Source: Sphyrna mokarran
Taxonomy: Eukaryota
Direction: 5' to 3'
NCBI GenBank assembly: GCA_024679065.1
Contig: JAGIQG010000035.1
Coordinates: 7,998,001-8,062,000, forward strand
Length of the DNA stretch: 64,000 nt
Below, one piece after another: positions 1 to 64,000 of the stretch. The translations under genes were made by a program, and so were the position numbers. How positions within the stretch are numbered: position 1 is the stretch's first letter; each line of letters starts with the position of its first letter. Below the pieces are notes generated by a model, which was given only the letters and a program-made list of their open reading frames with translations, was not told the origin of the DNA and searched no databases.

Positions 1-179
1 ATTTACCCTGCTAATCCTCTGACACTAGAGGCAATTTAGCATGTCCAAACTACCTAACCTGCAAATCTTTGGACTGTGGGAGGAACCTGGAGAACTGAGG
101 AAACCCACACAGACAATGGCCCAAGATTGGAATTGAACCTGCATCCCTGGCACCATGAGGTAGCAGTGCTAACCACTGT
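1..179 (-). mobile_element. HE1-like V-SINE (tRNA-derived), truncated by the window edge
   Basis: Reverse complement gives the A box CAGTGGTTAGCACTGCT, B box GGTTCAATTCC and V-domain CCTCCCACAGTCCAAAGA. Confidence 0.85.
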
Positions 180-2377
180 TAAACCTATTATTTAAAGGCT
201 GAGACACTGGCTGGGGAAATAAAGTGGAGATTTTACCCCATGAATTTAGGCTTCAATGACATGCCCATTGCTTCATAAAATATTAAAATGCACAAACACG
301 AATGTGTTAAGATGGTTTTCCTACTCAGGCACTGTGGCAGTAGGCTGAATGGCTACTCCCGCGCCTTACTGATTTGATTTTACTGTCTATTAATTTTGAA
401 GGCAAAGCAATGGTTGACTTTAAAAACTGACCACCTTAAGTACATCCTATGGTTATCTATTTTTTTTTACCTTATCCAATTTGCCCATTATCTCTGCCTT
501 TCCTGATACTTGTAGCATCCTTTTTTGTAAAGACAATGTTTGCGTGCCTGCTTAGTGTGGATGCTTTAATGTAAAACCTGAACTACTTAAGTAAAATGTA
601 GTGCAAAGGAATTTCATGATTGTGCTGATAAATTTGATGCTGCTGAAATCAAGTGCCATCTTCAAACTTCTTAAATTTTGCTGACTTTCCATAATTCCAA
701 TTGACTTCCTGTTTTTTGACTCACTAGTCCATGCACTTCCTAGCCAGTCATACCGATCAGTTATCTCACCCAATCACCAGCAAAGATGCCTGGATTTAAT
801 CTCGTACAAGACCTCAGCAACACCCCCCAAGATCTGGGATGTTACAGAATCAAGGGCAAGGTTAAAAATAAATTCAAGGGGTAGTGAATAAATCAAACAA
901 ATACCATCTGCTCAATAAAGCTTTGCACTGCCACACAAGTGCACTGTTCCAAATATACACACGTTGATTTGAGTCAACGACAAAATGAAATTTGCATTAG
1001 ATTCAGATACTAATCAGTTAGCAATTTAATTCTTCATTGCCTCAAACAACCTATGTAAAAAAATGACTAAGCTCATTAATAAGGCGGATGGAGAAAGCAT
1101 ATTACATTTATCAAATTGTAAATAAATGCTGTAATGACCTAACTACTGCAATTTTGCTACAGATGTGCACAAAAGTGAACCTAGTGAGTAGTACTGGGAT
1201 TAATCTATTGTATTATTTGGTTTTGAACACTAAAGGATTTATTTACTACAGTTGATTTATAACATTGAGAACTCCAAATTCATGCATTTCTCATCCTGTC
1301 GTTTCTAAAGGGATGGCATGTGCCGAGAGAAATCAGACAATAATCAGCTTTTATTTGGAATCAGGGCTAAGGCTAGACTGTGGGCATCATTCTCAGATTG
1401 TCATTTACAAACATACATGAAGACAATGTCAGATATAGCTCATCATTAACCCTCAGTAAGACAATATTACACTATAGTTTTTCTGCTTCACAAACTAGAC
1501 TGACTACAAAGTGGTCAGTCACGCTTAATTTCTCAAGTCGAAATAAAACCTGCACAGCAGTCATCCATTTAATATTCTCTTTATAAGCACTTGTTTAAAA
1601 AAAGGAAGGAAATTCCTTTTATTTTGGTAAAGAAAATTAGGATTGGAAACCAAAAGTAAATCATACTGGACTTACCAATTTCTTTTGTGGACAAACTTGA
1701 AATACAAATTTAATATTCATGAAGAGTTCAACTTTCAGTGAAGATTTAGGGTCAACAGGGGTTAGCAGCGCTTGCTAAGGCACTTGATGCGATGCATATA
1801 ATTTACTGAAAATTGCACTTAATCCAATTACTTTGCATGAGTGAATAAGATTGCCTTGGTTGTTAAACAATGGAACTCTTGGCTTCAGTGATTACCAGAT
1901 AGTTCGTAGTTCTTTTCGTTTTAAATTCTTATTCTCTTCAATTTTTCCAATTTCAGATCATGCATTTGTAAACCTCTGCTGACGAATATAAACATATTAA
2001 GGAAGTAATTTTAAGTATTAGTTTAATAATCTGAACAGGACCTCAGATCACTGCAGGTCAACGCCCAAACGTAATAGGAATTCAAAACCTTCTGGGCCCA
2101 GTCTAGTCTTTGTACAGACTACATACATGCACTTTAGAAACCAATGTATTCTAAGATATAGGAAGGCATCATCTGGTGCAATTTAAGATGGCTTTGCTTG
2201 GGACTACGCCTGCATAATGCCTCAAGGTGTACAATGTAAAGTGTCACTCAGTATTTCGTTAAAGAACCAATGAGATATAACAGACCTCAAAAGGATCAAT
2301 ACAGGACAGATTCAATGGTGCTGTACGATCCAAGCCCTAAAATTACAGCTACCAGAGACTGTAAGATATTGGCTTAC

Positions 2378-2800
2378 TTTAATAGTACTGAGATCCATGG
2401 GATGTTTAATAATGTCGTGATAATCGTGGAGTCCCAAGGCTTCTACATCCACAGGTTTGTAGAACGGCCAGGCATAGGCTGCGTGCTTCTTGGCGAACAT
2501 TTCCTTGAGAATGCCAGTGCAGTACTTCAACTGTTCCGAAACTTTTCCACTGCCAACCACAACCCCAACACCTCCACCGCCACTACCTACAACCCCACCA
2601 CCTCCACCCCCACCCTTCTCCAGGTGTTGTTGCTGGGAGTCTGGCATTTCTTTCTTAGTTGGTTTTGGAGGTCTGCCGCTTCGAGATGGAATTTTTGCAG
2701 GTTTGGGTTCAGTCATTAATGGAGAAGACTCTCGACTCTTCACAGCGACATTGGTTGTTGGAGTCGTTGTGTCAGCTTTCCTTTTCACACCCTTTTTATG
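2378..2800 (-). CDS. brd4: BRD4 coding exon 5 (423 nt, motif A/NLS region and first half of BD2)
   Basis: [16 protein letters not shown]...[56 protein letters not shown]; acceptor (CT)n-taag, donor GTAAGC; phase 0/0. The next exon lies beyond the left edge. Confidence 0.96.
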
Positions 2801-2803
2801 CTT

Positions 2804-2824
2804 AGAGAGAGAGAGAGAGAGAGA
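2804..2824. repeat. (GA)n microsatellite forming the polypyrimidine tract of the 2378-2800 exon
   Basis: agagagagagagagagagaga immediately upstream (minus sense) of the acceptor. Confidence 0.9.
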
Positions 2825-3591
2825 AAAAAATGCATATTAAGTCCTGAAGATGCCATCCTACTAGACATTATTAGCCAAATAATACATAATGTGAAATAGA
2901 CCGAAGTGGGGAGATATTAATAGTTTATCCTTGTGACTGGTGAAGCAAACATTCTACTTTAAAATATTCCTCTTTTGCAAAAAAACTGAAAGCTTCTAGA
3001 TTCTGACTGCTTCACAATTCAACTTTTGATGAGTTAAAAGCACAACCCAAGACAAAAGCAGATGTCAACCATAACCACACCTGGCGGACAGACATTAGTT
3101 GTGTTAAAAGCACACAAATTGTTTCAAATGCTGCAATGCTAAGTCAAATACAGCAAAAGGAATTAAAATACAATGACATGGTTCCTGAGAATTCCTTGGG
3201 GAAATTGCTCAGAATTAATTCACAGTACACTCTTAGCTTAACGAAGTACTTTGACCTTGATTTTTTTTGATGTCCCCATATTCATTAGACCTCTCACTCA
3301 ACCCAATGTCTGATTGGGAGCACTAATGATTAGTCTTCCATTGTGGGTAAGCAGGAATACTACAAAAAAAACTTGGCAATGTTCTTGGTTAAAACCTATT
3401 TTAAACCAGCAGCTGGTCCACCATTTAAGAAATACTTAAGTACACTTAGCAAGTGTCGGGACTATCTGTGTATATTTCTCAAAGATTGTACTGATTTCTC
3501 TATAAAGATTTGGACCCAAACGATTACAGCCTGAAAAAAGGAAGAACACAGGGAACAAAACTAGTGGCGAAGCTACTGAAAGGTTATCTAC

Positions 3592-3899
3592 CTTTGAAGG
3601 CTGTGATGCTGTCGTCATTACAGTTGTTGGCGTGAGGGTCGGCATTGGGGGAGCCGACGTATGTGGCGACACAGTCGTTGTGGGTGGCTGGACAATCAGG
3701 TCAGGCGTTGCAGGAGGAAATGACTGGGGCGTGGGCGCTGGCACCGATACAGAAGGAAGCTGCGGCTGTGGTGGTGGCGGCTGAGAGGCCTGGGGTGTCC
3801 GCTGGGATGGCGGCGGTTGCTGAGTCTGTGCTGGTGCCAAGGACGGCACGGTTGTCTGTGTGGCAGTCTGTACAGTTGACATGTTGGGTTTAGACTGAA
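3592..3899 (-). CDS. brd4: BRD4 coding exon 4 (308 nt, Pro/Thr/Gln-rich linker between BD1 and BD2)
   Basis: (V)QSKPNMSTVQTATQTTVPSLAPAQTQQPPP...FPPATPDLIVQPPTTT...TTASQPSK; acceptor ttttcatttag, donor GTAGAT (weak); phase 1/0; TPDLIVQ motif typical of BRD4. Confidence 0.9.
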
Positions 3900-6171
3900 C
3901 TAAATGAAAACAAAATGACGATGTATATTAAATATAACTGATGAATGTCCAACTCCAACACAACCACAGGCTAACTATTAATATCCAAAATATACTACTT
4001 ATCTGTACAAACATGTCAATATTTAGGAGGAAAATCACTGATGCCATCCTTTTAATTAGTCATTATGACACTTCAACAAAAACTTAAGTCTCAAATTATG
4101 AGAAGTGCAGCAGTAAAGAGATAGAATTGCTGATAAGCAAAGGCTTAAAATCACTCATGGCTACACTGTGCATGTTTAAATGACATAAGCAGCCAACATA
4201 CAGGTTGCAAGTTTTAAACCTCCTGGCATTTTTGAATTAGTCAAAGAAATGGAGACTAGTTTAATGCACTCAAATCAATGCTCCTTTGAACTTATTTCGT
4301 AACACGTTATTGCCAGGTCTAGTATGATGGACCTCCTCCTCTGAAGCGTTAGAAGAGCAGAACGCAAGGGAGTGAGCGAGCGAGCAACATTTTGGAAGCT
4401 TAGAACAGAACACATCTGAACAATTTTTCTGATTTTAATACAGGATCTTGCAACTTTTAAATCCATTAATTCAAATTAACAGGGCCATATTTAGTATAAA
4501 ACCCATGTCAAAAAGGGGTATAAAAATGTTAACTGTGGGTTTCAAAATCAAAATATGATGTGCAGCAGATAGTTTTGCCAAGTGTTTTTTTTTGTCAAGG
4601 ATTCTACTACTGAGCATATAATTAAATCTAATGCCAGTGACAAAACATCGATTGTCAAGTAACATTCAACTAAGACCCGGACTCAAAATATTGCAAGTAG
4701 AATGAAATCCATAACATCAGCATGTTTGTTTCAGGTGCGAGTTTGCCTGCTCAGGGGAATATAAAACTTAGTGGCAGCATTTAAAAATGACATAGCACTG
4801 CCATGACGCCATAAACAACATTTAACCCTCATTGAGCCTCCATGTACATTAACTAGCAATTTATCTTGTGCCATTTGTGGTACTTTTCTGTGCAAAACTC
4901 AGCTGATACTTCACTAGAACAAAAATAACAGCACTTGAAGTAATTAACTGGCAACAATACTTTGTAATGGTCTTAAGATGTGAAAGTGCAATACACATGT
5001 AACGTATTGTCTTTAAAAATTATGGCGGCCTCTTGATTCCTTCTGACTTCTTGGGAGAACGCTGGTATGAGTAACATTATGCAGATATGCTTTTGGCATT
5101 GTGCCAAAATCTGCTAAAAGAAAGCATATGGAAGCTTCCAGAACAAAAGGGCATGTGGGAAAATGCACGGATATGGTCCTGTTCCACTCTAGGAGTTTTG
5201 TTATGTGAATGCCAACTTTTAAAATATATAAATTAAAGCCACTGATGTACAAACAATGCTTTGGTACTTTAACTTCAACCTGAAAGACCTCAGCATTGGT
5301 CATGTGAAGACTGTTCCATAATGTCTGAGAAAAGCAGTAAATCCTCTTAACAATCACTGTCAATATAAACATGACTGCAATACTAAATGATGCTTGGAGA
5401 TATTACAGCTCTGTACCATGTGCAGCGATCCTGTCTGCTGATAGTTAGATCAGCATTGGCAGATTGGATATGGCAGTAATCTGATCCCACAGTACTGTTA
5501 TTAGAGTCTTGCATGAGTGTGATTCAGTCTAGTCCTCTGATGGGGCCTACTTAAGGGAGTAGATTTTCAAATTCTCCATGATCTAACCAACAAATTATTT
5601 CAGGAACTACATGCACAGTCTCTGATGTGCAGAAAACTAAAGCACAAATTTTTAACAAAATGTCTCAGATTTCCATACACTGCAAAACTGCACAAGTTAG
5701 AGAAAGCTATTTATGGACATGCCATTCATAAATGGAGTTGCCTGCCAATTTTGTATCAAATGAATTGATAGGATGCTGAATTTACAATTGTTTGTTTAAC
5801 CTTAAAGGTGAGAATGAATGGATGTCTTAGCAACAAGAGACCAAGAGATTTTTGGTTTGAAATATTGAATTTCTGGTCAATTTATACTGAAAAATCAATT
5901 AAGTAATAGTATTCCAGCATAGGTTACTTTCATGATTTATAAATTACATTTTGGGGTTTAAAAGAATGGCAGAGATTGTACTACTTGCAATCAGCCATGT
6001 TGCTTACCAAATTACAAACCTACACACAGTGAGATTTCTCAGGCAGGTCTCTGACTTGCTCAAGAACTCGTCGGTTTTAATGACCTCCAAAATAAGCCAC
6101 AGAGAAATCTACAACTGGATTCTTTTTTGTTGTCTGCAATGCCTCTGTATGTGTACACAACCCAAATTGCA

Positions 6172-6414
6172 GGGCTGCATAGTGGAACAGGGGCTAGCAC
6201 TGCTACCTAACAGTGCCAGGACTTAGGCTCAATTCCTGGCTTGGGTCATTGTCTGTGTGGGGTTTGCACATTCTCCCCATGTCTGCATGGGTTTTCTCTG
6301 CATGCTCTGGTTTCCTCCCACAATCCAAAGATATGCGAGTTAGGTTGATTCGCCATGGTAAATTGCCGTTAGTATCAGGGGACTAACAGGGTGAATACGT
6401 GGGGTCATGGAGAA
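6172..6414 (+). mobile_element. HE1-like V-SINE, 3' truncated
   Basis: tRNA-like head (gctagcactgct...ggctcaattcc) and V-domain gtctgtgtggggtttgcacattctcccc...ggtttcctcccacaatccaaagat. Confidence 0.85.
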
Positions 6415-6729
6415 CGTATTTCTTAACATCAAAATGCACTTAATTTGGGTAAATTAACAGTTTTGACAAAAACTTGACCATTCGTTCCAAGGGCAAATTT
6501 GTTTCCTGGTAGCTGAACAATGGGCTACCTTCATAAAAGAGATGGTTTAGGCAGAGTCAAGGTGTGTTCATTCAAAGTGAAAGATAAGACAAACAAAGCC
6601 AGAGCTCCCTGGATAACAATTACGATAGAAACTAAGATAAAAAGAAAACGTGTGCTTGTGCTAAGTGTCACCTAGAAGGCACAATTAAAGACCATTCTAA
6701 ATGCTGAAGGTTCAGAGGAGAAGTGAAAA

Positions 6730-8370
6730 AGCAAGCAGCTAATATAAAAGGTAATCTTATTCTTCTTTAGTGACAAATAGCAAAAAAGGTGGCAAAAAAG
6801 ACGCCATAGGGCTGATTTGGGACAAAAACGGAATTTACACATCTGAAGTATTACATGAATACTTTGCACCTGTCTTTATCAAAGAAGGCATAACCTAGTC
6901 CATGGAGAAGGAGGACATTCAATCACTAGAATTATTTAAAATAGACATGGGGATGGTCTGTCTGTAGAGTTGACAAGACACTGGCACCAGAAGAATATAG
7001 AGGGAAATTAGAGGTGCTGGAAATTGCAATCGTTGTGGTCCTTGTTCAATCAGCCCTGCAACTGCAATCCAGTCAGTTTAACTTCAGTGATGGGGAAACT
7101 TAGACAAACTACAATTTGCAACCAAATTGATAATAACATTGTCAAAGGCATGTTAATTATGGACTGCCAGCACGGATATAAGGAAAAATTATGTTTAACT
7201 AAGTTTCCTAAAGCCACAGAGGAGGTTTAAAAGGGCAATGTTGTTTGACAGGGTGTACATGGACTTCCAAAAGACATTTGATAGTGCTGTACAAGAGACC
7301 TGCTTGTGGAATAAGAGGGCCAGTAGCAACATGGTTAGAAAATTGGGGGGATAACACGAAACCAAGAGTAATAGTTAAGGACTGGAGGAAGGTTTGTAGT
7401 GGAGTTCCCCAGTGGTCAGTATTGGCACCCTTGCTTCTCGTGACATATATCAACAATCTTGATGTGCAGGGAAGAAGTTTAAAATTTGTAGATGTGACAA
7501 AACTTAGAAGCCTTTTAAATTGTGGGAAGGATAATGCAGAACTTCAAAAGCTGGTGCAAAGAATGGATAGGTAGTAGGCAAAGTTCAATGCAAAGAAATC
7601 AGAGGAACATTGAGACAGTGTCAAATAAAAGGTATACTCTAAAGGAGTTGCAAAAGCATAGGGACCTGGATGAATTATGTACACAAATCATTAAACATTC
7701 TCAAACAGATTGGGAAATCAGTTGATAAAGCACGCCGTATCCTAAGCTTGTTAACAGAGACATACAGTGCAAGAATAAGGAGGTTGCATTGAAGTTGTAT
7801 AAGATACTAATCAGATGTCAGTTGGAGCATTGCATACAGTTCTAGGTACCACGTTTTAGGAAGGGCGTGAAGACATTGGAGAGCATGCAAAAATGGTTTA
7901 TGAGAATTATTCAAAGATGAAAAGTTTTAGTTATGAAGATAGATTGGAGAATTTGGGCTCTTTGCCTTGGGGAAAAGGCAGCTGAAAGGACATTTGATAC
8001 AAGTATTCAAAATCACAAGAGGGTTGGACAGAGCAGATTGGGGAAGGATCTCATAAAAGGACGAAGAATGAGAAGGAAAAGATTTAAAACAAGTGATAAA
8101 AATAGCAAAAGTGATGCAAAAAAAACATTTTTCACAGAGTGGCTGGAGTCTGGAATGCACAGCTGAAGTGATTTTTAACCCAGGGAAATGAGAAAATGTG
8201 GTGGAAACAGGTTTAATCAAGGCATTCGGGAGGAAATGATTATTTGAAAAGAAACAATCTGCAAGGTCCTGGGGAGGAAGAAGGAAAATGGCATTAGGTG
8301 AAAGGCTCATATGAAAAGCGGTGCAGAAACGATAAACTGAATGGCTTCATTCTGCAACTATACTCTTCAA
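6730..8370 (+). mobile_element. Degraded CR1 LINE (RT and 3' end)
   Basis: Frameshifted CR1 RT motifs: VYMDFQK-F (gtgtacatggacttccaaa), SGVPQWSVLAPLL..YINNLD, KFVDVTKL, LYKILIR..LEHCIQF. Confidence 0.85.
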
Positions 8371-8586
8371 TTATAAGAAATGCATTTTCACCACTCCTCA
8401 ACAGAACCATGCTGACCAGCTACTTTCAAATTATCTTTACAGTAGTTTTTGACAGCAGTAACCAAGAGCAAGAGGTCCTCATCCCAGTCTTTTTTTCTGC
8501 TTTTAAGGGCATGTTTTAAGCATTATTAACCACATACACCAGGTTCTCACAATTTTTTTGAATGCCCTAAATTAAATCTACACTCA

Positions 8587-8882
8587 GAATCCCTACAGTG
8601 CAGAAGGCCGCCATTTGGCCTATCAAGACTGCACTGACTGACCGAGAGAGGAGCTTACCCAGGCCTTAACTCCATAATCTCACATTATACCTAAAACTAC
8701 ATATTTTGGGGCACTAAGGGACAATTTAGCATAGCCAATCCATCTAACCAGCACAACTTTGGACTGAGGGGAAATCAGAGCAGCCAGAGAAAATTCACGC
8801 AAAGGAGAATATGCAGTCACCCAAGGCCAGAATTGAACCTGATCTCTGACTACGTGGCAATAGTGCTAACCACTGTGCTACC
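8587..8882 (-). mobile_element. HE1-like V-SINE with CR1-type tail
   Basis: Tail agaatccctacagtgcagaagg...ccatttggcc; head ...aattgaacct...agtgctaaccactgtgc. Confidence 0.85.
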
Positions 8883-9513
8883 TATAAAAACAAACATCAG
8901 TATGGTCAAGTCCCTACACTTCAGAAAAATCATACACAGCAGCATAATCAAGTGACAGGCTTTACATTCAAACTGATTCAAAGAATTTTACAATCAATGA
9001 TACTTAGTAAAATTATCACAAAGTTAATCATAGGTAGCATCAAAAATATAGCAGAATTATGTGCACGGTCTCAGATTTGCATCTCATCTGCATAGCATTA
9101 AATGGATTCCAGGTCCTGAGAAGAAAACACAAGTTCACTCAGCAACCATTTCAGAACTGCACTGGAAAAGAATTTGAAGCAACTGATATGTAACCCAAGG
9201 ATATGAGAAAATGAGTAAGGAGAAAAAATAGAAACAAGTAAACTACAGATGGTTCAACAGTTACCAGCATCTTGAGACAGAAACATATTAAACTTATTCA
9301 TTCATAACTCTCAATGCACCCAAACTTCAATGTTATCTACAAATTTGGCACTGTTTCAGTAATATCAGAGAACTCAGTGACGCTACATGTCCAAAATGGA
9401 GGTCAGTTAACATACCCAAATCAGGGGACAAATGCACAAGCAAAGCAACAGCTCTTTGCAAGCTTGAATATCTCAGCCGCTATTCCAAAGAAAACAAAGG
9501 ACAAAACATGTAC

Positions 9514-9652
9514 CTGCTTCTTTCCTGCCTCTACCCCGTGATCCTTTGGTAGGCTGTATGGGTATTTCAATCTCCTCTTGCGGCATCTCCGAAATTTTCT
9601 GAAGAAAAATCTTTTCCAAAGCTTCTGCCATTAAGACTATGTCATCCCCTTG
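9514..9652 (-). CDS. brd4: BRD4 coding exon 3 (139 nt, BD1 helix C); absent from the ORF track
   Basis: Manual translation [46 protein letters not shown]+G; acceptor tttaatttacag, donor GTACAT; phase 0/1. Confidence 0.95.
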
Positions 9653-12600
9653 CTGTAAATTAAAGAAAATACATATTATCCAGTAACTACAGTTTAACTA
9701 CCATAAAACAAAAACAGTGAGAGTATTTGAGTTTTGCAGTTAAAAAGGAAACAATGAATGGAAACTAACTGAACTACAATTTAGATCCGTTAATTTTGTT
9801 ATATGCAAACAAAGCCAACTAAGGACTTTGAACACAAGCTCTTAATGAGACACGGCCTTGGTTTGGCAATGTGCCTGAAAGTTTAACAGAGGTTAGTCCC
9901 CATAGTTGGAACGTGAGCTTCGAAAAGGAAGCCATGGCGGAGTTGGTAAATTCATGGCCTGGAGTGGGTGGCATTGAGCCAAAGAAATTGGGACGGGCCA
10001 GAGTTAAATCAATGCTCTATGCTAAATTTACTAACCTCACTAAGGGTAGCAGCAAGGATGCTATTAATGGCCTTCAGGATAAAGGAAAATATCAGACACA
10101 AAACAAAGCAGCTAATTTATCACAATCTAGCAACTTACATCTGAAGTTAATTGTATGGACATCTTGTAGTAAAATAACCTGTTAATACTCTACAGCTAGA
10201 CCCCAAAGGATGGTCTGGATGTTACTCCACACTCTCGAAACTGTATTAAGAAACTGCTCTTTCAATTCAACAAAGACAATTGCAAACAATTCAGCTCAAC
10301 TCTTTAAATGCCTCCGTCCCTAACATACCAGTGGCTCGGCAGCAGCATGATTTCTCTTCATATATTTAGACAAAACAGATGTTTCAATATGGGAACCAAA
10401 AAACATTTTATGGCTAAGAAAGGTAAAGCAAATGGTTGCAGCATGCATGTACATACTTAAAATGCAGATAATTAGTATTTAGCTTCAACACAGTAAAACT
10501 AATATTCTTCTGTTAACATTAGAGTTGAAGAGACATATTACACAATGTGCTTCTTTCTCGTGCCATTTCAAAAACTTGCAATGAAACATAGTTACAGGCC
10601 ATTCACCAAGTTCTTCTGGCTGTCGTTCTTTCTTTGCTTCATATCATTAAACAACAACAAATTCTCAAATCACAGCAAAAGATGCTGCCATTCAGCCTAT
10701 TATGCCCAATGATCTCAGTCCATCTGCCACTTTGCCACTGAACTGCACGCCTCTGCAGTTATATATCCAACTCCTTTTGGGAAATTGCTAGTGACTGCTT
10801 CCTCCATCTTTTCAAGCAATGCATACTAGATTGTAAAATTATTCCAACATCTGCCATCCTCTCTCATGGTCTTTTGCTAATTATCTTAATTGCACCCTCT
10901 GATTACCAACTCTTCTGAAAGAGGAAAGACACGCTCACCATTCACTCTTTCAAAACCCCTTTTAATCTCGAAGGCAACTAGCCTGGATAAAAAGTTTAGC
11001 AGGAGATACTTGCTTGCCTTGGTATTCAATGTCTCCATTTATAAAGGGAAAGGTTCTATATATTTCAAGTCTTACCACCAATACAGCCGTTATTCTTTAC
11101 ATCAGAATCCGTGGTTGTAAGCCCCTTAATAGTTTCAATTATATTGCCTCTTTTGTGCCTTCCAAAATGTTGTCGCTTTATACATCTTATTTTCTACATC
11201 ATGTTAGACCAATTCAACTATCTTCAACAAATTATTTTTGATGTGCTTCATTGTTTCACATTTTTGAAGTTACATGACATCTCAAACTTTTAAATTAAGC
11301 CCCCTAAACCCAAGTTTAAGTCACTTCTGCATACCTGAAACAGCAACAATCCTAATAAATGTAATCCTTTTGGCAGAAATCAGTTTCTCCCCATACATCA
11401 GAACTTTTAAGGTTTACTATTCCATAAGAGAGGACCTGTAGTGTGCATTCAAGGAATAGTTAGGTGCTCAAAAACAGCATTCAAGCACACTTCCCTTTAT
11501 GATGACTAGTTAAAGATTACTGTGTAATATGTATAAACTGTTATACATAGTTCTGACTTGTACTGTATTAAGAATCAGAGACATTTGAACCTCCATGTTT
11601 TGCTAATTGTCAAGTTAAATTTGGCCAAAATAATTTAATAACAGAATGAGATTTAGTCACTAATAATAACTAAACTGTTATTCTCTGTTTTCTACAAATA
11701 AAACATCTTTTCTGCACTAACTTTATCTTACCTCAGTTCAAATGACTTAATAATTCAAATAATACCCAAGTGTCAGACTGTTGCAATACATGTAGTGTGC
11801 TTGATATGCAAGAACATTTAACATCTTAAGTAAAACCATGCTCACACTACAAATGAGCTTGAAAGCCATTTCAAGGAGAATGTATATAGAGTTTGCACTG
11901 TTCATAATCTTCCCCTGGAGTTCATTGCCAACTCCAGAAACAAGTCAGAGACAGCACATACCTAGAAGGCACACTACTTTTAACAAAACTCTCCAAAGCA
12001 ATATTACGCATACCATTTGAGAGTCACAAGAAAACTCTCAACTATTTAAAATCTCACTTGTCCTGCAGCACTTAAACTGCAAATGATTTTTGCTGCAACT
12101 GCATTACTGGTTGCTTTTCCAGATAATTCCATTCTGTCCCCTCAAGAAAATAATCAACACAAGGTCGCTTACATGGCTCCTCAAGAGAATGGAACTGAAA
12201 AAGCATCAAACAAAGCTGTTTGCATTTACAGACTTGTCTTGGAATTACACTCGAGGTTTTTCTTCAAACAACAAGTCCCATTAATAAGTCATGATTAATC
12301 TTAGCAGCTGCATCTGTATTTATCTTTCTCATTCAGCTTCAATTCTTAGCGATCCAAGCACCAGCTCTCATGATACGCTTCACAGGCAGCCATTCATGTC
12401 TGAATTACAGTTTATCCAATTCTATTCAATATATCCAACTTCAGGCATTTGTCTTCAAATCTTACTCCAGCTACGTATTGCTAAACTTCCACTCGCAGTT
12501 AGGATCAGTAAAGTTTTTGCTAACGTACACTTATTTTGAAATGAACTAGCAGAAACAAACCTCTGCATCTTTTTTTAAAAAAAACGTAATTGTCACAATT

Positions 12601-13261
12601 TTTTGCACAAGATAAAAGGCACATTTGACCCCAATGCAACATGCTGTGTAACACCAGTTTCATTGTGTCCCCACCCCAAAAGTTGATGTCAAAAGCCATA
12701 TGGATTTCCAGAACACTTCAAGAAATGGACAGCTTCTTCAACAAGCACAGTTTCAGTCTTCAGCTAATGGCACAGATTCCATGATTTAATTCGAAACTTT
12801 TGTTTCTCAGGAGACATAAAGCAGTGGTCTACCTCAATGAAATTAATTGCTGCTACTTGAATGAATCTCATTGAAAGCCAAGGAACAAAATTCATCCAAG
12901 TGATCACCAGCTCTCCAGTTCCTATGTTGGTCACCTTGGCTCAATTGGCCAAAGATCTGAATGAAAATATGATGGGCAATATTTTCTTTTCACATTTCAA
13001 TCACTATTCTATTTACTGCATGCATTATGTTCCAAAATTGTAGATTTGTCAGTAAACATATGTATGGATTGTTTTTGAGTTAAGAAACACAAAATGACAA
13101 TTTTAATGATGATCCAGTTTAGTTTACTATTTAATACTATAAAATAATTGGGAACGTAACTGTCCAAATTCTTCTTTGCCTGTTATTTTGCTTTGCTATG
13201 CCGGAGAATAGAATAGAACAGATCCTATACATATGATTTAGAAAATCATATAGCCTTCATA

Positions 13262-13510
13262 AATAATACTGGAACACTAAAAATGCTAGAAATACTGAGC
13301 AAGTCAGGCACATATTTGAGGGGGAGTGGTGGGGGAGGGGGGGGGGGAGAGAGAGAGAGAGAGAGAGGGAGAAAGAGAGAGACAGACAGACAGACTGAAT
13401 GAATGCCATACGTAAAACATTAGCATTGTTTACTTCTTCACAAGTATGACTGCCAAACAACATTTCCTGGCTGATTTGATTTCCCCACTTATATCTGCAG
13501 TATTTAGTTT
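13262..13510. repeat. G-run/(GA)n microsatellite within degenerate inverted Penelope-type termini
   Basis: G-run plus (GA)n at about 13318-13395, flanked by aaatgctagaaatactgagcaagtcaggca and a degenerate inverse ending ctgcagtatttagtttt. Confidence 0.5.
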
Positions 13511-13511
13511 T

Positions 13512-13794
13512 TAAGTTTTATTTGTGTCACAAATAGGCTAACATTAACACTGCAATGAAATTACTGTGAAAATCCCCTAGTCACCACACTCCGGTGTCTG
13601 TTCAGGTACACTGAGGGAGAATTTGGCACACCAATGCAACTAACTAGCATGTCTTTTGTATTGTGGAAGGAAACCGGAGCGCCCGAAAGCCACACAGACA
13701 CGGGGAAAACGTGCAGATTCCACATAGTGACCCAGAGAATCAAACGTGGGTCCGTGATGCTGTGAGGCAGCAGTGTTAAGCACTGTACTGCCCC
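13512..13794 (-). mobile_element. V-SINE with alternative tail (...GTGTTAATGTAAGCCTACTTGTGACACTAATAAA type)
   Basis: tRNA head and V-domain on the minus strand; tail ttactgtgaaaatcccctagtcaccacact. Confidence 0.85.
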
Positions 13795-14011
13795 AACTTT
13801 GGCACAATGCTGGCCTAATTACAAAATGAAGCAGAGATTGTTGTCAACCTGATAATTCCGCATCTTGGAACACTCAATCTTAGAGATGTTTCCCATCTAA
13901 GCTTACACATGAAGATGAACGGCTTGGAGAGAGGTGCTAGATCACTGCCCAAGCTATCATACTTCAAACTAAACTAAATTACATACTTTAAATTTCTCAT
14001 CCTTTTGCTTA

Positions 14012-14323
<312 letters not shown>

Positions 14324-15384
14324 TTACCTGTGACACCAGAATCAAAGAAATGTTGTTGATTCTTAACTGTTCTCTGATATGGTCCAGCAAGACATTCAGC
14401 TCAAGGACAAGATGCACGAGCAACAAATGCTGACTTTGCCCCTCAGCAGTGTCCCAAATCCATGAAAGAATAAAGAGATAATCAGAGTTTCTGAAACTCT
14501 TCAAATTCCTTACTCCCCAACTTCCAATATCAGGAAGTTGGCATAATATCTGGAAAAATAGAGAACTGCTTTCCTCATTGAATCAGACCCAGCTATTTCC
14601 CAAGATTCAAAAATGTATTTCTTTATTTGGCCCTACATCTGTAGAGTTGGGAAGGACTGCAATATTAAAAATATTTACAGGGAATAAACAGCTGCTTTTG
14701 CTCTGCTCACATTACAGTATGACCAGTTTAAAGATAAATGACGAAAAATCCAATTTAATCAATCCTCACTATGCACACCGACATGTTTAAATCTTGCATT
14801 ATCAAAGTTATTCTGATATGTGAAAAACATTTACACTTCAGTGTACTAGAAATTCAGGTTAACTTTTCCATACTGAAGCCCATAGACTAGAAAACTTAGC
14901 GTGGAGCTATCAAGACAGATGCTGAAATCCATTAACAAAGCAAATCTTTAATATATAGACTGTTGAAATAGCTATTATGAAAATGTCTTAAGACTTTACA
15001 CTTAAGATATTCAATCAACGTAGGACAGTAACAAAGCTAACATCAAACTATATCACAAAACAATTAGAATATTTTCTGAAGGACCAGCAATCCAAAATGT
15101 TCTGTTCACTCCAAAAGCACCGACTGATCTGCTACGGTTCTAGCATTTTTTTGAGTACACACTTTCTGGCATAAGCCAAGGGGGAAAAAAAATGATGTGC
15201 AACAGATCAGAGGCTGCAGAATTACCAGTCTCATATGTTCATATATCAGCCTACAGAAAGGCCTCTATAACGAAGGTTTGGACTTAACACCAACGAAGCA
15301 TTAAATACTCAGAATAGCAAGAGCAAGTCCAGCTAAAACCTTTGTAAATTATAACCACTGCCAAGTCTCTCATCATATGAGTAT

Positions 15385-15925
15385 ATGTAGGGGGATTACC
15401 ATTCACCAGATGTTTTATCTACCCACATCTGCACAATGGCTATAAGAGCAAGGATTGGGCAGGATAAGTGGCTTGCTTCATAACCCATAAGACCTCACCA
15501 GCATCTACAAGGTTCATGTCAGAAGTGTGAACAACTTCAGTAGGGCAACTGCAGCTCCAATATGTTGTACAAAGAAACTTGCTTGAACGCCTGCCACCGT
15601 GCTCAATATCTCCTCTCCATAAGTAGTATGTATTGCAGCTGTAAGTACAATCTGTGATGCACTATAGCAATTCAAGTTACTTCAACAGTTCCCTGCAAGC
15701 TAATGACGAAGTATGAACATGATCAAATTCACACACTATCCAGATTTGGATATAAAGTCATTCTTTCAAAGTGTTCAGATCAACATTCCAGAATTTAACA
15801 CCAAACACCACTGTGGAACACCTCAAGGGTTTCAGTGGTTCAAAGAGGAACTAGCCACTTGCTTGAAACAACTAGCAATGAGCATACAGTCTTGCCAGCC
15901 TTACTCATGCACTAAGAACAAAAAA
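15385..15925 (+). mobile_element. Old non-LTR retrotransposon 3' fragment (clade not assigned)
   Basis: ggctataagagcaagg...catctacaaggttcatgtcagaagtgtga resembles the relic at 54420-55290. Confidence 0.55.
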
Positions 15926-17769
15926 AACTTCCTCCATAGCCAAGTCAATAGGTGCACTAATCAGTACCAAAGCTACTCAGACCTGCAAATCGTACCTGGA
16001 CACATGTTCCTAAGTCTGCACTTGAGACAAGATGGGTGAAAATGGGAATGGAAAAGTTTTATATTTTGTGGTCTCACTAAAATTTACCACAACATGACCC
16101 AATATAAAGCCAATCACCTGTTATATACACTGCCCAGAAGACATCCAACTATCCTGCCAACTCACATTTCAGACAACTCATGTCACTTAATATTGCTTTT
16201 AATCAACATTTTTTTTCAGAAAACAATTTGGCAATACATTTTTGCAGCACATTGCAATTAACAGTTAAAACTTTGAATTCAGAGATTGTTACGCTTAAAA
16301 CAGATTATGCATTTGTGAAGTTATTTGCCATAAGCTAGTTTTATATCAGATAATGCTGCAAACACGTACTTATTTAAATATAGTCATAACAATTTTACAA
16401 GTGTTGTAATATCAAATTATTTACTCAAGTATTATTTACCAAAATTTCAGTAAAAATGCAAAACTAGATTGTTCAAATCTGCACAATGCTGCACTGACAT
16501 AAAAACAACATTGAATTGCTTTTCGTAAGTGTTATTACGAGAATGTACAAAAGCTAGCCTGGCCTATCCAAGCATGAGTTCGTAAATAATCTCAAAGTAG
16601 CTCAGCAATTAGATCTTGTGGTTTTAAAGTGACATACCTACACCAGAATTGCAGAATACTAGAATTTACTGTGAAGTATAAATCAGCATTCCTCCAAAAC
16701 AAATGAGGGCAGTTCCAAAAAAATCATTATCTTCTTAGTAGAATTTGACAACATATCTAAAAGTCACATTTGCTTCTATTGTTAGAAAGTTATGGGAGGA
16801 CAATGATCCAGACTTCCCATTAGTGCAGCACTGTTTTCACCAGTCCACTAGCCAGTGTATCCCTCAAGGCCATTTTATATTGCTGCAGCTCCCACTCTTA
16901 ATATTGTATTCCCTGTAACTGCGATCTCCACTGGTTAGACGCACAGTTTCTATTCCTGTATTGAATCTCTGATTGAGTAAAGAGGCAGAGTCAGAGGCTC
17001 TGGATTCAAGTTCCACTCTAGAACTGGGGATGGCCACAGAAGCTGCGTTTATCTTGTGGCCAAACAGGTTGCTTATCAGCCTACAACTCCTTCCAATATA
17101 CTTGATGCTTGGCAGTAAGGACAAGAAAGTCTCCTGGTCAGTCGGAATCTACAGAAGGTAACATTAAAACACTGCAGTCTTTTGCCAAACATAAACACAA
17201 GACCAGTGTGTATTGCTGCTGATGCCCTTAGGGCACAGTATCTGAGGAGAGAATCTCTGCTTTAGGTCACCAGAACCACGATCATGTAAGCTCAAATCTT
17301 TTATCTAGCTGCCAGTACTCAGCAATAGTATTGTAACAGCTTTAAATAATACATCAGTGCAATATATCTAGTGCAGCAAAACTACTGAAACGCCATGATG
17401 AAAAAAGAGAAATTTTAAAAGAGAAGTTGAAAAATAAGGTAACTAAATAAAATATGCTTACAACCAGTTTGGAAAAGTTACGCAAAGACACAGTAGACAA
17501 GCTGAGCCTTGTGAAAATTGTGTGGCTGCAAGACACGAACAAAATTGAAGTGAAAGACCAACAAGCATATATGAAGAATGATCCAGAAATAAACATCAGG
17601 AGGTTTGAAAAATACAGAAAATAAGGTATTTGTAGAAGTGGCTAAAAACATCCCAAATCATTTTGCAGGAGCATAGCCAGGCAAATAATGAGACAACCAA
17701 AGGGAGGTATATCTGATGGCCAGAGTTTTGGAATAGTGGCTGCTTTTAAGCGGTTTTTTTAAAAAAGGG

Positions 17770-20350
17770 AAAAGATGGGGTCACATGATGCAAGTGTCAG
17801 AACAGTCCTGATTCTGCATACTCTGGCACTGCTCATTTTAAAACTGTTTACCCTGATGCACAGCTCATAATCACATTATCTTAGAGTGTACACTCAGTGC
17901 TGTGTCCTTGGAACATATTTTGAGGAGTATTAATGATAGAGTACAGAGTGTCATCAAGAAAGTTTGTGATAAAGGAGCAGTTGGAGGTACCCAGGCAGAG
18001 CTGAGCCCTCAACATGGCAACCTGGCTGGGGAGCAAGCTTTGGTGCTCTCAAAAGTACTGCAAGAGATGACTGCAAACAAAGTTATAAATGACAAACTCT
18101 ATTTGAACAGTGAACCTCAGTTGGATGAACTGAAGAACACTGGTCAGAGGCTCAGTGAGGCAGAAGATAGAATGAGGCAGAAGATTAAATTCTCAATATT
18201 GAAAATGCTGCTTCTTTGACTGCAGGTTCGACTGCAATCCTTAGAAAATCAGCTACCTCATATGTCAGGTATCCAGATTTAGGGAACAAAAGGGCCCTGA
18301 GAAAAATATCCCTCTGATTGGTTTTCCAGACAACTGAAGGCAGGTTCCTAATTAAATTTTTTAAGGATAGCTGCAATGTTTTTTAAATTACAACACAAAA
18401 GCAGGCTGAATCAAGCGTGAAGGGGCACATTTTATCCCATCTGCAAAGCTCAAGTATAACCAATGTTTACCACCTATCATTGTATGTTTCTATCACTTCA
18501 GGATCCACGAGAGTTTGAGGTTGTTAGGCATGGTGGGACTTGGCTCAATGACAGGGTGAAGGTCTTGTTTTTCCACGACTTCTCAGTACAGCAAAAACAA
18601 AGATTTCAACACCGTCAGGAAGCATTTGAAGAATTTTGGAAGATTTTAGTATGCCCTGCACTATTCCGAGGGTGACCTTTGAAGGGTCTGTTAGGGCATT
18701 TGAAGAACCTGCAGACTTCAGCTTTCTCAAAAGTGAAAATCAATGATTGAGTCCTTCTTAACCTTGTACGGTACCACCTGTATTTTCTTGTGTCGATCCT
18801 ACATTTGCCTTTTCACATTGATGGGGACAATCCTGTGACTGAGCCACAAGGTGAAATTGTTTAGAGTCACATTCTGCAGCTATTCGTTAATCCTTGAATA
18901 TTTCCTCCAATTGCATTTTTAAAAATTGATTCTGCTACGTGATTTATCACATTTCTTGGGGCAATCCTATGAGTGAGCGTGCTAGCAAATTTTCACTATA
19001 TCCTGGTAAGTCCAAAGACATCCTGTACTTGTTCTTTCATCTCTTTATTGGTCTGTTATATGATTTACCCATTGATAGAGGAAGTCCTGCAAGTGCTAGC
19101 AAACAGGCACTTATTGTCCTGATGTGGAAGCAAATTTCACCAACTATTTTGTTTAGACTTATTAACGTATCCCCTGTAATTTCATCTCAATTGATCCTGG
19201 TACGTAATTTATCACGTTGATAAGGGGCAATCTTGCGTGAATTTTGGCTTGTTTTCTTGATACACCCAGAAATTTTCATTTATCTTAATGGAATGTATTC
19301 CACAACATACTTCTTGTTCCTAAGGAATATGTTGTGTAGGTTGTACAGTATTAGAGCTGTGCAATTACTTACTTTCTCTTGTAATCCTGGTGCACACATA
19401 CAGTGGATTTTTCACCCAATACCTTTATTTCAATCATGATTAATATCAGTGTCATGGCAGGGAGGTGGGCAAGTGGGTACGATCCAATGAGTGGATGAAG
19501 GAAACCCTCCTAGAGGTCATGGGTAGTACATTTAGTGTTACAGAATATTTGATGACCTCCTGTTATAGTACAAACAGGCTATATCCTGTTTTTAATTGAC
19601 CCAGCGTGCAAAGGGGAGTTTGAGATTTGCCAAGCAAAAGTTACATGAATTTTGGATAAACATTAGGTTTTTCTTATTAGGCTTTTCTTATTAAGAAGGA
19701 ATAAAACTCAAATGATGGGCATTGAGGTGGTTTAGGGCAGAAAGCTTACAAGAGCTTTTATGCCAATTTGTATTGGTGAGGCCTTCCAGTTTGATTGCTT
19801 GTATTTAATACTGGGTCTCTCAGACAAAAGCATCAGTGTGAATGAGAACAGGCTGTACAAAATCCTATCATTTGCAGCATGGAGAAAAATCTTTTGCTCG
19901 TGGATTAGTAATAGGCCCCCTTCAATTCAGAATTGATGTAAAATTATTCTGGAATGTATACCAATGGAATTCTTGACTTCTTTATTTTGAATTAAATTGG
20001 ATACATTCAGTAAAAGTAAGGGACTCTATCTTAAAGTTCTTGGCTCTACATTGCCGAGTTTATTCCTACAAGGTTTTCCACAAGTTTTACAGCTCTGTTA
20101 CTGTTATCCTGCAAGCTTGGTTGTACACTGAAGAACCAATAATGGGTGTATCCTGATCTTTGGATATATATTTTATTACTTGCATAGTGGGAAGCACAGG
20201 ATACAAATAATCTGAATCAACTGGATTGATAACTTTCGTTCTTTTCCCTCTTCCTACATGGCCTTGTTTGAAAACGTTCTTGCAGTACTGTACCAATCTG
20301 AGAGTTTGTTGCGTGATTGTATGAAGTTTCTGAGGATTTTAAATAAAAGA
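17770..20350 (+). mobile_element. Highly degraded L1/Tx1-like LINE (ORF1 coiled-coil/RRM relic plus ORF2 remnants)
   Basis: ORF fragments LDELKNTGQRLSEAEDR and FLSLQD..VVR..DRVKVLFFHDFS resemble L1 ORF1; A-rich end aaataaaag at about 20341. Confidence 0.6.
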
Positions 20351-21119
20351 GGGAGAAGTGAGTATTTGAGAGTAACCAATGCACTTCACTAAATTCATTT
20401 CATTATAACAAATGTAGCACACTAACACACAAATATTTTAATCATATATTTGATGGAAGTTTTATATCAGTGGTTTTCTTGAAGAAAACATCTTCCTTTC
20501 CAAACTCATGTTAAATACATCTCTAGAGCAGAACTGTTTACCATTACAACAAATTAAGAATTATCATGTGCCATGTGCATTTATTTGCTCTGACGATGCT
20601 AGCAGGACATGAATAATTGAGTGTTACGAATACCTTCCATGCTGTGTCTGTCAACACCTCTAATATCTTAGACTAGAAAGCTCATATATATACCTAGAAT
20701 GCACAAAACATTCACTCCAAGGTCTCAACACACCTTGGCAATTGAAAAGATGTTTGTTCCCACCAGCAGGAAAGCCTATTCTAAAATAATATCCTTGCAC
20801 ATTTCTATTCCACACCCATCCCCACCACAACCTTTCTGGCAACCATTCTAAGCTTCCCCCCACCTCATAGCTTGCACGAGCATAAAATAATTCATCTGAG
20901 AAAGACATACACGCTTGCTTGGTACTGCTGCTCAGGCTCATGAGCTTGCCACGTGGTGAATCACGAGGCAACCTTTTAACTCCATCAAAGTGATGCAGCA
21001 GATGCACCAGATCACAATCCGTCTCAACAGACAGTAGTTGAGACTTTAGTAATGCATTTTTTAATAAAATTTTAATTTTCTATGAGGCCCTAAATTGGGT
21101 TATTATACTGGAACTAAGA

Positions 21120-21355
21120 TTCTTGCCTTTGTATATCTTCAAGGTATTACTTTTGAATTGCAGTCACTATTATGTAGGAAAATACGGCAATTTATTTGTT
21201 GCATCCCACGAATTGTGAAGTGTGATATTTGATTACAGGGACCGGAGAAACTCTGGTCTTCAAATGCAATCTTTTATATTTAACCATCTCAACTGAAGAC
21301 AGTGTTTCCAATAATCCACCAACGCCTCAATATTACAAGAGGAATCATGGGCTGA
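21120..21355 (-). mobile_element. DeuSINE (SacSINE1/AmnSINE-like) fragment
   Basis: tacttttgaattgcagtcactattatgtaggaaaatacggca...catctcaactgaagacagtg resembles the copy at 24575-24980; cut off by the adjacent Rex1-like LINE. Confidence 0.6.
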
Positions 21356-21361
21356 AGCTTT

Positions 21362-22665
21362 TTGGTTTATTATTGTCACAAACGTGTAGTAAAAAGTATC
21401 TTTTCTTGAGCTATAGACGAAGCATACTATACATAGAGGAAATAAGAGAATGAAAAATGTAGTATTATAGTCATAGCTAGGGTGTAGAGAAAGATCAACT
21501 TAATGTGAGGTAGGTCCATTCAAAAGTCCGATGGCAGCAGTTAAGAAGCTGTTCTTGAATCAGTTGGTACATGACCTCAGACTTTTTTTAAAGTCTTTTT
21601 CCCAACGGAAGAAAGTGGAAGGCAGAATGTCAGGATTGCTTGATTACGTTGGCTGCTTTTGAGGCAGCAGGAAATATAGACAGTGTCAATGGATGGGAAG
21701 CTGTGTTGAGTGATGGACTGGATTTCATTCATGACCCTTTTTCATTTATTGCAGTCTTGGACAGGGGAGGAGCTGTGATACAACTGGAAAGAATGCTTTC
21801 TATAAAGTTGGAGAGAGCTGTAGTTGTAGTCATGCCAAATTTCCTTAGTCTTCTGACAAAGTAGAGGCATAGGTGGGCTTTCTTAAGAACTGATTCCATT
21901 TGGAGGGTCCAGGACAGGTCGTTGTTGATCTAGACAACGAAAACCAAGCCCTCAACCATTTCTACTTTGTCCCCATTGATGTAGATAGGGGCATCCCTTT
22001 ACTGTGCTTCATGAAGTCATTCTCCTTCGTTTTGTTAGGCATTGAGGGAAAAATTGTTGTCGTTGCACCAGACTCTTTTTCCTGGGTCTTGTCTTTGTTT
22101 GAGATCCAACCTAAAATGGTGGCATCATCGGTAAACTTAAAAATTGACTTTATAGAGGGGAATTTGGCCATAAAGTCAACAGCGTGTAAAGAGTATGGTA
22201 AGGGGCTAAGGACACAGCCTTGCAGGGCACTGGTGTTGAGGATGATCGTGGAGATGGTGTTGCTGCCTATTCTTACTGGTTGCAGTCTGTGGGTTAGGAA
22301 CTCTAGGATGCAGTTGCAGAGGGAAGAACCAAGCCCCAGACCACGAAGTTTGATGAGTCTCATAAGAATAATGGTATTAAAGACTGAGCAGTAGTCTACA
22401 AATAGGAGTCTGACATAGGTATCTTTGTTATCTAGATATTCCCGAGTTGAGTACAGAGCCAGAGAGATGGCATCTGCTGTGGACCCACTGCGGCAATAGA
22501 GGAATTGTAGTGCATCCAGGAAGTCTGAAGGCAATAACTGATTTGCCTTTCAAAGCACTTCATAATGATGGATGTCAGAGCCACTGGATGTTAAGGTACC
22601 ATGATAATGGTCATCATCTTGAAGCAGGTAGGGATCTCAGATTGGTGTAAAAGAGGTTGAAGATG
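21362..22665 (-). mobile_element. Rex1/Babar-clade LINE, 5' truncated and degraded
   Basis: ORF 21962-22534 has [18 protein letters not shown]...[19 protein letters not shown]...[11 protein letters not shown]...KFTDD; tail GTGACAATAATAAA on the minus strand. Confidence 0.88.
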
Positions 22666-23490
22666 TATTCTTGGCTTTTGCTCTGTCAAGACAAACTGAC
22701 ACTTATAATAGGTTTAATTTTAATTGGAGCCATGGGGCTTTTACAGTTAGCTTCAAATCACTGATCAAGGATTTCCAATATTTGCTGACCATTCAGTGAC
22801 TGCTGCATATTATGGATTTCATATAAAGGAAGGAAAAGTTACCCCCCCCCCCACACACTCATGTCTCTACTTGGTCAAGTTGCAGTTACCAAGCGCACTC
22901 AAAATAGGTGGCTGGTGAGGTAAGAATGTAGTCATAATTCAACAAATCACTGACCAGAAACTGACCACTACAAGGAAATTCATCAGGGTTTCTTTCTTCA
23001 AAAAAAAGTCAAATTTCTAAATTGCATCCATCCTCTCGAGGCAAAGTCAGTTACAGGGGAAACTTCAGCTGATGTCAATCTTGAGCCTGTTGCACATTCA
23101 TATTGTCATGAAGCACCAAGCCTCTACTTGTCAACTTCTAACAACATCAGAAAATTGAAGTGCAATTTCATGTTCTTCATCAGCCATTGGGAAAAGGCAG
23201 TGGACACTAGGTACTTCCCTTGCAAGGCAGGAGCTACAGCAAGGCTGCATGCAAGATATTATGGGTGAGGAAACAAGAATCAATGGCAGGATAGATCAAA
23301 GTGGCTTATTCGCATTTTGTGGAGGGAAAAGCTGTGAGCAGGGAACATGCACAGGTGATGGAGAGAAGTGGGAAAGGGTGCAATGAATACTTATTTAAGT
23401 TTAAATTTGATAATTTCAGATTTTTCTGTAAACTTTCGCTGGTAAAAATAAAGCAAATGGGTAAATTCAAAAGGAAAGCAGGCAACTTAC

Positions 23491-23775
23491 AGGCAGGTTT
23501 AGCTTCACAGCATCCACAGGCTGTTGGAAAGGCCAAGCAAACTGATGTTTCCATATCGTCTTCAGGAGCACTTTTGACAGGAACTGCAACTGATTTGTCA
23601 GCCGTTTGGATCGATTAGGGTTGGATGTTTCAGGAGGGGGTGGATTGCCAATAGCATTACTTGGTTGTTGGGGTTGGGCTTGTGACTGTGTTGAAGACAT
23701 TTGTGTGCTTTCTAGGCCATCCCCCATCGCTGGTAGTTTTCTTAGTCTCTTCCCTGGACCACTTTCACTCGACAT
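23491..23775 (-). CDS. brd4: BET bromodomain protein BRD4, first coding exon (95 codons; N-terminus and start of BD1)
   Basis: Translates [23 protein letters not shown]...[36 protein letters not shown], a BRD4-type N-terminus with the WPF shelf. Acceptor tttcattgcag lies 34 nt upstream of the ATG (exon starts 23809); donor GTAAGT at 23490. Confidence 0.96.
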
Positions 23776-23789
23776 ACCATTGATCCCAT
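23742..23789 (-). promoter_or_regulatory. Out-of-frame uORF overlapping the brd4 start ([15 protein letters not shown])
   Basis: acaATGg context 14 nt upstream of the main ATG, with a second in-frame ATG; 15 codons ending at TAA 23744-23742, inside the CDS. Confidence 0.6.
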
Positions 23790-23809
23790 TGTAGACCTCA
23801 CCTGGTAAC
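23776..23809 (-). other. brd4: 5' UTR portion of the first coding exon of brd4
   Basis: 34 nt between the pyrimidine-tract/CAG acceptor and the initiator ATG; implies an upstream non-coding exon outside the window. Confidence 0.8.
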
Positions 23810-24574
23810 CTGCAATGAAAAGAAAGTGGAATTAAAGACTTGACATTCTATGTCTATTAGATACCCAAGGCAAACTTTTAATGAATCTCCATACATTTGG
23901 CCTAGAAAGAGGTATTAATGAATTAGCCATCTAATATCAGGAACCTAGATGCATCACCAGGCACTGTAGTTTCAGGAATTAAAAAAATGCCAATTGCTCA
24001 AAATATGGCTTAAGTGCCAGCTCTTACGTTTACACCCAAAAAGATAGCAGTCTTACTTAATTTTGGCGTTCTGTACACACTGCTTGTAACTGAACATGTC
24101 ACCTGTCTCTCCAGGATTGCCCAGGTATTCCATCTATAGTCAACTTATGTCATCACTGGAAGTACCACACAGAACGAGGTGCTGAGGAAGGCAGTTAAAA
24201 AAATGCCTGCAGCTTTCTGCCCTAATGAAACTTTTGCTTCGTGGAACAAATAGCTTTTGGTAAAAAGGGAGAGGAGGCCATTTGCTTCTCTTGCCCCAAA
24301 GGAAAGTGGACACATCTTCATTCATTCTCCACTGAACAATTAAAACAGCATCTATATACGCAAGCATACGCAACTGGCCAACCACAGTAAAAGAGCATTT
24401 AACGACATTAACATGTACAGAATTACATTACTCAGTCAATATTTAATGATAAAATGGAGCCACTAGTCCAGAAGTCATGCTATCATATTGTTTATTAATC
24501 ATTTGACAAAACTGATAGTACAATGGTGTAATATAGTATTATGCACATTGGGTACGTCCTTGAAACAAAGACAA

Positions 24575-24980
24575 GTATTTATTTTACACCTTCCACAATC
24601 ATAGAATGTTTTAAAGCCAATGAAGTAATATCGAAGTCTGTTTATTATTTTAATGTAGAAAATACAGCAGCCTAAGTTGCACACAGCAAATTTCCACAAA
24701 CAGAAGCACGATAATGACCAAGTAATGCGTTTTTACAGATGTTGAATGAAGGACAAGTATTGGCCCAGTGTGCAAGGGATAGTTCCTTTATTCTTCAAAA
24801 TAACATTGCAGATTATTTTTTAAGCAGTCATACCAAGGGACAGAGAGCTTCAATGTAATGTCTCATCTGAAAAATGGCACCATCAGTGCAGCAAATCATG
24901 CTTTTTTGCTTCTGGGGTGGAACTTGAATCGACAATCGTCTGACTGGGAGGCAAATGCACTATCAACTGAGCCACAGCTA
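24575..24980 (-). mobile_element. DeuSINE (SacSINE1/AmnSINE-like), near full length
   Basis: Minus-strand head tagctgtggctcagttgatagtgc...cagtcagacgattgtcgattcaagttcc; central gatggtgccatttttcagatgagacatt; tail tgctgtgtgcaacttaggctgctg...ttcattggc. Confidence 0.75.
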
Positions 24981-25199
24981 ATAATTAGGACAGCAATAGG
25001 ATATTTTTACACAATGGAATTCCATCCTGTTCTCCCTTGCTTGATATTAGAGTTAGCAAGCCTTTTCAAGAAATAACAACAGAATCATGTATGTCTGATA
25101 AGTAGTATCCATAGATGAGGAAACTTATTTTGCTATATTAGTGGGGAGAACTGGGGAAAGGATCTGATGTCTCTTTAGGACAGGAATAGCATAAAGACA

Positions 25200-26229
25200 C
25201 TCATCCAAAGCAGGAACCGTACAACTACAACTGCCTATGAACAGCACTGTGAAAAACATAAGTTCTTACCCATTTTAACAGTGCTGAAACAAATTCCTGG
25301 AAGAGCTCAGGAGAATTTGAAGGCAATAAAATGGTGATCCAATTAGAAGTAGCAGTGTAAAAAAGGATGGTTACTAAGCAATGGGAATGAAATTGCATTC
25401 ACATGGGACTGTGCCTTAGTAGCATTAATATGGTGGGGTGGGGAGGGCTGTAATATAATAGTATCAGTATGGTGTGGGGGGTGATGGAGGTAGACAAAAA
25501 TACTGTAAAGCAGGTGGAATTGCGCAATTCCTATTCCTCCCTTCCGGCAGTGTGAAGCAAGCTGTTGTTCAAATCATAATGTACTTCAACTCGTGACTGG
25601 AGAATTGCAATTATACACTAATGAATATACATGGTGCAATTCACTCAAGACTATTAACTTTAAAAAAGAAATTCAAACTCCCAGTTATTAATTGAAAGTA
25701 ACTGCATTACAAAACTTCATGTTTTAAACCAAAAAAACTGCAGAAGAAATAAACAGGTACACAACATGCTTTATAAACTCTTATAACGTGAAATCCAAAA
25801 TCTCTTCAGGCCACTTCCTGTTCTGTTTCTGATTCTACCCAGATGTTCTTTTCGTCATTACATGATTTTAAGGATCCTCAGGATCTTCTCCTGGATCAAA
25901 GCCAAGTGTGCCACAGGAATTTAGTTTGACTCTTCTCAGTTTCCAAGTCTGCCACTTAAGACTCCCAGAGCTCACTTTGTCTGCGATGCGTCTAGCGTCA
26001 ATCAATCCTTCTGCCAGCTTTACCAGGAAGATCTGATGATATTAATTCCTCGTGCATTTAGACTTTACATTCCAAGCATGGACCCCTCTGCCTAGGAAGA
26101 GCACGATGAAAGACAAGCTCTAACTCATTTTACCAGCCCTGAAATAAACATTCCCTGGAAGAGCGCTTAGGAAATTTGAAGGAAATAGAATGGAGATCCA
26201 ATTAGAAGTTGCAGAATAAAAAATGGTTT
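25200..26229. repeat. Diverged direct repeat of about 160-170 bp (about 25200-25373 and 26065-26229)
   Basis: cctggaagagctcaggagaatttgaaggcaataaaatggtgatccaattagaagt versus cctggaagagcgcttaggaaatttgaaggaaatagaatggagatccaattagaagt. Confidence 0.8.
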
Positions 26230-29200
26230 AGCCTATGCTTTCAAACCTTTGATCTTGGAAATTATAGGAATAATTTATGCTCCCAAGACAACAACTGCGG
26301 ACATCTCATCTACGCCAGGTTTACCCATTGTTCAGCATTTTCCACTTCCAACTCGGACCGCAATGAATAAACAAATGCCACCTTTTAAATTTCAATCACC
26401 AAGTCTGTTCAGCAATCTCACATCAGGTGATTCCATTGTCTTATTTTTAAAACTTCAACCCCAATCTGAAAGTCTTATTCTTAAAACACATGGACCACAA
26501 AGTGCCCTTATAGTACGCTGTTGAAGGCATTTAGTTTACTAGCAAGTCAGACCAATCCTAAACCCAACTCATGAACAATCTTGTAATTTAGTGTGCACAT
26601 TAAGGAATGCACTGTACAAATCTTCTGCAAAGATCAATCTTATCATTCAACTATAACTACAATATCAAACCACTGTTAATATACACATTAGCTGCTTACT
26701 GCAAGAATCTCTAATTTTGGCAAGAAGTTGTCAGAATGGAAATATGCACCAGCATTTCTATTACAGCACACTTTATTATCTTAACAGTAAACAGTAAGTC
26801 TATCGAGATACTTAGTCAAATAACAGATAGGATATGCAATTATAATGGGAATCTCAGTATTCAGTATGGAGTATGGCTCTATTGGATGGGAGAATGAATC
26901 CTCAATAAGAGGATTATGCCTTTTGAAATGTGGCTCCTATACATTATGAACACTACCCTGAAAAGGTACACTCCAAGCAATGTATTTTTTTTAAAATGAG
27001 ATCTGTCCAGTAGTTCAAAAACATTTTATCCCAGTTATATATAATACTGGTAAAACAATTAGGATAAAACACCTAAGGTCACTTTCAGGTTTGTTTGGAA
27101 TAACATTTTCCACTATACAAGACAGTATGATACGGATAGTTCTCTTTGACAACATCCTTGATGAAACATAACATAGAAAAGCCTAGAAGTACAGCAGAGA
27201 TAGGAACCAAGATGATTGAAATTCTGTGCTCTCAAGTCTTGTCTTGGAATACGTACAGTTTAGCATTAACTCCTGTGTCAGAGTTAAGTGGGATTGTTAT
27301 AATGGCATTTTTAGGTCACAATTCCTGAAACAATTACAGTAGTATTTTCTGCTGCCAAATAAGTTTATGATTCATCAACTCTGGGACTAAGAAACAAAAA
27401 GAGGTTACATAGTTTGGGTCATGATTACACACAAAAGAACTATTACAATGATTATAAGGTCCATTCAAAACTCAGCTATTGGGTCCAACTGCTTATATGA
27501 AATGGATCCACAACTAATCTGGATAAAGAAATTTCAACAGGAAGCCTTAGGTAAACAATGGATTGTATCTAATGAGCAAGAAAAGTAGTACAGAATAAAG
27601 CTAAAACATCAATTACAGAATGACTGGGAAAGCATGCAAGAATGTAAAATATATCAGATGCATTCTCATCTGCTGCTGGATGCCTCATTTTAATGTCATA
27701 TTGATAGATCTGCCACCTGTTGTCAAACTTCTGAACACTATAATGAAATAGATTCTTACGGCTGCCACAACAGGAACCAGAGTGACATAGTCACCAGGAC
27801 TGCATTAGAGACTGTGAGCTGACAAAGGGGAAATAAAAAAAATTGCACCTTCAGAACCAAAAACTTCTGATTTACCAAGCTGAAGTCTGTCTGTCTTCCA
27901 ATCATCCCATTTATTTGGAAAATTCTTTTGTCCACTCTGCAATGAAATGTTAGTTATTTCCACTTCATATATAAACTAAAGAATGACATTAAAATTTTGC
28001 AATACACCATATTGATTTTTTTTTATACATTCTGTAAATGGTACAGGAGCTCAACAATGGTTAACTGTCAAAATAATTCAGATTTGAGCACATTGTGACC
28101 AAAACCAGATTTGATAAAATGCTATTTCTGAAGATTCATTCTACAAATTCAGCTTTTTCAACGCAACCAATGATGGGTACGGATCTGCTGATTTGGTTTC
28201 TACTTCTGAGGAAAGTCTGACTAACCTTGACGCATCAGATAAATACACAGCTAAACATCAGAAATTGGAGAATTCTAACTGGGTTCTACACATTCGTTAT
28301 ACTCATTGTTGGTAAACACGCATAAACAAGACTCAACTTCACTGCACTTTTAAGATGAAGAAACATGCAGGCACCAACTTCCTAAGTTCGCACAAGAATT
28401 ACCACCTGGACTAGGTACTGGAATACTACTTTGGAGGAAAAGAAAAGATGCCCAATTAGAAATGATTATAGAACAAAGCACGTGGCCAGATATAAGGTTC
28501 AAAGTCCTGCAGGACAAGGTGGTGGGTTGAAATGAAAAGGGTGAGGAGCAGATGGAATGGGGAGAGATACAGGAATTAAAAGGGAAACTTGTACAGTGCT
28601 GTGGATGTGTGGGCAGTTCAGTGACAGGACAAATGCAGAGGTCATGAGGAAAGTGTAGAGCTGGGGAGCAGATAAGCAAGCAATTGGTTACTGCTTGCAC
28701 TGCTCCCGCACCGTTTACTATTTTCTGAAACATCACTCTAATAAAGCTGTGTCAGTCTCAATTAATTGCTCTACCTTTGAAGATGGGGTCAAGTCCACTG
28801 ACTCAAGAAATGTATGTTATCAACTGAGGACAATTTGACAACGTAACAGGAAGTCCTGACTTACCCAAGAAGTAATGACGCATAAATTTTTTCCATGGTG
28901 ATTCAATTACTTAAAATTCACCACTATGACAAAAAAGTCCAGTAACTCGTGCATCAAAGTCAGAACAGACACACTAAGTAAAAATCTACATAAATTTACA
29001 GTTTTGAACTAATTCATTCCCACACACTGGGGGTCACTGGCATGGATCCAGAATACATCAAAGGTTGTTTTCAGGAACTGTGTTGGGCTAGGACTATAGG
29101 CACACGTAGGTCAGACTAGTTCAGTAGGCAAGTTTCCTTTCATAAAAGATTTACGACAATTTGATAGCACAATGATTACATTTTCTATTCCCACACCACC

Positions 29201-29613
29201 TTCATAAAAAACTGCCATTCAGATTACCATAGTAGGAGTAAACTAATTTTCACTGGATTATTTAGCCTAGGCTTATTATAGTCCAGTATTCTAACTCTTA
29301 CATTATGATTCAACATTCATGAAGTTACCTTTGTCTGCTTTAGAATTCTAAAATTGATCCATGCAAAAGCTAGTTTAAAATACAAGAGGCATTTACAAAA
29401 ATGTTAATTTTAAACAAAAGCTCCAGAAGTTCAATCGGCACATCATTCATTTAAAGAGCTAACATCTTAAAGTTACAACCAAGCAAGCTTCTGCTCAGTT
29501 ATAAACTAAACAAAGCAATAATCTAATGGACTTATTCAACGAAGTGGAAATGTATTATACAACCATAATTCAAGTGTATGAATCACACTACTGACTTACT
29601 CAAGTGAATGCAG

Positions 29614-29631
29614 CACACACACACACACACA
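29614..29631. repeat. (CA)n microsatellite
   Basis: cacacacacacacacaca. Confidence 0.8.
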
Positions 29632-30493
29632 GACTAAACAACAAATAGGCAGCTAATCAACAAGAGGCAAGAGAATAAGTAGCTGTAACACATCTACATT
29701 ATATGAACAGATCAATAAACTGTCATTCAGACAGGAATGGGCAAATGTGAATACAAAATATGTTCATTCAGGCCAGTCAGATTGAGAATCAGTGGCTAAT
29801 CACTAAGGGAAACTCCCAATTTTATGCTGACAAAGTGGGGGAGGGGGAATATGATGCAGCACAAAGGTAAAAGCAAATCCAACATAATGGTTTCACCCTT
29901 TGTTGTTCTAACCCACTGAAAAGCAGTCTTATTCTCTGAAAATCAGACATGGGTTAAAAGGGTAAGCTTTTTGGTGTTACACACATTTAAATATTTTTCA
30001 CTTCAAATGGTTTCACTTAAAAACAACATATGTGGAAATCAGAGTACACGACAGAATGAACACAGTGATGGGCGAGTTTGTTGACATTTCACCATAAATG
30101 AGAACTCTGATTTTGTGATGGGTTGCCCGCTTTGTATAACCCATTACAAACAAGACGTCAGGCTACATGGAGTAGCTGAATAATTTCAGCCATCTCATCT
30201 GCAGGCCATGGTGGAAAACTCAAAATAAATGGGAAATTAAAAAGAACAAATCCATTAAATACAAATCCACAACAAAGTGTCAGAGCATACACAAAAACTT
30301 TGTCCAGTTATAATAGCTCCTGATACCCAAATAACTATTAAAAATAAGAGGAAAACTGCGTGTTTGAGTACACTGGACAAATCATTGCACTGGCTCATGT
30401 GAAGCATAGCCACTTGGGCAGAGGATAGAATCAAAGACTAGCAAGGATTAAGGTAGGTGGTGGTGCAGGGAACAAAATTAGGTCAAAATATTG

Positions 30494-32166
30494 ACAAAGA
30501 ACAAAACAGCATGGGAAACAGGCCCTTCGGCCCAACGAGCCTGCGCCATCACCCCGATGTTCCCACCTCTACCCGTGATCCCTGCCTACGCTTATAGATC
30601 TATGGATTAAAAACCAAATTTGAGACAATTTAGGGAGAATTTGTTTTGCCAATTAACCTAAGAGCACATTTTTGGAATGAGGGGGGAAACCAGAGCACTT
30701 GGAGAAAACCGACACAAGCACGGGGAGAATGCGCAAACTCCCACAGACACAGACCCAAATCCATGTATCTGCACAGCACAGCGATAGTCACTGAGCTGTT
30801 GTGTTGCCCATCAAATGGTCCAAGTCAAGCGTACACTAACGACGTGAAGCACTAGGATACTCTCAAAAAAAAATCCAAGAGCAGCCCTCTCACGACCCAT
30901 CTCATGTATGCCCCTTGTTAGACAACAAGGTACACCAAAGCACCTGTAGGATAAAAACAAGTACATCAATATCATCATCTATTTACACACATTCCAGGGA
31001 CTCCCAAGGCTCATGATCCCTATTTTAAATCAGTTTTCTATACCTCTCCATTCCCATTCTGTTCATGTAACCATCTAAGTATTTCTTAAATAACTCCAGA
31101 GTGCCTCCTCCACCACTTTACTTGGCAGCACATTCCATACCCCCACCACCCTACGTGAAAAAACTCCTCTAGCATCCAAATTATACCTTACCCGTCTCAT
31201 CCTAAGCCCATGACCTCTCGTGCTATTCGAGTCCATCCGAAAAAAAAGCTTTACCCTGTTTACTCTATCTATACCTCTCCTAATCTTGTACACGTCTATT
31301 AGATCTCCTCTTAAGTTTACGTCTTTCTAAGGAAAACAGCCCCAATTTGCCTAATCTCTCCTCGTAACTCAGACCTTCCATACCAGGCAGCATCCTGGTA
31401 AACCTCCTCTGCACTCTCTCCAGAGTCTCCACGTCCTTCCGGTAGTAAGGCGACCAGAATTGGACGCAGTATTCCAAATGAGGTCTAACCAACGTTTTAT
31501 ACAACTGCAACATTAAAGGCCAGCTCTTGTACTCTACACCCCGTCCTATAAATGCTAGCATACCATATGCTTTCTTCACAACCTTCTCCACCTGCTCTGC
31601 CACCTTCAGAAACTTGTGCACCTGCACCCCCACGTCCCTCTGCGTTTCTATACTCTTAATAGGTCTACCCTTTATCATATACCTCCCCCTACATTCTTTC
31701 TCCTGAAATGCATCACCTCACATTTATCAGGATTGAATTCCATCTGCCAACTATCTGCCCAAGCTACCAGCCTACATCCTGCTGCATCGCCTGACAATGC
31801 TCCTCACTATCCGCAAGTCCAGCCATCTTTGTATCGTCTGCAAACTTGATCACTCCACTTACTCCCTTTTCTAAGTCATTTATATATATTACAAACAGAA
31901 GAGGTCCCAGTACCGAGCCCTGCGGCACACCACTAGTGACCAAACTCCAGCTAGAAAAACACCCTTCCACTATTACTCTCTGTCTCCTATTACCAAGCCA
32001 GTTACTTATCCATCTAGCTACCTGTCCTTGTATCCCACGAGCCTGGACCTTTTCAACCAACCTCCCATGAGGGACTTTGTCAAATGCCTTACTGAAATCC
32101 ATATAGACGACATCAATGGCTCGCCCTTCGTCGAGCATTTTCGTCACCTCCTCAAAAAATTCCACC
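30494..32166 (-). mobile_element. Young CR1 LINE, 5' truncated (RT C-half plus long 3' UTR)
   Basis: ORFs 31764-32264, 31280-31678 and 31075-31293 give DVVYMDFSKAFDKVPHGRL, SGVPQGSVLGPLLFVIYINDL, KFADDTK and LYKTLVRPHLEYCVQFWSP; tail GGGCCGAAGGGCCTGTTTCCC..GCTGTTTTGTTCTTTGT. Confidence 0.95.
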
Positions 32167-33874
32167 AGAAAACAAATACAATCTTTTACTCCCTCTTTGT
32201 CTATAAACATGGTGTAGTTGTCACTGTTTGATCTAACAGAAAGGTAGCAACGCTTCTTTATCAATCAATAATCTGCCTTAAATCAATAAGGCAGACATAG
32301 GCAAGGCATAAAGAAAATGAAGATACATTCTGCGAACACAAGTCCCATCCCACGGGAGAAATGTTCTGTTTTTAAATGATTCCTCTTATAGACTTGTTGC
32401 ATCTGGAAACTAAAAAGAGACTACTCCTTACGTAACTGTTCAGCATATTAAATTCATTACTATTTCATTTTCGTGGCCAATTATTATAGTGGATAGTGAC
32501 ATGCATTTGTGCAAACAATACCATAATCATCACTGTCACAGTTACACATTTTAAGATTGCAAACAACAAATCTTTTCCACCCAAGGTGAAGGGGACTTTT
32601 TTTTCCAACATTGAGCACTGCATTTTCTGGCACAGATCCCACTGTGTGTGTCAGTAGGGCAATTGCTGAACAGGATATTTGTTCCTAGATCTCCACTCCC
32701 GATATACCCAATTCAACAGCTGCTACTCCGGGCGAAAGCTGTTCATAACAGCCATTTCAACTAATTAGCTGGCAGAGATCCAGCGCTAGAGTGGATTCTG
32801 ATTCTGGGCAATAGTCTTCAATAAAGAAAACAAAGTAATTTTGGAGAATTATGAAAGGCTAAAATCTCTTGTCTTGAAAGGCTGCTTAGCCAAAATTTTG
32901 CATATATTAATTTCTATGCTGGCAGACGCATGTTGGTGCGGTTACAGGGGGCACAAGCTGCTTTTAACAATGGATTTGAAAGCCATAAAAAGAAAACTCA
33001 GGGGAAAACAACGTGCTGCAACAAGTCAAATCTAGACCCATGTTAGTTAAAATAGACAGAGCACCAACTTCTAATCAAATTTATAATCTTACTATGCAAA
33101 AGAGCCAAGTTCTCTGCCTCATTATATTGCTCGCAAGTGCAAAGTTAAGTGAGGCAAGACAACATGCCGCCCCCTTTCTCCCAACTAAACATGGAGAAAT
33201 TATCACGTTCTCAACCCTGCACTCCTTAGTCATCATCATCAGAGTCATCTGCTGATGCTACAGTTACTGAATGGGCCAGTGAGATCAGGAGATAAAGAGG
33301 GGCACAGTTGCCCCACAAATATGTAAAACTGGTCTTGGGCCCTTGTTCTACTTCCTGTGGAAATGAATGTATTCAGGCAACATGGTTATTTTTTCAGGTG
33401 TTCCTGACACACAATATAGATTGCTCCTGGACTCTAAATTTTGTACAGAATTTTAGTATTAGAACCTGCCATTCAGCCTTCCTTATATTCTGAATTTAGG
33501 CTGATTACAGTTTGATGTGCTTGCCTCTTTCAGAACTAAGCAGAAAGTAGCCATAACAAACTTTCATACACTGCCAGCAAAGCATTTCTCTTCTTTTCAG
33601 TGCACCTTATCAGGAAGAACCTTGGGGATTGCATAATGTACTGTTGCAGTCACAAACTGTCTAAATTACTACACAACAAAAATATTAACATAGTCTTTTG
33701 ATGTTGTTTGAGGGAAAGGACAAGAATTATTTTCAAACAGTGCCCCAGATGAACAGATTCCATACCAAGTACATGGTTCATGTTGCACCAGAATGTACAG
33801 CATTTTTGTGTAGCCTAAAAGTAAGGCTTAATTACTGACATTATACAAAATTCTCGAAAGAATCAAATGGAATA

Positions 33875-34200
33875 ATAGAAACCCTACAGTACAGAAAGAG
33901 GCCATTTGGCCCATCATGTTTGCACTGACCACAATCCCATTCAGGCCCTATCCCCATATCCCGACATATTTTACCCACGAATCCCTCTAACTACACATCT
34001 CAGGCCACTAAAGAGCAATTTTAGCACAGCCAATCAATCTAATTTACACATCTTTGGACTGTAGGGGGAAACCGGAGCACCCAAAGGAAATCCAGAGTCA
34101 TGAGGAGAATGTGCAAACTCCAGGCAGTGACCCAAGCCGGTAATCGAACCCAGATCCCTCAAGCTGTGAAACAGCAGTGCTAACCACTGTGCTACCACAC
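33875..34200 (-). mobile_element. HE1-like V-SINE, full length with CR1-type tail
   Basis: Tail atagaaaccctacagtacagaaagaggccatttggccc, V-domain, and head aatcgaacccag...agtgctaaccactgtgc. Confidence 0.9.
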
Positions 34201-34460
34201 CATCCTCCTCATGTTTCAAAAAGCCAATTTTCAACTAATAGACAGAATCTCCCCATATTGATCACAGAATACAAGAGGAAAAAAACAAAAATATAGGTTT
34301 GAATTATGAAATTGATTGACTACAAGTTTCACAACACAAACACGTAATTTAGCCCAAAGGTTTGCAACAGGGTTGATGTTTCCACCTTTCCTCAACTTAC
34401 CCTGCCAACATATCTTTCTATACTTCTTGGAGAATTCCAAAATTTCACTGCCTCCGAACG

Positions 34461-34605
34461 AATCATAAAATCCTATAGTTCAGAAGGTAGTCATTTGGCC
34501 CATCAAGTCTGCATCAACACCAACAGAGTATTCAATGCAGACCCTATCCTCATGACCCCACTTATTTACACCAGTAACCTCAACATCTTTGGACAGTAAG
34601 GGGAA
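34461..34605 (-). mobile_element. HE1-like SINE 3' fragment
   Basis: atcataaaatcctatagttcagaagg..catttggcccatcaagtctgca...catctttggacagt. Confidence 0.65.
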
Positions 34606-35259
34606 AACAAACTACAGTAACAGTCAGAAAATGTTCCAAATGCCACTGTAACAGCCTGCCACAATAAAAATCAAAATTACACAACAAAATCAGCTTTCAA
34701 GTTATTGGTAAAGTAGTCATCACTTATTTTCCTTTATAACCCCTATTAAATAGGGCAAGGCACAAGTTGCATATTAAACCATTAATGTACATGAAAAAAT
34801 GAAATCATTTAGTAAAGGTTCAAGCAGAGCTTCACGCTTTAAAATTTTACTTACCCTAAATAGTTCTAAATTGATGTACGTCAGAACAGATGTTTTGCTT
34901 CAGGTAACCAGATGAAATATTAAGATCCAGAGTTAAGTGAGGGTAAATTTCAAGTACTAACCCAGTGAACTTTCATCCTCGACATGCCTCCCGCAACAGT
35001 TTTTTTTTCCCCCATTACAGAATGAAACTTAAAAATATTACAGTTTTAGACAGCAAAATAATTGGGATTTCTTAGTATTTGGTGATTTTCCAGAAATCTC
35101 TCTAAATCTGGCACAGAAGCAATTAGGAACGCTTCCACCAAAATATGACAATACAAGGATTGCTAATCATATCTGTATAATTTCCGCATCTGAACACGAA
35201 GTCCTGCATACTTACTCGATACTTCTCTCCATCAGCAGTGTTAACATACTGGAAGAACT

Positions 35260-36369
35260 CCCAGCCCTGTCTGCACACGCAAATCAGCCCATTTCAGAAC
35301 TTCCCAACTGAAGTCCATTAAATAAATTACATTACATATGTTCTCCAGTACTGACTGATTGACACTTCCAGTGCACCACGGCAAAAAACAGGATCAATCT
35401 CCTGAGGAGGAGCGAGGAGACAGTACCCTTTGTCATCCAATAGTTCCTCGGAGCAGAGAAGCTGCAACATCTTCTCCACAGCCTTCAACATGTTTGTCTT
35501 CATTGATGACATCTCACCAAGGTCATCCCCACACTCCCATTACTTGCCTTGAACAATCATGCAACCTCAAACAGATCACAGTCCTCACCAAACTATGCAG
35601 CCTTCAGGAGAACAGTGACCACAAAAATCACACTTTCCTGCCTCAGAACCTCTGCAAAATGTAGTGAACCATCGACATGGATGTCATCTCACAAGAATAC
35701 CATCCACCAGGCTAATGGTATATACTCTTGCAATTTGATGAAATGTTGTCTACCTGATACATCCCAAGGCATGGTACATTGGCCAGACTAAGCAGATGCT
35801 ATGACAACGAATGAATGGATACCGTTCAACAATCACCAGGCAGCAGTGTCCCTTTCCTGTTGGGGAACACTTCAGCAATCATGTGCGTTCAACCTCTGAT
35901 CTTTGGGTAAATATTCTCCAAGACGGCTTGCACAACACAATATAGAATTGCAGAGCAAAACCAATTGCCAAGTTCCGCACATTGAGGACAGCCTCAAAAC
36001 TAGGAACTTGGGTTTACGTCACACTACCTGTAACCCCCACAACATGCCTAGGCTTGCAAAATCTCACTAACTGTCCTAGCTTGAGACAATTTACACCTCT
36101 TTAACCTGTACTTAACCCACTCTCCATTTGCATGCACCTGTAAAGACCTGATTACCTGTTAAGACTTGCATTCCAACCATTACCTTGTAAACTGAGTCTG
36201 TGCCTATATGTCCCCCCCATTGGGTTTGTGAACCCAATTCTTCACTCACCTGATGGAGCAGTGCTCCAAAAGCTTGTGCCACCAAATAAACCTACTGGGC
36301 TTTAACCTGGCGTTGTGAGACTTCTTACTAAACCTATCCCAATCCAACATTGGTATCTACACATCATGA
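35260..36369 (+). mobile_element. Penelope-like element: RT thumb and GIY-YIG relic plus pLTR with degenerate hammerhead ribozyme
   Basis: Nucleotide similarity to the GIY-YIG ORF at 48041 (gttgtctacctgatac, ggtacattggccagac, ggggaacacttcagc); 3' end cacctgatggagcagtgctccaaaagcttgtg...aatccaacattggtatctacacatcatg. The left boundary is approximate. Confidence 0.85.
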
Positions 36370-37094
36370 TTGAATCCTGAGACTGGAACCAAAAAATGAT
36401 CCTGGCTACACCCTCAAAGCTCAAAATTTAAGAAAAAAATGGAATGTTTCACAGACAGTGCTCAAACACTCCTCCTTCTCCCATCACAGACTGAAAAAAA
36501 TGCAAATGATTCAGCAGAATTTAATCCAACCGTTAGAATTGTGATGAGGTAGTGAAACCAAAGGCTTGAAGACAAAGCTTTAGTCATGAGTCACAGATAA
36601 TTACATGAATTTGTACGGAGGATGCAGTAGATAGGAATTGCAAGAATCACTGAATGAATGGCCTGAGGAAAGAGCAGAACAGGTTGCAGAGGCTGCTGTA
36701 ATGAATGAGTGGCTTATGTTCTGCCACTGTGTATAAGAATATCACTAGCAAATTCTGTGAACCTGAGGAGGAGGAGGAGGAGAAGAACAGAAAAACAGAA
36801 GCAAGAGAAAAGCAAAGATAGAGAAAATTCAAGTCACAAAGTAACAAAGCAGAAACCAGAAGCAGGGAATGTTTTACATGGGATTATTGCAGTTGAGCTC
36901 TTTTCAATTTCTATGTCTGGATATTTGGTTGTATTTCTCTCAACCTCCCTCTAACTGGAAATGTTAGAAGCCTCAGGCTTTTTTTCTGGGCCTGGAGATA
37001 AAGGCCAATTCATGACATTGCAAAGAGGCTGCCCTAAAATTGGGCAAAGACCAAATAAGGATCAGCATTTTTCAGTCCTCTGGTCCAAATACTA

Positions 37095-37325
37095 CATGAT
37101 GTAGAGATGCCAGCGTTGGACTGGGGTAAACTCACTAAAGTTTGACAACACCAATTTTAAATCCATCAATTTATTTCATAGCAAATCTGCATGCTTTCGG
37201 CCTTTGTGGCCTTCACCAGGCAAATGAGGTCACCTCATTCGCCTGATGAAGGCCACAAAGGCCGAAAGCTCACAGATTTACTATCAAATAAATCGGTTGG
37301 ATTTAAAATTGGTGTTGCCAAACTT
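37095..37325. mobile_element. Fold-back Penelope pLTR fragment with 11-bp target-site duplication
   Basis: Inverted arms of about 92 bp (37138-37230 and 37233-37325); TSD caaatactaca at 37086-37096 and 37326-37336. Confidence 0.9.
37237..37277 (+). ncRNA. Minimal type-I hammerhead ribozyme motif (degenerate helix I)
   Basis: attcgc-CTGATGA-a-GGCC-acaaa-GGCC-GAAA-gc-TC-acagat: intact core boxes and stem II, palindromic AGCT stem III. Confidence 0.7.
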
Positions 37326-37951
37326 CAAATACTACAAACATTCTAAATGAAAAAAGAATGCCAACTAGGCCTTGGTCCAAATCAAAAAGCATCCTTGTCA
37401 CATATATTCCAAGGCCCCACCCCACCCCATCATGTGGAACAACATAGAAGTGGGAGATCCATTAAGTGGAGCAGGCCATGACATCACTACAGATATAGTA
37501 TGCGCTAATTCTGGGACTGGACATACTCACCAGTCACTGACGTGTATTTTCTAAAAGCAAGAGAACCAGCCTACCAAAAAGAGGGTTAGAACACTTATTG
37601 GGCACACACAGGCTTTATGGAACATGGACATTTAGCCTTTGCTACACTTTATTTTTAGTATGTAATTCTATTGCAAGTTTCTCAACTTTTCCTGTCTTGA
37701 AACCTTAAAGAAAATTACATCTTTTAACAGTTTACCAGATGTGCTCATCAATTTGATAGAGACACCATCGACTTAAAGGCCTCAAGTAAGCACGTCACCT
37801 TGTGACAAAACGCTAACCATCAATGGCTACCAGCAAAGCAGAAAATATCCACTTATAAATTTACTGTGAAATTGCAAAAATAAACATAATATCCCATATA
37901 GTCACAACAGTTAACAGATTTTACTTGAAGCTGCAGCATGATCCAATTAGC

Positions 37952-37981
37952 TTGTTTGAATTGTTTGAACTGTTTGAACTG
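37952..37981. repeat. 9-bp tandem repeat (tgtttgaay x3)
   Basis: ttgtttgaattgtttgaactgtttgaactg. Confidence 0.8.
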
Positions 37982-40129
37982 ACAGGCTGTGAAATGGATT
38001 TTTACATAAGCCATGACAATTTGTTCAGACAGCTCAAAACAAACCTGGCTTTGTTTCAAGTGGATTCACTGCTGCACTGTCCCAGTCATACTATAAAGGA
38101 AATTAATCAATACCATAAACATGCAACAATGGGCCTGCCAAAATTATTTGAACTTAACTCCAACTCACTGGAACTGCCACAACATTAGCTTATTTCCATC
38201 AAGTTCACACATGAAGCTTGAAGCATTTCACAAGGCAAACTGTTCGATTGACTAGTGTTCTGAAAATGTAGTTATTGCTAGCAAATGAATTAAGCGATCA
38301 AGTATATACAATTATACATAAATCATTATGGGAAATGCATTATTTATTGTTTAATTAATTGCATTCAATAGATTCAGCGCAAGTTATTTGTCTTTATTTA
38401 CCAGCTTTAAAATCAATTTGAAGTTACAGTAAAACAAACTGACTGAACTAAACAAAATGGCTGGCAAACACTTTCTTGTATATTCACATGTAGGAAGTAT
38501 TCCATTTCTAATTATAGCAATGAGACAAGGAAGACTGTCACTTAGAAGTACAAGTCAGCTGCAAAGTGAAATAGCAATCCATTAAAGTGGCTTGGTGAAC
38601 AAAATGGAATGTCTATTGAAAAAGTACACAATACTCATTAACAGGCATTAAAGCTGCATTATATTTTGCTTTGCAATTGGCAGCCATTGTGAAGATACAC
38701 CATTCCTCGATGTTTAACTACAACCCAATTCAAACAATTTTGTCAATCATGTTTCCATGCAGAAAGATACTTTACCACGGAGGGCAAAGATCAATAGATC
38801 AACACAGTGAGGATAAGGGGAATATTGAAGCATAACTCAAGAAAACACTTTTGTGCGCAGAGGCAAAATGCAAGGTGAAAGAAAACAAGGCTGTTCAGGT
38901 GTGACTGGAATTGGCAGAGAGAAATGAGATGGAGAGACTGGTACCTGGAATATGTACGAGTAGTGATTACAATTGTAACTGAGAAGCTGACATGGTGAAA
39001 CAGAATAGAGATCTCAAAATTAACTGACAATGGACCTCTGTTTGAACTTCACAAGGACTTGTCACGGTTGATCTACAAGACTTGAGATGGGGACAATGAA
39101 GCATGCATGCCCTGCTTTCAAAAGTTGCAGTTTGTGAGAAATTGCTGATCAAGTTAAACAGAGGAAATAAAGATGTAGGTTCAGCAGTTATGGTAGGTGC
39201 AAGTGATAGCAATGTTTTCAAAGGATGTCTCAGAATAATAGGCATTCTTGCAACTTGGTTTGAGGTAGGGTGGAAGACTGTAGACATTAAATTACAGAAG
39301 AGTTGCTAGTGCAGAATCAAAGGGAGAGGGAAAGGGACAAGAAAAGAAACACGAGATGTGTGAAAAGCAAGATATGAATAGCTGCCATCTGAAAGCAAAA
39401 ACAAAGAAAAACAAGACTAAGATCAAAACATGCATTAAGGAAACAAAAATAGGCCCGCACCACCATCTCTTATCATTGCAGGTACTTTCAGAAGTGCAAC
39501 AGAATTTATAAAAGGAAGAAGATTTTTAGAAGGTTTTTAGACAATGTCCCTGATAGATCTGACGTAGAGTCCAGTAGGCTGTAGTGTCTAATCAAAAGAC
39601 AAATTGTTTGAGCTTGTGCTGAGCTTCATTAGAACACTAAAGTAAACCGAGGAGAGGTCAGCATGAGAGCAGGGCAAAAAATTAAAATAGCAAGCAAGGA
39701 GTCATTTGGTAGTACAAAACTTGTGTACTGCTGAAAAAAGGAGATGTGCATGCTCTTTTTTTTCCAACAATACTCAAATTTTTGCAAGCAGTATAGAAGG
39801 CCATTTAGCCAGCCATGCAGATCTGGCTTTCAGAAAGCAGTCATGCTGTGTGTTCTATTCTAGAGCACCAACTGGTAAAAGATATTTATAAATTCACATT
39901 ACAAGCATTCACCTTCTAAAACCACCCCATACTCTCTCCTGCCAGTTTTAAGTGTCTCTTTATATGTGCTCAAGTGCACCATCAACTGTTGTTCTCCACC
40001 TGCATGAAACAATCACCATGCAATTTATCTTTCATCTGTTTGCATACAATCTGTAGGTTTCCAAAATATCTGCTCAACTCGCCTTAAAATCAATTGCTTG
40101 GTAGCATAGAACTTGAATGTCGATGGAGA

Positions 40130-40700
40130 GATGCGTGTTGATAAATTTTTCATCTTGCACTCATCAGAACAAACAAGAATTTCAAATAATCACAACAATT
40201 AATACTGTAGGAGAAAAGGGTGCAATTGACCAAGGCCTTGTCATGGAGAAAGCCTAAATGTCCTAACCTCCTGGATAATCCAAAAAAAACACACAAGCAT
40301 ATTCTTTTACTTATATTACTCTAAGAGTTTGGCCAATTGGCTTAAATTGTAAGTTATTAATTCTGCGATTCAGTGGCAATGGAACTCTCCTGAGTGCACT
40401 AACAACCAATTTAAGCTCATCAGTTGAACTCATAACTTGGATCATTAACACTTGCTAGAAGTGATGTATATTATACACAGGACCTGCTCTCTGCAAACAA
40501 AAGGAATACGTTCAAGCAAAGGGCCTTTTTTCCCCAAAAGAGCCTGGGGACAGTTTCCAATTGTTTTCTCCATGGCAATGCCGTGGCTAGTCGATCTGCA
40601 AACCGATCAGCATCTTTTCTCCCATGTTATAAATTGTTTGAAATTTGGCATTTATGTGTTTTGTCCCAATGAATGCATGATGAAAACCTTTGATAAACGT
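40130..40700. mobile_element. Old Penelope-like element with inverted pLTRs, each with a hammerhead relic
   Basis: Arm 40130-40255 is a diverged reverse complement of 40560-40700; cores tgttCTGATGAgtgcaagatGAAA (minus) and tgtcccaatgaatgcatgatGAAAacctttgata (plus). Confidence 0.65.
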
Positions 40701-40809
40701 TAACTTTTTCAGCAATGCCCATCTTAAAATTTATGCCTCGAGTAGAACACTCCAGATCTAACAAGCCAGTGAAATCTTTTGCCAATGGTTCCAAACCCAT
40801 GAGCACCCA

Positions 40810-41043
40810 GGGCACACAGGAGTAAAGTGGTTAGCACTGCTGCTTCAGTGCCAGGAACTCTGGTTCAATTCCCAACACTGTCTGTGTGGAGTTTGCACAT
40901 TCTTTCCGTGCCTGCATGGGTTTCCTCCCAGTCTGAAAGATGTGGTTAGATACATTGAACTGAACAGGTGCTGGAGTGTGATGACTAGGGGAATTTCATT
41001 GTAGTGTTAATGTAAGCCTTGTGACTAATAAATAAACTTTTAA
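40810..41043 (+). mobile_element. V-SINE, alternative-tail type, internally deleted
   Basis: gtggttagcactgctgc...ggttcaattccc...gtctgtgtggagtttgcacattct...gtgttaatgtaagccttgtgactaataaataaacttt. Confidence 0.85.
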
Positions 41044-41226
41044 ATATCCTGGTTATTTGACCCATTTGTCAGGAGAAACAGTTTTTTTCTTTCAAAATCC
41101 TACACCACCCGTAAAACTTCCATTAGGTCAATACTTAACTATCTTTGCTCCAACGAACAATCATAACTTTTTCAATCTTTATTCCTAATTGAAATACAAC
41201 AACAATGTTTACACCTTTCCAGCTTT

Positions 41227-41529
41227 TAAAGTTTATTTTCATGCCCCAAGTAGGTTGACATTAATATTGCAATGAAGTTACTGTGAAAACCTTGTAATTG
41301 CCACACTGCAACACCTGTTCTGGTACACTGAGGGAGAATTTAGCATGGCCAATGCAGCTAACCAGCACATCTTTCGGACTGTGGTAGGAAATTGGAACAC
41401 CCAGAGGAAACATACACATACATGGGGAGAACGTGCAAACTCCGCACAGGCAGTGAGCCAAGCCGGGATCAAACTCACGTCTCTGGCGCTGAGGCAGCAG
41501 TGCTAACCATTGTACCACCGTGCTGCCCC
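41227..41529 (-). mobile_element. V-SINE, alternative-tail type, full length
   Basis: Minus-strand head ggggcagcacggtggtacaatggttagcactgctgcc, V-domain, and tail ...acagtaacttcattgcaatattaatgtc...aataaacttt. Confidence 0.9.
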
Positions 41530-44490
41530 AGTTGACACTCAACTTTTGATTTATAAAGCACTAGCATGATCTTGCTTTCATTCCATGTACTGGTAAAGAA
41601 AGTGATCCATACGTATTTTAATCACCTTATAAAATTGCCCTGCCATCTTTAAAAATTTGTATGCATGAACTCAAATGTGTTTCACCTAAGCTTTGCAATA
41701 AATAATTATGACCCAGAATGCACAATTGAAGAGTAAAGATAGATCCAATCATAGCTTTTGTAAGGAAACTGAATAATCATCAGTAGAGAAAACATCAAGA
41801 TCACAGGTACAGCAGGGAAGTGAAACTAGTCAAGTTCCACTTGCAGAGAGCTGGCACAGACACAGCAGGTCAACTTCCTCCCTTTATGATGTGGCTAATC
41901 AATCCACAGCTTTTATAAGTTTCCTTCATCCCCAATAACTTCCCAATACTGGCGTTAGGCTGACAGGCCTGTACCTTCCAGGTTGATTCCTCTCTCCTTT
42001 CTTGAAATGTATATAGCAATAAAGCATTAGCAACTATCCAACTTCCCAGCCCTACTGCATTCAGCTAGGATTGCAAGATGGCAACCAGTGCCTACGTATT
42101 TCTGTCTTTGCTTCTTTCAGCAACTTGGGATGCATCACATCTGAATCAACTGACTTACCTTTTAAGCAATGCTTTTGTGTGTCTTCTCCAACTACTATCC
42201 TGCCCAAAAGTTCCCTCTCTCTTTTAGCGCAACCTTTTCATCATATACTTCTGACAGAGGCAAATACTAAATTACCTTAGCTACATCTCTTAAGAGAAGA
42301 TTTTCCTCTGGATCTCAAGTGTTTTATGCTTCAATTTAATACTAATCTTTCCTTGTAGTCTTTACCTCAATTTTAAGAGACAATTTCAAGTTAAATTAAA
42401 ATATTTGTGCTCTCATCCACGACTCATTTTCTTTCACCACAGCACAAGGAATTACCAGACTTGTATTGACACACAGCACATTGTGGCATAACTTCTATTT
42501 TGTGTTCCACAAATTTATTTTCCCAACCGCAATTATTTGTAGTTTTATTTTTTATTTACTTTCAAAAAAGGGTTTTTGTCTAGTCGTAAGAAATTGGATT
42601 GTCCAGCTAAGAAGGTGCATTTAGTCAGCACGGATGGAACAGGGAAACACGATTCTTTTTCTCCAGTGCTTCAAATATGTTAACACTTAAAATAACTCGG
42701 CTCAAAACTTTGACTCAAAATTGCTAGCAGTATAATGCTGTCCACTCTTGTCTCAAAACATTGCACAGTAAGAGCTTGCCCTCAGCTGAATGTGATTAAC
42801 AAGTAATGCAACCTAAATCCAATTTGAATACTGCCAACAGGCATTAAATTGAACCTGCACAACATAACCAAGATATACCTTGGAACAATATTCTTTTATG
42901 GCCATTTAATAACGAGCAACTAGAACTAAATTCAATCTCCTTCCTTCCATTCATAATTCAGCTTTTACACTGCAATTTCCTAAACAAATTACTTCAATTA
43001 TAGTTCAAACATGATATTTTTATTGGTTCAGCGAACATGTAAAAACTTGTAGGTTTAACTAACTGCTTAAAGCACAAGTTGCACTTTCAAGCCAAAGAGC
43101 AACAGTTACAAGATGAGCATCTTAAAATGAATAAGCTTCCAAACAGTGACTAAGAGTAAAAGACTTCACTTTGTCAGCCATATTACCAATTCACTGATTC
43201 CTAATTATTTCTCCGTAGTGATGAATGTCACATTTCAAAAAATCATATCATAAAATACATGGTAGAAGCACTTAATGTGGTGCAACTGAATGAAGAGACA
43301 TTCCCAAAGACATCTGTAGTTCATGGGAATAAAGCACTTATTCATCACGCCAGAGTACTCTCTATTAGTACAGTACATTCAATGAATTTGCAGTGTGTAC
43401 AGGGGCTAAATCTGTAATGCACTCTGGTGAACAAAGCTAAAAATGAATTTCGATCATAAACTCTTAACGCTGACTGATACAACATGTTAGCGCTAACAGC
43501 ATACAGTAACATTCCTGACCTAGCATGCCAAAACTAACACGCTGCTCCACAGAATCAGAACAATTAACTGTGTATTAAGTTACCGATTCAGTTAAAACTA
43601 GGAACAAAATCAATGAGACACAACCTAAACTTCAATAACTTTTGTAAGTCAGAACACTACACAACTTTATTGAAATGAAGGTTTAATTGTGTAGTTTCAC
43701 TCCTTGGCTGAATGTAACAATTGTATTTCTACAATGACAAAAAGAAAGGTTGCTCGTGGATAAAGCAAAGTGCCCAGTTGTTATGTCTCATTATATAGCA
43801 TTTCACCTTCTAAAACCAAGATTATTTTAAGTGGCTATACCAGTAACAGGTGAACACATTTGAGTACTTGACTTAGGAATTTGCTTAGGTGATCTTTTTA
43901 ATGGTACAGATCTCTGTACATAGCCTGATAAAAACACCTCAATTTCCACCTCAAGTTTCCAACAAAAAGCTACATCTAGTGGCACAACAGCTAAAATATA
44001 GTCCAAAACACAAGTCTGTAAAGTTGCCAACAACTCAAAACTGCACTGAGAAATAACACTGACAAAGCTCATTTTTGGCTTCCTCTAATGGTGTAGAATC
44101 CCTGAACAAGCAACCTTCAAAATTTAAACATCTAACATTCAAGCAAAACAATCTCAGATAAAATAACTAGAACTTAATTTTGATGGTGATTAGCTCATGC
44201 AAATAATTTCACAAAATTAATATATATTGACCACTTATAATACAAGGGTCCGCATTACAACAGCATCACATGCCTGTCTTCAAAATGTGAGGATGCACCT
44301 AACCTTACTTTAACATCCTGTTAGAACCCCAAGCGAGGCCATTATGAACTTCTTGTAGTAACTGAAAGAATAACTCAAAATTTAATGTTTAAAACCAAAA
44401 CCTCTGATGTACAAAAGTTAAACAAAGCAAACACTAGCAACACTATTTTTTTGAACACTTATACGTTAAAAAGCAAAAGTAACAGTTCAG

Positions 44491-44748
44491 GCTGCCTCAA
44501 TGCCAGAGACCCAGGTTCAATTCCTGGCTTGTATCACTGTGTAAGTTTGCACATTCTCTCCATGTCTATGAGGATTTTCTCCAGATGCTCCACTTTCCAC
44601 CCATACTCCAAAGATGGGCAGTTTAGGTAGACTGGCCTCTTGGGTAAATGCATGGAATTCTGAGGATAGGGCCAGGGTGGGATTGTGGTCTGAGCAGACT
44701 GAATGGGCTGAAAAGTTTCCTTTTGCAGTGTAGAATTCTATGATTCTA
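44491..44748 (+). mobile_element. HE1-like V-SINE with CR1-type tail
   Basis: ccaggttcaattcctggc...gtttgcacattctctcc...gggtgggattgtggtc...tgggctgaa...gtgtagaattctatgattcta. Confidence 0.85.
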
Positions 44749-45417
44749 ATTCCCCTACACTTGACAAGATCTTGAGGGCTCCTCCAGTTCTCCAGGACCA
44801 ACCATGGTGCATCACAAATCTCAGAAATTCACACTCTGTTCCTACTATTCCAGAGATATAGGACTTCTTGGATTCTTCCACGAGCATCCAAGTAGGGAAA
44901 CACTCAACTTTCCTTCAACCCCTTACAATTGTGACTTGCCAGCTCAAACTTCACTACGTTCTTGTAGACTGACTCCAACTCAGAAAACATCCATGGGTTC
45001 TGATAGCTCCTTTGCTCCTGGTTCAAGCTGCTTTTTACATCTCCTGCAAATATTTTCTGGCTGTCCTTGCAATATATTCCCACAGCAATGTGCCAGAGCT
45101 TGGATGATTGAATAGAGATTTAAACCAATTAACTACCTTGAAAACATCCCTTTAATTCTGGAACACAAATAGTTTCTTTCTATTGAAATCTTGCTAGACT
45201 CAATGGCTCCATTACAAAGCTCAGAGAGCCATGTTTATTGTTTTCACACTTTAAAACTGATTCCTTTATGTAAATTTGGACTATCCTTTGAATTATCTTA
45301 AGATTGCTTACTAGCCTCAAACTCATTTGTCCTTTTACCTTGCATCTAAAATTTAAATTCCCAAAGCAGAATTTATACTCCTAAAACAAATTATAGAGTT
45401 AGATATTCTTACGGACT

Positions 45418-46092
45418 CTGGAAATGAGAAGTAAAAGAAAATACTAGAAATACAATATCTGTGGCGAATGAATATTTCAAGGTCAAAAAGTTAGAGATTT
45501 ATTTGTGGGGGAGAGGGTTGGAGTGGTTTGGGAGAAGGGGTGCCCTGTATTAGGGTAGAAGGCAGCAAAGAAAAAGGATAATAGTGCGAAGTAAAAGGAG
45601 ATGGTAATGGTACAAAAGTTGAGTCCAAAAGGTGGTGTAAAATGTGTTAGCAGATTCAGCAGCTGTCTGAGGGAAAATGAGGGCAGAGGTCATGATTTGC
45701 AGAATTCAGTGTTGAGTACAATGTCAATCAAAACTTCCATTTAAGCAGCAGAGCATTCCAGACTTAGGACCTTTAACTTCAAATCCAAACATCATCTCCC
45801 ATTTTATCCCAACAAACAGCTGTTGCCAATAATACTATCCATTTTCACCCCCAGACCCATATTTTTATTTATCCAATTTCCATCTTATTGTGTCTCGCAC
45901 CACTGATTCTTTCAGCCATTTAATCTGCCTTCCATTCAGTCCCTTCCTGGCCTCCCACCATTTCCCTAAATCTTGCTTAAAACATGTAAATTTTCCAGTC
46001 CTAATCAAGTTATTGACCTAAAATATTCATTCCATTTTCCTCTTTCTATGGTTACTGACTGACCTAGTTATTTCCAACATCTTAAATTTCAT
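45418..46092. mobile_element. Very old Penelope-type element with degenerate inverted termini
   Basis: Left gaatgaatatttcaaggtcaa is complementary to right ttgacctaaaatattcattc; right end ctgactgacctagttatttccaacat. Confidence 0.45.
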
Positions 46093-46483
46093 TGAAATAA
46101 CACTTATACAATTGAATGTACAACATTGTTAAGATGACTCAGATATGGTGACTCATTCTCTCATAACTAAACCTGCTTGTGGCAGTCTCCTACCCTACAG
46201 CCAGCCAGTTGGGTGGTCACATCTGGCTTGAGGATGACTGCTTCTATACCCACATGGTCTTCTGGGAAATTGTGATGGTATCATGCGAATTAGTTATTCT
46301 GGCTGCATTCCAGATTCCTTAAAATCTGGCACAGCTCATTTTTACTGATTGGATTCTATGATTTCTCATTAGTAGTCTTGATTGCAATTTGTTGTATACT
46401 TCAAAAGCTTACATGCTAAGCAGCTAAACTGGGGAACTTAATAAACTTTCATAAATGCAAGTTACTAACACCATTCCTTACTT

Positions 46484-46941
46484 GGTGACAGTGGTTAGCA
46501 CTCCTGCCTCAGAGCCAGGAACCTGGGTTTGATACCTGGCTTGGGTCACTGTACTGAGTTTGCACATTCTCCCATGTCTGTGCGAGTTTCCTCAGGTGCT
46601 CCAATTTCCTCCCACAGTCCAAAAGAGTTAAAGTTTATTTATTAGCCACAAGCAAGGCTTACATTAACACTGCAATGAAGTTACTGTGGAATTTCCCTAG
46701 TCACCACACTCAGCACTTGTTTGGGACCAATGCACACTCTGATGAAGTGCACTGGCCATACTAAATTCTCCCCTGGCACCCGTTCAGGTACTCAGGGGGA
46801 GAATTTAGCAAAGCCGATGCATCTAACCAGTGCATGCATTGACCCCAAACAAACAATAGAATGTGGCGACTAGGGGATTTTTACAGTAACTTCACTGCAG
46901 TGTTAATATAAGCCTACTTGTGACACTAATAAGTTAAACTT
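46484..46941 (+). mobile_element. Composite V-SINE with nested inverted SINE segments (fold-back)
   Basis: Plus head 46484-46625, minus tail 46631-46734, short inverted body pair 46747-46821, plus tail 46835-46941. Confidence 0.85.
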
Positions 46942-48011
46942 ACTTTGCCGGTTCAGAGGAACAGTTAATAAGCAACTTAGACAGGCAAACAAACATGCCA
47001 CACTCAGTACTTTAGCAAAGTGGCCACAAACATGATTATCTGTGCCGGAATAATTTAAGAATTATGAACACACTGATTCACGCAGTGATACCTTTAAACT
47101 GACACTAATCTGGTGTTAGTAGAGCTCCCAGTATGGCAGAGTATTGTATCTGCCAACTGCATTTGCAATCTGTGAACAAACAGAGCAATTCCAATCGGAT
47201 CACAAGAGTTAGTTAGAATTAATAGTCCAGAATCTGTGCTTGGCTCTTGAATGTGGCCACATTTCTGCTAACTGTTGGGCAGCAATCAACAATCAAAGCA
47301 CAATTTACACCTGGCAAACCTAATTACACATCTTGGGCATTGAAATGATCAGCCAAGTGATTACAGTTTTTTGGATCAATTTTGCACCAGCAGAAATAAG
47401 CGTGTAACGTATCAATGTGCTGCAATTGTGTAGATAATACCCAGTATCCATTTAAAATAAACAGATTTCTGTGAACTGATATCAGATGAAAACTCCAAGC
47501 AGCTAATCACATTCACAATTCCATCAGTTTCCTACAGAAACCACCGCATTTCCTCCCAAGCAAATGTAGCTTACTTCTCCCCTCACCCGCTCTCTGCAAC
47601 CATATCAATTTTGAAATCTTCCCAGCTAAGGAACTGCGTATCTGAAAAGTACTAAAGTTTTGATTAAATGGTTCCTCAAGTGGCTAAAAATCAATAATCT
47701 TATTAAACACAGTTGAGTTTCCCCAACAGGCAATGGACAGAGCAGCATATTGTTCTACACAAAGACCAAAAAGGTCTCAGACATCTTATTTATGCTGAGT
47801 TAATTTACCCCGTCAAGGATGTATTTTGTGTCCAACTTCAAATGGTTTAGGAAAATGAAAAAAAAAGGATAGAGTTATTGCTCCTGAATATCCTGCACTA
47901 GCTATCAGCTGAACTGTGTCAACTTCTATCTATGTCACCAACCACACACTAGAATGACTGGTTGGAGGGGATACCATAGGAATGCCAATTGAGCTGTGCC
48001 TTGTTTAAAGT

Positions 48012-48668
48012 CATGATGTAGAGGTACACGGTACATACTCTTGCAATCGGCCGACGTTGTCTACCTAATACATTGCAAGAAAGGATGTCCCGAAGCATGG
48101 CACATTGGGGAGACCATGCAGACACTACGACAGCGGATGAATGAACATCGCTCAACAATCACCAGGCAAAACAGTTCCCTTCCTGTGGGCGAACACTTCA
48201 GCAGTCACAGGCATTCAGCCTCCGACCTTCGGGTAAATGTTCTTCAAGGGGGCCTTCCTGACACACGACAGCGCAGAGTCGCTGAGCAGAGACTGATAGC
48301 CAAGTTTCGCACACGAGGACGGTCTTAACAAGGATCTTGGCTTCATGTCACACTACCTATAACCCCTGTGACTTGCCTGGGTTCGCAAAAAAAACCTCAC
48401 TTACTGTGCTGTCTGGAGAAAATACACATTTCTCTAACAAATGCTCAGGGTTCCCTTCACACACATTGTTAGCCACTTTAACACTTGAATAGCAGGTTAG
48501 GTGTAAGGATTCACATTCTAATCAGCAATCTGTGACTGTCTGTACTGATATGTGTGCTATTGCAGACCAGAACACTGCATTTGCTTGACAAAGATGAAAA
48601 AGTTGAAAGCTCGCAGATTTACTATCAAATAAATCAGTTGGATTTAAAATGGTGTTGCCAGATTCTTA
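48012..48668 (+). mobile_element. Penelope-like element, 5' truncated: GIY-YIG endonuclease plus pLTR, 15-bp TSD
   Basis: ORF 48041-48328 VVYLIHC..CPEAWHIGETMQTLRQRMNEH...VGEHFS...RRVAEQRLIAKF is a PLE GIY-YIG domain; TSD ccttgtttaaagtca at 47999-48013 and 48669-48683. Confidence 0.93.
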
Positions 48669-49361
48669 CCTTGTTTAAAGTCAACAGTTTCAAGAGAAGA
48701 TGAAAATCTAGGATTCAAGCTGTGTGTGTACTCAACTAGATGATAAAAGTTTACAACAGATAGAGTATTAAATATGGTGTATTTGAATCAGGGAACAATG
48801 GGCATTAGTTATATTTAATCTGAAACTCAAGTTGTTACCACTTTGCTGTATGCCTATCAAATTACACAAAGAAAACGATGCATTAAGTTAATCCCTAGAG
48901 AAAAATATTGCTGATACGAAGCATAAGGCTGCAAGTGAGTAAAAATCTGGGCTTTATCTCAAGATAGGTGAGGGAACATGCAGGCTTGGCACCTCTCGAC
49001 ACAAAAGCAGGTTAGATACTAGTTTGAAACATGCTATCCTCATTATGCATGGTCTAGCAAATGGGAAGACAAAAATCAACTGCTTGTTTAAATCAATACA
49101 ATTAGCCATAGATTCATATTCCATTTTTGCCTGCATACACAAAATGGAACATATCTACAAATGGTTACATTACCCAACAGGTTCCACTCGTGACACTTAT
49201 TATTGAGCCAATCCTATAAGCAACCAGGTCCCCCATTATGTCTCTGCTAATAGTAGACATCATCATAATTATATCACAAACTTCATTCTATCATTGCAAG
49301 AAAGGGTATTTAGTTATAACCAAGAAAACAGAAATAGGATGCACCATATAAATATAAAAAA

Positions 49362-49580
49362 AACTAGAAGCAGGAATAGCCCATCTGCCTGCTTCACCAT
49401 TCAATAAGATCGTGACTAATCTTTTTGTGGACTCAGCTCCACTTATCCGCCCGCTCACCATAACCCTTAATTCCTTTACTGTTCAAAAATTTATCTATCA
49501 TTGCCTTAAAAACATTCAATGAAGTAGCCTCAACTGCTTCACTGGACAAGGAATTCCATATTCACAACCTTTGGGTGAAG
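49362..49580 (-). mobile_element. CR1 LINE 3' end fragment
   Basis: aactagaagcaggaatag...caccattcaataagatc...ggaattcca..ttcacaacc, a typical CR1 3' end on the minus strand. Confidence 0.75.
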
Positions 49581-49952
49581 ATTGCAAGAAACTACAAACG
49601 GTCATGAACAAAGCCCACTCCATCTCGTAAACCAGCCTCCCATCCACTGACTCAGCCTACACTTCCCACTGCCTCAGAAAAGCAACCAGCATAATCAAGG
49701 ATCCCACATACACACTGAATCTTCTGTTGGGAAAAATATGCAAAAGTACCAAAGATCATGTATCAACCGACTCTAGCTTCACCCTGCTGCCATTAGACTT
49801 TTGAATGGACCTACCAGATGTTAAGCTGATCTTTCTCTACACCCTATGGCTGTAACACTACATCCTATCCTTCTCTATGAATGGTATTCTTTGTCTGTAT
49901 GGTGCACAAAAAACACTGTACACTAATACATGCGACAATAATAAAATCAAAA
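49581..49952 (+). mobile_element. Rex1/Babar-like LINE 3' end fragment
   Basis: gcaagaaactacaa...cagcctcccatccactgactc...gcataatcaagga; tail acatgcgacaataataaaatcaaa. Confidence 0.75.
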
Positions 49953-50421
49953 GAAAAACTCAATACAAATCACTTCGATTTCGTGCAGTTTTTTATGATG
50001 ATTCTTTGCAGCTCTAGAGTCACTGCTAAAGTTCAACAATATTTATTTTCCAGAACCTGATTGGCTAGAAACAGTTTTCAACCATCAAAAGCCTTTCATA
50101 AACAAGACTACTTCAAACCTCTAAGTGGACGGCGGGTACAGAGAGAGAGAACGAGAGAAGGGGGAGAACCTAAAACTTAAGATTTAGACAAAGTTCTAAA
50201 ACTTAGAATAATCAGACCATATTTATAGGAGCGTTTGCCCAATGACTTAATGGTAAGACTGAGCAAGACAGCTACCTGCACGAGGAGGATTACAGATTTA
50301 TGCCTAATTTACTAATTTCAACCAGCAAGCAGAGGCAGTATAATTGACCTTTAGGGTAGGTGCAAAAGCAAATACATTCAGCTAGTCACCTACTCACACA
50401 GACTTATCTAGTGATTCGTGA

Positions 50422-51400
50422 TAGAACAAAGAACAAAACAGCACGGGAAACAGGCCCTTCGGCCCAACGAGCCCATGCCGCCATGTTCCCACCTCTACCC
50501 ATGATCCCTGTCTACGTTTATAGATCTACGGATTAAAAACCAAATTTGAGACAATTTAGGGAGAATTTGTTTTGCCAATTAGCCTAAGAGCACATCTTTG
50601 GGATGTGGGAGGAAACCGGAGCACCCGGAGAAAACCCACGCAAGCACGGGGAGAATGCGCAAACTCCCACAGACACAGGTCCAAATCCATGTATCTGCAC
50701 AGCACAGCAATAGTCACTGAGCTGTCGTGTTGCCCATCAAATGGTCCAGGTCAAACATACACTAACGACGTGACGCACTAGGATACTCTCGAAAAAGATC
50801 CAAGAGCAGCCCTCTCACGACCCATCGCTCATATGCCCCTTGTTAGACAACAAGGTGGACAAAAGCACCTGTAGGATAAAAACAAGTACATCAATACCAT
50901 CTATTTACACACTTCCCAGGGACTCTCAAGGCTCATGATCCCTATTTTAAATCAGTTTTCTATATCCTCCATTCCCATTCTGTTCATGTGCCCATCTAAG
51001 TATTTCTTAAATAACTCCAGAGTACCTGCCTCCACCACTTTACTTGGCAGCGCATTCCATACCCACACCACCCTCTGTGTGAAAAAACTCCCTCTAGCAT
51101 CCAAATTATACCTTACCCCCCTCACCCTAAGCCCGTGACCCCTCGTGCTATTTGAGTCCATCCTAGAAAAAAGCTTAACCCTGTTTACTCTATCTATCCC
51201 CTTCATAATCTTGTACACCTCTATTAGATCTCCTCTAAGTCTACGTCTTTCTAAGGAAAACAGTCCCAATTTGCCTAACCTCTCCTCGTAACTCAGACCT
51301 TCCATACCAGGCAGCATCCTGGTAAACATCCTCTGCACTCTCTCCAGAGTCTCCACGTCCTTCCGGTAGTAAGACAACCAGAACTGGATGCAGTATTCCA
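50422..51400 (-). mobile_element. Young CR1 LINE, same subfamily as 30494-32166, more 5' truncated
   Basis: ORF LEYCIQFW..YYRKDVETLERVQR...RRLRGDLIEVYKIMKG...TRGHGL...FFTQRVV; 3' UTR nearly colinear with 30494-31030. Confidence 0.95.
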
Positions 51401-53203
51401 AAAGAAAACAGATGCGTGCAAGAATCATTGAGGAAATGTCTACCTACAGTTACTGCACACACAAAGAATTAGAGCTTGGATAAAATGCGGGAGGAGCAGC
51501 CAACATCTGTGAAAACATACTTCAGCTTCACTCAAAGCCTTCAGAAGTGGAGGAAGTGGAAGGGTAGAGCAACTTGCGAACTACAGTTCTTTTTAATTAT
51601 TCCCTCATTTGTGGTATTTGCAACAGTGGAACTTTTAGTATAGCATGGAGCAGAGAAAGGTTTTAGGAGTGTATTGATCTGTGCTGTGGGCACAAAACAT
51701 GGTCAGAATCTGAGATTTACTGCAGAACAAACAAAGCAAAAAACATCACAGAGATGATAGCGAACTGGGAGCTTTTTTTTTTGCCCTTTATCCACTATCC
51801 TCTTCATTTATGGATCATTTTCTCAATCATCTGCGATGTGACCATGCTCTCAACTTATTTCACTGCTAAGCATTGGCAACAGCTCAGTCTGCAAAGTTCT
51901 CCAGAACCAACTGCGTGAACATTAAAAAACCTGCCATTTTGTAATTCCTGAATTTCAGGCTAAAATAATGCATCAAGGTCTCCAGGATTGTAAACTCTTA
52001 TTTGCAGGATACCAGAGAATGCCAACAAAAGTAGTGAATTTTGCCAGGCACATTAAAACGCGTAAGTCTGAACACTAATGGCTGAAACATTTAAATAATA
52101 AAAGTACCCTTAATATGACTATGTTACTGTAGCTGAGAGCCTAAAAATAAACAAAACTGGTCAACCCCAGTAGTTTCCCTACCAATACTTGTAGCATAAT
52201 TCATCACCTCAAAATACTGAAACAACACCACTGCCAGTACATTAAGATTGCATTAGGCAGGCAATGACTAGCCAAACTGGTAAGTCAATCTCAATGTGCA
52301 AAGCAAAGAGGAATTACTGCCTCCTGTTCTTGAGTCACCTACTGCCATCAAGGTATGATTTCAATTACGTTAGTCTTTAATCACTGAAATAACTGATCTG
52401 GGACAGATGATAGACAATTCACATTATTCTACCTTCTTCAAAACAATATATGCCTAGTAAAAATAGCGACTACTGGACTGAACAAGTATAATAGCTTAGT
52501 GAAACTGGAATCCAACTTCATTAATACCTAACCTTAGTATATAGGTATAAATATGCTATAAGCAAAATAAAACTGGATAAAAGCCACACGTTTTCACATT
52601 TTGCCAAAAAGGTTTAATTTTTCATGTCAAGTGCTCACTATTTCTGCTTTCCTCACACTTACTTAAAATATGTTTGACACTGATCTAACTTTAGAGAAAA
52701 TTGTCAATAGAGAGATGAAACAACTTAATCCTATTTTGTTAGGCTGAATAAAGCTTTATTTGAAAAAACCTCTAGTGGTATCATCTCTCATGGTATGGTA
52801 TCCAGCTCCATCTCATCCAGCGTTCCTTCATGATACTTAATTGAAAAAGCCTTTAGTCCTTGCCTCAATCCTGCACCATCTCTCCTTTCACCCTCTCACC
52901 CCCCCCACCCCGTTCACTTAATTTCCCTTCCCACACCTGCCTCCCTTCCCCACTCTGTTTTCCCCTCCCCCTCCATCTTCAAAATGGTCAAACAAGCCGT
53001 TCAAATAAACCATTCCAACAAAGGACAGTAGCAATTCAAAGCAGTAATTTACCAACTCCTTCTAAACAGCAATTCAGGATGAGAAACAAATATGCCTTGG
53101 CAGCAACACCCACATTCTCTGAATAATTACAACAGTCAATTATTTTTCCCAGAATTCAGGTGGAGAGATTGAAATGGCCAAAGATTACATGAGAGAAAGA
53201 GTG

Positions 53204-53249
53204 CACGCATGCGTTTGTGTGCATATACACACACACACACGCACGCACA
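53204..53249. repeat. (CA)/(CG) alternating purine-pyrimidine tract
   Basis: cacgcatgcgtttgtgtgcatatacacacacacacacgcacgcaca. Confidence 0.7.
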
Positions 53250-53811
53250 TGGGGTACTGGGGATAAGGATTTCCAAAAGCTCTGACAAGTGAGGGGGAAA
53301 AAGCCAATGCAATTTTTGCATATTCACTTCAACTTGACATGCTGCTGAGGTGGTGTGGTGCTATCGGTGGGCTAAAATGTGACACATTCAGAATAGAATT
53401 GTATTCCACCACAATCTAATCTTGTGGTCTTGGCACATCCTTCACGTGAACATTTTCAGAAAACTTCAATCAACATGCAGAATAGCATACTCCAAACAAC
53501 ACCACACATTTCTGAAAAGGGATAACAACCTGAAAACACACAAGGTAGGACTACACAATGCTGAAGATAATAGCAGTCCCACAACCAACAGATTAAATTA
53601 AAGCTCTGCAGTCTAATTACATGCAGTCATGAATGGCGGAACAAGATCCACAACATCATAGGTGTCAATCTTCAGCCAATTTGATTCATTCCACATAATA
53701 AAGAAACAGCAAACTGCACTGAATTCAGAAAGGAAATGGGTCTGGACAACACCCCAGCTGTAATGCCCAAGACTTGTTCTCCACAACTAACCACATCTCG
53801 AGCCAAGCTAC

Positions 53812-53878
53812 AATATTGTATTCTAATATTGTAGTATTAGATTTAATACTAATTCTAATATTGTAGTATTGTATTCTA
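53812..53878. repeat. Short AT-rich imperfect tandem duplication
   Basis: attctaatattgtagtatt occurs twice, with tattgtattctaa at both ends. Confidence 0.75.
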
Positions 53879-54288
53879 AAAGTAGGACATTGCTCATGCA
53901 TATCCCACAAAAAAGGAGAGCAAAATCCAATTAGAAGGCCTTCACTTCATCAAAATCTACCTGGGTTGAAGGTAGCAATAAAACATGAGATGTCTGCAAT
54001 GGAAATTCTTTTTGACAATTATCAAGTGGCACTTAGTCAAATCACCTCAACCCTCAAGACCACTCAACAATAGACACTGAGGGGAAAATTCTCCATTGGC
54101 TGCAGCTCAAAAGGGCAGCCCAAATACATCACCACAGGGATTCCTGAGAATATTGTCTTACACCAATCATCAATATTTTAAATAAATGACTTTCCCTCCG
54201 TTGTGGCCTCAGAAGTATGATTGATGTTTCCACAGTATTCAACTGCATTTGCACTTCCTCAAATAATGAAGCTATCCATGGCCACACA

Positions 54289-54414
54289 GTAAGAGTCTGA
54301 CAACACCAATTTTAAATCCAACCGATTTATTAAGAAATCGGTTGGATTTAAAATTGGTGTTGTCAGACTCTTACAGAGTTTACCCCAGTCCAACGCCGGC
54401 ATCTCTACATCATG
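54289..54414. mobile_element. Penelope pLTR terminus forming a perfect 40-bp hairpin plus tail, 12-bp TSD
   Basis: Arms 54289-54328 and 54335-54374 are exact reverse complements (loop attaag); tail ccccagtccaacgccggcatctctacatcatg; catggccacaca duplicated at 54277-54288 and 54411-54422. Confidence 0.92.
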
Positions 54415-54422
54415 GCCACACA

Positions 54423-55295
54423 TACAATGGACAATATTCAGGGTCAAGTTTGGTGAGTGGCAAGTAACATTCACCATACTACACAACTGTCAGGAAATGA
54501 CACTCTCCAATGAGAAAGAGTGCCCAATCATCTCCAACAACTAACTTCCCTCTCAATATCCTGGGGCTCATCATTGATGAGAACTTAGGCTGGCCATATA
54601 AACAGTGGCTACAAGAGTAAGACAGAGATTGGGCATTCTGTCCACGAAACTAATTTGACCTCCAAAAACTTTCCATCTATAAGGCACAAAGTGTGATGGA
54701 AATATGTCCATTGCCCAGATGAGTAAAGCAGTACACAATATGCAAATATAAAAAGCAATCTGCTTGATCAGGGCAACACGGTAGCCTCTCAGCACCAGGG
54801 ACATTTGGTTTCAATTCCCAGCTTGGGTCACTGTTTGTGTGGAGTTTGCATGTTCTCCCTGTGTCTATGTACGTTTTCTCCAGGTGGTCCTGTTTCCTCC
54901 CACACTCCATAGATGGCAGACGGAAACGCATGGGCTGGAATCATCAGTGCAGAAACTAGCCAAATGGTCTCCTACACTGTATGGGTTTTATGATGAGTGT
55001 TCCCACCCACCACTATTTATTTACTCCAACACTGATGCAAAATAAATGCATCTAAAAGATGTGCTACAGCAGCTCAAAGCTTAATCAGAATTGTGCAAAT
55101 CTGATAAGGTAACAGACTCAGGAGAGATTCACACAGTTTGAAAATGCATTGTTCTTTCATTACTGGTCAAAATCCTGCTACCCCATCATGAGAGCGCTGT
55201 GGAAGCACCATCACACAGTATGCAGCATTTCAAGAGGCAACTCACCGCCAGTTGGAGCTGGGTATTAATTGAAAGCATACCCACAAATGAATAAA
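54423..55295 (+). mobile_element. Old non-LTR retrotransposon relic interrupted by a SINE
   Basis: gagtggcaagtaacattc, aatatcctggggctca, ggctacaagag, catctataaggcacaa.gtgtgatggaa: an RT C-terminal relic. Confidence 0.6.
54771..54994 (+). mobile_element. HE1-like V-SINE, internally deleted
   Basis: gggcaacacggtag...tcaattcccagcttgggtcactgtttgtgtggagtttgca...tacactgtatgggttttatgat. Confidence 0.8.
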
Positions 55296-55959
55296 AGACA
55301 TGATTATATTTGTGGTCATTCCTTAAAAATAAATAGCCAGCAACACACTATTTTCAGGCCAATTATGATACAAGAGAAAGGGGAAAATTGGAAATGTAAA
55401 CCATAGAAACTGATATGTCATGTTTATTCTCCAGCGACAGGAACTTCAACCATGTGGGGTGCTTTTAGAAATGCCAAGATATTTGCATAAGCAATGAAAC
55501 CATTATTTCACTATGTACCACAGCAGAAAGGCTCATACTAACTGTACCAATTTGGCAGAAGACCAATGATCATAAAAACTGATGCATTTCTGGCACAAAA
55601 AGATTTTGCACCACCACAAAGATACATAGCAATCATTTTTACCCACTGCACTAGAACCTCTAGGTCCCAAAATATTAACTGGCATTGGAAGTTTCACTGC
55701 AACCCACAGTCACAGATTTTTTTTCCACACTGAGCATACTGAGAATAAACCTCAGGTGTATTCTGCATTAGAATACCTCAGTTTCGCAACATAAAGCTTT
55801 AATTCAGAGATGCAATATTTTCACATGAATAAAGGGAATTCCCATATCAAACTAAGTCATATACAGATGCAGCAAATCAGCTCTTCAATTCATTTTCCAC
55901 CACGAAGTTAAAATTAGAGGTAAAGCGTATTGCCAGTCACTGCACACAACTTGCAGAGC

Positions 55960-56236
55960 GACACAATGGTTAGCATTGCTTTCTCACACACCAGGGACCT
56001 GGGTTCAATTCCCAGCTTGGGTTACTGTCTCTGTGGAGTTCGCATTCTCTCCACGTCTGCAAGGGTTTCATCTGGGTGCTCCAATTTCCTCCCACAATCA
56101 GAAAAATGTTCCGGTTAGGTGCACTGGCCTTGCTAAATTCTCCCTCAGTGTACGTGAACTGGTGCAGGGGTGAGGCAACTAGGGAATTTTCACAGCAGCT
56201 TCATTGCAGCGTTAATGCAAGCCTATTTGTGACATT
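55960..56236 (+). mobile_element. V-SINE, alternative-tail type
   Basis: atggttagcattgct...gggttcaattccc...tgtggagttcgcattctc...agggaattttcacagcagcttcattgcagcgttaatgcaagcctatttgtgaca. Confidence 0.88.
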
Positions 56237-59200
56237 CAAAAATTTTCCCCTCCTAGCTATCAACAACTCTCAAGTAAAAATGTATTTCAATAACCTGTTA
56301 GGCGTTATTATGGTCAAGTTAAACATTGTTCATTAATAACCTGTCCAACTCAACGTATTTTAACTGTGGCCTTTTTCTTTCACATAAACAGGAAAAGTGT
56401 AATACATTTTGCAAAAGCACTCTGTTGTAGAGCATGCATCTTAAATTTCCACTTATTCTCTGAGTTTCCAAAGTCACGTGAATCCGATCTGAAGTGCTGC
56501 CACCATTGTGGCAACGGAGCTTCTATTCGTAGCTGGAATCACTGCTACAAAAGCCTCAGGATTACATGCCAGCAATATTTTAAAAATTCCAGAGGTAATG
56601 CTAACATATCACTGATCTTGTTCAAAGTGTTTTATGTTAGTATTGCATATTTATTAGATCATAGGGCAAATGCGCTAATATCAGAATAGGTTTCATTATT
56701 CTGGAAAAATTATTATACTTTGCATTCAATGCATTCTAGCAGAAGTTTTAAGCCAAATTTCTCCCCCAAACTGTAAATATTTCAGTGAATAAAGGTATAA
56801 TATTCAACAGCCTATCAACGCAACTGACAGCCCAGATGAGACATTGCTCAAAATGAGTTTATCAATACGAAAAACCAGCTTAAAACTATAACAAACTGTC
56901 AGCCATTAATTTACACTTTTATTGCAAAACAGATATATAATGCAACATATGCACAATCTGTAGACCAAAATCCATGCAAAACTAAAATAAAATCAAATTC
57001 CAAAGTGACAAGAATGTGCAAAATCTGACTAATTTATTTTTGTTCACTTTATTCCTGTAAAGGACTTAACATCCTGCTGAAATAAAGCTCCACAAAACAT
57101 CAGATTTCTTCTAATGGCTCGCCCAAATAGCCAACTAACATCTGGGCCAGAACAGAATTGGCACACTAATTTATGTTGGTTTAATTCTCACCTCACCCTC
57201 ACCAGATATACATTTGTAATTTTAAGCTTAGCAAATCTCACTAAATAGGAAACAAGAGCAAAAACTGTGTTGGATATTCACTCTGTAAACTCAGAAAATC
57301 ATTCATAACCAAGGGAACAAATCTGCACATTAACTTAAAACGCTCACTGAAAGATTGCATTTTTTTGAAAAACAATTGGCTTCATCTTGGATTGAATTTC
57401 TACCAAAGCAGTGAACTGTTGTGAATTAACTTCTGCTTCTCAGTTTAGACATTATTCTATTCAATATTCTCTCCGCAGCCATTATAAAGATATCAGTGTC
57501 AATCTCCCACCACTAGAAACATTTCCTCTCCCAAACAAACTATAGATCTCTTTCAATCTGCTGGTTTGACTTTTCTTTAAAACCAAGGAACTGAATGTTT
57601 CACTCGTAATTAATTTATTTTTCAATTTAAGTAAACCATGGAGATATAACCATCCATACAAGGTCAACGTTCCAACAAAATAAAAATGCTGTGACTTTTA
57701 CATCTGTAGTTTGATCAGCTTTATTGAGCAACCTTGAGAATCCTATTTCAATTAGCATAGCAAAACATGGCAAATATAGAAATACTGATTAGTCAATATC
57801 TAGGCAGAGCACAAACAAATTACTATTTGCATTTTCCTCAATTTCTAATTAACACAGCTATCATGTTAATATGTAGTGACGGTAAACCACATTCCAATGC
57901 AACATGACAAGACTGCATACTTTCATCATGTAACATTTGGACACTTGATACAGAATCAGTTGTGGCACCACATTCAAAAATTTCCTACTGAAAATAGTAG
58001 TTCCTTCCTTCATCACTACAAACTGCCTCACATTTAGTTGAGCAGCAGTTATCTATACTCTTTCAGCTCCATTTCTCACTTTCAGCTTTAGACAAATGCA
58101 GTGTTGCACATATGGGCAGAATGCCAAGCACACTTACACCCATCTGGGAACAGAAACCAGTGGTAAAATTAATACATCATGGTATCATTTACAACCAATA
58201 GAGTCCATAGCTAATTGACACTGCATACTATGCTGTATCCACAGAAATATCAATTACAAAACAAAGCACCATTTTATCCACATACAAGATTTTGTTTAAA
58301 ATATGATGCCCACAGCAAATGATAATGAAGACTTTTGGAAAAACATACACATGGATCACTCCTATTTCACAGTATTGGATATTTAAAGAGGGTGAAAGAG
58401 CTGGGTCAATGTTTTTAAAAGGTATAAACTTTGGAGAATTTGATTACTGTAAAATGATTGTGCCACTCTTAAATTTAGCCAGAAAAATCTACTAAATTAC
58501 TTTGTTCACACTGCAAGTCTGCTCATGCACATGTACTGCAATGTCAGATCAACTCTAGCTCCACATTTGATTTACATATTTCCATGATTTATTTAGACTT
58601 GACAAAAGATTGCCAACAGCTAGTTGCTAGTGTCTCCAAAAGAACTAGCTAAAAAAGATAAACTGGAAATAACTTGCAACTGAATATTTAAAACTTAAAT
58701 ACCATTTAATCTTCCAAGTCATTTGAAATAATAGTTCCAAATTAGTATGCTAATTCTGAACACTTACTGTCTGCATTTAATTGCATCTTGTACTATTGAT
58801 ATGATCCATTCACAGCTAAATTTAACACTTTTTTGTTAAGTTAGAGATGTAGGCCACTCCATTTTCTATTGTCTAACTCTCATCATATACCTTGACAGAT
58901 TTTCAGTGTCTTAACTTGCCAACAACAGTTGGATATTTGGTAGGCTTGACAAATTTCAGGTTAAGCCATTTTTATTTAGGATGCGTACTGCAAATTAGCT
59001 ATACTCAGAACTAGTCATCTCCTGAAAAGATCCATTGTGCTATGAATTCTTTACAGTATCACCAGTAGAGTAGAAATTAATGCAATTTATAACATTCCTC
59101 CAAGGGCTCCATACACCCACCTCAGCTGTAAATAGCATCGAATCAATATGACTACTTTCAGACAGATTAGGATGTGCTCAGTTTTATCTTTCATTGACAC

Positions 59201-62200
59201 AGCAACAAAAGAGAAAAATCAGTGCATAGGAAGAAGCCTGCACTGGAAAGTGACAATTTTAAAAACTAAGGGATGATATGCAACATGCAATAATTGCTGT
59301 AAATTAATAAAATGTTCTTCTAGCAATCTTTCAAAAACACTTCAAAGCTTTTCACATCATGAAGTAGTTTAACTGAAGGCTGTTATCAAAGAAACTTACG
59401 AACACATGCTGTTAAATGGCCTCAACTTCCAAAAACATTTACACAAACAAAAATATAAGTAAAACAAATACAAGACCTTTGCTGCATTTTGAAGCTACTG
59501 TTAAGCGTAAACTAATTTTGATCATGCAGATGGGAGATTTTCATTGTGTAAGGGTTAAATTTTGGATTACAAAAACATTTTTGTCACTTTAGCTGTTCAA
59601 ACTGGAAACATTAGCCAGCACAGCATGTGGTCCAAAACAAAGGTAACTGCAATATAATATGCTGTCTGATCATGTCCCACTATAAATGGAGTTCCCCACT
59701 AATGGAAACCAAATGACCTCTGGCAAAAAAACTACTTAACCCATAATGATCACAGGTTCCTCAACCTTCCACTGCTTAGTGAAAAACTGATAACTCTCAA
59801 ATAAAAGGCATATGCAGTATCAGAGTAACTGAGACAAACTAAGAAACAAAATAGGAATAAACAACTCAATTCAATTCGTCTACAAACCTATAGCCTCTAA
59901 CCACACTACAAAATGTCAATTTTGGGCATTAATTCTGAAAATTGCTATCTACCAACAAGTTTGTGCTTTATGAGAGTTACAGTTCAGTTTGTAAACTTTG
60001 CAGCTTTTGGGCTCTGGAGGTAATGCAATGGCAGCAATCTCTGATGGATGTATTGTTTACACTCACTGACTCCAAGTCATTTTTATGAAATATACCAATA
60101 AAAAAGAAAATAGGCTAAAATAAAGCTGCAATAAAAAAATGCAGAAAAGGAAACAGTCAAGACACAGAAGTCAACTTCAAAAATACTGAAAGTAAAAGTT
60201 AAAGAGCGCATTTCTTGCTTTCTACTTGAGGGAATACAGTACATAAGAGCACACAAAGTACATTTAAACTTGTCTGAATTTTCCAAATGCATAAGAATGA
60301 GGTAGTAATATTTAATATTTGCCTGAATAACCTCATTATTATAATAGCTTATTTCAATACCATTGAGCAGAAACATACACTAACCCTAATCCACCGCCCA
60401 ATGATTCTCTTGCTGTATCAGTAACATGCAGTTGCCAGAACTTAGTTCAACATGAGCACTGATGCTACAGAAATTGGATTTGGCTGGACATGTTCACAGG
60501 ATATTAAAATAGTAGGCTGATGTAGGTATTAAAAAAGTCACCACTAGTTTCTCTTGCAAGACATAGAATACTGCATTATAGAACAAATTGAAGACAAGAT
60601 GAAAATTTAAGGAATTAGAAGCAGCTTCTAAGTTAGACTGAAATTCACTACCAGGTTTAGCTGTTGAATGTGCATAGTTTTTACTTAAAAGATTAAATTG
60701 GATTTGTGAATGAATGGAAAGTGGATAAGGGGATTTGCAAACAGGGTATTTAGACTCTACTTAATTCAATGCTAAGTGGCAGCACATTTTCATAAAATGA
60801 TTTAAACACACATTTCTAGGTACATTTATAGTTAATTTTAATCATTTGTAACATCCAAAATGGATAGATGGTTTGTTTCAATCTTGCATTTTGAAGAAAT
60901 TAAACTAACCACTTAATTTTTAAGGTAACTCTTTCTCCAAAAGATATTGTCATCTTGCATTTGAAGTAGGAAAAGAAAACTTCAAATCCTTGTTCAACTT
61001 GACAATGCTTTCAGAATGTGAATACAAACATTAATGCAAGTTAATAGTTTGAAGCCCACTTTGCCATTATATCCTTCAAAAACACCATTCTGATCAGCAT
61101 CGATTTAGTCTGACAGCATCTGCACTTTTAACCCGACTCAATAGGAATGGCCTCTGAAGTGCAGGAAAGTAATGAAAACATGTAATAAATTCACTCTCAG
61201 GCACATAGTCATTTCCAGAACATGCTAGCAGTTGCTGCAGTACAGTACCGGATGAAGTAGACAATGAAATCAAAACTCCCCTTCATAGCCCATGCAATTT
61301 ACATATAATTCCCCAACTATGTCAATGTGCTAAAAGTTTGATCTTTTGCTACTAAAGAACATAGCATTCACCCAAGTATTTTAAACTACATCATTTATTT
61401 TGTCACTTTATAGAAATCAGGAAACAAAAGTAAATTTCCTTCTCATTCAAGTCACAAGGGGAGGGGGTCACAACTCTTTTGTCTAAAGGTGAAACAAAGA
61501 TAGAAAACAAATGTACGCCACTTTTTAAAAAGTTGAAAACATTAAATAGCGATGATATGTGTCTGATGCAACACCAGAAGGAGACAATTCAAGGCTATGG
61601 GATAAGTCATTGTAATGTACCATAAAATACTGGATGTAGCAACAAGTTGTTCTCTTCTTGTGGAAATGGCAAGTTATTCCCCCCCCCCAAACCCAGTACA
61701 TTTTATAAAATTGAATCACTAGAAACAAGATGAGAGAACGGTTTATCAACACTTATTCTGTATGTGCCTAAAACTGCCACTCACTGCATGCGTTCTAAGC
61801 TCATAGTAATTTAAACGATGTGATCTTTGAAAGGATAAATCTAAAGCCAGATGGGCTGTCATTGAAACAATAATAGAACAGATGGGGTTTGACCATGGCA
61901 GCAAACAGTTAAAGTGACTAACTGGTTCTTTTTCATTTCAATAATGTTTTTTTATTCATTACTGTATGCTTAATTCATTTGCACATTTAGTGCAAGTTGT
62001 ATTTGATCTGCCACCAAACCACTGTATTAGGATAAAAAATTAGTATTCTACAGAAATTACTTATTCTTCAGGGGCAACTACTTCCAGGATGGAAGATAGG
62101 CCAATTCATTACACATTATACAACACAGCACACCATCACTATAAATCCTGGCTTACAAAACTTAAGATTAAGACAATCAAAGATAAACATTCCTTCACAA

Positions 62201-62244
62201 CAGTCTCTACAATTATTCCTGTGTAAAGGAGGAATAGTCATGAC

Positions 62245-62610
62245 CTTAAGACATCCCTTAGCACTTCATTTTTCAATTAGTTATTTTTGCAGCATTGTAA
62301 CTTTATCAAAAATGCAGCAGCTGCTTCTCAACAAGGTCTCACAATTAGCAAATAAACAGCCTGTTAATCTGTTTTGGTGTCAGTTGAGGGACAAATGTTG
62401 ACCAAGGCCATGAGAAAACTATGAAAAATGACAAAGATTCCTTTATGCACATCTGAATGAGCAGACAAATGTCTTAACATCATCTGGAACTCTACACCTA
62501 CAGTGCAGTTCTCCTTCAGGACTGCGTTCCATGTCTGTCTCAATTATGTGCTCAAGCCCCAGACAGGATCTTAAACTCAGCTTCATGACTCTCTCAGAAG
62601 ACCAAGAGAG
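62245..62610 (-). mobile_element. DeuSINE relic
   Basis: aatctgttttggtgtcagttgagggacaaatgttgacca...ttaacatcatctggaa...acagtgcag...attatgtgctcaagcc, homologous to 24575-24980. Confidence 0.65.
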
Positions 62611-63189
62611 TAAAAAAAAACTATTAGCTATCTAGTTCCTCCAAGTGTACTCCACTCTTGTAACAATAAACTTGAGATACAGTAGTTTCAGGTTTGATTT
62701 CCAGATGGCATACGTTACTGAGAGGTCAACTAGTCAGGATTATTCATAGTTACTTATCAGTTGAAATTTTCCTGCACCTATGTACGTAACTTCTTAGAGG
62801 TGGGAGAAAACTGGGGAGTGGGGCAGCTGAGCTAGTACAAAGCAAGACAATGCAAGTTAGTAATTATGGTATAGATTAGGTAGAAATAACTGAAGTACAA
62901 AACAATGCAATATTAAAAATTAATCTACTGCTATAACTGCAAAAAATTTCTAACTCTAATGGGATAGTCAAGTACAGAAGATTTTACCTACTAACATTTT
63001 ACACATGACATGCCTTCAAATTCATCTTTTCAAAAGGTTAGCACTTTAATGAATACAGTGCAATATAATTTTAAACAATCTGTATAATCATTCATTATTC
63101 CATCTTACTTTGGTATAGAAAAGCAACTTATCCAAAACAAGTGTTTTGCTCAGCCTTTAAACAGAGGCAAAACTAAACATCAGTTACAA

Positions 63190-63460
63190 TTAAAGTTTAT
63201 TTATTAGTGTCACAAGTAGGCTTACATTAACACTGCAATGAAATTACTGTGAAAATTCCCTAATTACCACATTCCAGTGCCTGTTCAAGTACACTGAGGG
63301 AGAATTTATCATGGCTAATGCACCTAACCCACACTGTAGGAAAAAACCCACGCAGACAGAGGGAGAACGCGTAAGCCGCACAGAGACAATGATCCAAGCT
63401 GTCAAATTGAACCCAGGTCATTGACGTTGTGAGACAGCAGTGCTCACCACTGTGTCACCC
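63190..63460 (-). mobile_element. V-SINE, alternative-tail type
   Basis: taaagtttatttattagtgtcacaagtaggcttacattaacactgcaatg...aattgaacccagg...cagcagtgctcaccactgtg. Confidence 0.88.
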
Positions 63461-64000
63461 CAAATCATGGAATATGGCAGCTTTCCACTGAGGAAGCTTG
63501 CTTGACAGGTAGGGATACTAACCTCTCCATTAACAAAGAAGCTGTAACTAAATTTTCAAAGATGGTACTTCAGTTGCTTCAAGATTAATGGGCAAGCATT
63601 GTACTGTAGTTGATACAAATGCTACTCAACTGATTTTTAATTACAGAATCATTATTTATTCCTAAATTTGAAAACTACACAAAGTGAGAGGCACAGTAAA
63701 AATTAGTACTTTATTCAGAGTGCTGAATCATGAGGATGGTCTTCCTGCTTGCCAAACAAATTTCTTGCCTGTTGAATTTCAAATATAATCCTCTCAGTCA
63801 ATCCAAACTCCAGTGCAAAAGTAATCATATGCAACTGCAACCACTATTATTTTTGATAGGAATCAGTAGGAAGAACTCCAACACCACACATTTAACAAAA
63901 GTTGCTCGCTCAACAAGTGATTTGCCAAGATTAGTGACACCACATGAACCAAGAACATACCAAACAAGCTTACCCATACTCAAACAAAGCAGCAATGGAT

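What the first reader, a model, noticed from the sequence alone, without database searches (positions are those of the whole stretch)
36244..48620. At least three Penelope families with minimal hammerhead ribozymes showing different stems
Seen: (a) 36248-36278 CAC-CTGATG-[GGAGC agt GCTCC]-aAAA-GC-TT-GTG, with the G shared and the core partly deleted; (b) 37237-37277, its inverted arm and 48579-48618, giving an inferred consensus ATTTGC-CTGATGA-A-GGCC acaaa GGCC-GAAA-GC-TC-GCAGAT; (c) 40136-40171 (minus) and 40662-40695, TGTY-CTGATGA-GTGCAAGAT-GAAA. Core boxes recur while stems I and II differ yet pair, and stem III is a short palindrome (AGCT). Knowledge: Penelope pLTRs carry minimal type-I hammerheads thought to act as dimers. 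Every copy here has some damage. The minus-strand ones lie within brd4 pre-mRNA, where activity would cut the transcript.
Basis: partly seen in the sequence, partly recalled or inferred. Interest (0 to 1): 0.7.

Follow-up and report, generated by a model that had tools for sequence, protein, structure and literature searches.

The report
Decayed shark Penelope hammerhead ribozymes
These are broken leftovers of a small self-cutting RNA motif that Penelope-type jumping genes are already known to carry, likely inert in an intron of a shark gene; the one fresh point is that a sister lineage elsewhere in the genome spread to hundreds of copies despite a change predicted to disable the ribozyme.

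Summary
The six motifs are real. They are decayed minimal type I hammerheads from the end repeats (pLTRs) of Penelope-like retroelements: three Neptune-type subfamilies (a, b1, b2) and one Poseidon-type family (c). Copies with undamaged core boxes exist genome-wide (206, 93, 67+112 exact matches; reversed controls 0), and stems covary between subfamilies. This is the known min-HHR of Cervera and De la Pena 2014, and the scan has noted it in many other shark windows. All window copies are damaged; the two on the brd4 sense strand (likely intron 1) are unlikely to cut the transcript. New, outside the window: a sister subfamily of b carries G8A (C3·A8 mismatch) in 62 of 100 listed copies against 5 for the mirror CpG change, with 640 identical copies and one insertion with an open RT-endonuclease frame. 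That points to spread without a working ribozyme core, matching an in vitro result for an anole element. Truncated copies pile up at the start of stem I, not at the cut.

The parts
35416..36367 (+). 5'-truncated Neptune-type Penelope-like element, family a: decayed ORF end (linker and GIY-YIG), pLTR and tail
   Evidence: BLASTN to natural relatives 35416-36106 and 36045-36327; translation; tail read
36247..36278 (+). Family a hammerhead remnant; 3 nt deleted from the CUGAUGA-A box and G12A: predicted dead; antisense to brd4
   Evidence: intact form 206 times in the genome
37086..37336 (.). Head-to-head stub insertion of subfamily b1 with an 11-bp target duplication (37086-37096, 37326-37336), 76-nt arms and a one-sided tail
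   Evidence: inverted repeat I9; duplication
37237..37277 (+). Subfamily b1 hammerhead; core intact, two mismatches in stem I, sequestered in the fold-back; antisense to brd4
37185..37225 (-). Inverted b1 hammerhead; A6G and U16.1A: predicted dead; sense to brd4
40136..40223 (-). Poseidon-type family c pLTR stub; hammerhead at 40136-40171 with core boxes present, U11.1, broken palindrome; sense to brd4
   Evidence: BLASTN to family c loci E 3e-18; fold
40662..40695 (+). Family c hammerhead remnant; U4C, G5A, G10.1A: predicted dead
48022..48669 (+). 5'-truncated Neptune-type element, subfamily b2: GIY-YIG end (48017-48325) and pLTR
   Evidence: 93% identity over 653 nt to the element in L328; Pfam GIY-YIG E 0.008, below the curated cut-off
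48579..48618 (+). Subfamily b2 hammerhead remnant; U3 and A8, stem II decayed to two G·U pairs and one A-U; antisense to brd4
54277..54422 (.). Further b-type head-to-head stub that begins behind the ribozyme (no hammerhead), 12-bp target duplication
   Evidence: inverted repeat I20
23491..23809 (-). First coding exon of brd4; the intron upstream of it (23810 to about 11 kb beyond the window end) holds all the motifs
   Evidence: PDB best match BRD4, E 3e-45; acceptor; candidate exon 1 and donor in L152

Best explanation
The motifs are damaged minimal hammerhead sequences in truncated ends of Penelope-like retrotransposons, and are likely inert passengers in what is probably brd4 intron 1. Shown: family membership, stem covariation between subfamilies, damage dominated by CpG decay. 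Inferred for the source elements: the pLTR holds a promoter, the RNA starts at or just before stem I, two RNAs pair through the AGCU (a, b) or AAGCUU (c) palindrome to form stem III, and each core cuts the partner strand after UH17, removing a 35-50-nt front end or splitting tandem transcripts. Inferred: this cut is an accessory step and the uncut RNA is a template for insertion, because truncated copies end at the start of stem I and not at the cut, and because a lineage with a C3·A8 mismatch multiplied.
For: Copy counts with zero controls. Coding ends upstream. In 75 b-type copies chosen by their tail, not by the ribozyme, stem II pair 2 is A-U in 38 and G-C in 27 (70 of 75 paired, shuffle mean 56). 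Across 214 core-intact copies stem I pairs 2 and 3 switch between G-C and A-U and between C-G and U-A (sample partly chosen by stem patterns). Decay: 33 of those 75 keep an intact core; 4 of 18 alignable family c copies chosen by their coding end keep the boxes, none with C11.1. TATA to first A of the leader is 29-31 nt in 20 of 29 measurable c copies. 5' ends: 17 in the 10 positions before C3, 2 in the 7 positions at the cut, 6 in 22 positions behind it, of 84 copies. G8A lineage. Literature: PMC4209133, PMC11167929, PMC8557442.
Against: No cleavage was measured. Nearest-neighbour energies do not favour the dimer over two monomers for a and b. Stem I covariation is not significant inside the tail-selected b set (pair 3: 53 of 75, shuffle 50.8; C·A mismatch in 20), and shuffles ignore relatedness, so the independent changes are few. 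A first sample, without a downstream control, showed 8 of 95 copies starting within -1 to +3 of the cut (p 0.04); in it the positions -10 to -1 were not richer than -25 to -11 (p 0.27). Transcription starts were not mapped. The exon 1 to exon 2 join of brd4 was not seen directly.
Confidence: 0.85

Rival explanations
1. The cut is needed for copying, and the A8 lineage was rescued in trans: in the dimer one strand supplies the core and the other the cut site, so A8 RNAs (which keep AGCU, UC and a perfect 6-bp stem I) could be cut by G8 sisters.
For: A8 copies keep the substrate side intact; G8 sisters of the same age exist (divergence 2.5% against 2.0%, p 0.88); 4 of 14 inverted pairs listed have one A8 and one G8 arm (counted by hand), which fits templates from two RNAs.
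Against: No pile of 5' ends at the cut in this subfamily; catalytic mutants of the anole element insert normally in vitro (PMC11167929).
Confidence: 0.2
2. G8A is not inherited but arises again and again at a mutational or editing hot spot, or C3·A8 keeps enough activity.
For: The long A8 and G8 copies differ in this one column only and the tree is star-like; 9 of 13 A8 copies form one clade with weak support, 0.83; discordant arms in 4 of 14 pairs. The papers that measured G8A were not held, so its effect is recalled.
Against: The same local context gives A8 in 1 of 13 copies of the b2 subfamily, 0 of 19 longer-loop sisters against 27 of 44 short-loop copies (read), and 12 of 100 U3 copies, equal to the mirror change (14). 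G8C and C3G abolish cleavage of a PLE hammerhead (PMC11167929).
Confidence: 0.15
3. A sense-strand copy cuts or regulates the brd4 pre-mRNA.
For: Two copies lie on the brd4 strand; 40136-40171 keeps all core boxes on one alignment.
Against: The other has lost A6 and U16.1; 40136-40171 has a hammerhead fold of +2.1 against -9.4 kcal/mol for its best fold, no palindrome and no partner.
Confidence: 0.03
4. The motifs are chance matches.
For: Weak excess inside the window alone; no Rfam hit; a very loose pattern matched its control equally (287 against 285).
Against: Hundreds of exact family copies with zero controls, fixed position behind the ORF, covariation.
Confidence: 0.01

Closest known systems
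Minimal hammerheads (min-HHR) in pLTRs of metazoan Penelope-like elements (Cervera and De la Pena 2014, PMC4209133)
   Same: CUGANGA, one extra base before G10.1, G10.1-C11.1, GAAA, palindromic 15.2-16.2, UH, short stem I, many stem variants per genome, inverted pairs; the turtle row of their Fig. S2 has the same AGCU.
   Different: No shark found in the two supplementary files searched. Family c lacks the extra base, has a 2-bp stem II and a 6-nt palindrome. No amplified family with an unpaired C3·A8 is described in the parts read; they describe the paired U3-A8.
Neptune and Penelope/Poseidon clades of EN+ PLEs (Craig et al. 2021, PMC8557442)
   Same: RT followed by GIY-YIG, pLTR, tail, inverted 5'-truncated copy; a and b have the C-x4-CxxC linker (Neptune/Nematis type), c lacks it (Penelope/Poseidon).
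   Different: Clade names rest on the linker motif only; no tree with labelled references was built.
PAc (Poseidon of Anolis) hammerhead (Frangieh et al. 2024, PMC11167929)
   Same: C3/G8 single mutants do not cleave yet insert; no RNA ends at the cut; uncut RNA as template.
   Different: That is an in vitro result; the A8 lineage here would be a natural counterpart in a Neptune-type element.
Hammerheads with a 1-2 bp stem II and a pseudoknot (Perreault et al. 2011, PMC3088659)
   Same: Family c has a 2-bp stem II, and its leader UCUUG(C) is complementary to the stem II loop.
   Different: Their tested case is a type II ribozyme from a metagenome; here no covariation could be shown and the same pairing can form an inhibitory hairpin.
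Non-LTR retrozymes (bioRxiv 10.64898/2026.07.22.740005)
   Same: Derived from PLE pLTRs with type I hammerheads; reported as depleted in Xenopus introns.
   Different: Retrozymes are tandem arrays; the window copies are single or head-to-head stubs.

Membership tests
min-HHR of metazoan PLEs | Core CUGANGA / GAAA / UH | tested here: met
   Family copies. Of six window copies only 37237-37277 and, on one alignment, 40136-40171 keep it.
min-HHR of metazoan PLEs | Extra base between A9 and G10.1, G10.1-C11.1 pair | tested here: met
   a, b1, b2. Not family c: see next row.
min-HHR of metazoan PLEs (family c) | Extra base before G10.1 and long stem II | tested here: not met
   c has no extra base and a 2-bp stem II; two rows of the paper's own Fig. 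S2 also lack the extra base, so c is filed as a PLE hammerhead variant, not as the typical form.
min-HHR of metazoan PLEs | Palindromic, minimal stem III | tested here: met
   AGCT with GC loop in 73 of 75; AAGCTT in c (selected by the search pattern, but also the majority in ORF-selected copies).
min-HHR of metazoan PLEs | Covariation of stems between families | tested here: met
   Stem II: (unbiased). Stem I: (between a and b; not significant within b). Not testable for c.
min-HHR of metazoan PLEs | Located in a pLTR behind an RT/GIY-YIG ORF | tested here: met
min-HHR of metazoan PLEs | Self-cleavage as a dimer | not testable with these tools
   Energies uninformative for a and b.
Neptune-type EN+ PLE (a, b) | CX2-5CxxC linker before GIY-YIG | tested here: met
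   does not separate Neptune from Nematis
Penelope/Poseidon EN+ PLE (c) | GIY-YIG with CCHH and no linker zinc finger | tested here: met
   (relatives P0121, P0125, P0126)
Neptune or Poseidon clade | Placement in an RT tree with labelled references | not tested
   No labelled references were at hand.
U3-A8 covariant hammerhead subfamily | U3 linked to A8 | tested here: not met
   Among the first 100 of 133 U3 copies: A8 12, U7 14, CpG intact 74.
Non-LTR retrozyme | Head-to-tail tandem units each with a hammerhead | tested here: not met
   Window copies are single or inverted.

The most novel reading that the evidence does not exclude
A Neptune-type subfamily in this shark genome multiplied to roughly a thousand copies from source elements whose hammerhead core carried G8A, a natural knock-out showing in a living genome that self-cleavage in cis is not needed for Penelope retrotransposition; copies are made from uncut RNA that starts at stem I. 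A second, weaker idea: family c uses a leader-to-loop II pseudoknot around a 1-2 bp stem II at the very 5' end of its RNA.
Probability: 0.55. Interest if true: 0.55.

Novelty: new member of a known kind. Interest (0 to 1): 0.33.

Why it matters
The window motifs themselves matter little: they are dead members of a published class. The role of the hammerhead in Penelope elements is, however, described as unclear (PMC8557442), and the only direct test is in vitro (PMC11167929). A young lineage with a mismatched core, G8 sisters about 2% diverged and a copy with a long open frame give a matched natural pair for cleavage, trans-rescue and retrotransposition assays. Family c offers a compact test of whether a vertebrate PLE hammerhead uses a pseudoknot.

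Tried and rejected
Rfam scan: no hammerhead hit, only hairpin-driven miRNA models. U3-A8 covariant subfamily for the 48.6-kb copy: rejected. Family c as a DIRS/Ngaro or retrozyme-type repeat: dropped once the PLE ORF end was found. Pile of 5' ends at the cut site: weak in the first sample, absent once a downstream control was added (one subfamily group only, about 40% A8). A8 copies as younger than G8 copies: not supported by divergence. Covariation for the family c pseudoknot: a metagenome scan gave 19 hits, none with family c flanks. Single decayed c translations found nothing in Pfam or the homolog search and did not align to the Neptune protein; only the alignment search worked. A very loose no-bulge pattern matched its control. 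No RNA holder listed on record; laying four runs on the brd4 coding exon gave no records. Sense-strand depletion in introns: not testable, no annotation and too few copies in this gene. Dimer energies: uninformative. Not in print, as far as searched: searches found no report of shark PLE hammerhead families or of an amplified core-mutant family; Lunse et al. 2017, supplementary file 1 of PMC4209133 and the bioRxiv supplements could not be seen and may bear on this.
Full report
Observation. In the window alone a loose core pattern is barely above chance (3 against a mean of 0.6, maximum 4 in 30 resamples) and Rfam shows no hammerhead. The genome (G000, 2.77 Gb; closest protein relatives are from sharks) settles it: exact motifs with undamaged core boxes occur 206 times for family a, 93 for b1, 67 and 112 for c, and a general Neptune-type pattern 1170 times, always with 0 for the reversed control. 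A 32-nt piece of the b-type tail occurs 10,938 times.

What the elements are. Families a and b sit about 250-300 nt behind the end of a GIY-YIG frame and share a C-x4-CxxC linker, which PMC8557442 (passages read) gives as the mark of Neptune and Nematis. A relative in L328 has a 696-aa open frame with RVT_1 (E 6e-9) and GIY-YIG (E 4e-4, below the cut-off). Family c is older (about 70-75% identity between copies). Its upstream sequence is the end of another PLE frame without that linker; an alignment of six natural stretches finds 7 proteins, two of them with an RT domain and two with GIY-YIG. I call a and b Neptune-type and c Poseidon-type on this motif alone. The 37.2-kb pair is a head-to-head stub with an 11-bp target duplication and a one-sided tail, the layout drawn in PMC8557442.

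Corrections. Family c has no extra base before G10.1, a 2-bp stem II and the palindrome AAGCTT.

Structure. Of 95 b-type copies chosen by their tail (the first 100 listed of 10,938, less those lost to short flanks, duplicates or not fetched), 75 could be parsed. Stem II pair 2 is A-U in 38 and G-C in 27 (70 paired, shuffle mean 56); the AGCT palindrome is kept in 73; stem I shows no significant covariation within this set and a C·A mismatch in 20. Over all 214 core-intact copies fetched, stem I pairs 2 and 3 switch between G-C and A-U and between C-G and U-A, but this sample was partly chosen by stem patterns and shuffles ignore descent. This matches the min-HHR consensus of PMC4209133 (text parts 1-2 of 4 and part 2 of supplementary file 2 read), whose authors found low activity and only in dimers. 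The review PMC6765202 (section 11, part 2) says the same and cites Lunse et al. 2017, which was not held.

State of the window copies. a: three bases deleted in the first box and G12A. b1 plus: core intact, two stem I mismatches, inside a fold-back of -92.9 kcal/mol. b1 minus: A6G and U16.1A. b2: U3, A8, decayed stem II. c minus: boxes present, hammerhead fold +2.1 against -9.4 kcal/mol, palindrome broken. c plus: U4C, G5A. Genome-wide the motif decays freely: 33 of 75 b-type cores intact, 4 of 18 alignable c copies (of 29 chosen by their coding end) with intact boxes.

Host gene. The minus-strand exon at 23491-23809 is brd4. A CpG island lies 10.5-12 kb beyond the window end. Contigs from two runs (RNA is a guess; X1, X6) lie on its minus strand and leave the genome at the same base; a GTGAGT donor is there, and the two extra matched letters equal the first two letters of the coding exon. 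So the motifs likely lie in a 51-kb intron 1; the join itself was not seen (empty). Only the two minus-strand copies are sense, and both are predicted inert.

Where copies begin. Earlier notes of this scan suggested piles of 5' ends at the motif start or at the cut, so I tested both. First sample: 8 of 95 within -1 to +3 of the cut (p 0.04, no downstream control), 15 in the ten bases before C3, not more than in the 15 bases further up (p 0.27). Second sample, anchored 27 nt behind the cut (84 of the first 85 listed of 3393): 6 ends in 22 positions behind the cut, 2 in 7 at the cut, 10 in 28 inside the motif, 17 in the 10 positions before C3, 12 in the next 15 (p 7e-7 against uniform, 0.03 against the next bin). 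The samples overlap in part. In family c a TATA box lies 29-31 nt before the leader in 20 of 29 measurable copies. I infer that the RNA starts at or just before stem I and that uncut RNA is copied; no start site was mapped.

The A8 lineage (outside the window). In the tail-selected set G8A (25) far outnumbered the mirror CpG change C7U (4). One sister subfamily of b explains it: of 1787 matches, the first 100 listed have A8 in 62, U7 in 5 and the intact CpG in 33 (counted by hand; p 1e-13), while another CpG in the same copies decays evenly (14 and 13). One A8 34-mer with both other CpGs intact occurs 640 times. In the sample chosen without regard to the ribozyme A8 is in 27 of 65, U7 in 3; read by eye, 27 of 44 short-loop copies and 0 of 19 longer-loop sisters. 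L328 is an insertion with a target duplication, A8 in both arms and the open frame. Against a clean lineage: the long A8 and G8 copies differ only in this column, are equally diverged (2.5% and 2.0%), the tree is weakly resolved, and 4 of 14 inverted pairs have one arm of each kind. C3 and G8 form a pair in the active core (PMC3088659, section 8); G8C and C3G abolish cleavage of the anole PLE hammerhead without affecting insertion in vitro (PMC11167929, part 1 and passages). That G8A alone is likewise crippling is recalled, not read (searches gave no measurement). The U3-A8 pair in the window's 48.6-kb copy is not a covariant subfamily.

Family c leader. TCTTG lies 5-20 nt before the core in 24 of 60 copies (background 0.7) and is complementary to the stem II loop. 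It may form a pseudoknot like that of hammerheads with 1-2 bp stem II (PMC3088659, passages) or an inhibitory hairpin, which is what folding predicts. No covariation could be obtained.

Verdict. Real, correctly identified in kind, known in print and noted many times by this scan in sharks (446 notes hold the search words; 27 in this genome). Retrozyme depletion in introns is reported for Xenopus (bioRxiv 10.64898/2026.07.22.740005, part 1 and passages). The A8 lineage did not turn up in four look-ups of earlier notes or in the paper searches, with the gaps named under Tried and rejected. Interest 0.33.

Noticed in passing
G000:C1:29802500-29806000 (L328) and 1787 matches: Sister subfamily of b with G8A in most copies; L328 has both arms A8, a target duplication and a 696-aa open RT-endonuclease frame.
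   Followed up: yes
A second sub-lineage of the same subfamily has U11.1 (G·U at the first pair of stem II) in 19 of 56 copies against 6 for the mirror change, mostly with G8.
   Followed up: partly
G000:C1:74339429, C2:93370355 and about 15 more rows: A fourth, young hammerhead family not present in the window, with a canonical-looking stem II and a longer stem III (GAAAC-AGCT).
   Followed up: no
inverted pairs on C1: 4 of 14 head-to-head pairs have arms that differ at core position 8, as if copied from two RNA molecules.
   Followed up: partly
family c loci L031-L150: The pLTR has repeated CCAAT boxes, an X-box-like motif (name recalled) and a TATA box about 30 nt before the leader of the ribozyme.
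   Followed up: partly
window 54277-54422; L151 about 3555-3646: Further head-to-head PLE stubs; the one in the window has a 12-bp duplication and no ribozyme.
   Followed up: partly
window 30552-31481 and 50478-51405: Two copies, about 90% alike, of a roughly 1-kb unit made of a SINE-like piece joined to a LINE 3' end, 19.9 kb apart; a similar piece lies in L152.
   Followed up: no
L152:967-1301 (minus): Candidate non-coding exon 1 of brd4 in a CpG island; an LRRC8-like gene and AKAP8-like frames (name recalled) lie further on.
   Followed up: partly
window 23166-23183 (minus) and about 46730 (plus): Two more CTGATGA boxes without hammerhead stems; no family c homology at the ribozyme; likely chance.
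   Followed up: partly
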